A DNA stretch of 61,370 bases, the filler included, from Circinaria calcarea (lineage: Eukaryota): NCBI GenBank assembly GCA_051942165.1. It is 4 parts of 4 records of this genome, joined end to end, with 100 filler letters (N's around TTAATTAATTAA, not from the genome) between each part and the next. Parts side by side here need not be neighbours in the genome. Positions count along the whole stretch, not along the records: positions 30,745 to 46,008 come from JAVECS010000377.1; 3 more parts are not named here. One strand, written 5' to 3'. Positions 1 to 61,370 of the stretch are shown here, in pieces; positions within the stretch are counted from its first letter, which is position 1, and each line of letters begins with the position of its first letter. The notes under the pieces are model-generated. The model was given only the letters and a program-made list of their open reading frames with translations. It did not search any database and was not told the DNA's origin. A program made the position numbers and the translations under genes.

Positions 1-611
1 CTATAACGGGAATGCGCGCGGTCTTGCCTCATTTTATCAACCGAGATCTTCGTGATGGACCTTTCCTCTTCACCCTCACGGATATCCACCAGAGCAACGT
101 CTATGTTGACGAGGATTGGCACATCAAATATATCATAGACCTGGAGTGGGCATGTTCATTGCCGATGGAGATGCAGAACCCTCCGTATTGGTTGACCGGT
201 CAAGGCGTGGATAATTTGACAGGAGAGAGACTTGCTGAATACGACAAAGTTCGTGAAGAGTTCATGGAAGCTTTTGAGTACGAAGAGATTTTACAGAATG
301 AACGGATACTGCGTAGAGACACGGACGACCTGCCGCGCACACGTACCATGAGGAGAGCATGGGAAACCGGAAGTTTCTTCTACTTTCATGCCCTAGATTC
401 GACTACGGGGCTGTTCAATCTATGGGGGCGAATTATCCAGCCAAAGTTTTCGAACGTGGGCAACCTCAAAGATGAATCGAATCGACTTCTGGCACCCTAT
501 TGGTGCGTTGATGCAGAAAATGTAGTAGCTACAAAGATGAAAGATCGAGAAGATTACATCGAGCAGCTCCGAGCCATGTTCGAAGCCAAAGCCCAGGTCT
601 CTCCACCATAG
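1..611 (+). CDS. Aminoglycoside-phosphotransferase (APH)/kinase-like fungal protein, C-terminal part (5' end cut by contig start)
   Basis: Brenner-type motif FTLTDIHQSNVYVD...IIDLEW followed by PPYWL; frame open back to the contig edge (ITG before the annotated Met). Confidence 0.8.
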   Translation, partial: ITGMRAVLPHFINRDLRDGPFLFTLTDIHQSNVYVDEDWHIKYIIDLEWACSLPMEMQNPPYWLTGQGVDNLTGERLAEYDKVREEFMEAFEYEEILQNERILRRDTDDLPRTRTMRRAWETGSFFYFHALDSTTGLFNLWGRIIQPKFSNVGNLKDESNRLLAPYWCVDAENVVATKMKDREDYIEQLRAMFEAKAQVSPP

Positions 612-1164
612 TTCATAACCTTGTCGAGGAAGTGCTCGATTTCTCTACCGCACCGCCATCAGACCTTCTGCCGCCGGTGCAGTATAGAGGGGTACACTGC
701 ACTGCATCGGCAGTATAGGGGTTCAGTACATTATTATAGAGTATATATGTACATTTTTTTAAACGTGGAGATTTGGGCTTGGGAAGAATTTAAATTACAT
801 GTTTAAAATTTTAAAGTTAGGCTCTATTCAGTGTATAGTAAGGGTGCTAGGAGAGGCTAGACTAGTATAAGGAATAGAGTCACTCCGGTGTGCACCATTA
901 CTAGGAACGTAAAATTGGTCTATTGTTGTTCCATGTATGGCTGTTTATAAGCATGCTATTCTAAAAGAGCGGGAATAGCCTGCCTATATATTAGTACTGC
1001 TCAGGTGGCTCAGGCCTTTCAACCCCCCGATCTTTCTGATCCTCTTGAGCATAATTCCCATGCTCAGATGGTGTGTATGATGTACATATATTTACATGAA
1101 AATATCATCTCCTACTATATACTCTCTTGATTAATAACTACAGGGCATAATTACCCCCCTTGTA

Positions 1165-2093
1165 TTACTTTGGCTGATTAATCCAAACGGCGGAATCACA
1201 ATTTTTATCAGGTCTAGACTCGAAGCTCCCGTTACTCGAGGAGGTAACGGCATAACCAAAGCAGCTACCTGGATGGTCGTTCTGCCAATTCCCCCGCCAA
1301 CACACCACACTACAGGTCTGCGGCAAACCGCTTGGCGACTCGTGATCATTGACGTTCCACTGCGCGCATAGGTTGATGCAGTCATCCAGACTGCTCGTGA
1401 ATTGGTTGACGAAATTATCGTTGACGCTTTTCGTTGAGGGGAAGAAGCTGTTACATTCTTTGCGGAATTGCTGTTCTGCTGAGCCCAGTTGCACGGTGTA
1501 GATGGTGTCGTTCGAGGAGGGGCAGTCACGAAAGAGTGAAGCCGAGGGGCCGACGAGGGTGGATGTAAATGTTGGGGTATTGAGAGATGATGTGGGAGGT
1601 AGAGTGTTTGTCGACAAGGTTGCATCAGCCGCCGTAGGAACGAGACTTGAAGGTTGACTCGCTTGGGTGATGGAGGACGTTACCGAGGACGTTGCCGTAC
1701 TTGCTTTGTGCTGGTTGGCCAGGCTTCCACCGACGCCACCCCCAATGGCGGCAGCGAGGGCAGCAAGTATTAAGAGTGCTAATATAAGCCCAAAAGTTCG
1801 TCGGCGGAGGCCACATATGCGCCCATCCAAGTGATCTTGTTGTGGCATTAGCATAAGTAACCCCCGACTTGGTATTTTGTCAGAGTCGTATGCATTGTGT
1901 GGTGTATTTAGCTCATGCATTGCGTGATAAAAGTGCTTGGGGGGCATTTGTCCATTGTATTCAAGGTCAGACCATGGGCCGGAGTTTGCGTTCACGACTT
2001 CGATGCCCTCTGCATCGGACTGTGGAATGGATGTGTATTAGCATTATGTTCATCTCTGAAACGTAGCGGAGCTGAAAGTACCCTTGAGGTCAT
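1165..2093 (-). CDS. Single-pass membrane protein with S/T-rich stalk and Cys-rich (PAN/apple-like) C-terminal ectodomain
   Basis: ATG 2093, intron 2020-2081 (GTACTT..GCTAAT..CAG) gives MTSRSDAEGIEVVNANS; RICGLRRRTF + hydrophobic helix + IGGGVGG; SLDDCINLCAQWN...CSVVCW...CFGY. Confidence 0.75.
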
Positions 2094-3408
2094 TATCAAT
2101 AAAGCTTAGCGGCAGAGAGGGATAAAATCTTGACCTGATATGATATACCAATACTCAAGTAAACATATTGCACAGACAGGAGGAAGAGGAAACGAAGGAA
2201 AGGTAAAAGAGCGGTGACAATTCTACAAGGTGAAGGAGCCGTTAATGATTTACCAACATCCCGCGATATTCCTTCCGAGCAGTACTACAGTAGCTCCGTG
2301 CCGCTGAGATTGCCGCAGCACCATATTTATGACTGGTAGGATTATCGGGCTATGTACCTCTTGCACAAAAGCAGAGATGCTAATAGTAGTGTTGGCGCAT
2401 ACCGCAACACAACATGGGTACTCCAAGCCATATGTGCACTAAGCCAGAGTAGCTTGAATCGAATTAGCATGGGGCTGAATCGTGAACAGAACCATACTCA
2501 CAAGTATCTGCTATAGTGGCAGACTGGCGTATTTACGTTGGGAGCGCAACCGCAAACTCATCCAGACTGAGCATGAACGAACGGGTGTCCCTCAAATTAG
2601 GGTCCCCCGTCCACGCTTATTCCGACTACACCTTTATGCTCACCTCGCTTCATCCGTAGAGCGAGGTACTCAGTTCTGCTGCCAGAATTGCTCTCTTTTG
2701 CTTTGCTTGCCACTCACCCCTATATATATACGCTCCAAAAGCAGCTATGCGACACCCCCAATTCAAGGACCCGTAAAAACAGGGCAACGGGGTGCTCCTC
2801 ATCTCAATTTCGGGGAGCCTAACGTGAAAGGAAAGGACAGTATAGGAGTTTAAGCCATCTTCACAATCTATAATCAGAGCTAGGGAACAGTGAGTTTTAG
2901 ATGCGCGGAAGGGAGGATTCAGGGACGGTAGGGAAGGGAGGTTAGGGTGTGTAAAGAGGGGGAGTCTAGAGCATCAAGTATGGGAGATCCTGATATCCTT
3001 TTAATCCTTTCTTCCGTTTGTCACGTTCATGTCCTTTAAGAGACGCAGGTCACGCGGACGCCTTTTGAAACGTATGCAGATATACTTCGTACATTCAGGC
3101 TGTGTCCAATGAAGGAGTTGTCGTATAATATGATGGGACTTGAGCGAGCTCAATTACCAAGTTTAGCATGCCATGATGCAAGACTAGAGATCAACTCCTT
3201 TGTATTTCGGTCAAGGTCGTAAAGTCTAATGCAAGCTGGTGCCTTCTATTCCTGTATCCCTTTTATTGATAAGCCACAGCAAACGAGCTGATAATCTCTA
3301 TCCCTTCTATTCAGGTGCGCAGAATGCAGCTTCGTTCTTGGTGGTATGCAGCGTCTCAGCGTTGTGAACCATGCCGATCCAATTACGACAAAGTCTGGGG
3401 TCGACTAA

Positions 3409-4272
3409 TCAGTCCTTCCACCCCACGAGGTCCCAATGCTCAACGTTTTCTCCGATTACCAGTTTCAGACGCTCGACCTTCCATTCAGTGTAGAGTTTGC
3501 TTGTGGCTCGCATCGCACGGTGGTGCCCTTCGCCACTACTCCCTCGCTTGGCATCAACATACTCGCGCCAGACACCTGAGATCGTCAGCCGATGGCACAC
3601 ACTAAGGACACCAAGTCCAGGCGAGCTTACAGGTAGCAAGGTTTCTACCATTATCATCGGGCTCACCGAACCAGTACTTCAATAACCTACCAACGCTATT
3701 CAGCTGGTATCCAGCGGGACTATGGGATGTCCTTACCCTCCAGTGCGCATTGCCTCGGCATGGGATACCTCGTCCAAGGATCCTAGGTGGGAGCGGTCGG
3801 TGGTAGGAGGGATCTGTGATCTGAATACAACAATATAAAATATTTGCTCTTGCCACTGGTAACCGGTCTCAGTGTTCACCAAGGCCCTCAAATCCTCCAT
3901 CACTGCGGTCCAGTTGAAAGCACTAATGTATGGGGCCGTTGCGTAATTCGCCTGAATTGGCTTGAAGGACGTCAAGGCCATTGCGAGAAGCTGGTTCGGT
4001 TTGGTGACGCGGCTGAGATCGAGCAGATGGGAGCGCGACGTATAGGGAGAGACAACCAACAATCCATCAGTCTCGGCGCTGGTGATATGCTCACATCCTG
4101 GCTTGTGCTTTTGTGGAAGTTGGAATGAAGCCGCGGCGTCGAACTTGAGGGCGTTAAGCGATGAACTGACCAAGCGGTAATTGATCAGGTTTGAATCGAC
4201 GGGGCTCCACTCTGAAGGAGGCCATGACTTTGGAGGAGTAGGTACAGCATAGACTTCAGGCCCGTGAGACAT
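3409..4272 (-). CDS. Conserved fungal protein resembling the UPF0643 family (3 exons)
   Basis: Introns 3687-3736 and 3576-3630 join FYIVVFRSQI..LDEVSHAEAMRTGG/LLKYWFGEPD..GRNLATC/VWR..AKRGSSGEGHHRA; family name from recall. Confidence 0.75.
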
Positions 4273-4879
4273 TGTCCAGGAGTAATGAATGTGCAAAGGA
4301 GATAGATAGAAACCTACTGGAGTAACCTTTCCGAAACTGTTGCCAGCTGAGGTGGTTGTACAGCACAGAAAAATTTTAGGTAAAAAAATCAGGAGACGAG
4401 ATCTTAAACGAACAATTCCCGCCACTCTGGTCACTTGGTTGTCCAAATACGAAAGGTGCACTTGTGCGTTGTAAGGCATGTGTTGTAAGCCCAGATCACG
4501 CAATCCAATCGCAATATGACAATGCACTGAGCAGAAAGTGCTCGAAGTACTTGGCAGTAGTTAGGTATGCTACTGCAACCATAAACGTTTGCGGTTGATC
4601 TCAGAAATCAAGATAAGCCCTTTTTTGTTGGAGAATGGACGCCTGCCGGTACTTAACGACTCACATACCCAAGCCAGAGCAATGAGGACTACACAGAATA
4701 GAAAACCTTTCGATTAGCGACCGTTTCGTTGCTCGACCTAGACTCTACATTGAGTAAACGTGGATATGACATTCTAGGATGAACCGTGGATGAGCTGGCT
4801 TTCCAGACCGCGGAGGATACTTAGGGTGTCTCCTATACCCAGGCTCTTACAGCCAAGAGTGCGTATTTGGCTGCCGCTG

Positions 4880-4921
4880 CCTCAGAGTACCATCCTCAGA
4901 GTATCATCCTCAGAGTACCAT
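4880..4921. repeat. 3 x 14-bp tandem repeat CCTCAGAGTA(C/T)CAT
   Basis: Units at 4880, 4894 and 4908 read directly. Confidence 0.9.
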
Positions 4922-4930
4922 CAATGGATT

Positions 4931-5056
4931 GTTCCGAGTTGAAAATAGTTCCGAGTTGAAAATAGTTCCGAGTTGAAAATAGTTCCGAGTTGAAAATAGT
5001 TCCGAGTTGAAAATAGTTCCGAGTTGAAAATAGTTCCGAGTTGAAAATAGTTCCGA
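4931..5056. repeat. Perfect 17-bp minisatellite (GTTCCGAGTTGAAAATA) x7.4
   Basis: Seven identical head-to-tail units plus 7 bp, no spacers. Confidence 0.97.
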
Positions 5057-5329
5057 AGTGCCAGCAGGCGATGGGACGGCGGAGGAAGTGGGAATAACCT
5101 CCCCGGATTTTAGCGCACCGGAAGAGTCGGCTAAGTTCCCCCATCGGTCCAATAGATGACGTATCTTAGCAGGAACAGGGCGTATGCATAGATTGAAGAT
5201 GGGTGTATGCATATGGAGCTTGGGTGTCCTTTCAAGGGCGCATCGCCGCTTCAACCACGACAAAATCAGCCAGTCGCGCGTCGCGGTACTCGGCCAGTGG
5301 CTTGATATTCCCAAGAAGCTCGAGCAAGT

Positions 5330-7887
5330 ATGGAAGAACCAACGTCGTCCATTCAACCTCCACCATTCCCTACCGGACCACAGCATGCGCAGACTACCTT
5401 CCCGGCATTTCACCATCACGATCACGCTTCTCTCGCGTCGCATCTAGATCCCAGCTTACAGAATCTCAACCCCGACGGTACTTACTCACCCCAGTTCACA
5501 TCACTCGACAATCACAACAATGGAGCTCTACTCCATACCGGCAATCCTTTCGGTCGGGCCAGCGATCAGCCTCGCTTTCAAGAGGTCCGCTCGCATATGG
5601 GCCCACCTAGTCAACGACAACCAAGTCATGCCTTTCAGCAGGCTGGTCAATTTGGCGTGCTTCTGCCACGTACGGTAATGGTGGATCAAGCTCCTCCACA
5701 ACATCATGCCTTTGACCGTCTTCAACAAGAGGATGCAACGGCGCACGTGGCTGAACCCAACGGAGAGAAAAAAGATGGACATTTTGCCAATATGAAGATT
5801 GTGCCCAACCCGCCCAACCTTGCAGAATGGCGAGAGCGGTTATTTAACGTCAACGACACGGTCACCATGACTGAGGATGAGTGTGTTTACATTCTTTGAC
5901 ATTTTACGGGGAACTAGCTAATCATCGAACGTTCCAAGGTTCCAGACCTATTTTCCACATGTCGACAACATTTATTCCCATCGATCAACGCAAAAGTACA
6001 AGCTCAAGCCTTTCGTCTCTCACTACTGGGATTGCCGTCTGAAAGGACGCCCACCAGGGACACCTAAATCGGATGATCCTAACAAGAGGAAGCGCAAGCG
6101 GAGTGCTCGAGAGCGCGACTTATGTGATGTGAAGATTAAAATCACAGAATTTTCTCCAGGGTCAAGGACTTTCATACCGCAGAAATTCGGGAGCGAACCT
6201 GTAGCTGCCTCAGAGGTCCCTGAAGTCTTCCTACCCGGTGAACCGTATGGCTCAAATATGCGTCAACAGCAACAACAACCATTCGGGATGAACGCACCCG
6301 ATGGCAGGGTAGAAAAAATACCAGGAGGTCATGGCGAGAAATATTACACGATTCAGCGTGTCAATGGCAATGGAGGAAATGGGAAAGGCGACGGAGTAGC
6401 GGGTCCCCATAAGCATACTTTGGAGGAAAGTGACCGCGTCAAGAAAAACAGTATCCAGAGACAGTCACTCAAAGAAGAAAAGGTGAAGAAAAAGTCACAG
6501 GTAAGTGTGTTACAATGTCCGCAACTCCATATCTTCCTGGCGCATCCATCGCGTAGGTATGCGAACTATCAGCTTTTATCATCTCTAAGATCTTGCAGAA
6601 AAGTGTAGTTGTTCATTTGTTTATCCAAGTCCTCAAAGCCAAAGTCAATGGCCCATGTATTTGTATGCTAAGCGCGACCGCATTTCATCGCGGCGCCCCC
6701 AGCACGTCATCATTCGGCCAGCATCCTCATTCCGTTATCACAAAATTCTTGTATGACTTGAAGTCAAAACAGCAAGATGATGTTTCTACGTCGTAGCTTT
6801 GGCAATTTCTTTTCTGGCTCAACTACTCAACAGACCGGAGATGCTGACACCGTGCAATCTACTAAGAAAACGTACCACAAGAAGGCTACCGGAGCTGCCC
6901 TGGTTACTGCCAAACGACATGCAAAGGAACACAATCTGAAGCTATATGGGAGCTGTTTCTGGTAAGTCCTCGGCTTCAGAATTTCAGTTATTACCCTCTC
7001 TACCTTGTACGTTAGTGGCTTTTTACATGCTAACAGTGATTACTTCGTCTTAGTCCTTTTGTACAACGCGTGTGGATCGCACTAGAGGCAAAAGGAATCG
7101 GCTACCAATACATCGAGGTTGACCCATACAAGAAGCCCGAGTCCTTGATGGAGATCAATCCCCGCGGACTTGTACCAGCCTTACGGCATGATGATTGGGC
7201 GACTCATGAGAGCACCGTCATAATGGAATATGTATGCATTGCCGATTTCGTCCAACGCGGTATCACCTTCATTTTTGCTAATATCACCATAGCTGGAAGA
7301 TCTCAACGTTGGGGAGCCGCTGCTGCCACTGGAAGATCCCAAGGCCCGAGCTCATTGCCGTCTTTGGACAGATCACGTATGTTAAAGCTCTCTGAGCAAG
7401 AGTATGGCCATGGCTAAGTATACTATTAAAGATCAACAAGAATATAGTTCCTGCCTTCTACCAGTACTTACAGGAGCAAAATACCACTAAGCAGGCTGAA
7501 CATGCTTCCAAGCTCAAATCTGAGATTTCCAAGCTCGTCGAGGCCGCAGACTCCGAAGGTCCATTCTTCCTTGGTAACAAGCTCTCCTTTGTAGATGTTC
7601 AATTGGCACCTTGGCTCCTGAGAATGAGAAAAGTACTCAAACCGTACCGAGGATGGCCCGACCCAGAAGAGGGCAGTCGATGGGGAAAATGGGTTAACGC
7701 TGTCGAGAACGATGTGGATGTAAAGGCAACCACAAGTACGGATGATTTGTACTTGGACAGCTATGAGCGTTATGCTGGTAGGTCATGTTCTGTTATTCGG
7801 AGACGGGACTCGCTAATCTGTAAAGAAAACCGGCCTAATACTAGTCAAGTGGCGGAGGCAGTCAATGCTGGCAGAGGCCTTCCATAG
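5330..7887 (+). CDS. Glutathione S-transferase (CPF active-site type) with long N-terminal region containing a putative WRKY/FAR1/AFT-like zinc finger
   Basis: Introns 5881-5938, 6501-6866, 6962-7053, 7232-7292, 7377-7431, 7778-7825 keep one frame; GST motifs YGSCFCPFVQRVWIALE, INPRGLVPAL, ESTVIMEY, GPFFLG..SFVDVQLAPW; upstream YWDCRLKG..RERDLCDVKIKI..YTIQ..HKHTL. Confidence 0.85.
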
Positions 7888-8020
7888 GTCTCTGTAAGCC
7901 TTGTCTCTTAAACAATAGGTAGCACTGGATCCGGTGCCGTCCTACCTGAACATACCCCGAGTAGACAGTTTCTCAGGTTGTTTATCTAATCTTAGATAGA
8001 CACTCGCCCAGCTAGTCAGA

Positions 8021-8972
8021 TCATGTAGGATGCATCTCTTTCAATGTGTTTAAGGCTACTTTTACTGCGCGTGCCATCTCCACACCATTCTCCCAGATCT
8101 CATCATGTTTGCCTTTGAGCTCCAGGACGGTAACTTTTATGCCAACCTTTTCTTCCTTCAACGTATTTACCATGGTTTCGACTTGCAACCAGTCGACCAG
8201 TTCATCCTCTCTGCTATGTGCTAGTAGAAGTACTTTCCCGTCTGTCCAGGTTTCTTCGATCTTCCCCTTTGCTGGGCTGGCATTCCCCCATTGTTCATCG
8301 GGTCCAAAAGCTCCTTGGAGGAACTCTTGATATACAGGATATTCCTGGTGCGTGTTTCGTAATAATTCCAGATCATACATCCCTTCCACACATACCACCG
8401 CAATTGGCATCTTAACATACCGCGCTCCGGTGCCCGTTTCTTTTCTTGCAGACCACCGTCCCATTGTCACCTGCAGGGCGAGCGTGGCGCCGCAGCTATG
8501 TCCCACAATCATGTAATTCTCTCCGAAGCTGTATTTCTGCTGTAGCCACGCGATTGCTGTGAGGACGTCTTCAATATGTGCAGGATGTTTCACGTTTCGT
8601 GAGTCATCACTGGGTGAGCTTGGGTGTGTGGGGTGAGTGGGATAGGGTGAGAGGCGATAGTCGAGGGAAGCAATCCCTGCGACACAACCGGAAGCGGATG
8701 AGAGGTGGGAAATTGTAGGTAGGAAAGAGGCGGATGTGATCAAAGAGTCCCGGTATGCGCCCCCATGGATGTAACTGGGTAGGTGGGAAAATGGTTAGAT
8801 ATAGCCGTGGAGAGCTTGAGGACGAGGGTCTTTACATAATCCAATATTTTCTATTTCCTTGAGGGCCATGATCATCAGGCAGGTAGATGTCCAAGGTATT
8901 GAGCGAGCTTAGGGTGGAATAGGGTATTGACAGAAGGTGCTTGGGAAAAGACTCGGCATTAGTTGAGTTCAT
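8021..8972 (-). CDS. BNA7: Kynurenine formamidase (alpha/beta hydrolase)
   Basis: NTLDIYLP, YIHGGAYRD across intron ~8775-8835, DYRLSP, HPAHIEDV, GHSCGA nucleophile, HSREDELV, GKHDEIW. Confidence 0.88.
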
Positions 8973-9277
8973 GATGTTGTTCACAGCGATATCATTAGCC
9001 AATATGAATAATGAAGTGCAACTCAATTAAAACCATTACACCGATAACATAGCGTACTATCTTGTGAAATTATTTAAGGTGATTCGGTGTGCGAATTCAA
9101 TCTCATCCTCGTGCATCTTGTCCATCGATCTTCTTTATCGATAAGGGTTTCATAACCAGCTAGCTAAAAGAAGGATAGCGTTATTCGAACTTACTTCAGA
9201 GCAATATTTGGCCCACAACGGCGCGAATATCAGCAAAACTTGACTACAGTTCCCAAACTCCATAAACCATGACAATC

Positions 9278-10541
9278 ATGGCGGATGGATTGTAAGGAAG
9301 ACCTCTAAATATAGTAAAACGGTAGCTAACGAAACTCCAGAAAAGACGTGCCGCTGAAGGCGGTACAAATAGAAGCTCTGGTAAGAGCACAACAGCCTAA
9401 AAGTAAGGCGGACAACTGATCCTACCTTAGGTGGTCATGAAAATAATCAAACACTGCTCACAAACCTTTCCGACTACGGCGACTGGATTTCTTGTTGGTA
9501 TGGATGTGCAAGGAGTCCTGCAAGCAACAAATTCTTTCCCATTTCCCACTGTCGATATCCCAAGCACGGACGGGCATCATGACAACAACGCAGCTTCTAA
9601 CCTGGCCGCCGCTGCTCCCAGAGCAAAAGTCAATGCAGTCTATCAAAATGAGATGATCAGGAATCTCAGAGAGGTCAACATTGACGCGAACAACGTTGGA
9701 TGGTACACAAGCGCGAATATGGGCAATTTTGTCAACCTCAATATGATTGAGAATCAGGTGTACTATCAAAAGGATCTCAACGAACGGACCGTCGCCATAA
9801 TACACGATGTCAGCCGCAGTTCACAAGGCAGCCTCAGTATGCGTGCCTTTAGATTATCCCCATCTTTCATGGCAGCGTATAAGGAGGGCAAATTTACGAC
9901 TGAGAGGTTAGATTGTCTCTCTATTCTGATGAGGCAATGAGACTGACGAAGCCTAAAGTCTACAAAAAAGCAATCTTCGCTATCAAGATATCCTCGTGGA
10001 ACTTCCTCTTACGATACACAACTCCCACTTACTTACTTCCTTTCTCCATCAACTTCCATCGAAGCCGCCAAGTACTGAGCTCGAATTTCCCACAAATCTT
10101 GCGGCAATACTGGAGCAGCGCTCGGGCAACTCCGGCGTTCCGCTGTACCCTAACTTCGACTCCCTAGACCTCTCTATCGACCCTTTTCTCGAGAAAACTT
10201 GCGATCTCATGCTAGAGAGTATAGAGACGCATCATACCGAGCTAAACAATTATCAGTACTACCAACGCCAGCTTGGCCGCGAACAGGCTAAGATAACTGC
10301 ATGGCAACAAAAGCGCAAAGCCGAGAACGCATCCAGGGCATTAGCGAAACAATCACCTCTGCCCGAAGATGAGTGGACACGGCTTTTTAAATTGCCTCAG
10401 GAGCCTAATCGGCTAGAAGTAATGTTGAATTCGAGGCAAGTAGAGCAGTATGCGAGGCAAGTTGATGGGTTCACCGCTAGTGTTACTGGGAAGATGTTTG
10501 CAGTAAAGAGCAATTTATTGCCTGGTGAATCGGAATCATAG
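9278..10541 (+). CDS. EIF3H: Translation initiation factor eIF3 subunit H (MPN domain)
   Basis: [68 protein letters not shown]; introns at ~9292, 9381, 9907. Confidence 0.95.
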
Positions 10542-11544
10542 GTCTATAGGAGGGCACAACTTCAAACATAATTCTGCAATAATCCTAGAAGACAGCATAT
10601 TCGAGGTGTTTAGGTGCGTCTACTGGTGTTTGGCACGACCATATAGGGAACAATGATCCTCACGGTGTTCGGAAATGTTCTTGCATAGGCTGGTTGAACT
10701 GATGAAGCATGGAGATTGACAAAGTGGTAGACTGAACGATCTGCGTGTCAAGAGCTCTTTGCTGCATGGTTTGGTGGTGAGTACGTTCTATGTTGAACCC
10801 TTCAGTTGTCATTTACTGTCAATGATAGATCCCATTACTCTAATACCCTCACGACTGTGATACATCAAAGCTAGCTACTGTAATGATACGAGGTGGATTG
10901 ATTACTTAAGTTATTAGTAACTATACCTATTTTTCTTAGACATGCTTTGTATAATCCTGATATAACGGCCGTGTGGAAATGCTACTATTTTAGGGTGTAG
11001 CGGGCTGGCAAAGTGAAGCATACTGTATTACCAGAATGACCAACACATCTACACCTGTACATCCGGCCAGAACGCGTAGACCTCTTGTGGTTGTGTTAGA
11101 CCTACCCCGAGCTCTCTGCCGATTGTCTCAGTTTTGCTTGCTGTACTTATCTTATTCTCATCACCCCTACACCCACAACGATGTTTTTGTGATTGCCCAT
11201 TCACGTTATCTGGCAACACATATCTTGCCAATCAACACACAGCTGTCTCACCGTTATATAATTGGTAATACAGCTACATATTCTTCTTGATACGACCTTC
11301 GAATTACAATTCCTTCATAGTTGTTTCAATTACCTCTCTCATTTTGACAATCGTATGCAAAATGTCTGATGGCTATGATAAGAGGCACGCTTTGGAACTC
11401 CCACCTAGCATAGCACTCTTCAACAACTATTATAGCCACATTCCTGCAACACAGATGACTTTGAGCCATCCTATCCCTCCCTTCCCAATTCCAAATCCTA
11501 GCATACCACCTAACAATTCCAGAGGTACAACGTCCATTGCCAAT

Positions 11545-12762
11545 ATGACTCAAATCGAGGACCTTCCACTCGAGATTCTCCGATTGATCTTCGGCTCTCT
11601 GCCAAAATCAGACCTGAAGAAGCTACGATACATGAACAACACCCTCAACCAGGCTGTTGTGCCCTCCCTCTTCAATCAGGTCATTCTAGCGCCGAGCGAA
11701 CTGGACATGGAGAATGCTAGAAAAGTGGTGAGGACATTCGGCCGCCATGTTACGCATTTGATTCTGGTCTGTGTTAGATACCAGAATCTGAGCTTTGATC
11801 AGTATCAGAACAAGCATCAGCGACGAAACGGCAATTACCGAACGGCGTCCAAAGAAGACGAGAAGAGTTCTTACGGCGAATACCAGACTCTCCGTCTTGC
11901 CCAAGAGATGATAGAACAGACTAATGAGGACGTCATTCTGATGAGGCGGGCATTAATGGCTGCACCTAGCATCCAAACCATCGAGATCGACGATCAATGG
12001 CCCACCGAAGCTGTCCAGGCTTCCTATCGAGAAATGTCACTCAACCGGCACTGCGGGTCTCGCGATTCCCCATGGGACTTTCCGATCCTATGCCCTTTAT
12101 CCGGCTACGACCTCACGCGTGATAGATCAAGAGTGCCTGCTTGGATCCGGCCCCTAACCATAGTAGCCCAAGCGCTAGAAGCCACCTGTCACCAGATCCG
12201 CACTTTCCGCGTCTCGCACAGCGGCGCTCTCCGTCTACCGTTGAAAGCGCTTGATCATCTCCGTCTGGACCTTGGAGACCAGTATAAATTCTTCCGCTAC
12301 CTGCGAAGCCTCGACCTTCGCCTTGGTGTGCAGGACCACACGGATAAATTCACAATCGCAAGTGGCTTGGTTCGCCTCCTGAACACCGCGGGGAGTCTGG
12401 AGACTCTTCAGCTCTCCTTCGACGAAGACGCAGCTCGGGTATTTGCAGCCGTTGCTGCAGGGGTGCGCTTTCCGCACCTTAAGAATTTGTCGCTGGAAAG
12501 TTGCACCACGGACGCACGAACTTGGGTCGCGTTCTTCACGTCTCACGGAAACACTCTCCGTACGTTGATAGGGTTGCGTCTCACGGTGGACAGGTCTTTC
12601 CCGTTTGGTTACCCCCTGGGCAGTTGGGAAGCTGTGTTGGAAAAGGGGATAAGGAAGATCCGGCTTTCGAAGGTGGAAGTAAGAGAGTTGTGGGATGGGT
12701 CTATACCGATGGGGGAGGAATTCTTGGAGAGAATGGCAAGGAGGGGGTTGGATGAGGGATGA
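11545..12762 (+). CDS. F-box domain protein with LRR-like C-terminus
   Basis: IEDLPLEILRLIFGSLPKSDLKKLR F-box-like motif after Met 11545; LRSLDLRL, LETLQLSF, FPHLKNLSL repeats; the ORF extends upstream to 11287. Confidence 0.75.
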   Translation: MTQIEDLPLEILRLIFGSLPKSDLKKLRYMNNTLNQAVVPSLFNQVILAPSELDMENARKVVRTFGRHVTHLILVCVRYQNLSFDQYQNKHQRRNGNYRTASKEDEKSSYGEYQTLRLAQEMIEQTNEDVILMRRALMAAPSIQTIEIDDQWPTEAVQASYREMSLNRHCGSRDSPWDFPILCPLSGYDLTRDRSRVPAWIRPLTIVAQALEATCHQIRTFRVSHSGALRLPLKALDHLRLDLGDQYKFFRYLRSLDLRLGVQDHTDKFTIASGLVRLLNTAGSLETLQLSFDEDAARVFAAVAAGVRFPHLKNLSLESCTTDARTWVAFFTSHGNTLRTLIGLRLTVDRSFPFGYPLGSWEAVLEKGIRKIRLSKVEVRELWDGSIPMGEEFLERMARRGLDEG

Positions 12763-13762
12763 AGGGGCGTGAATTGTGAAAAGCTCATGTTTGAAAGCGT
12801 GGCAATACATGGGCAAGTACACGGGCTGGTAAGCGGGTCTGTTTCATGGTTCGACCGCCACGTAGTTAACATCTTGGACAAGTGTCAGACATACGAACTC
12901 TCCTTGTGATGCTATCCCAAAATACACCGAGTATGTTTTCAGCCACCCTTTTCTCTACTCATCTGCTAGAACCCTTTATTTTAAAGAAAAGAAAAAGCAA
13001 GATGGGGAGGGCCCTGTCGTTTATACCATCTTACAATACCATTTATTCCATATCCGATCCAAAGCCGCAATTCCCGTTGAGATGACCTGCTCCAACCCGA
13101 TTCAGGCTCAAAATCCAGAAGCGGTCCTAAGTGAAGCTTTATCTCTCTCTCTCTCGTCTATCTATACTGTCTTCTTCAATTCTACCTTCTCCCTCAATCT
13201 AAATTACTATCTATCAGTGTATAAAGTAAGACACAATCTAGTAACTAGGATTCATCTTATGGGATGGTAGCACGTTGAAGAATGTCCATGGAAAGAGGGG
13301 ATGGATCCACGATTGTACTCTACAATACAAATGTAGAGGCTCGGAAGTCGAGGCCGGTGAAGATGATGATAGGTAGGCATGCATGAGGGAAACCTCAGGG
13401 ACGTTGCTTGTAGTATAGATTATGTCTCTGAAGGTAAACATCTCTGAGTTCTGATGGTACACGCCAATGGTAGCCGGAATGGCCAATGCCGGACCCGACA
13501 AAGTCCAAGTAGCAACTAGCGCTCACTGCGGGGCCTAATTTATCCGGATACGCTATCAAATTGAATCTTTACCGCCTTGAGATGATAAGCACTCAAACAT
13601 CCTCTAATTTGCACTACTTTTCCCGCACGACATCTCCAAATACTCACTGCACAGCTAATTCTGAACCCTTTCAGCGGATCAAACCATCAATCTTCGGCTT
13701 CCTCAGTAAACTGACTACAAGACCCACGAAGCCTCTACCTGAAACTCGTCAATACCGCAATC

Positions 13763-15277
<1,515 letters not shown>

Positions 15278-15377
15278 NNNNNNNNNNNNNNNNNNNNNNN
15301 NNNNNNNNNNNNNNNNNNNNNTTAATTAATTAANNNNNNNNNNNNNNNNNNNNNNNNNNNNNNNNNNNNNNNNNNNN
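15278..15377. other. Artificial contig-joining spacer N44-TTAATTAATTAA-N44
   Basis: Exact 100-nt symmetric construct carrying stop codons in all six frames; interrupts SAH1. Confidence 0.98.
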
Positions 15378-15455
15378 CTCCAAAGCAGCCTATCTATACC
15401 CATACTCACACTCACACCAATCTTTCCCCCTTCCCCCTTTCGGGCCCAACAAACC

Positions 15456-15520
15456 ATTCAATCAATCAATCAATCAAATTCTATTCTATTCTATTCACTT
15501 TACTTTACTTTACACTTACA
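15456..15520. repeat. Compound microsatellite (TCAA)n (ATTCT)n (TTTAC)n
   Basis: Read directly near the contig start. Confidence 0.8.
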
Positions 15521-16088
15521 CAAATCTAATACGTATACGTGGCACACTCGTCGTGAGTCCGTGACAGAGGTTCCTTTCCTTTCCTTTTCCGATATCTGTT
15601 GATGCCAAAGCCAAGGACGAACGACGAACGAGGTAAGAGATAAGAGGCTAAGTAATCGAGTGGTTCGAGTGGTCACGGGGATAAATAAAGGGCCAAGGGG
15701 CAAGGGGGGCTTGCGTAAGTACCGTATCCTCCGTAGGACTCTTCGTAGGAGAAGGGAAGAGGATTAAAATTGTGAGAAGTGGGTTGAACAGGCTTTTTTG
15801 TTTTGTTTTTGGGCGATGAAAGTTTGGAGTGGTGGATGGATGAATGGATACCTAAGCGTGGTAGAAGGGAAGAAAAGAAAGAAAAAGGAAACGCTATCTC
15901 CCTATTCTCAACCCAATCCGGTAACGCCATCTCATCCTACCCCATCCCAGGAACAAGTAAACGCCGTAAAATCCATCCACATCCATATCCATAACCCAAA
16001 CGCCATTCTCAAGAATAGAAAACCAATCTCCCTCCAGAAAAATGTCCATGAAAAATGTCCAGCATAAAACCCTCTTTGATCGCTCCCC

Positions 16089-17183
16089 TCAACTCCCATC
16101 AACCCCCTTCCACGTCTCTTCCCCCATGCCAATATGATGCCTTAGCGGTAAATCCCGATTCATCAACCTCGCACTGGCCCCAGTCCCCTTGGGTTCCAGA
16201 TTCCCATCCAGTGTGTTGAACGCCAGTGTCCGTGGCGTCATGGGCATCTTGGTCATGGACATGCGTTTGGAAGTGGATTTCCGGTTTTGCTGCTGGTGGG
16301 GCAGACGGTTCATTTCCATTTCCCACTTTTCGTCGCCGTGAAAGGAGGAGGAGGGGGATTCGAGGTCGGAGGGGCGAGGGCTGGAGAAGGGCAGACGGGA
16401 GGTTGGGAGAGCAGAGAGGAGGGAGAGAACGGTGTAGGTGAAGAAGAGAATGCTGTAGAGAATTGTATTAATATGGGCTTGCTTAGAAGGCTCTACTGTT
16501 GGGAAGAGGGTTGGGAAAGCGAAATGAGGATGAAGCATGTAGAATCAGCTTACCAGAGACAGATAGTCACGGCAAAAGCCCCCCTTGCTTGCCGGCAGTA
16601 ACCAAGTAAGTTTTGATTTACTGGAGGACCACAGCCTCTGGTAATGTACCACGGTGTTTTGGATGGATGTAGCGGATCAGTCATGTCGGATGCAGCCTGG
16701 TGGGAGATGCTGACAGCGTACAGGGCCGTAAGAATTCCGTGAACGACGACGGAAAGCAATGGTGGGAAGGTCTGGGTGATGTACATGACGCTCTTGACGA
16801 TGAGGATGAACATGGAGACGACGGCGATGACGACGTTGTAGTAGGTGATACTAATTGGTGTTAGTTTTTTTCCAATCAATCCAATGTGGAGAATGCATGA
16901 CAACGAACAATCGATTCCATGGCGTGGGCACGGGTATAGGTTTGTAATTGGCAAATGCGTATAGGATCTCAATCGGATCGCTATTCCAGCCGTGGTTCGC
17001 ACCCTCCTGCCACAACGACGTCCGATACAGATCCGGATCCGCGATACCATACAGCGCCAGAGCAGCGACCGTAAAGGGAATCTCGGCGGCGAACAGGAAG
17101 AGAGGCACTTTGGGAGTGCGCCATTCTCGAGGGATCCGTGATACGAATCGGCCGATAGTGGATAGAAACCTGGGAAGGCGCAT
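16089..17183 (-). CDS. Conserved fungal multi-pass membrane protein of unknown function (3 exons)
   Basis: EIPFTVAALALYGIADPDLYRTSLWQEG..GWNSDP, four hydrophobic helices, PWYITRGC..CRQARGAF, C-terminal PMTPRTLAFNTLDG; GT-AG introns near 16851-16910 and 16455-16552. Confidence 0.8.
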
Positions 17184-18040
17184 TGCGACAGCGACACAGG
17201 CAGTTCGGATTCTTATCGTAGAGACAACCTCGAGTCGTCTCAAAGATCGCTGACACTATTCCCGGCGACTGAGGGATGTTTCGGATGTCGACGGCGACTG
17301 CAAGATGGCAAGAAGCAGGAAGGCGTGAGGCAGACGGCCTTATGGAAGCTCGGCGAGTTGCCAGTTTCAACGGGGATGCCGCCCACGTCCATCAGCTGCA
17401 TTGGCATCCATCAGCCTATCGAAAGCTGCTGCAACCTGCACGCACTTTACGGCGTCGGCACTGTCGTGATCGAGTTGCCCTCCAGTTCCCAGTTCCCACT
17501 AGCCTCATCCCGCAGCCAATGATCCGATTAGCTCCAGTTGATGAAGACCAATCACCAACCATCTAAGCGCCCGACATGGCGAAGAAAGGAAGAAGGTGGG
17601 GGGACCAAAAGCTTTGCTACCCCGTAACCGCCCATCATATCCAATACATAGTAGAAGAATGTGCAGTGAGCGAAGCGGGAAAACTAACCCGAAAGAGAAT
17701 ACGGCACGGAAATCTGAGCCTCGACTTGCACATCTCGATCTGAACCAACGGGCGCCAACCATCGAGGCCACTCTTACTCGGGAGGACAATGGAGAATGGC
17801 GATTACAAGCTATCCTGCCCTAGTCGTCCCATCCCCCAGTACAACGCCCATGCTTCCTCGAGCCTGATCACTCCTGCCAAAATGCCGAGAAGCCGACCAT
17901 GAGAACAAAAGAAATGCAGAGGGCGAAAATCCAATCACATCCACCCAACGCACGTGACGCATCCATATCGAATGCCCGTCCCAAACCCATCCATCCAATG
18001 CGCGCAGACTCCCCGGCCATCGTCGGGGTGGTGAAGAGAT

Positions 18041-21000
18041 TCACACCCGATCCTCGGCAAAATCCACCACCTCGCAGTCATCCTCGAAGAAGTCCTCCTC
18101 GAGACCAACCTCACCTCGCCGGCCCCGCTGCCGCCGCGTCGTCACCACCACATGCTGTCCCTGCTCCGCATTGCCCTCCAGCCTGATGAGGTTCTCCATC
18201 GGACCGACGGGCCCGTCCTCGCCGTACCCAATCCCTCCGTGCTCGTCCGAGTTCCCTGAGCCACTGCTGATCTTCCTGCTCGGAATCTCCTCGCCAAAGA
18301 CCCAAGGAGAGTCATCGTGTAAGTGGTGGATGTCTTCGGCGACGGTACTATCGTATGCATAAAGATTGATGCGTCTGTCGGTATGGAAGGGTTGGTAGGG
18401 CGCGTTGGTCTCAATCTCGGCATAAGACAGCGGATGTGTACCCCCTTTCACCGGCCCGTGTATCGGCGATGCTGTACTGGCCAGTGGCCAACATCCGCCT
18501 GAACTTATTGTTTTCGATCCGCCCAACGACGTTGTCGACATGTTACTCGGTGCGGTGGGTAGGTCAATTTCGACAGGCTTGCCACCGAGAACAGAAGGCC
18601 GGCGTTTTCCGGGATTGACATTAGTGCTCTGGCGAACACTATGCAATCTCAAGAAGCCACCACCAACGACTGCTATCAGACCACGGTCTTTCCCGGTTAG
18701 CCATCGCACGCAACCTGGTGAAATGACTCGCAAGGAGCCCGGTATATGCAAGCGATTCTCGCCCATGTGTCGGATAGTATTGACAGTCCCTGCCGCCGCA
18801 CCAACAGACTTGCTAATGCCTGCCGCAACCACCTTGCCACCTTTAGCACCAGCACCCACTGGGAGATTAAACCCCCCAAAAGCAGTAAATGCATTCGTGA
18901 TACTGGTCGGACGACCACGAACGGCGGAAAGTAAAGGCTGCGTTCGTCCATTCACCATGTTGATTGCGGCGCTAAGAGCTGATCCCGCTGGTGCTGACGC
19001 ATCCCGTTTCTCCCCGTCATTAATCTTCTCTCCGGGAGCAGACGCAGGTCGGGCAACGCGACGTGGAGGAGGCCACAGGAATGCAGATGCAGGCATATCG
19101 AATATATGAACAGTTCCCCTATCCGTGATAATAGCTAGCCGATCACCTTTTGGCTCTGTCCAGATTACATCGACAACGTTGGCTGTGGTAATTCGAGTGA
19201 ATTGTGCAACTTGGCGGACTGTAGGCCCTTGATCGGCCAGAGTAACATCAGATGTCTTGCTAACCCCAGACTTACCATGTACCATCCGCATCAGATCCCA
19301 GACATGTTGAATGTCTCCCTTGGCGCTGGCGGTGAACAGACCCAGACCACTTGGAGAAAAACCGACAAAGCTACATCCACCAGGGAGACTGAAGGTAGAG
19401 ATGGGATGGAGCGCTACCGCTGGCTTGGCATCTTGGTTACTCGATAGCTTTTCGAGATCGAGGATAGTAATTAGAGCAGGCTGATGATTAACCCGAGCAT
19501 TTCGGTCTTCAGGTGCGTGCGTAGGTGGGAAGCATTGCTGAGGTTGCTGCGCTGCGGGCGACTTTGGACCCTGTTGCTGCTTGGCAATCTGAGGATTTAC
19601 CTCTGCGGGCTTGTACCAGTAGTTTTTGAAAGCTTGCACTCCCTGACCCCCAACCCATCTTGCGCCTCTGATAACCTCCTGAGCCACATCCCGGGCTATC
19701 CTGTTGAAAGCACTATCGCCTCCGGGAGTATCGAGTCCACAAGTCACTTGTGGTTGCGAAGGAGGAGTATGTGAAGTCAACCCCGGCGGCTTTGGTGAGT
19801 TAGATGGAGTATCGGTTGTTCCGTGTATGGTGAAGCGGCTAGATGGGAGTGGAGCGACAGTAACAAGCCATCTATGACTGAGAGAAACCATGGGCGTTTC
19901 AGATAGCGTAGGTTGAGAAGTAGAAGAGTCCAGGGGGCTATCTACCTCCGATGGAGCGGAGGATGAAGACCAGCTGCGTGCTTTGCGGATTGGCATACTC
20001 GTCCACGTTTTCCCTATACACCTAAAAGCCCCTTCTAACATCTCTCGACTGCCATGTACAATCTCATAAATGTACACTTCGCCGCTGTCACCGGAAGCAA
20101 CGGTAATGAACTTGCCTTCGGCTTGTACACTCAAGTTTCCCACAGGTAAGGGCACGGTGGATAAATGCGCACGATAAAGGATGTCTATCTTAACAGCTGG
20201 ACTGGAAAATAGCGTTGCTAGATGTTTCTGAGTGTTGAGAGAGTAGACCTCCACGGAGGTCTGATAATGCGTCACGGGCTGGATTACAGGCGTATCTAGA
20301 GAGTGCATTGCCGGTAGCACTGAATCCGAAGGATCAAAATCAACGTCATTAGAATGACTGGTTCCTGGTCTAGAATGATCGGCCGATCGGGCTTCTTGTA
20401 ATGGTCCATGGATAATAACCACGACCAGCGGCCTCAAAGCATAGAGAGGATCTCTTCTTGAAGTACAAGGCAGAATTTTAGCACCAATGACGGTTCCCCG
20501 TAAACTATCAAGACGTCCTAAGAGTTGGCACTTGTCTTTCTCAATCTTGTGTATCTCTAGACCCTTTTCGAACCCGACCAGGAGCACATTTTCCGCCGAT
20601 GTTGTTCTTGTGTCACCAGCAGAAGCCAAAGAGTCAAAGGTACAGCAGCCATCGATCCCTGTCATTCTGTCTTCCTTAAAGGTTCCATCCTGTTGAAGAT
20701 TATGACTGGGCGCGCCATAGAAGTGGGCTTGCGGATGATGTGGTAAGGGTGGCGCGCGAGAATATTGTGGATGCATCGATGTAGGTGTATCTCTTGTAGG
20801 AGAAGAACCTAGGTAATCTCCAAAGCTCTGATAAGCATTGTTCCGCCTAACTGGTAGGCGATACGCAGCTCGTGGCGAAACCGATGGGGAGGCATTGCTA
20901 AATCCTCCGCGTGGCTCGTCACCGTGGGGGGTAGACGCGGCGGGGGGTGAGTCGCTTACACTTCTTTCATCTCTGTAATTGTAAGGAGGGCTACCGCCCA

Positions 21001-21450
21001 GTGGCACTTGGGCTGCCCATTCTGTCGTGCGGTAACTTGTGTTGGTCAGGGCGGACGAGTTGTCATGGGCTGTGGGAAGAGGTGAATAAAGGTCCTTGTC
21101 CAGAGCATGAAGCGGTGGGGACGTGGATGTCTGGGGATACTGTTCTGGTGTGGATGGAGCCGATCTGAGATGGTATATATTAGACTCCTATCTGCACTTT
21201 CTTTTAAGATGGGGCATGCGTTGCCCCGTAGATGGACTGGCCGCCCCAACCCAACTTACAGCTCCTTTGTCAAGTGTTTCGACGTCTTTTCTTTATTTGT
21301 ATATTCTCCTCCCCAATCATGCTTCTTCCGAGATCCTCCCTTGACTTTAGGTCCAGCCGATTTCTTTCTCGCGGGCTCTTCTTGAGAGGGAGGACTTGTA
21401 CCGGCAGGCAGTTGTTGGTCGGCGCTTGAGAAGTCTGAGGATGGGAGCAT
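18041..21450 (-). CDS. BCAS3-like WD40 beta-propeller protein (PROPPIN/autophagy related)
   Basis: ATG 21450, intron 21165-21259 joins to the 988-aa ORF; FSPSGLGLFTASAKGD..VWDL, RITTANVVDVIW..TDRGTVHIF, LSYAEIETNAPYQPFHTDRR. Confidence 0.85.
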
Positions 21451-22418
21451 TCACCTACGTCGGGCAGGGCTGCAATCGCGCGCGGACACTCGGGGCGAGT
21501 CTCCAGTACTACGAGGGATTGCACGATCGGTTTGTCTTTGAGGTAATTTGAAGAGATGCACTCTTGCAGACGCGAGAGGTTGGAGACGTAAAAGCTGGAG
21601 CCTGAATGATCGCCGGAGGATGAGGCCAACGAACGTGATGAGCCAACTGAATGACACTCGAGCTTGCTAGGTCACTTTGTACAGCTACTCGTGATCACGG
21701 CGGCCTCATGCGAAGGAGGGAGTGTAGGAAAGCTATGTCTCACAGCTTCCCCAAGGACCCAGGGACGCCGGATCTGGAAGCAATAAAGAGTCGTATTTCT
21801 GGGGGACTTCTCGAGTCGCACTAGACTAAGCACTTCAAATGTTGCTGCTATCGAGTTTGAGCCAGTTTGGTCTCAATCAATCAGCACAGGGAAAAAGGCA
21901 GTAATAATGGAGTTGGATAGATGTACAACTATGTACTTCCAAAGGAAGAGGACGCATTCTAGAAGAGCCCCTCGACCCGTCCAGCTACTCTCGTACTCGT
22001 AGCTAATCAGACGGCGGGGCACACGCACAAGGTAGTCTTACTATCTTTATCCCTCTTAGCTTATGAACGCATTGTGCATCTGACAGCTTTCCAGTGATCC
22101 TATCACGACAGGACCTCAATACATGGGCATAATACCGCAGTCTGACCACCAACCGTAGTCATGTGCTCTGCAATGTGATTACCGAAATAAGGCCATCTGA
22201 CTTTCTTCTTCCTACTTCACCGACTCTTTTCGACGGTGGCAATATATATCGGAATCCGAAGGCCGCGCATCCAACAATCCCTCGAATATCTCCTACAAAA
22301 TATCCAACAATAACCCGAGTCCACTCCCGCCCCTTTCGCAAACCCGTATTGACCCTGTGCTGCAAGTATCACACTTCCCGCCTTCCGATTACCCATGTAC
22401 AATACTGGGGTTTATATT

Positions 22419-23542
22419 TTACCGGTCCGCACGGTACTCGCTGCCTTCGTCACCAAAATCAGATGAAGTTAACCGGTGAGTGCGCGGACCGTCGAGGACG
22501 ACGCGATGGTGTTGGATGCCGTCGTTTACAACAATCGTGATTTTTGGCGACGTGGATTGTAATAGCGGGAGCAACTCTTGGTATTCATCGTCCGTCAGGA
22601 GTTGCGAGGGGACCACTTTGAGGTCTTTGTCAAACTCGAGCCGGACGGAAAAGTGGACCTCCTTGAGGCCGTGCAGATTCGGGAATAAACGGCTGTAATC
22701 GGTGATTGAATCGAGGCAACATGGGCTGGTTGAGGTAAGCGTCCCGGTCGTTATACACAATGTGTGGGAAAATACCCACATGAACATATTCTGCATGAGC
22801 TTTCTTCGAGGCTTGGGCGGTTTGCAAAACTTTTCAATGTCCTTTGTGCTGCGGAAGCAGAATGTGTTTGTGGACCAAAGTATGTAGCTCCCTTCAGTGT
22901 AAGTCTGTTTACACAGCCTAAGGAGGATGAGGTCGATCTTCGGGTCACGGGAATTGATCTCCCGCCGCTTGGGGCAATACGAATGGTCGTGGTCAAACAA
23001 GGTAGACTTTGTCGGCTTATGGTATATAGCCGAGAGATCACTCGAAGCAATGCTATGATGATCGTCCTTTCGCGCAAATCCAGGGGCTGTACAGATATCA
23101 TGAGTCATCCTCAGTTCACTCGAACCTTCGAAGATATGCAGGTGCCGTCCTCCAATAGCCTCCGTCCAGATCTTCATGCGAGTCTCGCCGGGTAGATCGA
23201 GTAGATGACGCAAAGGCTTCTCAGTTCGTTGCTATTACAATTCAGTACAAGATTCTCATAAAAATCATCTTTCTCATGGATGGTTTTAACCTTCTTAACA
23301 TGCTGAGATATTGATGCAGCGCGATGCCTTTTCTGATTCGGACCCTCGTCGTCGGGAGTTCCCTTAGCTGTCGGATGGGCTGATTCTTGGGCGATATTAA
23401 CCAACTCTAGATCGATTGGATAGCTCCCTGGGACGCGTATCAAAGCATGGGAGTAGGTCTTTGCTAGATCCAGAGTCTTGATTGCGTCAATCTGGGCTGG
23501 TTCGGGTCGGGAAGGAGGAGGCGTCATGAGAATCATCATCAA
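22419..23542 (-). CDS. DUF7730-like (F-box-like) hypothetical protein; exon limits uncertain
   Basis: LLDLPGETRMKIWTEAIGG..LHI and LLRLCKQTYTEGSYILWSTNTFCF motifs in ORF 22419-23213; the upstream ORF 23174-23578 is a probable first exon. Confidence 0.6.
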
Positions 23543-24387
23543 CTCGTATATGATGTGGTATATCAATTGCTTTGCCATGGCGTGATATTCAGCGGATTTG
23601 TAGAACGGATATCAACACAACATGTATGAGGACGCCAACCTGATGATAGAGTCTTGGCCATTAGAAGCACATATGTTGCTTGATTGTCTGCTTTCAAGTA
23701 ACCAATTAGAACCACGAGACGGAAGCAAGCGAAGGTAAGTGCTATCCAGGCCCTAGGGAGCAGCTGTAGCGAAATGAGACGAAGCGAAGGATAGATATGA
23801 GACAACAGCTTCACTATATCAACCATCAAGTCACGAACACGACACCCAAGCCCTGCAATCAGAGTGAATAGAAAAAAATCCCTCTTACACTGAATATTCA
23901 CTAAATCACTCCAAAATCCACGCAAAACCAGCCTTTCATCAACATATTATTAATTATTTGAGTGTTGGAGGCGTACTCTCTGGAACCGTGCCTAAATGTC
24001 AGATTTCTAGGCGGGCGGCTCCAGTATATATGCGGTTGTAGTAAGGTATGCACAGCATTTGACAAAAGATATCTTAATGGTGCTGTAGGATTATACTATG
24101 GTTCACAGTAGATCCTTTGTAGATTGTCGGTAAATCTTTCCTCCAGAAAGATTCTGCGCAGCAAAGTCGGCCAGGTCAGGGGCCGACCCATAAGACTACT
24201 CCGTACCGGGATCGGTAAATCTAATATACCGGACAAGCTTCATACCAATCACGTCGTTAGCGTCACATTTCACTTTCAACGCGCTGCAAAACTTATAACA
24301 AATTGTAGAAAACTCACTTCTTACCAGTGCTCACATTCAGAAGATTGAATTCCTCTACTCGCAGTACCGTGATCCATCTCACTCACA

Positions 24388-26433
24388 ATGGAAAGTTTTG
24401 AAAATATACACCTTGACCTCTCGAAACAACCAGGCAAATGCAGATTAGCAGAAAGTGGGCTGGGCTGGAGGCCCTCAGGTGGGGGCGACACCTTTACGTT
24501 GGACAATAGCAACATCGGTGGCGCGCAGTGGAGTAGAGCGGCCAGGGGTTATGAGCTGAAGATCTTATCAAGAACATCTGGGGTGATACAGCTGGACGGC
24601 TTTGATCAAGAAGTAAGTTTCTAGGCTATCCTGCTCTACAAGCTGAGCTAATGGTGTTAGGACTTTGATCGTGTAGGTAAAGCCTTTAAGCTATTCTATG
24701 GTATCAATCTCGAAAACAAGGAACATGCTCTACGGGGTTGGAATTGGGGCAAAGGCGAGTTTGGCAAGGCGGAACTAGCTTTCAACGTTCAGAACCGACC
24801 TGCGTTCGAAATCCCCTACTCGGAAATCTCGAACACAAATCTAGCAGGGAAGAATGAGGTGTCCGTAGAGTTCTCGCTACCAGCGGATGGTAACGAGACG
24901 GGCACAAACGGACATCTAGGGGGCGCAAGGAGCAAAGGCCGAAAAACTGGCGGGGCAAGAGACCAGATGACCGAGATGAGATTCTATATTCCTGGTACCA
25001 CCACGAAGAAGGAAAAAGACGAAGACGGTGAGGAGAAAAGTGTTGACGGAGAGGATGGCGAGGAACAGAATGCAGCCAATCTTTTTTACACCACTTTGAT
25101 GGAGAAGGCGGAAATTGGCGAGGTTGCCGGTGATACTTTCGCCACGTTCCTGGATGTGCTACACCTTACACCAAGGTAAGTACCTGCAGAGATTCTAGTA
25201 CGCAATTTACTGACACAAAACTAGAGGACGATTTGATATCGACATGTACGAGAATTCGTTCCGATTACGAGGCAAAACATATGATTATAAGATCCTATAC
25301 GAGTCGATTAAAAAATTCATGCTTCTACCCAAGCCTGACGATCTACATACCCTCATTACTATTGGTCTTGATCCACCTTTACGACAAGGCCAAACCAGGT
25401 ACCCGTTCCTAGTAATGCAGTTCAAGCGCGAAGATGAGGTGGTATTGGATTTGAATATGACACAGTATGTAAACCGTAGTTAGTCGGGATTTGATGCTAA
25501 TGAGTAGTTAGGGAGATGATTGACGAAAAGTACAAAGGGAAGCTTCAACCGCACTACGAGGCACCTCAACATTCCATAGTAGCACAGATATTCCGTGGCT
25601 TAGCGGGTAAGAAGGTGGTAACGCCGTCCAAGGATTTTGTCAGGTATGCTCTTTCCCAGGTCTTAGCGTCTATCTTCATGACAGCCTTTAACTCCTAAAC
25701 CGTTACGGTCTCTTGCTAATTTTCCATAGTCACCACCAACAATCAGGTGTCAAATGCAGCATCAAAGCAAACGAAGGACACCTTTTCTGTCTCGACAAAA
25801 GCTTCATGTTTGTGCCAAAGCCTGCTCAGTACATTTCATTCGACAACATCTCGGTCATTGTTATGTCAAGAGTAGGCGGTGCAGTATCAGCAAGTCGAAC
25901 ATTTGATATTACTGTCACTTTGAAAGGAGGTGCAGGAGAGCACCAGTTTAGTAACATAAATCGGTATGTCTTTTCCCAAGTCCCTCCATATCTCAGCTAA
26001 CATGGCCATAGGGAGGAACAAAAGCCACTAGAAGAATTCTTCGAAATCAAAAAACTAAAGATGAGAAACGAAATGCTCGACGACGTAAGCCCTATTTTCC
26101 TTCTCCTCAATCATGCCCATATGCCTTCTAAACCCCTTATAGTCAAGCACCCTCATCGCTCAAGCCCTCAAAGATGAAGACATGGCCTCCTCCGAAGAAG
26201 AAGTTATCACGAAAAATGCAGACCGCGGCTCCGCCGATGAGGACGAAGAATCCGTGGACGAGGACTTCCGCACTGATTCCGAATCCGAAGTTGCAGAAGA
26301 ATTCGACTCTGCCCACGAGAGTTCCGGCGACGACGACGATGAGATGGCGGATGCGGATGGGAACGGGGCCGGGAATGAGTCGGATCCACCGGCTGAAGAG
26401 AGACCGAAGAAGAAGGCAAAGGTGGCGAAGTGA
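24388..26433 (+). CDS. POB3: FACT complex subunit Pob3/SSRP1
   Basis: MESFENIHLD, GWNWG, LTPR/GRFDIDMY, LDPPLRQGQTRYPFLV, VKCSIKANEG, acidic tail with PKKKAK NLS; multiple GT-AG introns. Confidence 0.97.
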
Positions 26434-26752
26434 GGGGACGGGTATCTGAGGGAAGATGGTGAAATGACGCATTTGCTAAGGCGTTGGGGGATGATATGAG
26501 GGGGTGGGATACCTGGGGCTAGCATATTCTCGGAGACTTTGCATTGCTTGGATGGTCGGCTATCTACCACCTTCTGGATGATGATATCTCGGAGAGATTC
26601 AGATGACCAAACGGGCTTTAATCCAATCCACAACCCGCTCGAATTAGTATAAACGCTCTAGGTGCTTTAGAGTTCTCAAATCTTTCGCAGATGTCCATCA
26701 TTTATGTCCTCCTATTCAGATATATATTTGAGTATCTTGCTTGCAGACACTG

Positions 26753-26778
<26 letters not shown>
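26753..26778. repeat. (CT)n microsatellite
   Basis: About 13 CT units read directly. Confidence 0.9.
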
Positions 26779-26783
<5 letters not shown>

Positions 26784-27769
26784 CCTCCTATCAAGAGAAG
26801 GAAGGAGGTAACCTTCGACTGTTTTTGTACAAAAGTTTTACTTTGAAAACTATCCCGTAGAAAAAGCTGTCATAGCCCTTCCCTTTAATTGCTCATCACA
26901 GTAGCCACAGCTTCTAGAATCCAGCGATCCCCGGAACTGAAAATGACTAAGGAGGAGGATAGGCAAAGTTGGGTTTCATGGGATAGATGAGGGGGGCGGG
27001 CGGATGAGGGTTGAGGAAGTTAGGGGTGTCAATGGAACACTAGATGCCCTAAAATGAAACGCGGGTTTGGTATCAGATATTCTACGGTACTTGCTTTTCC
27101 CATCCTTTTTTAGTCCCGTAGAGTGATATCTAGGTGCGAAAACGATATAGCATAGTGCGGGTGAGCGGTTTAGAGAGAGTAGTAGGATGGAGAAGCCTAG
27201 CTCGTTAGCGCTGTGGTAGCTTATTCGATGGGTAAAGGTTCGAGGTGCCCTTGATCACCTTTCATCCTTCCAAGTCGTTGTTCAAAGCGGGGAAGCTGGT
27301 CCGGGAAACTGGTTAAGTAGGGAGCTGGCTATTGTGTTCTCACGCCGGGTGGTAGAGTTGAGAAAAGAAACCTAAATTCGTGGCGGGCCGTCCAGTAAAG
27401 GGGGGCCTTCTCCGCTCAAAGTTTGGGGGTTAGGCGAGTAGCTTCTACTGCGCTAGGTTTTGTTCTCCATTTTATTAATGTGCTTGTCCATAAGTTCCCA
27501 AGTGCCTCTTATACCATTGGTCATGATGGACCAATCGATTATCTCTTCAGCTTTTCTAGGATACAAGACATATGCAAGATGTATGCATGGCTGTGTTCGC
27601 CTTGTGTGGCTGAGTGCGGGCGGTTCAGAGATTGCGATTCCATCATCTTCGCAGCCTCGACGACCTCATCTTTGTTATATCTCGGAGTCTTGTTGATGAC
27701 CTGATAATTCCTACTGGTACCGAATAATATCGTCCTTGCTGCATTCTTAGTAGTCAGTGAATCAGAAAC

Positions 27770-28902
27770 ATGAGCGACCCCCTAACGATCGCAGGTGGTA
27801 CAGTAGGAGTTATCTCTCTCAGTATACAGGTCTGCCAGGGCCTGGTCTCCTACTATGACTCTTGGAAGTCCTACGAAGAGACCTTATCCCATAACGACAT
27901 CAGGCTTGATCAACTCGAAATGAGCCTGGAGATACTCAAGAGCTCCCTATCGAGGCTTGATCCCGCAAATGTTGTAGCTGCGCAACATGTCAATGATATC
28001 ATGGTGTCATGCAAGGACGGAACAGATAATTTGAAAAAGATCCTGGATAAGTGTCGATTGGTTCAACATCCAAAAGGGCTTAGGGAACAACTTAAGGACT
28101 TTGGTCGAAAGGCGTTATTTCCCTTCAAAAAGGATACCTTGAAGTCCCTGAAGACAACAGTGACCGAGCTGCAAGGGAATATTGACAGTGCAATGCAGGT
28201 TCTCGAACTGTACATTTACCGCATTGTGATTTCTTGCTATGACTAATTTACTTCTAGAGACGTGCTGGGTAGCCATGGCCAAGCATTGAAATCGGTGGCT
28301 TCGACTTCGTCGAGGACAGAAACAGGGATCCAAGAAGTTCACACCAAACTACAATATATCGAGAATAAGCTCCAATCCTCCAATCAGACCATCCCAGTAA
28401 TACAGCAACAGACAAGTAAGATCGCAGCAAATACGTGTAGAATAGGGGATAGCCTAGAGGACATGGCTCAGAACTTAAGCAGTTTTCAAGATAATATCAT
28501 GAGTGCTGAGACTGCTGTTGCTGTCCAAATGAAACAATACCGTCAGCAAATGCAGGGATTGGTAAATAGCTTGCATACAACATCGCTGGCTGAGTTCGAA
28601 AAGCTGGTACGTATTAGAACTTGGTTGAAAGCATAGTGCTAATGCTATGAAAGAACTCGTCTATCAAGACATCACAGCTAGGTCTGGTCGGAAAGCCGGC
28701 GCTGTTCAAGGCAGTCTGCGACGAGTCCACCCAGCTGGGGTCCTTCAATGGGTATCATGACGGTTTGGATGATCCGAAAGGAGCGACAAGATCCTACCTC
28801 CGAACTTATTGCTATCTTACGAGCCAAAGATGCTTATGTCAATCAAGCATCATTTCAAAATCAACGGAGAGATCCGGCCGTCGGGGTTCTCACACGCCCT
28901 GA
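27770..28902 (+). pseudogene. Fungal STAND/NLR-type N-terminal (HeLo-like) domain gene, apparently truncated
   Basis: MSDPLTIAGGTVGVISLSIQVCQGLVSYYDSWK..KALFPFKKDTL; introns 28210-28257 and 28607-28653; exon 3 (LVGKPALFKAVCD..CLC..SHTP*) stops at 28900-28902 with no NACHT or ankyrin region. Confidence 0.6.
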
Positions 28903-28975
28903 AATGCAATTCTATTTCCGCTACAGTTAACCATGGTAAGGACTGATAGATGTGGGCCTTGGACATACCTGAGAT

Positions 28976-30165
28976 TCAGCGGGGGGTCCAATCCTCGTCT
29001 TGTTTCTCAGTCATATCGTCTGCTTTTAACTCCGCCTGTGTAAACCTTCTTTCATGTATCGGATCTAAAATCTCCGGGGGAGTCTCTTCACGCTTCCTTT
29101 TTCGCATGCCCACTTGCATCACCTTTGAAGTGCCTTGCTGCGTAGACCGCGCCTCCTCTTCTGCCTCTTTTAGATACTCCGCCAGTCGCTCGTAAGGGAT
29201 AACGATTTCAGGATCGCCGTCCTCAGGCGGGAGAGGTTCGGATAGAGGGTGAAAATGCTTCAGCGGTAGCCGCAGGCTTTGATCCATAACCGGAGTCCCA
29301 TTTGCAGTGCGAAATTCCTAAGAACGTTCAGTTCCATTTTGGTGGGCATAAAGCTATGTTTTCAGATTTACCTGGCGCTTTAGTATTTCGTTCGAGGCAA
29401 GGTATTGTCCCAGCTCATCTACACCGTACCTTGGGTACCACATCGACAGCGTAGCCTTGCTTGTTCCTCGGTAATCCAGGGATATCCCAACAACTGTACT
29501 GATGCTACCACTGGATTCCAGAATGTAATGGTCGGCAAGCCTTTCCAGTTTTTTCCCACTCTGTGTATAAGCTATCTCAATCACTAAGCTGGAATACTTG
29601 GCTCCTCTGTATCGAAATTGTATGTCAGGATCATGTCTCGCTCCATCTTCAAGGAAAATCGAGGTGGAGCGGATAGGGTGAATGTTCCTTGCTAATGTAG
29701 CTGCTGCACTGTTGCCATTTGCGATTACATCTAGCTGATTTAAAATGTCAAGCTCGATTAAACCTCCGAGACACTCGTGAACATCTGAAGGCATGCGTAT
29801 GACTAGTTCTAGCCTCTCTGGATCATAGTCGATGCTTCACCCATCAGTAATCTCACCTCTTTTGATACATCCTCGGCATACCTGACTTTATCCTCCACGT
29901 AGCTCAATAGTTCTTGATCCTCTTTTCCAAGTCGCTGCCACAATTCCTCATATTCTCCTGGTAGCAGCTTTACGGGATTCCAAGGTTTCTCTAATTTGAA
30001 AGCACAACGGTCTTTCAGTAACTGAATCGCTTCGGAGATGCGTGACGACGGCTTATCCTCCGAGGATATAGGTGACGGTGGGTACTCAACGCGAGGTTCT
30101 GGCGATTTCGAGTTTTGCGAAACGACTGATCCCCTGCGAGTATAGCTATATGACGAGGCTTGCAT
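28976..30165 (-). CDS. PD-(D/E)XK / Uma2-like restriction-endonuclease-fold protein (3 exons)
   Basis: Introns 29835-29881 and 29318-29371 give IDYDPERLELVIRMPSDVHE...HDPDIQF...LVIEIAYTQ..KKLERLADHYI. Confidence 0.72.
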
Positions 30166-30644
30166 GACAAGTCTGTAGGATGGAAATATAGTGAGACCTA
30201 AGGGCAGGAAAGGTTACCGCGAAGGAAGTACCTCAAGGAGAAGTTAAGAAGAAGTTGGCTCAGTGCAAGCTCGGAATGGCCTCAGCCTTCTTTCGTACTA
30301 GCTTCGCAGAAGAAGATTATTCCGATCCCCGATGTAAATCGTCTAATTCATTATGTTGCAAAAAGTTGTCACGTGGCAATTGATTGTATCTGATATTTAG
30401 GTAAAGCTTGCCGAAGCTTAAAAATCGCGCTTGTGGAGAAAGTTTAGCTCCTTTTCAATTCGCTATACTTGCGTAAACACGGATTTTGGGGGACATTACT
30501 TACATGACGCTATATTTGGAGTAGGCGCTTTCTAAGCCATGTACAAACATTCTCCCCATGTACCCTAACACAGCGCGACCTATTCTACACACCTACCTAA
30601 ATGTCCACCACCGAACCGTCTCAACTCCCGCGATCCCCATCCCC

Positions 30645-30744
30645 NNNNNNNNNNNNNNNNNNNNNNNNNNNNNNNNNNNNNNNNNNNNTTAATTAATTAA
30701 NNNNNNNNNNNNNNNNNNNNNNNNNNNNNNNNNNNNNNNNNNNN
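30645..30744. other. Artificial contig-joining spacer
   Basis: N44-TTAATTAATTAA-N44. Confidence 0.98.
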
Positions 30745-30886
30745 GGGTAGCTGTGGGGGCGAGACCAAGGGAACGGGAGCCAAGGAAAAGGAAAAGGCCA
30801 GTTCCCTGGCGATGCTGAGGGGGGTAATCGATAGTGCCGTCAGGAGAAAAGGGAAGGGAGGAGGTGGTGGTGGTGGTGGTGAATAA
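30745..30886 (+). CDS. Possible 3' end of an unidentified gene cut by contig start
   Basis: Open frame GSCGGETKGTGAKEKEKASSLAMLRGVIDSAVRRKGKG(n)E*, followed by simple-repeat 3'-UTR-like DNA. Confidence 0.3.
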
Positions 30887-31927
30887 GTTTCAAGGTCGTA
30901 GCCTGGTAGTAGGAGAAGTAGGAATTCGAATAGGAAAAAGGGCAAGGGGGCGATGAGAGAGAGCATGAGATGAGATGAGATGAGATGGATACTGCATAGG
31001 TACTAGTGCACTGCACTGCAGCGATGAACATCCATAAAGTAAAGTAAAATTACCTTACTCCCTGTCTATCCGAAAAAATAGATCCGAAAATAAAATCCCC
31101 TTATCTTTCTTCCTTCTTTCACAATGTATTCTCAATGTATGTACCTGGGGCGATCCCGATCCCGATCCCGAATCAAACCCCGAATCAAAATCCAAACCAA
31201 GCTACGCACTCAAACCAAGCCACGCACAAGGTATGAGGCAACGAGAGGGCATACGATATACGATATGCGGTATCGGGTATCCCCTCCATCTTTGGTATTC
31301 TTTCCTTTCATTTTCTATTTCTTTCCTTTTCTTTTCAAAGAAAAAAAATGGTATTCCATCTAAAATAAAATAAAATACATGCATATCTCTCTCTCTGGTT
31401 TTCTAGTTTTTTTCTCAAGTTTTCTCTCTCTCAAAAAAGAAAAGGGGTCGTTAAAATGAAATACGATATTTCCATAAAGCTAAAGAGAGTAGGTATTCCG
31501 TAAAGGTTATTCGCTGGCTCGCTTGGTTCGGAGACAAGTATAAGGATAAGGGAAAAAGCCGACTCTACCTACGGCCGCCCGCAACCCTCCCCCTTCCCGG
31601 ATTTTTCTTTGTCAAAAGTGGGTATGGTAATGCGACAAACAACCGATTTAAAAGAAGCCCATGCAAGCCAGCTTATCAAGTCTTTCCCGAGCAAGTGCAC
31701 CTGTCACCTGCACCTTGTACCCCGACCGCGCATGCATGCATACAAAGGCCACCATGCATGCAAAACCTAAAATCCATGCAATGCACGGGCGGGAAGCCTA
31801 AGGGAAATCACCCTGCAGATCCACCGAGCAAATGCTACGATATTCATCATCATCGAAAAGATGACATTGAATCCCCAATCTTGCAATCTCCGACCCTCAC
31901 ACAGCACCCAAATCGGTTTTAACAGAC

Positions 31928-34820
31928 TCACAACTCAGGCTTTCCCATCTCTTCGACAGCTTGCAGAATCGCCTTCATCTTTTGCGGGTCGGTTTCTTGC
32001 TCGAGGAACTTCAACCCCTCCCTCGCCTTACCGCCGCAAGCTCTCCCGAGAGTCAAAAAGGCAAAGTGGCCTCCGACGACGGGTCTGGCGAAGAAATTGG
32101 GGCCGGGGAAACCCCCATCGCCTTCCGTATTGTGGAGGTCTGTGAATGGACGGTCTGAATGGAAGCGATGTTAGCAAGTCTACTACCTCTGCAGGTCTGG
32201 CGCCAGATGCGTCTCCGGAGATCTAGTGGAAGTGAATCAACGTACCGGTTACTGTTTCATTAACCCAAAGCGCTACACTCTCTAGGATCTCCGCTCGAAC
32301 GTTCTCACTTGAGACTGCCGCAGTGAAAAACTCCCAATCGGTCTTCGTGTACAAATGTCGACTATCAAGCGGTAGGCCATACTTTTGACGAACAGCGTGA
32401 TACCAGTCGCTTTGCATTTTGTAGATGTGCTGCGGTACAAAGCCAGTCTTATTTTTAATTGGGCCATCACCTGGGAGTGGTTTCTGATCGCCATGACCAA
32501 AGGCGCCGAACGACGGCGAAGTGACAGAGGGAGAAGAGTCACCATCGAGATGGAAACACAGAAGAGAATCCGCAAACAGGCTGTAGAGGGTAGTCCATGA
32601 GCCATACCAGTCATAAGCCAGCTTGGCATGAGTGCCATCCCGTGAAATGGCAAGTTCTTCCCACTTGTCGATGTAGACATCCGATATATTCTAAACCGAT
32701 GTTAATACCAGTGTTTCGATTATATATTTAAGGACTTTTACCTTGTAGTGTTTGGCATCCTCCGTCTCTCCTACAAGATCGGCCATCTCGCTCATAGATT
32801 TGATACCAATAATACCCTTGAGAGCAAGATTAGCTTGGAGAGCCAGCCAGCCGGCAAAATCATCGGTGGAGACTATTCAATGTCAGAAACTAGACGACGT
32901 TTTTAGGTACCAGCACTTACGCTGATTGTGTGGTTCCAGTGTAAATTCGACAAGATACCCAGTCCACTGCTTCCAGAGGCTGTAGCTCTTCATCACCCAT
33001 TTCTTTGCCTGTTTTATTCCTTTATCTGATCCACCCCAACGATCATCGATGCCAAAAATATCGTCCTGTACTCCCAACTGTGTAAGCGCAAAGGGACTGT
33101 TCTCCGGATCAGAATCCATAATGTCTGAGCCGGAACTCGACCAAACCGAGCCAGCAGCGACCCCGGTCTCGTATATCAAACTGTTAACAAGTGCGAGGCC
33201 CATAGTGAGCATATCTCCACACTCTTCGACTGGCATGTACTCATCATTCCCGTCTGGATGCCCTGTAGCGTTGGGAAAATGGGTCCCGAGATCGTGCATG
33301 GAATACGTGTTTGAGTATTGTCCGCTAAGCATGTGTTCGATCAACGGTTCGAGTAAATATGCCAGCCATCTGGGATTGGTGTAGAGGAAGAACGGGAAAG
33401 ACGGGAAGATCACGTCAACGGTCTGAAAGTTGCCATTTGAAGAAATCTCTTTCAAAAACAGGATTGGGTTCTCGGGGGTTCCTGAAAAGCTGGTCGCTCC
33501 CATGGCTTGACGTGCAGACAAGGCAACAATATCTACATAATCTTCTGCACCTGATGCATAGGCGTCTATAGCAAGCTGCCTGGAGTAATTCGCGGCGAGA
33601 GTTGCAGCGTTTTCGTAATCAAAGTGGTGGAATGTCAGCATCGCCTCGTCAGAAGGGAACCACGCCTTCCAAAGAGGTTTCATGAAAGTCAAGCCTCTTG
33701 CAGCAGCATACTGTACTACCGGGTCTTGGACATGAGCAATCGTAAAGAGGACACTGTCAGTCGAAGATACCGATTCGTTCAGCTTGAAGGATTTGGCAAA
33801 TGCAAAGACAGGCTCTTCATCCATTATGCTGCGATAATTGTCATCGATTTCATTTTGCAGAGTGCCCGTCTTCGAGAATGCTCGACGCAATAATGCAGAT
33901 GTTCCAGATTCGTGGCGTACGTCCTGTAGGTCATTAGTGCAAATCACTATCAGCATTTTATGAGAACTTACCGATGGAGCAGTAAAGTGCAGAGTTCCCC
34001 ACTCAGCCCGATCTTGGTACTCGGTCAACATCTGCTCAGTCTCTCTTCGTACTTTCCATGTCTTGAGGCCTTTGTCGTTGTTGGCGGTTTGGGTTTCGTG
34101 TAGATCCCACACCACTCGACTTCCTCGATCTCCGCTGACCCACTGTCCGTTAAGGTCAACGTATATATCCACGTCGAAATTGCCCTTGACATGCACCGTC
34201 AAATATGAAGCGGGTAGAGCTTGTCGAAGAGTAGAAGTGGGCGTGATAGGGGAAAGAAAGGAGAGTACTATCTCGAGTGCTTCGGTGGATTTTGAGTAGG
34301 ACGGGGGAGCCGGGATGGAATACGTCAGGTTGGTCGTGGAGGCATCATAATGGGCACCTAAGTACGTTGGGAAGGAGACGTTGAAGCTCGACGGGAATTA
34401 GCGACGAATGTATTGTTAGGAAGGTAAAGACCTACCCATTGTCTTCATGAAGTGGTCCTAACGAGTCCTGTGGTCTCCCCAGCAGAGGGTAAACGTATTT
34501 CGAATCGGAGACGGTTGCCAGTACCGAGAAGCCAACCTACCACGCTCATCGGTTAGTACTAATGCTCTTCATCGAGACCCAAGCCTGATGCCTTGAAGGC
34601 CCGTGGACCATTCAATAGCGGCGACGAAACGTACCTCTTGACCTGTCCAGAACATCGGCCATTTGGTCCATGGTTCTTCTCGCGCATCAGCGAGCCAGGT
34701 GCTGAGGTAGGGATTTCGGACGATGAGCGGAAGCACTGGCGGATGTAATTTTGAGGCTCCACATGAGCTGCTGAAGAGTGCTAAAGCAGCAGCAACGGCC
34801 GCCGAGCAGAGGCGCAGCAT
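31928..34820 (-). CDS. gtaA: GtaA-type secreted glutaminase-family protein (DUF5127/DUF4965/DUF1793)
   Basis: Signal peptide, PLIVRNPYLSTW, FLKEISSNGNFQTVDVIFP, HDLGTHFPNATGH..EYMPVEECG, YGLPLDSRHLYTKTDW, FFARPVVGGHFA; ends KPEL*. Confidence 0.92.
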
Positions 34821-36027
34821 GGTACTTTGTCTTTGGTCCTACGGAGGCTTGAAGGAGAAGGAGAAGAATAAGAGTGGGATCCAGGCGTCAGTTCATCCGC
34901 ACAAAGGGTTCAGGCCTTTTCGCACACTCGAGATTCAACGGAGAGGGGGAGGAATTTTGGGGATGGCCAGTAATAAGGTGCCAGCGGATGTTGTCAGCGG
35001 ACGGACGGCACCAGGCTGGACTCTCACGATTTCTTTTTGTCCATCACACGATCTCATCAGCTGCATGTACAATTTTGCCGAGGGCATGCGGCCTAATGCG
35101 ACGTGATGTAGCCCCGGGGTTCCAACGGGAAATAGTTGTTAGCGCGAGACTCGAGACCCCTGTTCACTCCACCACAATCACGTCCAGTCCCAGGCGGATC
35201 AGAGCGATGGTTTGGATGATATCTTCCGGCCTCCCTGCCATTTCTTCCCATAACTTTAGAGCGCGAAACAGAGTCATTGCAAGGGTTGCGAAAGAACTGC
35301 GCTAATAGCCTTTACCCATCGGTCCCTGCATGTCCCTGTCGATCACTGGCAAGCCCCGGGGATCAGGGCCTCCGCGTGACCCTATCTACTCCGCGGCACG
35401 GTACAGATACTTCGTATATGTGAGATGAAGTCAATCTGGAAGGCCGGCCGGACGGGGAACAGCTTCCGACTGGCAGGATGCCTGGTACCATTTCCAGGTA
35501 CTATGGTGATGGAGAAAAGTCGTCAGAGGGATGTAAGAGCCGTATCTGCATTCATTGTATGGACGAACTTAGCCGTCTCCCTACTAGATTTGCCACAGGG
35601 CTGAGCACTCTCTCTACGTTCAGAGTATCTCCCAATGTTACTGGAAGTATGTCATCCGTTCAAATCATTCCACCAGTAGAAACATCGTCACCTGATAGGT
35701 ACCATGGAGGTCGCTAAAGGCCCTGAATTAGAATAAAGCTTATACCATAATCGTTCCATTTTCTGATTGGCTTCAATCTACTTGCATTTTTCCAAGTTCC
35801 AACTAGTCTGGATTTGGTGCGTCATCACGGAATGAGCGACGCGAGTTCGGAGTACCTGCTGTGCTGGATTATAGTGCCTCGCCTTAACTACCGTTGGCTA
35901 AGGTCTGGTGGTGTTCGTCGAACAATGTTTCCAACACTTGACTGTCCTGGTTGTCGCTTGCTGTCTATACTCGCGGTCTCCATTTGATTCGTTGCATACA
36001 CTAAGCTCTTGCTTCCATTCTGTATAA

Positions 36028-37844
36028 ATGAAGAAGCTACTTGGCAAAGCCAAGGCCTCCATGGCAGACCTAGCAGATAAGCATGCTTCAAGCCCCGCCG
36101 AGGGATACTCCCAAGAGCAGGTTCCAATTCAAGATAACGTGTCATCGGAGATCCGACCTCCCACCCAGCTGGACGTGCTACGGTACCGCTACCACCATGG
36201 GGCCAACCTCGGGGGCATCTTTGTTTTGGAAAAGTGGCTCTACGGCAGTATGTTCGAGCCGGAAGCAAAGGGAGGAAGTGAACTCGACGCCGTGTCTGCG
36301 TATGTAACATGTCCTCCGTCTCCTAACTCAATACTTACCGAGGCCACTTGGCAGATCCATCGCTGTTCGTGGTGTGGACGCTACACGGGAGAAGTGGGAA
36401 GCTCACTGGTCCTCGGCTCTCTCCGACCATCCCGACTTAGATTTCCTGGCTGCCTATTGCACCTCAGTTCGACTACCCATTGGATTCTTCACGCTCGGCA
36501 GATTCTTTACGGCACAGACTCCATTCCATGGAGAGATTTTCAAAGTGTATGATAATGCCTGGGCGGCAGTCAAGATTCTCTGCTCTCGTCTGCACAAGGC
36601 TGGTATCGGAACTCTCATCGGTAAGTATATGTTACGATATAGAATTCTCATCATCTTTATTTTTAGGACAGATAGTCTTCTCTACAATCATTACATGATG
36701 GACGAGCGCCTTTTCATTCCGTCTCCTCTCTAACTGATATTCAGACCTCCATGCTCTCCCTGGCGGAGCCAATGATCAACTCCATTCGGGCACTTCGAGC
36801 GGGAAAGCCGAATTGTGGGGTAACAGCGGGTATCTCAATGCCGCAAGACGGTGTGTCCAGTTCATAGCAACTGAAGTCAAGTATGGGCAAGTCCCCGGTT
36901 GCATTGGGATTCAGCTTTGCAACGAAGCCGAATACGGAGCCAGAGGAATGTACGATTGGTATACCGATGTTATCAAGGAATTATCCCTTCTCGACTCCAG
37001 TATCCCAGTCTATATCAGTGATGCATGGGATCTGGATACTGCCCTAACCTGGGCCTCTAAGCACAACAGCACAGGCACTTCGACTTGTCCTATTTTCGTA
37101 GATACACACAAGTATTACACATTTTCCGAAGCAGACAAAGCCCAGTCACCACATCAGATAATAGCCCGCATTCCCTCCGAACTAAGTGAAGTGGCATCCA
37201 GAGTCGGTGATGTCTTTGGCCGTGGAGCCACCGAGGCTGTAGTTGGGGAATGGAGCTGCGTGCTTGATCGCGAGACTTGGGCCAAGGTGGATGCCGCCAA
37301 CCGTGAAACGCTTCTACGCGAATTCGGCGACGCTCAGTGCCAACAATGGAGGAAGAACTCGGCAGGAAGCTTCTACTGGACCGCAAAAATGGACTGGATG
37401 GACGGTGGAGAATGGGGATTCTTCGAAATGACCAAGAAGCGTACCATCAGTCCTCCGCCAGAACTCCTCCTCTCCTTCGACGCTGTTCGAACCCGAATCG
37501 ACCAAGCAATGCAACAACGTGAGAGCCTCCGAACCCAAGCATATTCGGCTCACGAGGAATACTGGACCCGGGTATCTCCCAAAAACTATTTCGAGCACTG
37601 GCGGTACGGGATCGGATGGGACCTTGGTTTCTCTGACGCGCAGACGTTTTTCGGCATGAGAGCGAACGGAAGCTTACCCGGACCGAAAATGGGAGGGGAC
37701 TCGATCGGGGCTCTGGATGGGTGGATCAGAAAAAGGGCGAGGGAGGGTGGGATCGAAGGGGATTTCGCATGGGAGTGGGAACAGGGGTTTAGGCAGGGAG
37801 TACGCCATTTTGAAGGGTGTGCAGGCATCGGGAATGCCAAATAG
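36028..37844 (+). CDS. Glycoside hydrolase family 5, cytosolic glucan 1,3-beta-glucosidase-like
   Basis: RYRYHHGANLGGIFVLEKW, SVRLPIGFF, DLHALPGGAN, IQLCNEA (acid/base), VDTHKYY, VVGEWS (nucleophile); introns ~36300-36354 and 36621-36744; no signal peptide. Confidence 0.93.
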
Positions 37845-38339
37845 CAGAGATTAAAGTCTCCGATCTAAAAATTCCACAAGTCCCTCCCCTTGTATGATAT
37901 GAAGTATATATGAGCTCTCCCCTAAACGGTGAGGACAAGTAGCACTTGGATACGCTACTTACCGTATCCCGATTATCATTGCAGTCATTCTTTTCCTTGA
38001 ATATATCAGCAGCTACAGCATGCATTAGATTGGTTAGGGCACTGATTTAGTTTTCTCTCCCAAACAAACTGCCAACTTCTTCGGCTTTGCGATACGGCAC
38101 TGTCAGCGCATTTCTTCATCTGGGAGAACAGAAATCAATAGTGCCGTGCTCTCAGATATGAGGTCGGAATTATCTGAATGAGTTCAGGCAATACCGAAAA
38201 TGGTGGCAATGGCTTATTTAGATGAATATGAATATACGGATCTCCTGGAACACGACGAAGTATGCAGGAAGAACTGGAATATAAAAAAGATAAAGAAAAA
38301 TAAAATAATAATCTTCCCGACGGAGCGAAAACCAGTGCA

Positions 38340-38847
38340 GAGATTGTTAAATTATACGAATTAGAAGGTTATTGAAAACTAGTTTTTGACGTCAGGCCTC
38401 ACGAATGGGCTAATAGTTTCAACCTCGGAATAAGTCGATAAAGCTCGACGATTATTATATACCTGGAAAAATTGTTTCATCACGAATTTAAAGGGTTTAA
38501 AAGCTACTAACTTAGTCGAGCATGCGACCAACTTGAAACTCGGGTTAAAACCAGTAATAGTGTAAGGCCGTAGAATACTTTACTTGTAAAGTATCTAAAG
38601 CTAAGGTATGTGGTAATGTGAGGCACGAGCAATACGATGGCTATACGCAGTGTGTGCGAGAACTAATCATTCCAGAGGAAGAAGTGTGCGAGTGAAAGGT
38701 TTTCACTATACGCCAAGACGCCAACTAAACGAGGTATCGCCACCCCCTAACCGTAGGGCCTGACAAATAGGGAGATTACTATTATACACCTTAAGGGAAA
38801 GGGAGTTCGCCAATAAGATCTTCCCAGAGATGGAGGACGCAGGCATT
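38340..38847 (+). mobile_element. Degenerate Ty3/gypsy pol fragment (region just upstream of RT)
   Basis: After removing the nested insert one frame reads *VDKARRLLYTWKNCF...KATNLVEHATNLKLGLKPVIGRLLLYTLREREFANKIFPEMEDAGI, with in-frame TAG (38380) and TAA (38431). Confidence 0.8.
38561..38765. mobile_element. Solo LTR (205 bp) nested in the gypsy fragment
   Basis: TGTAAGGCC...GGCCTGACA termini (8/9 inverted match) flanked by 5-bp target duplication AATAG at 38556-38560 and 38766-38770. Confidence 0.9.
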
Positions 38848-39217
38848 CCACTCAAATTTTTTGGCAGTAGAAAATCAATGAACAGATCACGCACCGAGTA
38901 GCTATGATTTACTGAATTCCTACGAAAGCTTTCTCAACACTCAAGATAAAATCTTTTGTGTCATGCAATAAATTGTTTTTCTAATCGAGTAAAATACTAA
39001 ACCCTAATCAAGCGAAAATCTAATTTTTTTGGAGGCCGAAAGAAAGGCCAGAGTGCATAAATTTTATTCGGTTCGGAAAATCTTGCGCCGATAGTAACCC
39101 CTTCCACCTTTTTTTTTTTTTATCTCAGGGCATTCCAAACTCGGCAACTTCCAATCTTGTATATAATTCTCGCGCTATTTTCCCCTTAACTCTCTATCCA
39201 GAATTTCTTTAGCCACA

Positions 39218-39809
39218 ATGTTTGGTTTTAAATATCCTTTCTCCCTATATCTCCTTTCCTTACCGACTAACCCAACTTCTAACCTATCCCAGGTAAAAAC
39301 CCCCTTGACACCCGCGCCTTCCTCGTCTTCCAACGCCTCCACCGCTTCCTCCAAACCCTTAACGTGCTTTGGCCCTCATCGCTGGCGCGTCCGTCGGTGT
39401 GCTCACCTTCCCCAAATTCCATCCCCCAGCCACATCCGTCGTTCGAGCCGCCGAAGGCCTACTCATAAGCTCCGCCTCAATCCCCGTTGTGTCAATCATG
39501 TTAGCGACTATGCTTTTGTTCTGGTATGAGGATTATGAAACGGCGACGAGGATGGATCTCGCGGTGCTGTGGTCGCCGTTGGTGTTGCTTGACTGGTCGA
39601 TTGTGGCGCTCCTCCTAGGAATACTCCTGTGGTATGTCGATAATTGCCCCGAGGTGGCGTCAACTTCCATGATTGTTTTTGTGGGGCTTCTGCTCGGCTA
39701 TACGATCTGGATTAGTTTGGCAATGTGGACTACTATGAGTCAGAAAGGGGGGTTAGGGCGTGAAGAGCTGCTGGTAGCTGCGAAGGAGAAACGGATTACG
39801 AGCAAGTGA
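39218..39809 (+). pseudogene. Small 4-TM membrane protein gene with a 1-nt frameshift
   Basis: MFG/KNPLDTRAFLVFQRLHRFLQTLNV (putative intron 39225-39292, weak GTTTTA donor) is out of frame by one base with LALIAGASVGVLTF...LAVLWSPLVLLDWSI. Confidence 0.55.
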
Positions 39810-40329
39810 TCTAAACAGCTTTATTTGTACTGCGCGTGAAATAAATATCAATACAATTATCATTGTCGCTCCGCAAATCAATACAGGAAAATTCCTAGGT
39901 TGTATTACTTGTTCAATTGATGTTTATTCTACAGATGCGGGCTGGGGAGAATTCCCGCCTAAGAACAGGGCGTCCAGTATTAGCTGGACCCTGTTATGCG
40001 CTTTCCTCGGCTATGGGGAAGGTGCGTTGTTTTTCGTGTACATTAGAGCGGGGCTTCCCCCAAGCAAATAGAAAATTTGACTACATGAATTTGGTGTAGA
40101 CAGGAGTACACGTTCAGATTTCACGCAGGCTGTTATTCGCCTGGAGCATACTATTCGTTTAGAACGTGGAAGATGCGCGGAAGAATGCTCGGTGCCATCG
40201 CTGAGATATGGAGCGAAAGGCCCGCCTAATTAGCGCTGTTTCCCGCGCTTGCTTCTCCACGCGCTCCAGTCATGACATTCGCTCTTTTTTCACTGCTATA
40301 ACTTTAATCGTACTGCGCCTTTGCCGATT

Positions 40330-42564
40330 ATGTTATGCGATATCTGTCAAGGGTTTAATGTACATGCCTTATTCTCTTTAGCGGCCTCCAGATGCGCGAC
40401 TGAGAAACCGAGATTGGCACGACATGGCGTGTTTCCTGAATTCCAAGGCTTTCCAGAATTCTACAAGCACCATCATGGCCTTACTGCTCTTCGGTCGAGT
40501 GCTAGAGGAGGCTGTCGGCTGTGTACCTTCATCTGGCAGTCTTGGGCTCAGACCATGCCAGCGGACGTCATCGACCGCGAGTGGATTGCTGCAGGCAAAG
40601 GCGAGGAGCAGATATATCTGGGTCTAAGCAAGTGGGCACCGGAAAGTCAGGGGATACCGTATTTGACCGTTCTGCAAAATACGCTACGAGGCATCCAACG
40701 TAGCTTGGGCATTTTTGAAGTCTTCGTTGAAAGAGGTACGCAGCTATATGTGCTATTGCTACCGAAATCCTTTTTGGCGTAGTTCCTGGGGAATGTAACT
40801 AATGGCAATGTCTATTAAGGGAATGTCCCTGTAGGGTTTGAGCATCTCCTCGCACGAGAAGTATTTCTGTCTTCTTCGTCGGATGCATGTCTATCTGTTG
40901 CCGCCGGATGGCTCAGTGATTGCTTGAGCAAGCATTCAATTTGTCGACGATTATACCAAGAGGACAAGCCTCTCCCGACACGGGTAATTAATGTCGGCTC
41001 GGCTGGTGAAACCGATGAACCTCGTTTAATTGTGACCAACGGCGCATATGGTTCTTGGGCAGCTTTAAGCTATTGCTGGGGTGGCGATTCTACTTTTATT
41101 CTGAAAAGCAGTAACCTAGAGGGTATGATGAGGAGCATCCCCATTGAAAGCTTCCCGACCACTTTACGCGATGCTGTGCGAGTTACACGCAGCTTAGGAA
41201 TACGCTACTTATGGATAGATGCACTGTGTATACTGCAAGACTCTCGAGAAGACTGGGCCGCAGAGGCATCCCGCATGGGGGATGTGTATAAAGGCGCGAA
41301 GGTCACGATCTCAGCAATTAGTTCCCCAGGAACTGGGTTTGGGATGCTCAAAAAACGTGAAGCTCCCTCATTATGTTGCCAGCTTGACTGGGACTCTACT
41401 CAAGATGGAAACCCCACCCCTGTATACTTGCGTTCCGGATCTCACTTGTGGGACGTGAACATGACATCAAGTCCTTTGAATACTCGTGGTTGGACACTTC
41501 AAGAAGCTCTTCTGTCCCCAAGGACTCTCTCTTACGGAGCGCAACAGATGATATGGGAATGCCAAGAGTGTCGTATCGACGAGGGAGGTAGACCTGTAGC
41601 GCCAGGCGACAAGTATAGAGAAAAAAAGTTTATACAAGATCTAATTGGTGCTAAACCCAATTATAGGAAGCAGGCTTTACTACGCAGACTGGCGGCTCTA
41701 TCCATGCCGAAACTGCTTAATCCAGTGAAACTCGAAATCCAAAAACCGTACGATCGATGGTTTGACATCATACTTGAGTACTCATCGAGGAGGCTCACCG
41801 TAGCGACCGACGTGTTACCAGCTCTTTCCGGTCTTGCAAGATCATTTCAGAACCCACTAGCCGATCGATACTGTGCTGGCCTTTGGGCAAATGATATTCT
41901 GAGAGGACTGATGTGGGTTCGGGAGCCTCATAAGTCCCTAGTTCCCAGTAGCATTGTTGAGCAGCCAAAGCCTCTTGATTATTATGTTCCGAGCTGGAGC
42001 TGGGCAAGTATTTCTGGTCGAAAGATCACGTTTTTCTACCCTCCGACAGACGGGTATTGCGTGATCGAGGAACAGGCTAAGGTGCTTGAGGTCATGGCAA
42101 CACCCAGCCTGAACGACCCTTTCGGGCAGACACGGGGTGGATACCTCGTGATCCAAGCTTCGTACTATGACATCCGAGACCCGCGCACCAAAATATATGA
42201 GGATGTCCCCAACGACAGCCCGATATTACAATCCAAGTTGTGCGATACATACACCGGTGTCCCCGCATTTCAAGTCGAATTTTGCCAGCAGCATTAAGAA
42301 CACAAAGGGCAGAAGTTTGGCGTGCTACTCATGGCAAAGTGTTTCACGGAACGAGGCATGGAAACCCGTAAAGGTTGGACGAAATTCCCCGACATAATCT
42401 TGCTGGTCGTAGAGACCACTGGTCGGCAGGAGGATGAGTACCGACGTGTCGGACTTTACAAATTGAGAGCCGGGGGCTTTTCGTGGGATGATATTACGGA
42501 GATGCCATTCTTCATTGAAATGAAGAGAATCAAGTGGAGGTCGAGGAATATTCGCTTGGTGTAG
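40330..42564 (+). pseudogene. HET-domain (heterokaryon incompatibility) protein with in-frame nonsense codon at 42295-42297
   Basis: MLCDIC, intron 40736-40819, LPTRVINVG, AALSYCWG, LGIRYLWIDALCILQD, MGDVY, PLNTRGWTLQE, PSWSWAS; the frame continues past TAA to YRRVG..IRLV*. Confidence 0.88.
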
Positions 42565-43715
42565 ATGTTTCTATTCGTGGATAAGAAGTAGTTTAAAAGA
42601 ACTACATCATATATTTTCTGCATATTAATCAATATGTTAATTATCCGAATATCAAGGCGTCTGATCGAATCGAATCGAAGTTTTTATATACTAATAAAAA
42701 AAGCTACTCCTTTATACTTGTGCTTTTCTATACCCCCTCAATACCTCTTTCCAAAGCAATCATGTTTCCCTCCCCAAGACGGAAAGCCAGGAAGCGACAA
42801 CCTTTCAATTCGGAGGTGTGTACAATAGATATACCTGGTTATTCACGAGCAATTTTATACCCTAAGTCTCAGTGGGGAGTTACCAAGCTTTCCGGGGGCA
42901 GGGGCCGGGGGTCGCCCGGGATTTTACTACCGACCCTGTATATAATAAAGAAAAGCGTACCAGTATTTCGCTATATACCGAAACCTAGAAATATCATAAA
43001 AGAGCAGCAGCGGCCCCCCTTTTCCCTTAGCAGCCAGCTTCTCAGGGGGGGTTTTTTTTAAAAAAAAAATAGAAAAAAACAGAAAAAGAGCGAGGGTGTC
43101 CTCCTACCTATCGCTTCGTCTTTTCTCTTCTTGGTCATTCATTTGATTACATGGGCAGGATGTTGGATGTTGAACGCGGATGCGGATGAAAATAGTGTGA
43201 TTTGGATTCTCAGAGGGGAATTGAAATACCAATCAGCAGGCAGCAGGCACATCTTACTCTACCCCTAACTTTACCATTCATCTTTTAGATCGAGGCAACT
43301 CAAGGTAGATAGATAGCTTGGGCACTAAACCACCAACTACTATTACACACCGCTAGCGACAAAGATCACAATCTGTAATTGCAGATATTGACTCGAAATT
43401 AATTGCATGAATGTAAAAGTACAAAGGCAGTCTCATCTATGGTAGTGACATTTGGAAAAAACGCATGGCATGTCACCAAATGTAATCAAGGACAGCCATG
43501 ATAGCCCCTTTCAGTCACCATCCAGTAAATTTCCCTCTCTGCTACTACCGAAATCCATCGACTTTGTCCTTGGAAAGGTTGAAGAGTACGTAAACCGATT
43601 GAGTGTGAGCTTTGTCGAAGACACAAGCCCTATGCAATGAACATACCCAACCCATATCTCAACTTGGCAAAATTCCTTGAATCGCGAATGCTGTAGCGAT
43701 AGACTTAAGGGTCGC

Positions 43716-45998
43716 CTAAGTCCCCGGAGGAGGAGGTGGAGGAGGTAGATCACTTGGAGGCGGCGGCGGAGGAGCATCACCTGGAGGTGGGGGTGGTGGA
43801 GGAGTCCCCGCGGATCCGTTTGGATTGTAGTGCTGGAACAATGCACCAAGACCGGGAGGAGCCCCAAGACCACCAGCCGTACCACCGAGACCAGGTGGAG
43901 CGCCCATACCTGGTTGAGCAGCATATCCGCCATTCGCATCTCCATAACCAGCGCCAGGATATCCGCCGTAGCCTCCATAACCTCCTGGTTGACCACCTGG
44001 TGGGGGTGGGGGAGCTTGCTGTTGCCAAGGCGCAGCGCCACCCGGAGGACCTGGGGGAGGAGCGCCATAACCGCCAGCCTGCTGCCCATAACCATAGCCA
44101 TCACCACCACGTCCACCAGCAGCCCAAGGAGGTGCAGATCCACCATCTTGGTTAGTATAATCATCGCGACGGCCATGGTCCTCGCCACCACGCTGCCACG
44201 GAGCTGCAGCGCCAGTTGGGCCACGTTGCCAAGGCTTCACATCGCGGTCACCATCACCATAAGCGTCTCCGTTTCCATTTTCATACCCGCCAGGTCCTGC
44301 TTCAATACGTTGTGGAGCTTCACCGTTAGGAGCAGGTGCACCACCAGACAATTCTTGCATGAGTTGCTGTAAAGTTGATTAACACTAGGTGACAATCAGT
44401 GATAAAACGACATACCTCGTATTCTCGATCTACTGCATCTCCACCACCAATACGTCCAGCCGGTGCACGACCAGGGATTGCACCTGGTGCGTCATTGCGC
44501 CAATTGGCTCCACGCTGCCTGTCGGGACAGTCTCTGGCCATGTGACCAGCGTTACCGCAGACACGACAGATGATGTTGGCAGTAAAGTTGCGCTGCTCCG
44601 GACAGTCATATTTGCGGTGACCGATTTGACCACCTGGTCCTATTAGTGCGCTGAAATACAATGCAAGTCTAGATTACTTACAGTTCTGACAGGCTTGATT
44701 CTCGTCATCACGTAGAGTACCGTTAAGTGCTGCAAGCTCTCGGAGTTGATTTCGCTTGAGTTCGTTCTGTCCTTCAGGGATGGAGGCAGCCTGTGACATG
44801 TTACAACGACATCCCATAACATAATACCTCAGATCTTTTGAGCTGAGGATGGGTGTGGGCTTAAATACCGTTTCGATGACATTATGAATTAGCTTCTTTG
44901 CCTTGTTAACCTTCTCTTCGGTGTCGGCCATAATTAGGCAGTGCAAGTCTTCTTCCTGGTTGCTGGTGTGAGCTGCGTCAGAACGGCCTTTTCCTTCTTT
45001 TACGGATCCTTTGCCACGGATAGCAATCTTCGCCTGTGATTCAGTCTCCATTTTTTTCAATGTGTTGCCTCGAGGTCCGATAAGTAAGCCAACTTTAGTA
45101 CAGCAACGCGAGCTATGTGTTAGTCTATGTATGTCAATTTGTAAAGCAATGTGTGTATAGGATCAGTCTGGGTTAGTGGTAAGACATGCTGCATCCTCCG
45201 AAGGATGCCGCATGCATCACCAAAAGGGAAAGAGAGTGCAAAGAAAAGATTAGGAGTTAGAGGGTTAGTTATCATACTGAAGTTAATCTCTGGGTAATCA
45301 TTGACCGGCACATAGACTTTCTCCTGTGTCTTAGTAGGACGCCTATAGTCTGAAGGCGGGTGATAGTTAGGTATGACCTTCATGGCCTTTTCAATTTGCT
45401 TGTGGCGTTCATCTTCAAGACGCTTGCGGTAGCGGTATTCGCGAGTGTTGACACGTCGCCCAAAGTTATCATACTGGGGTGGTGGAGATGGAGACCTGTT
45501 AACAGGGTTTGATTAGATTACAGCTGCAAGGAAATGGAAGATGGCAGGAATTGCTCACCTATCTCCGTCCGCAGGGACAACGTCGTTGATTCTCAGTTTC
45601 TCGCTAATTTCTTGGATCCGGAGGTGCAAAGTGTAGGCCTCCAGCTGCTCAGTGGTCATGTTTGCTTTGATCATGGTAGTCAATCCCATCAGACCAGCTG
45701 CCTTATTCTCCGAGGCATCACCCCACCGATTTCTCTTCTTGCGTCTCCTCTCACCAGCCTCAACAGGCTCGACTGTAGGAAGATTAGCCTGAGTTATGGA
45801 ATGGGCATGCGAAGAACAACGTTTCATCTCTGGACTGCGCCCACGCTTGTAGCTGGAGTCGGATAGGCCCGTTGAGGGTTGAGCAGGATTGTAGCCTCCA
45901 TCATCGACTGGACCGGTGGAGTCGCTACCCCCGAACCTACGACGGTTTCCAAGAGGGATGTTGTTCGAACCTGTGATACCTTGACTACGCCACGCCAT
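43716..45998 (-). CDS. MSL5: Branchpoint-bridging protein BBP/SF1 (KH-QUA2, zinc knuckles, Pro-rich tail)
   Basis: [88 protein letters not shown]. Confidence 0.97.
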
Positions 45999-46008
45999 GC
46001 TGTGGACA

Positions 46009-46108
46009 NNNNNNNNNNNNNNNNNNNNNNNNNNNNNNNNNNNNNNNNNNNNTTAATTAATTAANNNNNNNNNNNNNNNNNNNNNNNNNNNNNNNNNNNN
46101 NNNNNNNN
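46009..46108. other. Artificial contig-joining spacer
   Basis: N44-TTAATTAATTAA-N44. Confidence 0.98.
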
Positions 46109-46352
46109 CAGATATTATATATATTAAGAACTGAATTTGGGTTTTAATATTTATTATAATTTAAATATAAAGATGAAATCCCCACACGTAGCGGAAATTA
46201 AATATATTATGGGTCACGTGATCTCGGTTTATCCCGGCCCGCGGAGCGGGCTACTATTTTATTAAATCCGTGATAATATAAATTTATTAATTTATATTCG
46301 TAAAATATTAATATTATTTATAAAGGATTTTTACATATTTTTATTATTAAGG
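46109..46352. repeat. Very AT-rich, RIP-like degenerate repeat at contig edge
   Basis: Dense TpA runs with few CpA/TpG but retained CpG patches (CCCGGCCCGCGGAGCGGG); judged by eye. Confidence 0.55.
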
Positions 46353-46571
46353 CCTGGGAGCAGTGGGAGTACCCGGCTTCTTATTCCTCCGTTCCGGCCT
46401 TTAATTAGTCAGGGTATGGCATGGCGCCATAAGACGTAGTTGGTTTGTATTTGGGAAACCAGAATTTTATTAGATAGATTTGTCCTCAGTAGCACTGCAG
46501 CTATGATTTTAAATCTCTGAAAATGATCATCAATTGATGAACTGCAATCCTATATTTCCGCTGTCTCGTTC

Positions 46572-48906
46572 ATGCTGCCAATAGCCCCGTCCTCTGGTGA
46601 CGCTTCAGTCAGTCAAGGCAACAATGGCTTGTTCCATCTGCGGAAAAACCAGTCTCTATTATCAAGGCCCGGACTTCGGCGATCGATCTCATCTCTTAAC
46701 GATACTTCACAGTCTCACGCCTCTTCTGCCGAGTCCCCAAGAAAAGGCAGCGGTGAAAGTACTCCCAGTCAGGATGCCATAGCTCCTCTTCCGCTAGACG
46801 CTCGCAACGAAACCGATGATCCCAGAGAGATAATCCTCCAGTCCTTTTTGCCCACGGTCGCGGTTTATGCCTCTGCTGATACCGAGGAGTTAATACGCCT
46901 CAAGGGTGTCTACGGAGGGCTATGCGGTCTACTGAAACCTTTTGGTGAAAGGATCCAAGGAAAAGTGGTGATACGGGATAGTGTAGGTGCCAGTAGGAGC
47001 TGGGAAAATTTTGGTATTCATTTCGTCGAGTTCGGGCCAAAGTCTCGTGCTTTGGTGTTGGATCGGCAACTTGGAGAAAAGGGTGATGAGAGTGAATTCT
47101 TCAGTTCTCAGCCATTATCAGCTTCGATCCGTCCTATACATCTGGACAGTCAGTCTCAGCACAACAGCACTCCCATCGACGAGATTGTTAGGCGTCATCT
47201 TTTTATTGATGGTCAGACTTCGCAAGGCAAAGATAGCAAATTGGACCTAAATGCGCGGCTTGGGTCCGACACACGTGCCCCGGTCCCCCCGTACTATGCT
47301 CACTATCTCCGTAAACTCCTCGCCAACAGGCCCATGGTTGCTCATGAGACGTTGTCACACCCCGTCGCTTGTATTATTGCGATTAGCTCTCAGAGCTCCT
47401 CGCCCATCGAGACCCTCCGCGAACTATACGGCGATACTCGTCAAGGCGAGAAGAGAGTACCAGCTTGGGCAGGAAATGAATACTTACGGTACTATATCCT
47501 AGTACACGATGAAGAACAAGATGACATAGCGAAATCTACTGCGCTTTTTGAACAGATGAAAAAACACTTTGGATTGCATTGCCATCTTCTACGTCTTAAA
47601 AGTAGCGAATGCGGCCCCGATAGACATGACGGTATAGAACTTCCTCTCAGTTCCTGGCCCTCGGCAGAGGATGAGTTTCGTGAAGTACGCCAGAAAGGTA
47701 AGCGGGACTCTTAAGATCTCCGCAACGCCAGCTAACATCAGCATAGATGGTGACTTCGGACTCGATGATCTGCAGCCACATATTTTCGAATCCGACGCAG
47801 CTGCAATCAGAACTTTCATTCGTGAAATGGCGACCCAATCAGTTGTGCCGTTCATGGAAGGTCGCGTGACTGCATGGAATGATCAAGTGGCTTCACGGCG
47901 ACGTGGAATCAGTGGGCGGTTTATGTCTCTTTCGAAGAGATGGACCGGATTTGGCACCTCACGAGGCATAAAATCATCGTCGGCCAATTCAGTAGGATCC
48001 AGCGGGTGTAATTATGATTCTGCTCAGGGTTTTTACGCTCCGGATTCGCCTGAGGCTACGATGCACCGGCTCGCGGATTATGCTTTTATGCTACGAGATT
48101 GGAAGTTAGCGAGTAGTATCTACGAGATCTTGCGTACAGATTTCGGCGACGACAAAGTCTGGAGATATCACGCTGCTGCGAGTGAAATGGCAGCGATAAG
48201 TCTCCTTTTTTCGGCACCAATTACGGGTCTAAGGTCCACGATTGAAGCCGTTGATCAGATGCTTGATGCAGCATCCTACTCGTACATTACCCGTTGTGCC
48301 AATCCCCCAGCTGCAGTGCGTTGTCTTGTGCTAGCCGTCGAACTCCTAAGAAGCCGTGGGGGAACAGCTGCTGAGGATGCAGCGAAATGGGCAGCCCGAC
48401 TACTTGAGTTAAGGATCTTGAGCCCTCTGGCTCAGGTTTTGGTAGCCGAACGTTTAGCTGTCTGCTGTGCATCACGATTAGGAATCGGTCGGTTGCTTTG
48501 GGGTTCTAGACATCGGAAAGCAGCATTTTGGAGCCTGCTAGCTTCAGAGCTATGGCTTTCCTCGAATAACATCGTAAACGCCAAGGCACGGTTTCAAGAT
48601 GCCAGCGCGTTGTATGGAATACCTATAGAGCGGGATAAACTCCCATCATTCTCTGGTATGCATGATGTTTGGCAACGCTTCGGTGAAAGCGTGGACAATC
48701 AGAATGACCCACCTCTCATGGACGCTTCGATTGTCAATACAAATGGCATTGTTGACGAGGAGAGCGAGCAATTTGGAACTGATGATTGTTTCCGAAACAC
48801 GGCTCGCCCAATGGCCTTGGGCAGTTCCGGTCCACCACCGAGTGGTATCTATTCGATGGCCCAGCAAAGAAAGGACCTTGGATATTCTAACGATGGGTTT
48901 TCGTAA
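46572..48906 (+). CDS. TRS85: TRAPPIII subunit Trs85/TRAPPC8
   Basis: HETLSHPVACIIAISS, LRYYILVHDE, MKKHFGLHCHLLRL, intron 47698-47747, FIREMATQSVVPFME, RLADYAFMLRDWK, RHRKAAFW. Confidence 0.93.
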
Positions 48907-49763
48907 AAGCTAATTTGAACCAGCCTTCAGAGAAAAAGACGACCTGGTAGATTGTGTTTGCCGTGACGGGGCCTGAGCTTCTCTAAGCAAGATCTTTCTT
49001 CATATCTGAAGTATAGGCCCAAAGGCAATCCGATGCTCGGCTCAGCACTTATTCTCTCAGCTTGCCGGCACTTGGAAACTCACAGATCCGATCAGTGTGC
49101 GGTATGTGGGATGTGCTGCGCGTCAAATCAACTCTACACAGAGATGGCATTTGTGAGTCGGACTGATTCTATGTAAGTTCACACCTTCCATCATGATATG
49201 TACTAGCTTCTAACTTCGATTGATAGTACTATGAGCAACGGAATCTAATGGAAAGATGAAGATAGAATATGCTCAATCAACGGGTATGAAAATTGGTCGA
49301 GGGCTCGATAGTAGTTATGCGGTGACTTACAAGGTCTTGTGTTTATTCGCCATCAAGTTATCATTGGGACATGTACCTGGATGTCTCCACCGACATCCAC
49401 CTAAAATCCGGCTTTAAGGGAATTCAGATATGAGCTATCCCAGTGATCTACCTGAAAAGTTGACTAATCTCTGACCTTGGTGATCAATGTTTCCATCAGG
49501 TACAAGAAAGGAGGCTTGGGCTTATTGGTATCTGAAAGACCAAGTTTTCTGCAAACAGGTAGCTTCACTATTTTGGGTGCCTTTATGTATGCTGTAGACA
49601 AATGAGCTCGCTCCAAGACCATTAATTACAGATTTGATGATGGTCACTTGAACAAGTCAATATGCACCCCATCGTAAGACTTTCCTTGTAATTTGGTCTC
49701 CTTTGAGCGAGATTGCCGCTATACTGCTCCATACTCCAGCTCGTTCGTGCGCAACACTGCAGC

Positions 49764-51416
49764 ATGGCTGATCTTTTTACTTACTTACAGCGGAACGAAG
49801 AACAGTTCAGAAAGTCGGTCAAATATATGGCATAATCTAATCTGCTCCGTTAAGCTAACTCCAAGTGCCGCAGAGCGCGTGTAGCCTCATTGTATTCGGA
49901 TTTTCGGCTTCTGCGCATTACCAATCCGGATGGCTATGCCGCCAACATCGCAGCGTGGGAGACGGCGCTCGCGCATGCCGTCGAGGCAGGAAGAGTACCT
50001 GGGGGCCATGACATACTCTCTCTGGGGACCGGGCCCGAGCTGTTGCGCGCTCTTGAAACAAAGGAATGGGGACGGCCGCTTGCGCTGGGAGCTGTCATTG
50101 TAGGTGGCAGGCAATAATGCGCCGGTCTATCTCTTGGGTGGTGTTGACGTGCTGCAAGTAGGACGAAGCAATCGCTCAAGGCCACATGGTGCCTCTGGAA
50201 ACCTTCCTCCGGTCTCCGAAGAGCATCTACGAGCGAAGTTGGACGATAAACCCTTTCTCGTTGCTTTCTTGGGGTTTGCAGCAACTTGGACTAGCCAAAG
50301 CAAGATCCGAACACGACAGCTTGCGAGTTGGCCAATTCGTGATAATCAGGAATCTCGAGGTTGGACTATCCTGGGCAGGATACATGTACAAGTTCACTGA
50401 CTGAGGGGTCAGGCAGCCAGCCGTAATGTCTTGGATTCTTTGGAGTCTCGAGAGCGTCGAGCCGACAGAATTTTTCCTTTGAAAATGTTCAGAAAGCTGG
50501 CCACTGAGTCCCTAGGTCTAGCTACAGGTTTGACCAATAGGGATCTTAGCATATTGCTCGTACACCTAAGCCGTGATAAGAAACAGATAGCATACAACGC
50601 TCAGGTCAGCTACTTTGGTTCAAAGTCCGCCAGGTCCTCGTCGAAATGATGCTGACATCTCTCTAGGTTGTAAAGTTCAGAAGTGCTCGAGACGAAAACC
50701 TTTCTATCTCCACCATTGACACTTCTATAGCCTCTCTTAAGTCACTTATAATGGACCTGAACTTGCAGGTGGATTCCCTTTCTACCAAAGTCGACGACTT
50801 TTCGGGAAAGGCCCGTATTGCAGTAGCGCAGAAGAATCGTGTGTCCGCATTAAGTAATCTACGATCGAGAAGGTTGCACGAAGGCTTGTTAGAAAGCAGA
50901 TCCGCTACACTTTCACAGCTTGAGGATCTCTATGTCAAAATCGAAGAAGCTGCGGACCAGGTCGAGACTGTTCGGGTGATGCAGGAGAGCTCAAAGGCCC
51001 TTCGGGGAATCTACGCCGAGCTTGGTGGTCTCGACACAGTAGAAGATGTCATTGAGGGGTTGAGAAATGAAATGATCAAAGTCGACGAAATCAACAGCAT
51101 TATTGGCCAAGCGGAACAAAACAGTACCTTGATGGATGAGGATGCAATTGACGACGAGCTTGTGACTCTCGAAAAGGAGCAAAGCGTGAGATTCGAACAA
51201 CAAGAAGCTCTGAAAGTCAAGGAAAGGCTTGAAGCCATTCGCACTTCGACTTCTTCGGAAAGACTATATGGACCGGACCATGATACACTTTCACTCCGTG
51301 AGAAGCCAGACCGAGAAACACAACGGCCAGAATTAGAAGTCAATCTGGAAGTGTCGGATGAGAGCACAGTTGGTCTCGACAAAACTCCCCACAATCAAAT
51401 CAGAGTAGCTGAGTAA
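49764..51416 (+). CDS. CHM7: CHMP7/Chm7 ESCRT-II/III hybrid (winged-helix + Snf7)
   Basis: F(R/K)..RVASLYSDF..NPDGYAANIAAW, WGRPLALGAVI, C-terminal Snf7 coiled coil (ALSNLRSRRL..IEEAADQVETVRVM..IDDEL); 4 introns. Confidence 0.88.
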
Positions 51417-51935
51417 TCAGGGAACGAGGAGCTTCTAACACAAAAAGACGTAAACCAGGTTCGTCTTTTGTCTTGTTCTGATACCAAAGTCAAGAGAAGA
51501 AAGATACGTTGCTGTTATCTTCCCAAGAAGAAACCAGAGATGTGGTACTCGCGAGCAAGCTAGCATACAGCATATCCATATTCCACCTGCATGACGCACC
51601 GTGCGCCCGAAGCACACAATGTGCAAGTGGTGTGGAGGAGCTTGTCCTGAATGCTAGTTCACTCGCCGAGCCATGCGAGGTTCTCCCCCTAATCATAAAT
51701 AACGTCCCATTTAATGCAAAACTACACGTATAGAGCAGTGTCATCACCTAACAATTTCCGAGACTTTCAACATCGCGTCCGTGGCTTGATTTTAAGGTAT
51801 ACTTGTTGAATTAGTCTGAGGCCTTCAGGCCTCTCCATGATGGTCCTTGGGGTCAAGAGATTGCATGTCTTACAGACCACCCTTCCTACCGTTGAAAAGG
51901 AAGCGCATCGCAACCCGCAGCCCAAAGCCTTGCAT

Positions 51936-53328
51936 TCATTGGCCTGAAGATACGACTTCTTCCAAAGGCCAGTGTAAGGGTGATTTTGACGGTTCGTCGG
52001 GTGCTGCAGAATCATCCCCGTCAAGATTAATAATAGAAGTTTGTGAGGTCTCTGCTATGCTAGTTTGCTCGTGCCGCGATACGCCCGGCATAGCTCTGTT
52101 TATCGATTCCCTATCTCCACTCGGTTGCGTGTCACTTGAACTCGTCGGTTCCACAAACTTCTCAGCACCTTCCTTGGTCGACTGGTTTCGTTTCTGTCGA
52201 GCCTCTGCGATCAAACGCTTGAAGTCATTTCCATGATCTGCTGCCCATGCGGCGCCATCAAAGTCTTTCCTCATGATAAAGTTCGGACCGTGTTGTGTGT
52301 TCGACGTGCTGGGTGCGTTACCACCTTGGGTTCTTTCCCAAACATCTAAATCGGAGAGCAGCTCGCGTTTGCTTCGGGGCCGAGATGAATCGCAATTGGC
52401 GTTCCAAAGATTCACCCATTCTGTATGTCGGCGGATGAGCAGCTGTTTTGGACCCCAGCTTGGTATACCTAGCGCAGTGAACTTTTTGCGTAGGGCATTC
52501 TCAGTGAGTATTGAGTAACTGAGTGATGGGAGACGATCTGGTGGGTTTGCAGTCGTTGCGGAGAATGGATGCTGCTTCGTGGGATTACTTGGGTGGTTTT
52601 TGATCAGCACGGGCATATCTAAATGTCTACTGACTAGTTTCTAACCTGGCCGGAGGACGTTTGGTCGTTTGGGGCTCATGTATTTCTTTGCTATCTTGGC
52701 ATGTATCTAGATGAGAAAAAACATCCTCTACCTTCATTCGTTGTCCACAGATCGGACAAGCTGCAAGATTGTCGTCTGTCCAATGGTAAGCGGGCGCGCT
52801 TGCAGTAGATAGAGGAATGATACCAGGTTCCAGGTTTAGGTCCTTGAGATTTTGCGATTCCCCCGGATGGTCATCTGCTGCTCGAATTGGTTTCGGCGAC
52901 CTTCGACTCTGTGACCTGGTTTTCCTACGCGACGTACTACATGGCTCATCATCCCCAAAGTCCGTGTCGCCCAACTTCCTCTTTTGCGGCGGAGTACTCC
53001 GGCTGTCCTTCGCCCCCATTAGATCTTGCCCAAGCTGTAAGATGATCGGCCTCGCGGTTTTGAAGGCATCCACGAGCTCCTCCACGACCCAATTCCGTCG
53101 GAGTCGCAGCTCCTGGTCAGGAGCACGACAGGAAGGGCATTTGCCATCAGTTGTCAGACATCGTCGAATGCATAAGGAGCAGAAGGTATGCGAGCACGAG
53201 GTGATCATGGGAGTGTTGTAGAAGTCCTTGCACACTTGGCACCGAAGGGCAGCCTCGACAGGTCCCAAGGGTGCCACTGGAGTCTTGAGCCAGTCCGACG
53301 GGTCTGCAACATCGTAGGAACGATGCAT
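51936..53328 (-). CDS. RAD18: Rad18 RING E3 ligase (RING, UBZ, SAP-like)
   Basis: DPSDW, CQVCKDFY..SCSHTFCSLCIRRCL..CPSC, ACPICGQ..HLDTC, LPSLSYSIL..LRKKF..LGI..RRHTEWVNLWNANCDS. Confidence 0.96.
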
Positions 53329-54139
53329 TGGAGGACCGCACAGGTAGGCGATCAAAGGCAACGGCAGCGTCGAGAACGAGTCGGCTCAAGGACGTTGTAG
53401 TAGGTGAAGTCCCGGTAAGTTTGTGGCTGGAGACGGCCAGCCGAACGCGCCAGCTATCTCTACACGTGACCGGGACTTTTCAAAGCCAATCTACTGTACA
53501 TGAAGTGTGAATCATATTCCATCTCAACCAGCCGTTTCATCATGAGGCTGCTTCTACACCGTTCCCGACTTGGAGGATCGCAATGTTTTGTTGCTTCTAC
53601 CTCGACTGCCCAAATAACCTTCTTTGTCCTTTACCTGCGCTTTCGCAGTCTAGCTCTGATGGCCATTTCCGTCTGCTCTCGGTGGCTTCGCAAGCTGCCT
53701 AGAGTTGTTGCGGTGCTGTGGTCCAACTTGTCCAAGCACACAGCCCGCACACAACCCAATCCCTTGTGCATGCAAACACTGTTGGATGCCAAATGACTTG
53801 ACAATTTGCAGCGGTTCAATGTACGTTTTGCATATCAGAGGCGCTGCGATCTTTCCATGAAGCTGGTGACAGGGCGTTGACTAGTAGTACCAACTGGATT
53901 CTCTTATTTTGCAACAAACTTCAAAGTGGCCACGCCGGCAGCTCAAATATCATCCAGCCGTAATCCGCTGTTCCTAGTGCGTTTTCTTGCTCGACTTTGC
54001 ACAGTATAGAATGGGTCCTACCTACAAACCTTCTCTCTCCTCGCATCAACTTCTCTTCCTCCTCTGCACTACTGTTGATTCATGTGACTAGCAGGCTAGT
54101 CCGCCCTCCTCTTTTCCGCTCGGCAGTGAACACATCCTC

Positions 54140-56504
54140 ATGGCGTCGCCACACCGAAAGCCGCTCAGCTCTAATCCTCCCATGTATCTCCCTTCTCACC
54201 AAGGGGGTGTACCCAAAGACTATATTAATATTGAACCTGGTTCCTTCAGGGAAACAGGAGATGGCCGGTCATCTACAATAGCTACGAATACTACCTCACG
54301 ATCCTCCGTAACCTATCTTCCGCCACCGTTTCCGCCTCCAGGTGGAGGGGATGACACCGATACTCGCCAGACCTTTGCACAGAGACATCGCAAATCCATT
54401 GCTGTAGTAAGGTATCTGACCGTATTACTTCTCATTACGATATGTTTCGTAGCTCCTGTCGTCTTCCTTGGCGGCGTCAAACAGAAAAAGAGCGAGAAAA
54501 ACCTCCGATACTACATCTCCGTATGGCTACTGATCACTTGGGGATGTGCTTGCGTTTCGAATATCTTCATCAACCTTTTTCCATACTTGTTCAGATTCAT
54601 AGCCGGGTGGGTGAACCCGGGCCATGTTAAGTATTGGCGGATCTTTCGATTCATGAGATTATCTATCACCCTCCTAGGAGCTGCTATCGGTGCATATGTC
54701 TCGTTCATATTTGTGAGTCCTCCTTCTTGGCACTGCTACGGGCGGCTAATCGGCAGTAGATTATTGTTAATAACAAGAAATTGCATAAAGAGAAAGATAG
54801 CGGGATCAAAAAGGGTTCCTTCGAATGGGAAGATATTCTCAAGTCACTAATAATCAATGCGGACAAAAAGCTCAAGAAGCCCGCTGACGCCGGTTGGGAG
54901 AAGATCCTCAAGGACGTCCTATCGATCGTGATCATCTGGGCTGTTCTGTTTCTGCTCGAGAAGATTGCGATGCTCTACATCTCCATCCACTATCATTACC
55001 GTGCTGATGGCAATCGAATTGAGAAGTCGAAGCGCACTCGTGGAGCCTTGGCCACGCTGTACGAAGCATCAATTTCAGTTTACCCTACCTTTCGTGAACC
55101 ATTCTGCTCAGAAGATGCCATAATACACGATATGACGGGATCAGGCAAGGGGCCTGGCGCACTGTTTGGGAGGATAGGCTCCGCAGGTAATAAAGTAATG
55201 AATGGAGTGGAAAACTTCCTCAACCCCAATGAGAAGTCGCATTGGTTTAAATCAGCTTCTACATATTCAATCGTGGATCGTGCACTCGAACATCAGAACT
55301 CATCAGCAGCACTGGCTAAGCGAATATGGATGTCACTTGTCACTGAAGGACGGGACGCTTTAACAGTACATGATGTTGTTGAGGTTCTTGGTCCACACAG
55401 GAAAGCAGACGCAGAGAAGAGCTTCAGAGTAATCGATGAGAACCAGAACGGCGATGTTACGTTGAACGAAATAGTCCTGACGGTATTGGAAACCGGAAAC
55501 ACACGCCATTCCGTATATCAGGGAATGACGGACATCAACAGAGCAATCAATACCCTGGATTGGATCTGCATTGTACTTACTGCGATGACCGTAACAATTT
55601 ACGCTGGTAGGTTTATTATCATCTCTTGCAAACCTCGAACAGTTCATGTTGTGGTACTCTTGCTGAGTTTATCATAGTTGTGCGATATGTTCCAGCTCTC
55701 AAAACTATGAAAGACGCCGCCGGCTTCGCAGCACTCGGTCTCACCTGGGGTCTCGGAAGATCCGTCTACGAGTTTATCAATGGGTGTATATTCATCTTCT
55801 TTAAACACGCCTACGATATTGGAGACCGTATTGAGATTTACAACCCTCAAGCCTCTCTCGTTACCTCGGTTGTGGTGACCCGCATCTCGATACTCTTCAC
55901 TGTTTTCAGGCGTGTAGATAACGGGAAGGATCTTCAGATGTCCAACGATCGTCTAAACCTAAAGCGCATTGAGAATGTTACCAGATCTGGTGCCAATCGG
56001 GAAGAAACTTCCATCTTCGTCGACTTCAACACTACCTTTACAGATATTCAGTATCTGAAATTGGAACTGGAAGCCTTTCTGTCCAGCAAGGAGAATTCTC
56101 GGGATTATCAACCAGGTTGCGAAATTCAGGTTGCCTCGATTCATGAGATGAACAAGCTGGAACTCAGGTGCAGTTTCGTGCATAAGTCAAACTGGTCGAA
56201 CGAGGAACTACGAAGAGCGCGTAGTTCCAAATTCATGTGTGCTCTAGTGGCTGCTATCCGGAAGATTCCAATAGTCAAACCTGGAAGCCTTCCTGTTCCG
56301 GTCAAGGTACCAGTAATGGAGGATGCGATGGAGGAAATGGCGTACGACAACCTTACCCTTATTCCAGTGACGTCTGATAACACCTCTCAAGGAACGTTGA
56401 GTAACGCGAGCGGTGCGCAGATTAATTCCTGGGTCGGGCATGGACCAACTGGCTTGAGGAGGAGATCTGAACAGATACCCTCGGCGGTTTTCTATGGCCG
56501 CTAG
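54140..56504 (+). CDS. MscS-family mechanosensitive channel (Msy1/2-like) with EF-hand
   Basis: LLEKIAMLYISIHYH, ALAKRIWMS, DENQNGDVTLNE EF-hand, IFIFFKHAYDIGDRI, ISILFTVFRR, IENVTRS, HKSNW; introns 54713-54759 and ~55607-55677. Confidence 0.92.
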
Positions 56505-57258
56505 GTGGTGAACAAGCCCCTTTCGTTGTGTGTCTGGTGTATTACCATCGGACTCGTCGGTTCTCGATGGCGTTTTGAGCGACTCGACTGCCTTGGATTC
56601 AATATCCACATCCTCTACCCACTTACTCAGATGACGAGCTGCCTTCGGCCCGCGTCTGAATTAGGCGCACGGTAGCCTGTCTCGTGATGATCCTGTAGTA
56701 GGACTATGAGCGACTATGGGGTAGATGGCCCAGCAAATTAACCATGGTGATTTGTATCGAAGCTCGGGCAAGGACTACAGGGTCTTGCTTATGGAAGGTG
56801 GTGGGAAGGCCATAACCGAGACATGAAGAGTGAGAAGAGGAAGAGGAATTCGTGGTGGTGTAGGAAGTGCATGATTGAAGCTTGGAGATAGAGGTTCACG
56901 CTGGTAAAGATGGAACACTGCATTGTTGTTGAGTCCCTGATTGAATCATGTGCCGAACCAATCTAGTTGGGATTGTAGGGATAATATGGCGTGGAGAATA
57001 AATAGTCTGAAATGAAGAAAAAGACGGATATCGGGATTAGTCTTACCTTGCCTTATGTAGAAAGAATCATGTATTTCTATCTTAAATACCTTAACCATCA
57101 AAATTACGATTCTCACCAGAAGACGTTAGGCTGTGAAAGCATCATGGTTCACTCGGCCGAGAGAGTTAAAGTTTGAAACATATGCTCACTATAATTCTGT
57201 AACTATTTAGGTAAACTCTTGCACTTCCGAACATCCCAACGAACAGACAAGGCACAAA

Positions 57259-59194
57259 ATGGCCCACGATTACATGACATATCTGGCAATCAACGTTTTG
57301 AATGAAGAGAAACTGGTATGGCGGCCATATGACATCGAAGACATGACCGTTAATCACGTTCGATTAGGTGACATACAGGGCGTTGAGCCGGGCGTTGAAA
57401 GTCCACGGCACTGCTGCGAAAAAGTAAAAGAAAAGTAAAAGTTACCCTGAAAGAAAGGCCTGACAGGATTTAGAATGCTGTATGACTTTCATCGCCAGCA
57501 GAATGCTAGAAGAGCCGGATCCGTCCACGCAACATATCTATTAAGCGGGATCACTTTAATACAGAGGGCATCTGATGCGGGTGGGAACGGTAGAGCAGAG
57601 GGCGGGGACGTACAGATGCAGAGCAGTCCGTTTATGAGTAGCTCTACGCCGCATCAGGACGAGGAAGAAGATGTGCATTCAATGAAGGTTGTTACACTCG
57701 TAAGGGAGGAGCACCTCGAAGGTCAATATAGCTTGCTCATTCTCACAGCCTGGTGACATTACTGAATGTGGACATCAGCGGCAAAAGCAAAATATGATGG
57801 GATCACTTCCATACATGTTTACGGCTTGGGACCAAGTTCTTTCCAGGTTTGTCCTTGGAAAAATTGGGAATTCGCACTGAAGATACTCATACCGCTAGAA
57901 CATACAATTACTTTCGGACTGTACGAGGGAGATATCTGTCACGTACGCAAAGGAAGACCCACTGGAGGTCGGAATACAATACGGCGTGATACAAAATCCT
58001 TTGGTTAAGGTGAGCAATGACGACGCCCCTGAGCCGAAACTAATAATCTTATAAAAACCGTAGCGGAGAACAGGGCGAAGACCAATCATCGCAGCGCCAC
58101 CTGCTAGTGATGTCAGGGTCGCTTCGAAGACTGCAAGTCAAGCTATGTCAACCTCTATCACTGTAGAGAGGGAGACGAAGAAGACTGGCAGCCCCACTGA
58201 TTCATCTGAAGCGAAGCAAGATATTAAGCAGCCTCAGCCGACAGGATCGAGCAAGAAGACGGCTACCAAGCCTCCAGCTATGAAACGGGATCAGTCGAGT
58301 ATCTTTAAACAGTTCAGCAAGGCAAAACCCAAGATTCCCCGGGAGGAAACCGGCAGCTCTGTTGATACCTCTCCCGCAGTCACAACCCTTCAATCGGTAT
58401 GTAAGTCTATGGGCTTGCTGCGCCGAATGCTTTATTTGCTGAAGCCGAGTAGGAAGTTGCAAATGTCCTCGAAGACGGTACGCAACCGATCTTCTCTGGT
58501 TGGGAAGTCACTGATCTAGCTAGAACCTATGAAGGACGCCTCGGAAGATGAACAAGAGGACGATTTGATCATAAGCTCGGCGAAGAGCAATGCATCAAAG
58601 AGAGCATCGAAAGCTGAACGCGAGGAGAAACTCCGCAAGATGATGGATGACGAAGGTACAGTATCCTACCCCAGATACGTACCATGACTAACCATCTAGA
58701 CGAACCCATGGAGAATGCTCCGGAAGAAGCCCCCGAACAAGAAGAGGCCTCAAAGCTGGCATCCGCCCCAGTATCTCAGGAGGAGTCAAGCTCAGAACCT
58801 CCCTTGACTTTGCCGGGAGGTCGACGGAGAGGCCGACGGAAGGTGATGAAAAAGAAGATGCTCAAGGACGAAGAGGGATATCTTGGTAAATTTTTCACTC
58901 CCCCTTCAACCACTTCGCGAAGCCCATGCCTCCGCTTTTATTCTAATTATAAATCGCCCCTTCTGCGTCGAGGCACCCGCATCGTCAACTCAAAGCGTCC
59001 ACTGATCCATGTTCGTTGCAGTCACCAAAGAAGAAGTAGCCTGGGAATCCTTCTCCGAAGACGAGCCGGCCCCCCCAGCACTTAAGCCCAAAGCACCAGC
59101 CTCCAGCAACACTGGCCCTGTACCAGCTAAAGGCAAGAAAACGGGTGCGAACCCGGGACAAGGGAATATCATGAACTTTTTTGGAAAGAAATGA
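57259..59194 (+). CDS. POL32: DNA polymerase delta subunit 3 (Pol32/Cdc27)
   Basis: YLAINVLNEEKL/VTYRALSRALKVH, MLYDFH..VHATYLLSG, RRRGRRKVMKK..DEEGYL/VTKEE..WESFSEDE, terminal PIP box QGNIMNFF. Confidence 0.94.
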
Positions 59195-60644
59195 GGTTGA
59201 GGCTAAGACGGAGGTAGATGAATCTGGAGCGTTCGCAACTGCATTTTACTTTGCCCCCAGCGGACCAAGACCATGATTAACAGGAAGGAACTGACTCTCA
59301 AAACGGCTTCTGGCGTGATACTAGTAGTGTGGGACGAGCAGCTGCATGCCTACATATTCGGGTGACTTGAATAGGTGCAAATCAAAAATCTATCGACCTC
59401 CGAATAGACCCAGCCGAGCAACCAAAGATCTCTACTCAAGGGTGAAGATGATCCTTTCTTGCTTTTACTGGCCAAAGGTTGGCCTTCCTTGCCGCTTGCT
59501 CTGCGCTGTTTGATTTCTGCAGTCCCATCCTTCTGTTTCACGGAGAACGGTAAGCAAGCGGATTAGTAACCCGGACCCGTCTTCTTTGGGGAAGGGAGAA
59601 GAAGGCCGTTGGAAAGGGTGAAGCGATGGTCTGTGACCTGCTGCAACTGACCGATACCGTGAGTCTGGTTTGGCTTGAAGGTTAAGGCAGAGGATTAGAC
59701 TGAACCCTTAACTGCTCTTTCGACGGATTCTGTGTGACGAGTGGTTTTCGGTCGGTCGACTCTGTCGTCGTCATCGTTGTCCTTGGCCAAGCGGTGCTTA
59801 AGAGTACCAAAGATGAAGCCACTTCTCGTTATGGCGATAATGCAGGATGGAGGTTTGACGTCCTCAATATATATCCGCGGACTTTCCAAGTACCCTAAAG
59901 AAGACAAGTAATGATCCCTTGCGTGATACTGAAAGGCCCCTCTGCATCTCCTTTCACCATGGGGGCTTAAAAGCCGGTTGACGGCCCAAACCAACGGAAG
60001 CAACAGTGTCAATGTTTACATGCAAAATTTTATCATACTGTTCCCACGCCACGTACTTCATCATGGTAATCTGCAAGTGCTGGTTTGTGCTACTGCTTCG
60101 CTCCCGACATCTATTTTCCCTCGGGCACGATAACCCGTTTCAGGAGCCACCAGATAGCATATAGCAAAAGAATAAATGTATAGCAGCTATAGTGCATTAA
60201 ACACACCTCCTTTCCCATCTTCTGCCAGACCCTTGGATACATTGTGTCTGTGAATCTTGGCTGAAATTTGGGAGTCTACATTTGCTGGAGAAGTCTGAAA
60301 ACATAGGGGCCGGGGAGCCGACATTGCGGGCAATGGTGCACTCTCTGATCATGCCGGGAAGATTAGGTATTCAAAAACGAAACGTTGGTGATGCCCCGAC
60401 AATGCCTAGTGCTGCCATCGAAGTCCTAGCCATGCGGAAAATGGAGATTAATAGCCCAGATCACGTAAGCTCGCCACCTTGAACGCGAACAGAATCGATT
60501 AACAGGCATATTCTCCCGTGTCCATGGGGGAAACAGAATTATACCGCTAGGTTTGAGAATTGTCGACAGTCCGGGCAGGAGACATGAGCACACTACTTAC
60601 CTTGAAAGCAAAAACACCTTATCGAGCATTGGGAATAGCAATAT

Positions 60645-60938
60645 TTGGGGGGTTTTGGTTTTTTTTTGTTATACTCGGAGGTTGTTAGGTAGGCCCGGAA
60701 TAATAGTGCTCCCAGCCAATCAATACCTCGTCTGCAAGGCCCCCCCTTGGCCTGGTTTATATAGCTCTATTATATATCCAGAACGGAGCTATGTTATACT
60801 AGTAGACCTAGTGTGGCCAATACGAGAATACAGTTTCTACCTGCCTATCCTCCGTGCTTTACAGTATCAAGCTTAGCTTATCGGCACCGTGCTCCCAAGC
60901 ACAACAGATTTCTAACAAAAATAAACAAAACCCCCCAA
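60645..60938. mobile_element. Putative MITE-like element (~295 bp) with ~26-bp imperfect terminal inverted repeats
   Basis: Left TTGGGGGGTTTTGGTTTTTTTTTGTTA versus right TAACAAAAATAAACAAAACCCCCCAA; no TSD found. Confidence 0.55.
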
Positions 60939-61370
60939 GTGTGGCAAATTATCATACGATATAGTAATGTCCGTTATTCTGATGTCACTCATAGTGTCAC
61001 GCGAATTATTAGTTGATCCGCTCAGTTTCATTACTAGCCATAATCTAATGCTACAGCGCTAGACACCTGCAGGCACAGATGCATAAAGCTTTAAGCCTCA
61101 AAACCATCTTGACAACTTGAGACCAATGGATGGAAATTATTCTATCTCAGGGAACCTGACTTGAAGTGATCAACCATCTACTCCATCACACCCTTCTTCC
61201 CATCTCCATCGGTATCCTTCATTGGGTTTAGACGGTCCAAAAGGCCAGGTTTCTTATGAGTGGTAGATGAACCCGTTGATCCGTAGTTATCAGAAGAGGT
61301 ATTGTAGCCAGTACCAGACGTATGATGATCACGACCTAGACCTCGGGAACCATCCCTATCGGAGTCAACG

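Follow-up and report, generated by a model that had tools for sequence, protein, structure and literature searches.

An intron laden with branch-site motifs points to an undescribed self-regulating switch in the fungal BBP/SF1 gene

Described feedback systems and the BBP gene

To our knowledge, the control of the levels of constitutive intron-defining factors in cells is poorly understood, and the feedback loops known for splicing factors mostly concern SR and hnRNP regulators. In yeast, the products of RPL30, RPL22, YRA1 and DBP2 inhibit the splicing of an intron in their own transcripts by binding to it, by way of a structured mimic of the normal RNA target. In contrast, the sites in intron 2 of the gene for the branchpoint-bridging protein (BBP/SF1) studied here are simple linear versions of the normal target, present in several copies and in the wrong places. 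The srp2 gene, the SRSF5 orthologue, has a notably long retained intron that is stabilised in a Neurospora NMD mutant (PMC4379411). The two cases are alike in that a splicing-factor gene keeps one overlong intron among short fungal introns, and in that this intron is partly retained, brings in a premature stop and has a position conserved over very long times (PMC4379411). However, the srp2 intron sequence is described there as not notably conserved among Aspergillus species (PMC4379411), whereas BBP intron 2 has sequence modules conserved across classes. Two further features distinguish it from known AS-NMD: its putative sensors are not enhancer or silencer sites but copies of the branch site, a core splice signal, and its putative regulator is a constitutive early spliceosome-assembly factor.

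Two other systems share the motif itself. In the lncRNA Gomafu/MIAT, UACUAAC occurs as tandem repeats to which SF1 binds and which slow splicing in vitro; like the motifs of BBP intron 2, they are clustered branch-site motifs, which in Gomafu are unspliced and, according to the published description, thought to hold SF1 and affect splicing kinetics (PMC3116199). The Gomafu motifs lie in a vertebrate non-coding exon and act in trans (PMC3116199), whereas those of BBP intron 2 lie in an intron of the gene's own, would act in cis, and occupy fixed places relative to their own splice sites. Quaking is autoregulated via ACUAA-type sites in its own transcripts, and is thus a KH-QUA2 protein that reads ACUAA(Y) and feeds back on its own RNA, as BBP putatively does (PMC5695090). 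It is, however, another protein, from animals, whose feedback involves isoform-specific 3' ends and translation, and decoy branch sites at splice sites are part of BBP intron 2 but not of the Quaking system as described in that source (PMC5695090). A search of the literature outside subscription journals and supplements brought up no account of BBP/SF1 being regulated by way of an intron of its own, and our results point to an undescribed self-regulating switch in this gene. We lean towards the view that intron 2 mediates BBP autoregulation via decoy branch sites, in the form of negative feedback.

The gene lies in the window, by which we mean the whole 61,370-nt stretch of Circinaria calcarea DNA (filler included) that was analysed. 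Its coding region spans 43716..45998 on the minus strand in six exons, with the ATG at 45998 and the stop codon at 43716-43718. Pfam searches on the exons detected the SF1 helix-hairpin domain (SF1-HH, PF16275; E = 2.8e-11 on exon 1, E = 3.2e-23 on exon 2), placed N-terminally of the KH domain, a BBP-type KH domain (KH-I_KHDC4-BBP, PF22675, E = 3.1e-20) and, after KH-QUA2, a CCHC zinc knuckle (zf-CCHC, PF00098, E = 5.4e-11) on exon 5. The end of the helix-hairpin domain (...VNDYPEINF) is encoded by exon 2 (45278..45495, minus strand) and the KH core by exon 3 (44869..45092, minus strand). The KH exon aligns with solved KH-QUA2 chains of Msl5 (4wal/4wan, E = 6e-21) and SF1 (1k1g, E = 2e-19), and the KH region is 97-100% identical to named fungal branchpoint-bridging proteins. 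Msl5 is described as binding UACUAAC and bridging to U1 (PMC4338336, PMC3378887), and by homology the encoded BBP is a putative (U)ACUAAC-specific binding protein. The gene model is that of the source-annotated protein P0032, differing just in start choice and intron 3. Introns 1, 3, 4 and 5 are backed by RNA joints, and P0032 is identical across the intron-2 junction, in agreement with the AAG at 45093 that the preliminary description of this locus had taken as the productive acceptor. This acceptor, together with the length of the intron, may lie behind the truncation of some database BBP entries.

Anatomy and conservation of intron 2

Intron 2 (45093..45277, minus strand; 185 nt, phase 1, GTATGA...AAG) is motif-laden and selectively retained, and splits the KH domain, its removal joining PEINF to (I)GLLIGPRG. 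Its boundaries, as well as the minus-strand coordinates of the motifs first reported in it, hold on re-check, and all features that follow are on this strand. Behind a sub-optimal donor, GTATGA (45272..45277), lies a 5' decoy cluster (45249..45269, +9 to +29 from the donor) made up of ACTAAC (45264-45269), TCTAAC (45256-45261) and CCTAAT (45249-45254), which cannot act as branch sites because they are too near the donor. A pyrimidine-rich tract (45222..45247) stands downstream, and the decoys and tract together look like a 3' splice region without an AG. A hairpin of 5+6+7 bp with the loop UCGG (45178..45221) ends directly at a mid-intron ACTAAC (45172..45177, consensus CACTAACC), which has a CAG (45168..45170) behind it, and further motif-like sites are ACTGAT (45162-45167) and ATTGAC (45133-45138). 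The distal ACTAAC (45119..45124, GACTAACACAT), with its branch A 27 nt from the acceptor, is likely the real branch site, and a proximal TAG (45113..45115) occurs 7 nt past this A. The productive AAG acceptor lies inside TACTAAAG (45093..45100), a branch-site-like motif overlapping the 3' splice site. The full TACTAAC heptamer has no hit in intron 2 of the window.

The CTAAC count of this intron is 4, a number reached by none of 5000 dinucleotide shuffles of the intron; the window background of 0.057 per 100 nt gives an expectation of 0.10 in 185 nt (Poisson P(>=4) = 4e-6). Two sets of introns served as controls: those of the BBP gene other than intron 2, taken from 80 loci, and the RNA-supported ones of the same window piece, among which eight other GT..AG introns contain 0-1 CTAAC each. 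The 80 loci are fungal metagenome loci, the best 80 of 411 confirmed matches, and provide 60 distinct intron-2 sequences; the named relatives closest to them belong to six classes of Pezizomycotina. Within this set at least 4 CTAAC occur in 54 of the 60 intron-2 sequences, the number being 6 in 10 introns, 5 in 23, 4 in 21, 3 in 4, 2 in 1 and 0 in 1, as against 0-2 in each of 149 distinct control introns from the same genes (means 0.35-0.62). Typically there are 4-6 CTAAC per intron 2, of which 2-3 are near-tandem at +9 to +30. The orthologous-intron comparison, which had been set beforehand, thus bore out both that the cluster is far denser than in the gene's remaining introns and that it is conserved, the number and position of its motifs being kept across these loci. 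Whole-intron identity to intron 2 of the window has a median of 69%, compared to 58% for shuffled orthologs, and therefore the spacer has mostly diverged while the motifs were kept.

The shared layout begins with a weak GTAYGA donor, 2-3 motifs inside 30 nt, a pyrimidine tract and a covarying hairpin, and continues with the mid motif, the distal branch site, a YAG and a weak AAG or CAG acceptor in another ACTAA. Among the intron-2 sequences from the best 80 of 411 loci, the donor has a residue other than T at +6 in 59/60, CTAAC is seen at +6..+10 in 56/60 and at +17..+19 in 43/60, and 53/60 have at least 2 CTAAC inside the first 30 nt; positions 31-60 are at least 70% pyrimidine in 52/60. The mid CTAAC is found in 56/60 of the same set and the distal CTAAC likewise in 56/60, with its branch A 20-29 nt from the 3' splice site. 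It had been suggested that poison YAGs follow both of these motifs. For the distal one this stands, with an AG 5-8 nt past its branch A in 54/60 and exactly two AGs after it in 54/60 (best 80 of 411 loci). An AG within 10 nt of the mid branch A is seen in 3/56 introns of these loci, so that CAG 45168 is lineage-specific and its role as a conserved poison acceptor is ruled out. The preliminary description had not extended to the placement of the acceptor inside an ACTAA motif, the pyrimidine tract after the 5' cluster or the covarying hairpin before the mid motif; CTAA falls in the last 8 nt of the intron in 44/60 sequences, and AAG is the acceptor in 44/60 versus 5/143 control introns (best 80 of 411 loci).

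Among the best 80 of 411 loci, intron 2 is present in 75 of the 77 testable ones, and it has a median length of 188 nt, the remaining introns of the BBP gene having 52-56 nt. Loss affects intron 2 in 2/77 loci, compared to 5/71 for intron 1, 16/79 for intron 3, 43/73 for intron 4 and 8/48 for intron 5 in these loci. Two loci are without the element, namely L064, where intron 2 is lost, and L075, with a 97-nt intron 2 lacking CTAAC. These patterns bear on whether the extra motifs and hairpin could just help remove a long, weakly signalled intron, as a constitutive splicing aid or a positive dependence on BBP. Donor-adjacent BBP would then recruit U1 via the Prp40 bridge, and the hairpin and redundant branch sites would make the effective distance smaller. 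More BBP would either increase splicing or have no influence on it, and retained RNA would reflect only a kinetic lag. Long yeast introns are indeed helped by hairpins between the donor and the branch site, which lends this explanation some weight, and a conserved weak donor could need such help. However, it leaves unexplained why a weak-signal 188-nt intron has been kept when the other introns, of 52-56 nt with standard signals, are often lost, and the acceptor-spanning motif seen in 44/60 sequences is useless as a branch site. Furthermore, a housekeeping factor is not kept at a steady level by positive feedback, and the presence of the element in the BBP gene itself would be a coincidence. 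We accordingly regard this explanation as rather unlikely.

The residues flanking the motifs are informative as to their reader. In the intron-2 sequences of the best 80 of 411 loci, the 4 nt behind the distal motif are ACTT in 26/56, unlike the other motifs, and CCTC stands behind the first motif in 33/56. The ACTT flank would be expected to extend the pairing with U2 snRNA, and could be read as U2 complementarity under selection in intron 2. U2 snRNA pairs with the same motif, and hence U2 snRNP rather than BBP could be captured by the decoys; alternatively, another ACUAA-reading STAR/KH protein could be, with BBP output tuned by a factor other than BBP in either case. There is a parallel for such a protein in the competition of QKI with SF1 for ACUAA sites, as described in mammals (PMC13004596). 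On the other hand, the U2-extending flank is missing from the decoys, which therefore seem suited to recognition of the core motif by a protein, BBP itself being the simplest candidate. We accordingly consider it improbable that intron 2 senses another factor.

The hairpin in the window has an MFE of -25.6 kcal/mol (z = -4.6). An alignment of 20 hairpin sequences, the one group that the covariation test covered, predicted 10 pairs with compensatory changes in 5; 92% of its cells are paired as against 17-58% in slid controls, and its covariation score was reached by none of 500 shuffles. Between groups the sequence alignment is out of register at the outer stem. Whole-spacer z-scores are moderate (median -1.55; below -2 in 18/56) because the unstructured pyrimidine tract is included in them. 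Intron 2 might also host something unrelated to BBP binding, such as an element acting at the DNA level, a small RNA, or a second intron nested or twinned with it. Some long conserved introns of fungi carry snoRNAs, and a C-box-like GTGATGC and a CTGA are present in the window. However, the motifs occur on one strand specifically and at set places with respect to the splice sites, and an internal GTRNGN donor is absent from 34/60 introns, all of which makes such a cargo extremely improbable.

Two specific candidates of this kind were rejected. An intronic snoRNA or other known RNA was dismissed, as Rfam gave no match in intron 2 at E <= 1 and none in the whole window at gathering score, and neither string is conserved across groups, with GTGATGC kept only inside the group to which the window belongs. 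Recursive splicing and a nested or twin intron (stwintron) were likewise set aside, there being no conserved internal donor, with intron 2 of the window among the 34 introns that are devoid of GTRNGN.

Transcripts and unproductive products

The RNA contigs available were assembled from environmental samples and derive from relatives at 88-99% identity, so they serve to establish the existence of isoforms and not their ratios; stretches without RNA cover carry no information. Among the joints and pieces listed for the X-run RNA results, X2 record 9 (1489 nt) runs unbroken over 44870-45493, and thereby through intron 2, with introns 1, 3, 4 and 5 joined out. X5 provided both a spliced intron-2 joint (depth 47) and an unspliced contig (depth 20), depths by which isoforms cannot be ranked. 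Similarly, three of four cDNA-like metagenome contigs (L028, L029 and L066) keep intron 2 and are without all other introns, their cDNA-like status being deduced from intron content and contig ends rather than from the record label. Removal of intron 2 in silico restores complete ORFs of 575 and 598 aa in L029 and L066, respectively. The fourth such contig, L043, is fully spliced; most of its exonic blocks share 95-100% identity with genomic L052, and the block ending at the intron-2 junction shares 88.6%. At the level of contigs from relatives, therefore, an unproductive intron-2-retained isoform exists in RNA.

Translation confirmed the premature stops that had been foreseen for both internal acceptors and for retention. 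Use of CAG 45168 would add an Asn followed by TGA, and use of TAG 45113 would produce a +20 nt frameshift with a stop after 18 out-of-frame codons. If intron 2 of the window gene is retained, the TAA within the distal ACTAAC ends the protein at 271 aa, following a retained frame that is open for 52 codons; in L028, L029 and L066 the premature stops come after 160, 226 and 259 aa. A merely slow intron would also yield retained contigs, and in this respect the RNA is compatible with the splicing-aid explanation too.

The retained forms might instead be a functional output, either as a nuclear sponge or reservoir holding 5-6 BBP per transcript or as a KH-less competitor protein with the U2AF-binding N-terminus and the helix-hairpin. 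Gomafu offers a precedent for the sponge, its tandem UACUAAC repeats being described as binding SF1 and slowing splicing in vitro (PMC3116199); moreover, the retained forms are abundant enough for assembly, and in the window gene the retained frame is open over 52 codons. Nevertheless, one low-copy mRNA would make a weak sponge for an abundant factor, and the position of the stop varies by lineage, as the lengths given above indicate. A function of the retained RNA or its product is thus very unlikely in our estimation.

Proposed autoregulation and its implications

BBP autoregulation by decoy branch sites would work by pairing weak real signals (the GUAYGA donor, the AAG acceptor and one distal branch site) with a surplus of BBP motifs, placed where use as a branch site is impossible, namely behind the donor, mid-intron behind the hairpin, and across the acceptor. 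At high levels of free BBP the decoys would become occupied; U1 would then be hindered at the donor or locked into a cross-intron bridge that is too short, and BBP on the acceptor-spanning motif would mask the acceptor, with the result that intron 2 stays in. The retained form stops before the KH domain (after 271 aa here), and therefore less functional BBP would be made, while the retained RNA would presumably undergo decay or nuclear detention. Binding of BBP to the decoys and a response to BBP level are integral to this scheme, and the sign of the feedback, which sequence alone cannot give, would be negative. As a counterpoint, the decoy cluster with its strong pyrimidine tract might outbind the productive site for BBP-U2AF. 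The decoys would then be filled even at low BBP, which is as much in keeping with an intron that is always slow to splice as with a sensor.

A more far-reaching version of autoregulation, which we put forward only tentatively, is that intron 2 acts as an ultrasensitive dosage sensor of the earliest step of spliceosome assembly, with a U1 trap and a detained nuclear reservoir. Here BBP-U2AF, bound to the pseudo 3' region behind the donor, would hold U1 in a cross-intron bridge that leads nowhere, and the weak AAG would be concealed by another BBP sitting on the motif that spans the acceptor. Unspliced transcripts coated with BBP would remain nuclear until a drop in free BBP allows their splicing.

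In more general terms, the branch-site reader appears to be under the control of decoy copies of the branch site that its own pre-mRNA contains. The arrangement is uncomplicated, and its presence in fungi amenable to genetics (Neurospora, Aspergillus) opens two questions to direct test: can an intron be switched off when core signals in the wrong place are occupied, and how does the competition among BBP, U2AF, U1 and U2 for a single short RNA work? If the dosage-sensor version is true, BBP would be the first core splice-signal reader controlled by misplaced copies of that signal, and a post-transcriptional reservoir would set splicing capacity across Pezizomycotina.

The BBP gene and its second intron

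The window is built from four pieces, each roughly 15.26 kb long, joined by N44-TTAATTAATTAA-N44 linkers (15278-15377, 30645-30744 and 46009-46108), and the gene for the branchpoint-bridging protein (BBP) sits in the third piece (30745-46008), where it runs on the minus strand in six exons from an ATG at 45998 to a stop at 43716-43718. This ATG is only 10 nt from the end of the piece and, given the linkers, the sequence past 46008 is not the true upstream region of the gene. Three domains are recognised in the exons, namely SF1 helix-hairpin, BBP-type KH and a CCHC knuckle; the KH exon can be aligned to the solved KH-QUA2 chains of Msl5 and SF1, and is 97-100% identical to source-named branchpoint-bridging proteins of many Pezizomycotina. 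Our exon model agrees with the protein cluster P0032 (588 aa) from Circinaria calcarea, a lichen-forming Lecanoromycete, including at the intron-2 junction. P0032 differs in having its start 57 residues downstream of the first ATG (45828-45998) and in keeping as coding sequence the 78-nt in-frame intron 3 (44791-44868), which is spliced out in RNA contigs of all four runs. Other BBP database entries (P0005, P0011, P0044 and P0108) are just 291-392 aa long, which may reflect gene callers stumbling at a long intron with an AAG acceptor.

Intron 2 (45277 to 45093, minus strand; 185 nt, phase 1) opens with GTATGA, closes with AAG and separates PEINF from (I)GLLIGPRG. It holds four copies of CTAAC in addition to CTAAT, CTGAT and TTGAC, with TACTAAAG at its extreme end. 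The background of CTAAC across the window is 0.057 per 100 nt, so that an intron of 185 nt should contain 0.10 copies by chance; the Poisson probability of at least four is 4e-6, and none of 5000 dinucleotide-preserving shuffles of the intron reached four. Each of eight other RNA-supported GT..AG introns in the same piece contains 0 or 1. The coordinates that the preliminary description assigned to the intron and its motifs proved correct throughout, and translation bore out the consequences it drew: use of CAG 45168 as acceptor is predicted to give Asn and then TGA, use of TAG 45113 a 20-nt frameshift and a stop, and retention a 271-aa product ending before the KH domain at the TAA within the distal ACTAAC.

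Conservation and shared anatomy of intron 2

Of 411 confirmed matches to the KH exon among metagenome contigs, the best 80 served as fungal loci; exon 2 was placeable upstream in 77 of these, three loci having no upstream sequence. An intron is found at exactly the intron-2 position in 75 of the 77 placeable loci, the two without it being L043 and L064. Together with the window these provide 76 introns, 60 of them distinct, with six copies of CTAAC in 10, five in 23, four in 21, three in 4, two in 1 and zero in 1. Introns 1, 3, 4 and 5 of these genes were used as controls, and none of their 149 distinct sequences has more than two copies. The motif cluster is conserved and denser than in the controls, as the preliminary reading would have it: intron 2 (median 188 nt, 59 distinct, lost in 2/77 loci) has a mean of 4.56 CTAAC, whereas the means are 0.41 for intron 1 (56 nt, 49 distinct, lost in 5/71), 0.50 for intron 3 (53.5 nt, 48 distinct, 16/79), 0.35 for intron 4 (53 nt, 23 distinct, 43/73) and 0.62 for intron 5 (52 nt, 29 distinct, 8/48). 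Intron 2 is the one of the gene's introns that evolution has kept.

The nearest named proteins of the 75 intron-bearing loci belong to Leotiomycetes (23), Lecanoromycetes (21), Dothideomycetes (13), Eurotiomycetes (8), Geoglossomycetes (3) and Sordariomycetes (2), with five at names lacking a class placing; these labels are rough, the nearest-match identity being 49-97% and the class having been checked for one reference name in each. Compared over their full length, the orthologs share a median identity of 69% with the window intron versus 58% after shuffling, so that drift has changed much of the spacer but not the modules. L064 (2282-2722) has lost intron 2 and has introns 1, 3 and 5, and L075 (1576-1672) carries a 97-nt intron 2 with a consensus GTAAGT donor and zero CTAAC; these natural exceptions would be useful as comparison lineages.

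The donor in the orthologs is GTAYGR, with a residue other than T at +6 in 59/60; control-intron donors are mainly GTAAGT, GTATGT or GTGAGT. Behind it, CTAAC occupies +6..+10 in 56/60 and +17..+19 in 43/60, a further copy follows at +20..+30 in 31/60, and at least two fall inside the first 30 nt in 53/60. Positions 31-60 are at least 70% pyrimidine in 52/60, and this tract with the preceding motifs looks like a 3' splice region devoid of an AG. A hairpin is predicted next (45178-45221 in the window, minus strand; -25.6 kcal/mol, z = -4.6), which is variable in sequence among the orthologs and ends at the mid motif. In one group of 20 sequences 5 of its 10 predicted pairs show compensatory changes, 92% of cells are paired versus 17-58% in slid registers, and 0/500 shuffles reached its covariation score. 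That intron 2 merely hosts an unrelated element is extremely unlikely, given that no Rfam match was found and no internal donor is conserved among the orthologous introns.

The mid motif, CACTAACC, is present in 56/60. The first AG past it falls 27-31 nt beyond its branch A in 25/56, often as YAG/CTTTTGAT, and is predicted to be a well-placed extra cryptic acceptor; the window has no counterpart to it. CAG 45168, described earlier as a poison acceptor, is instead a lineage quirk, as just 3/56 introns have an AG within the 10 nt that follow the mid motif.

The distal motif is likewise seen in 56/60, with 20-29 nt between its branch A and the acceptor, and is followed by ACTT in 26/56; the flank after the first motif is CCTC in 33/56. 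Past the distal branch A there are exactly two AGs in 54/60, and a YAG lies 5-8 nt from it in 54/60. The acceptor is AAG in 44/60 and otherwise CAG, as compared to AAG in 5/143 control introns. CTAA occurs within the last 8 nt in 44/60, in the form of TACTAA/AG, CACTAAC/AG or TACTA/AG, and thus the productive 3' splice site is embedded in a branch-site-like motif, a feature absent from the preliminary description. In BBP intron 4 (44634-44681), with a branch-like ACTAAT, a TAG 3 nt past the branch A is skipped and a CAG just 9 nt past it is used. Very short branch-to-acceptor distances hence work in this organism, and the conserved YAG of intron 2, at 5-8 nt, is accordingly at the margin of usability.

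Retention of intron 2 in RNA

Assembled contigs from four public RNA runs, derived from relatives at 88-99% identity, were compared with the third piece. A multi-intron glutaminase A-like gene in this piece (about 31770-34820, minus strand; GtaA six-hairpin domain and DUF5127) ranks first by contig depth in each of the four metatranscriptome runs. The splice joints of BBP introns 1, 3, 4 and 5 are present in every run. Among the joints and pieces listed, a 1489-nt contig, record 9 of run X2, is unbroken over 44870-45493, spanning exon 3, intron 2 and exon 2, and represents RNA rather than DNA carry-over because the other introns are spliced. In the polyA run X5 intron 2 is both spliced, in a joint of depth 47 (45086 to 45278), and unspliced, in a contig of depth 20 (45065-45280).

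Among the 80 metagenome loci, four look like cDNA. L043 is without any intron, its junction falling precisely at the CTAAC-AG acceptor; most of its exonic blocks are 95-100% identical to the genomic locus L052, and the block ending at the intron-2 junction is 88.6% identical. L028, L029 and L066 lack introns 1, 3, 4 and 5 and keep intron 2. L029 (2195 nt) and L066 (2254 nt) start 28 and 54 nt upstream of the ATG; in silico removal of intron 2 yields complete ORFs of 575 and 598 aa, and its retention a stop after 226 and 259 aa, respectively. Contigs, which carry no isoform ratios, therefore show retention that is selective for intron 2 in several lineages, with premature stops in L029 and L066 like the one predicted for the window. 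A sponge or a truncated-protein function is a very unlikely explanation.

A candidate sensor of BBP level

Intron 2 is very probably a cis-regulatory element under selection in the BBP gene. The distal motif would be its real branch site, since its distance is right and its ACUU flank would extend the duplex with U2 snRNA by four pairs. A constitutive splicing aid, or positive dependence on BBP, is unlikely, and a sensor of U2 snRNP or of another ACUAA reader is quite unlikely. BBP is also said to have been implicated in pre-mRNA nuclear retention by Rutz and Seraphin in 2000.

BBP/Msl5 is described as binding UACUAAC and, with Mud2, as forming a bridge to donor-bound U1 (PMC4338336, PMC3378887). 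Neither the motifs that follow the donor nor the one spanning the acceptor appear capable of productive use; they are best read as decoys, which BBP would fill together with U2AF65/Mud2 on the adjoining pyrimidine tract. Filled decoys would block or misdirect U1 and hide the weak AAG, such that at high BBP more transcripts would keep the intron and stop early, and BBP would fall. Negative feedback through decoy occupancy is a reasonably probable reading. The autoregulation first suggested is partly supported: conservation, motif density, contig-level retention and the stops speak for it, and CAG 45168 as a poison acceptor does not hold across the orthologs.

SF1 is bound by the tandem UACUAAC repeats of Gomafu, which slow splicing in vitro (PMC3116199), and the long intron kept by a fungal SR gene is retained and subject to NMD (PMC4379411). 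Full-text searches of the openly readable literature, main texts only, yielded no description of regulation through BBP intron 2, nor did two surveys of RNA motifs conserved in fungi. Intron 2 displays both sequence-level and RNA-level features of autoregulatory unproductive splicing, and the mode of working proposed for it is that of SR, hnRNP and ribosomal proteins. As a regulator, BBP differs from these in being a constitutive factor that reads a core splice signal, and its sensor would be made of misplaced copies of that very signal at both splice sites.
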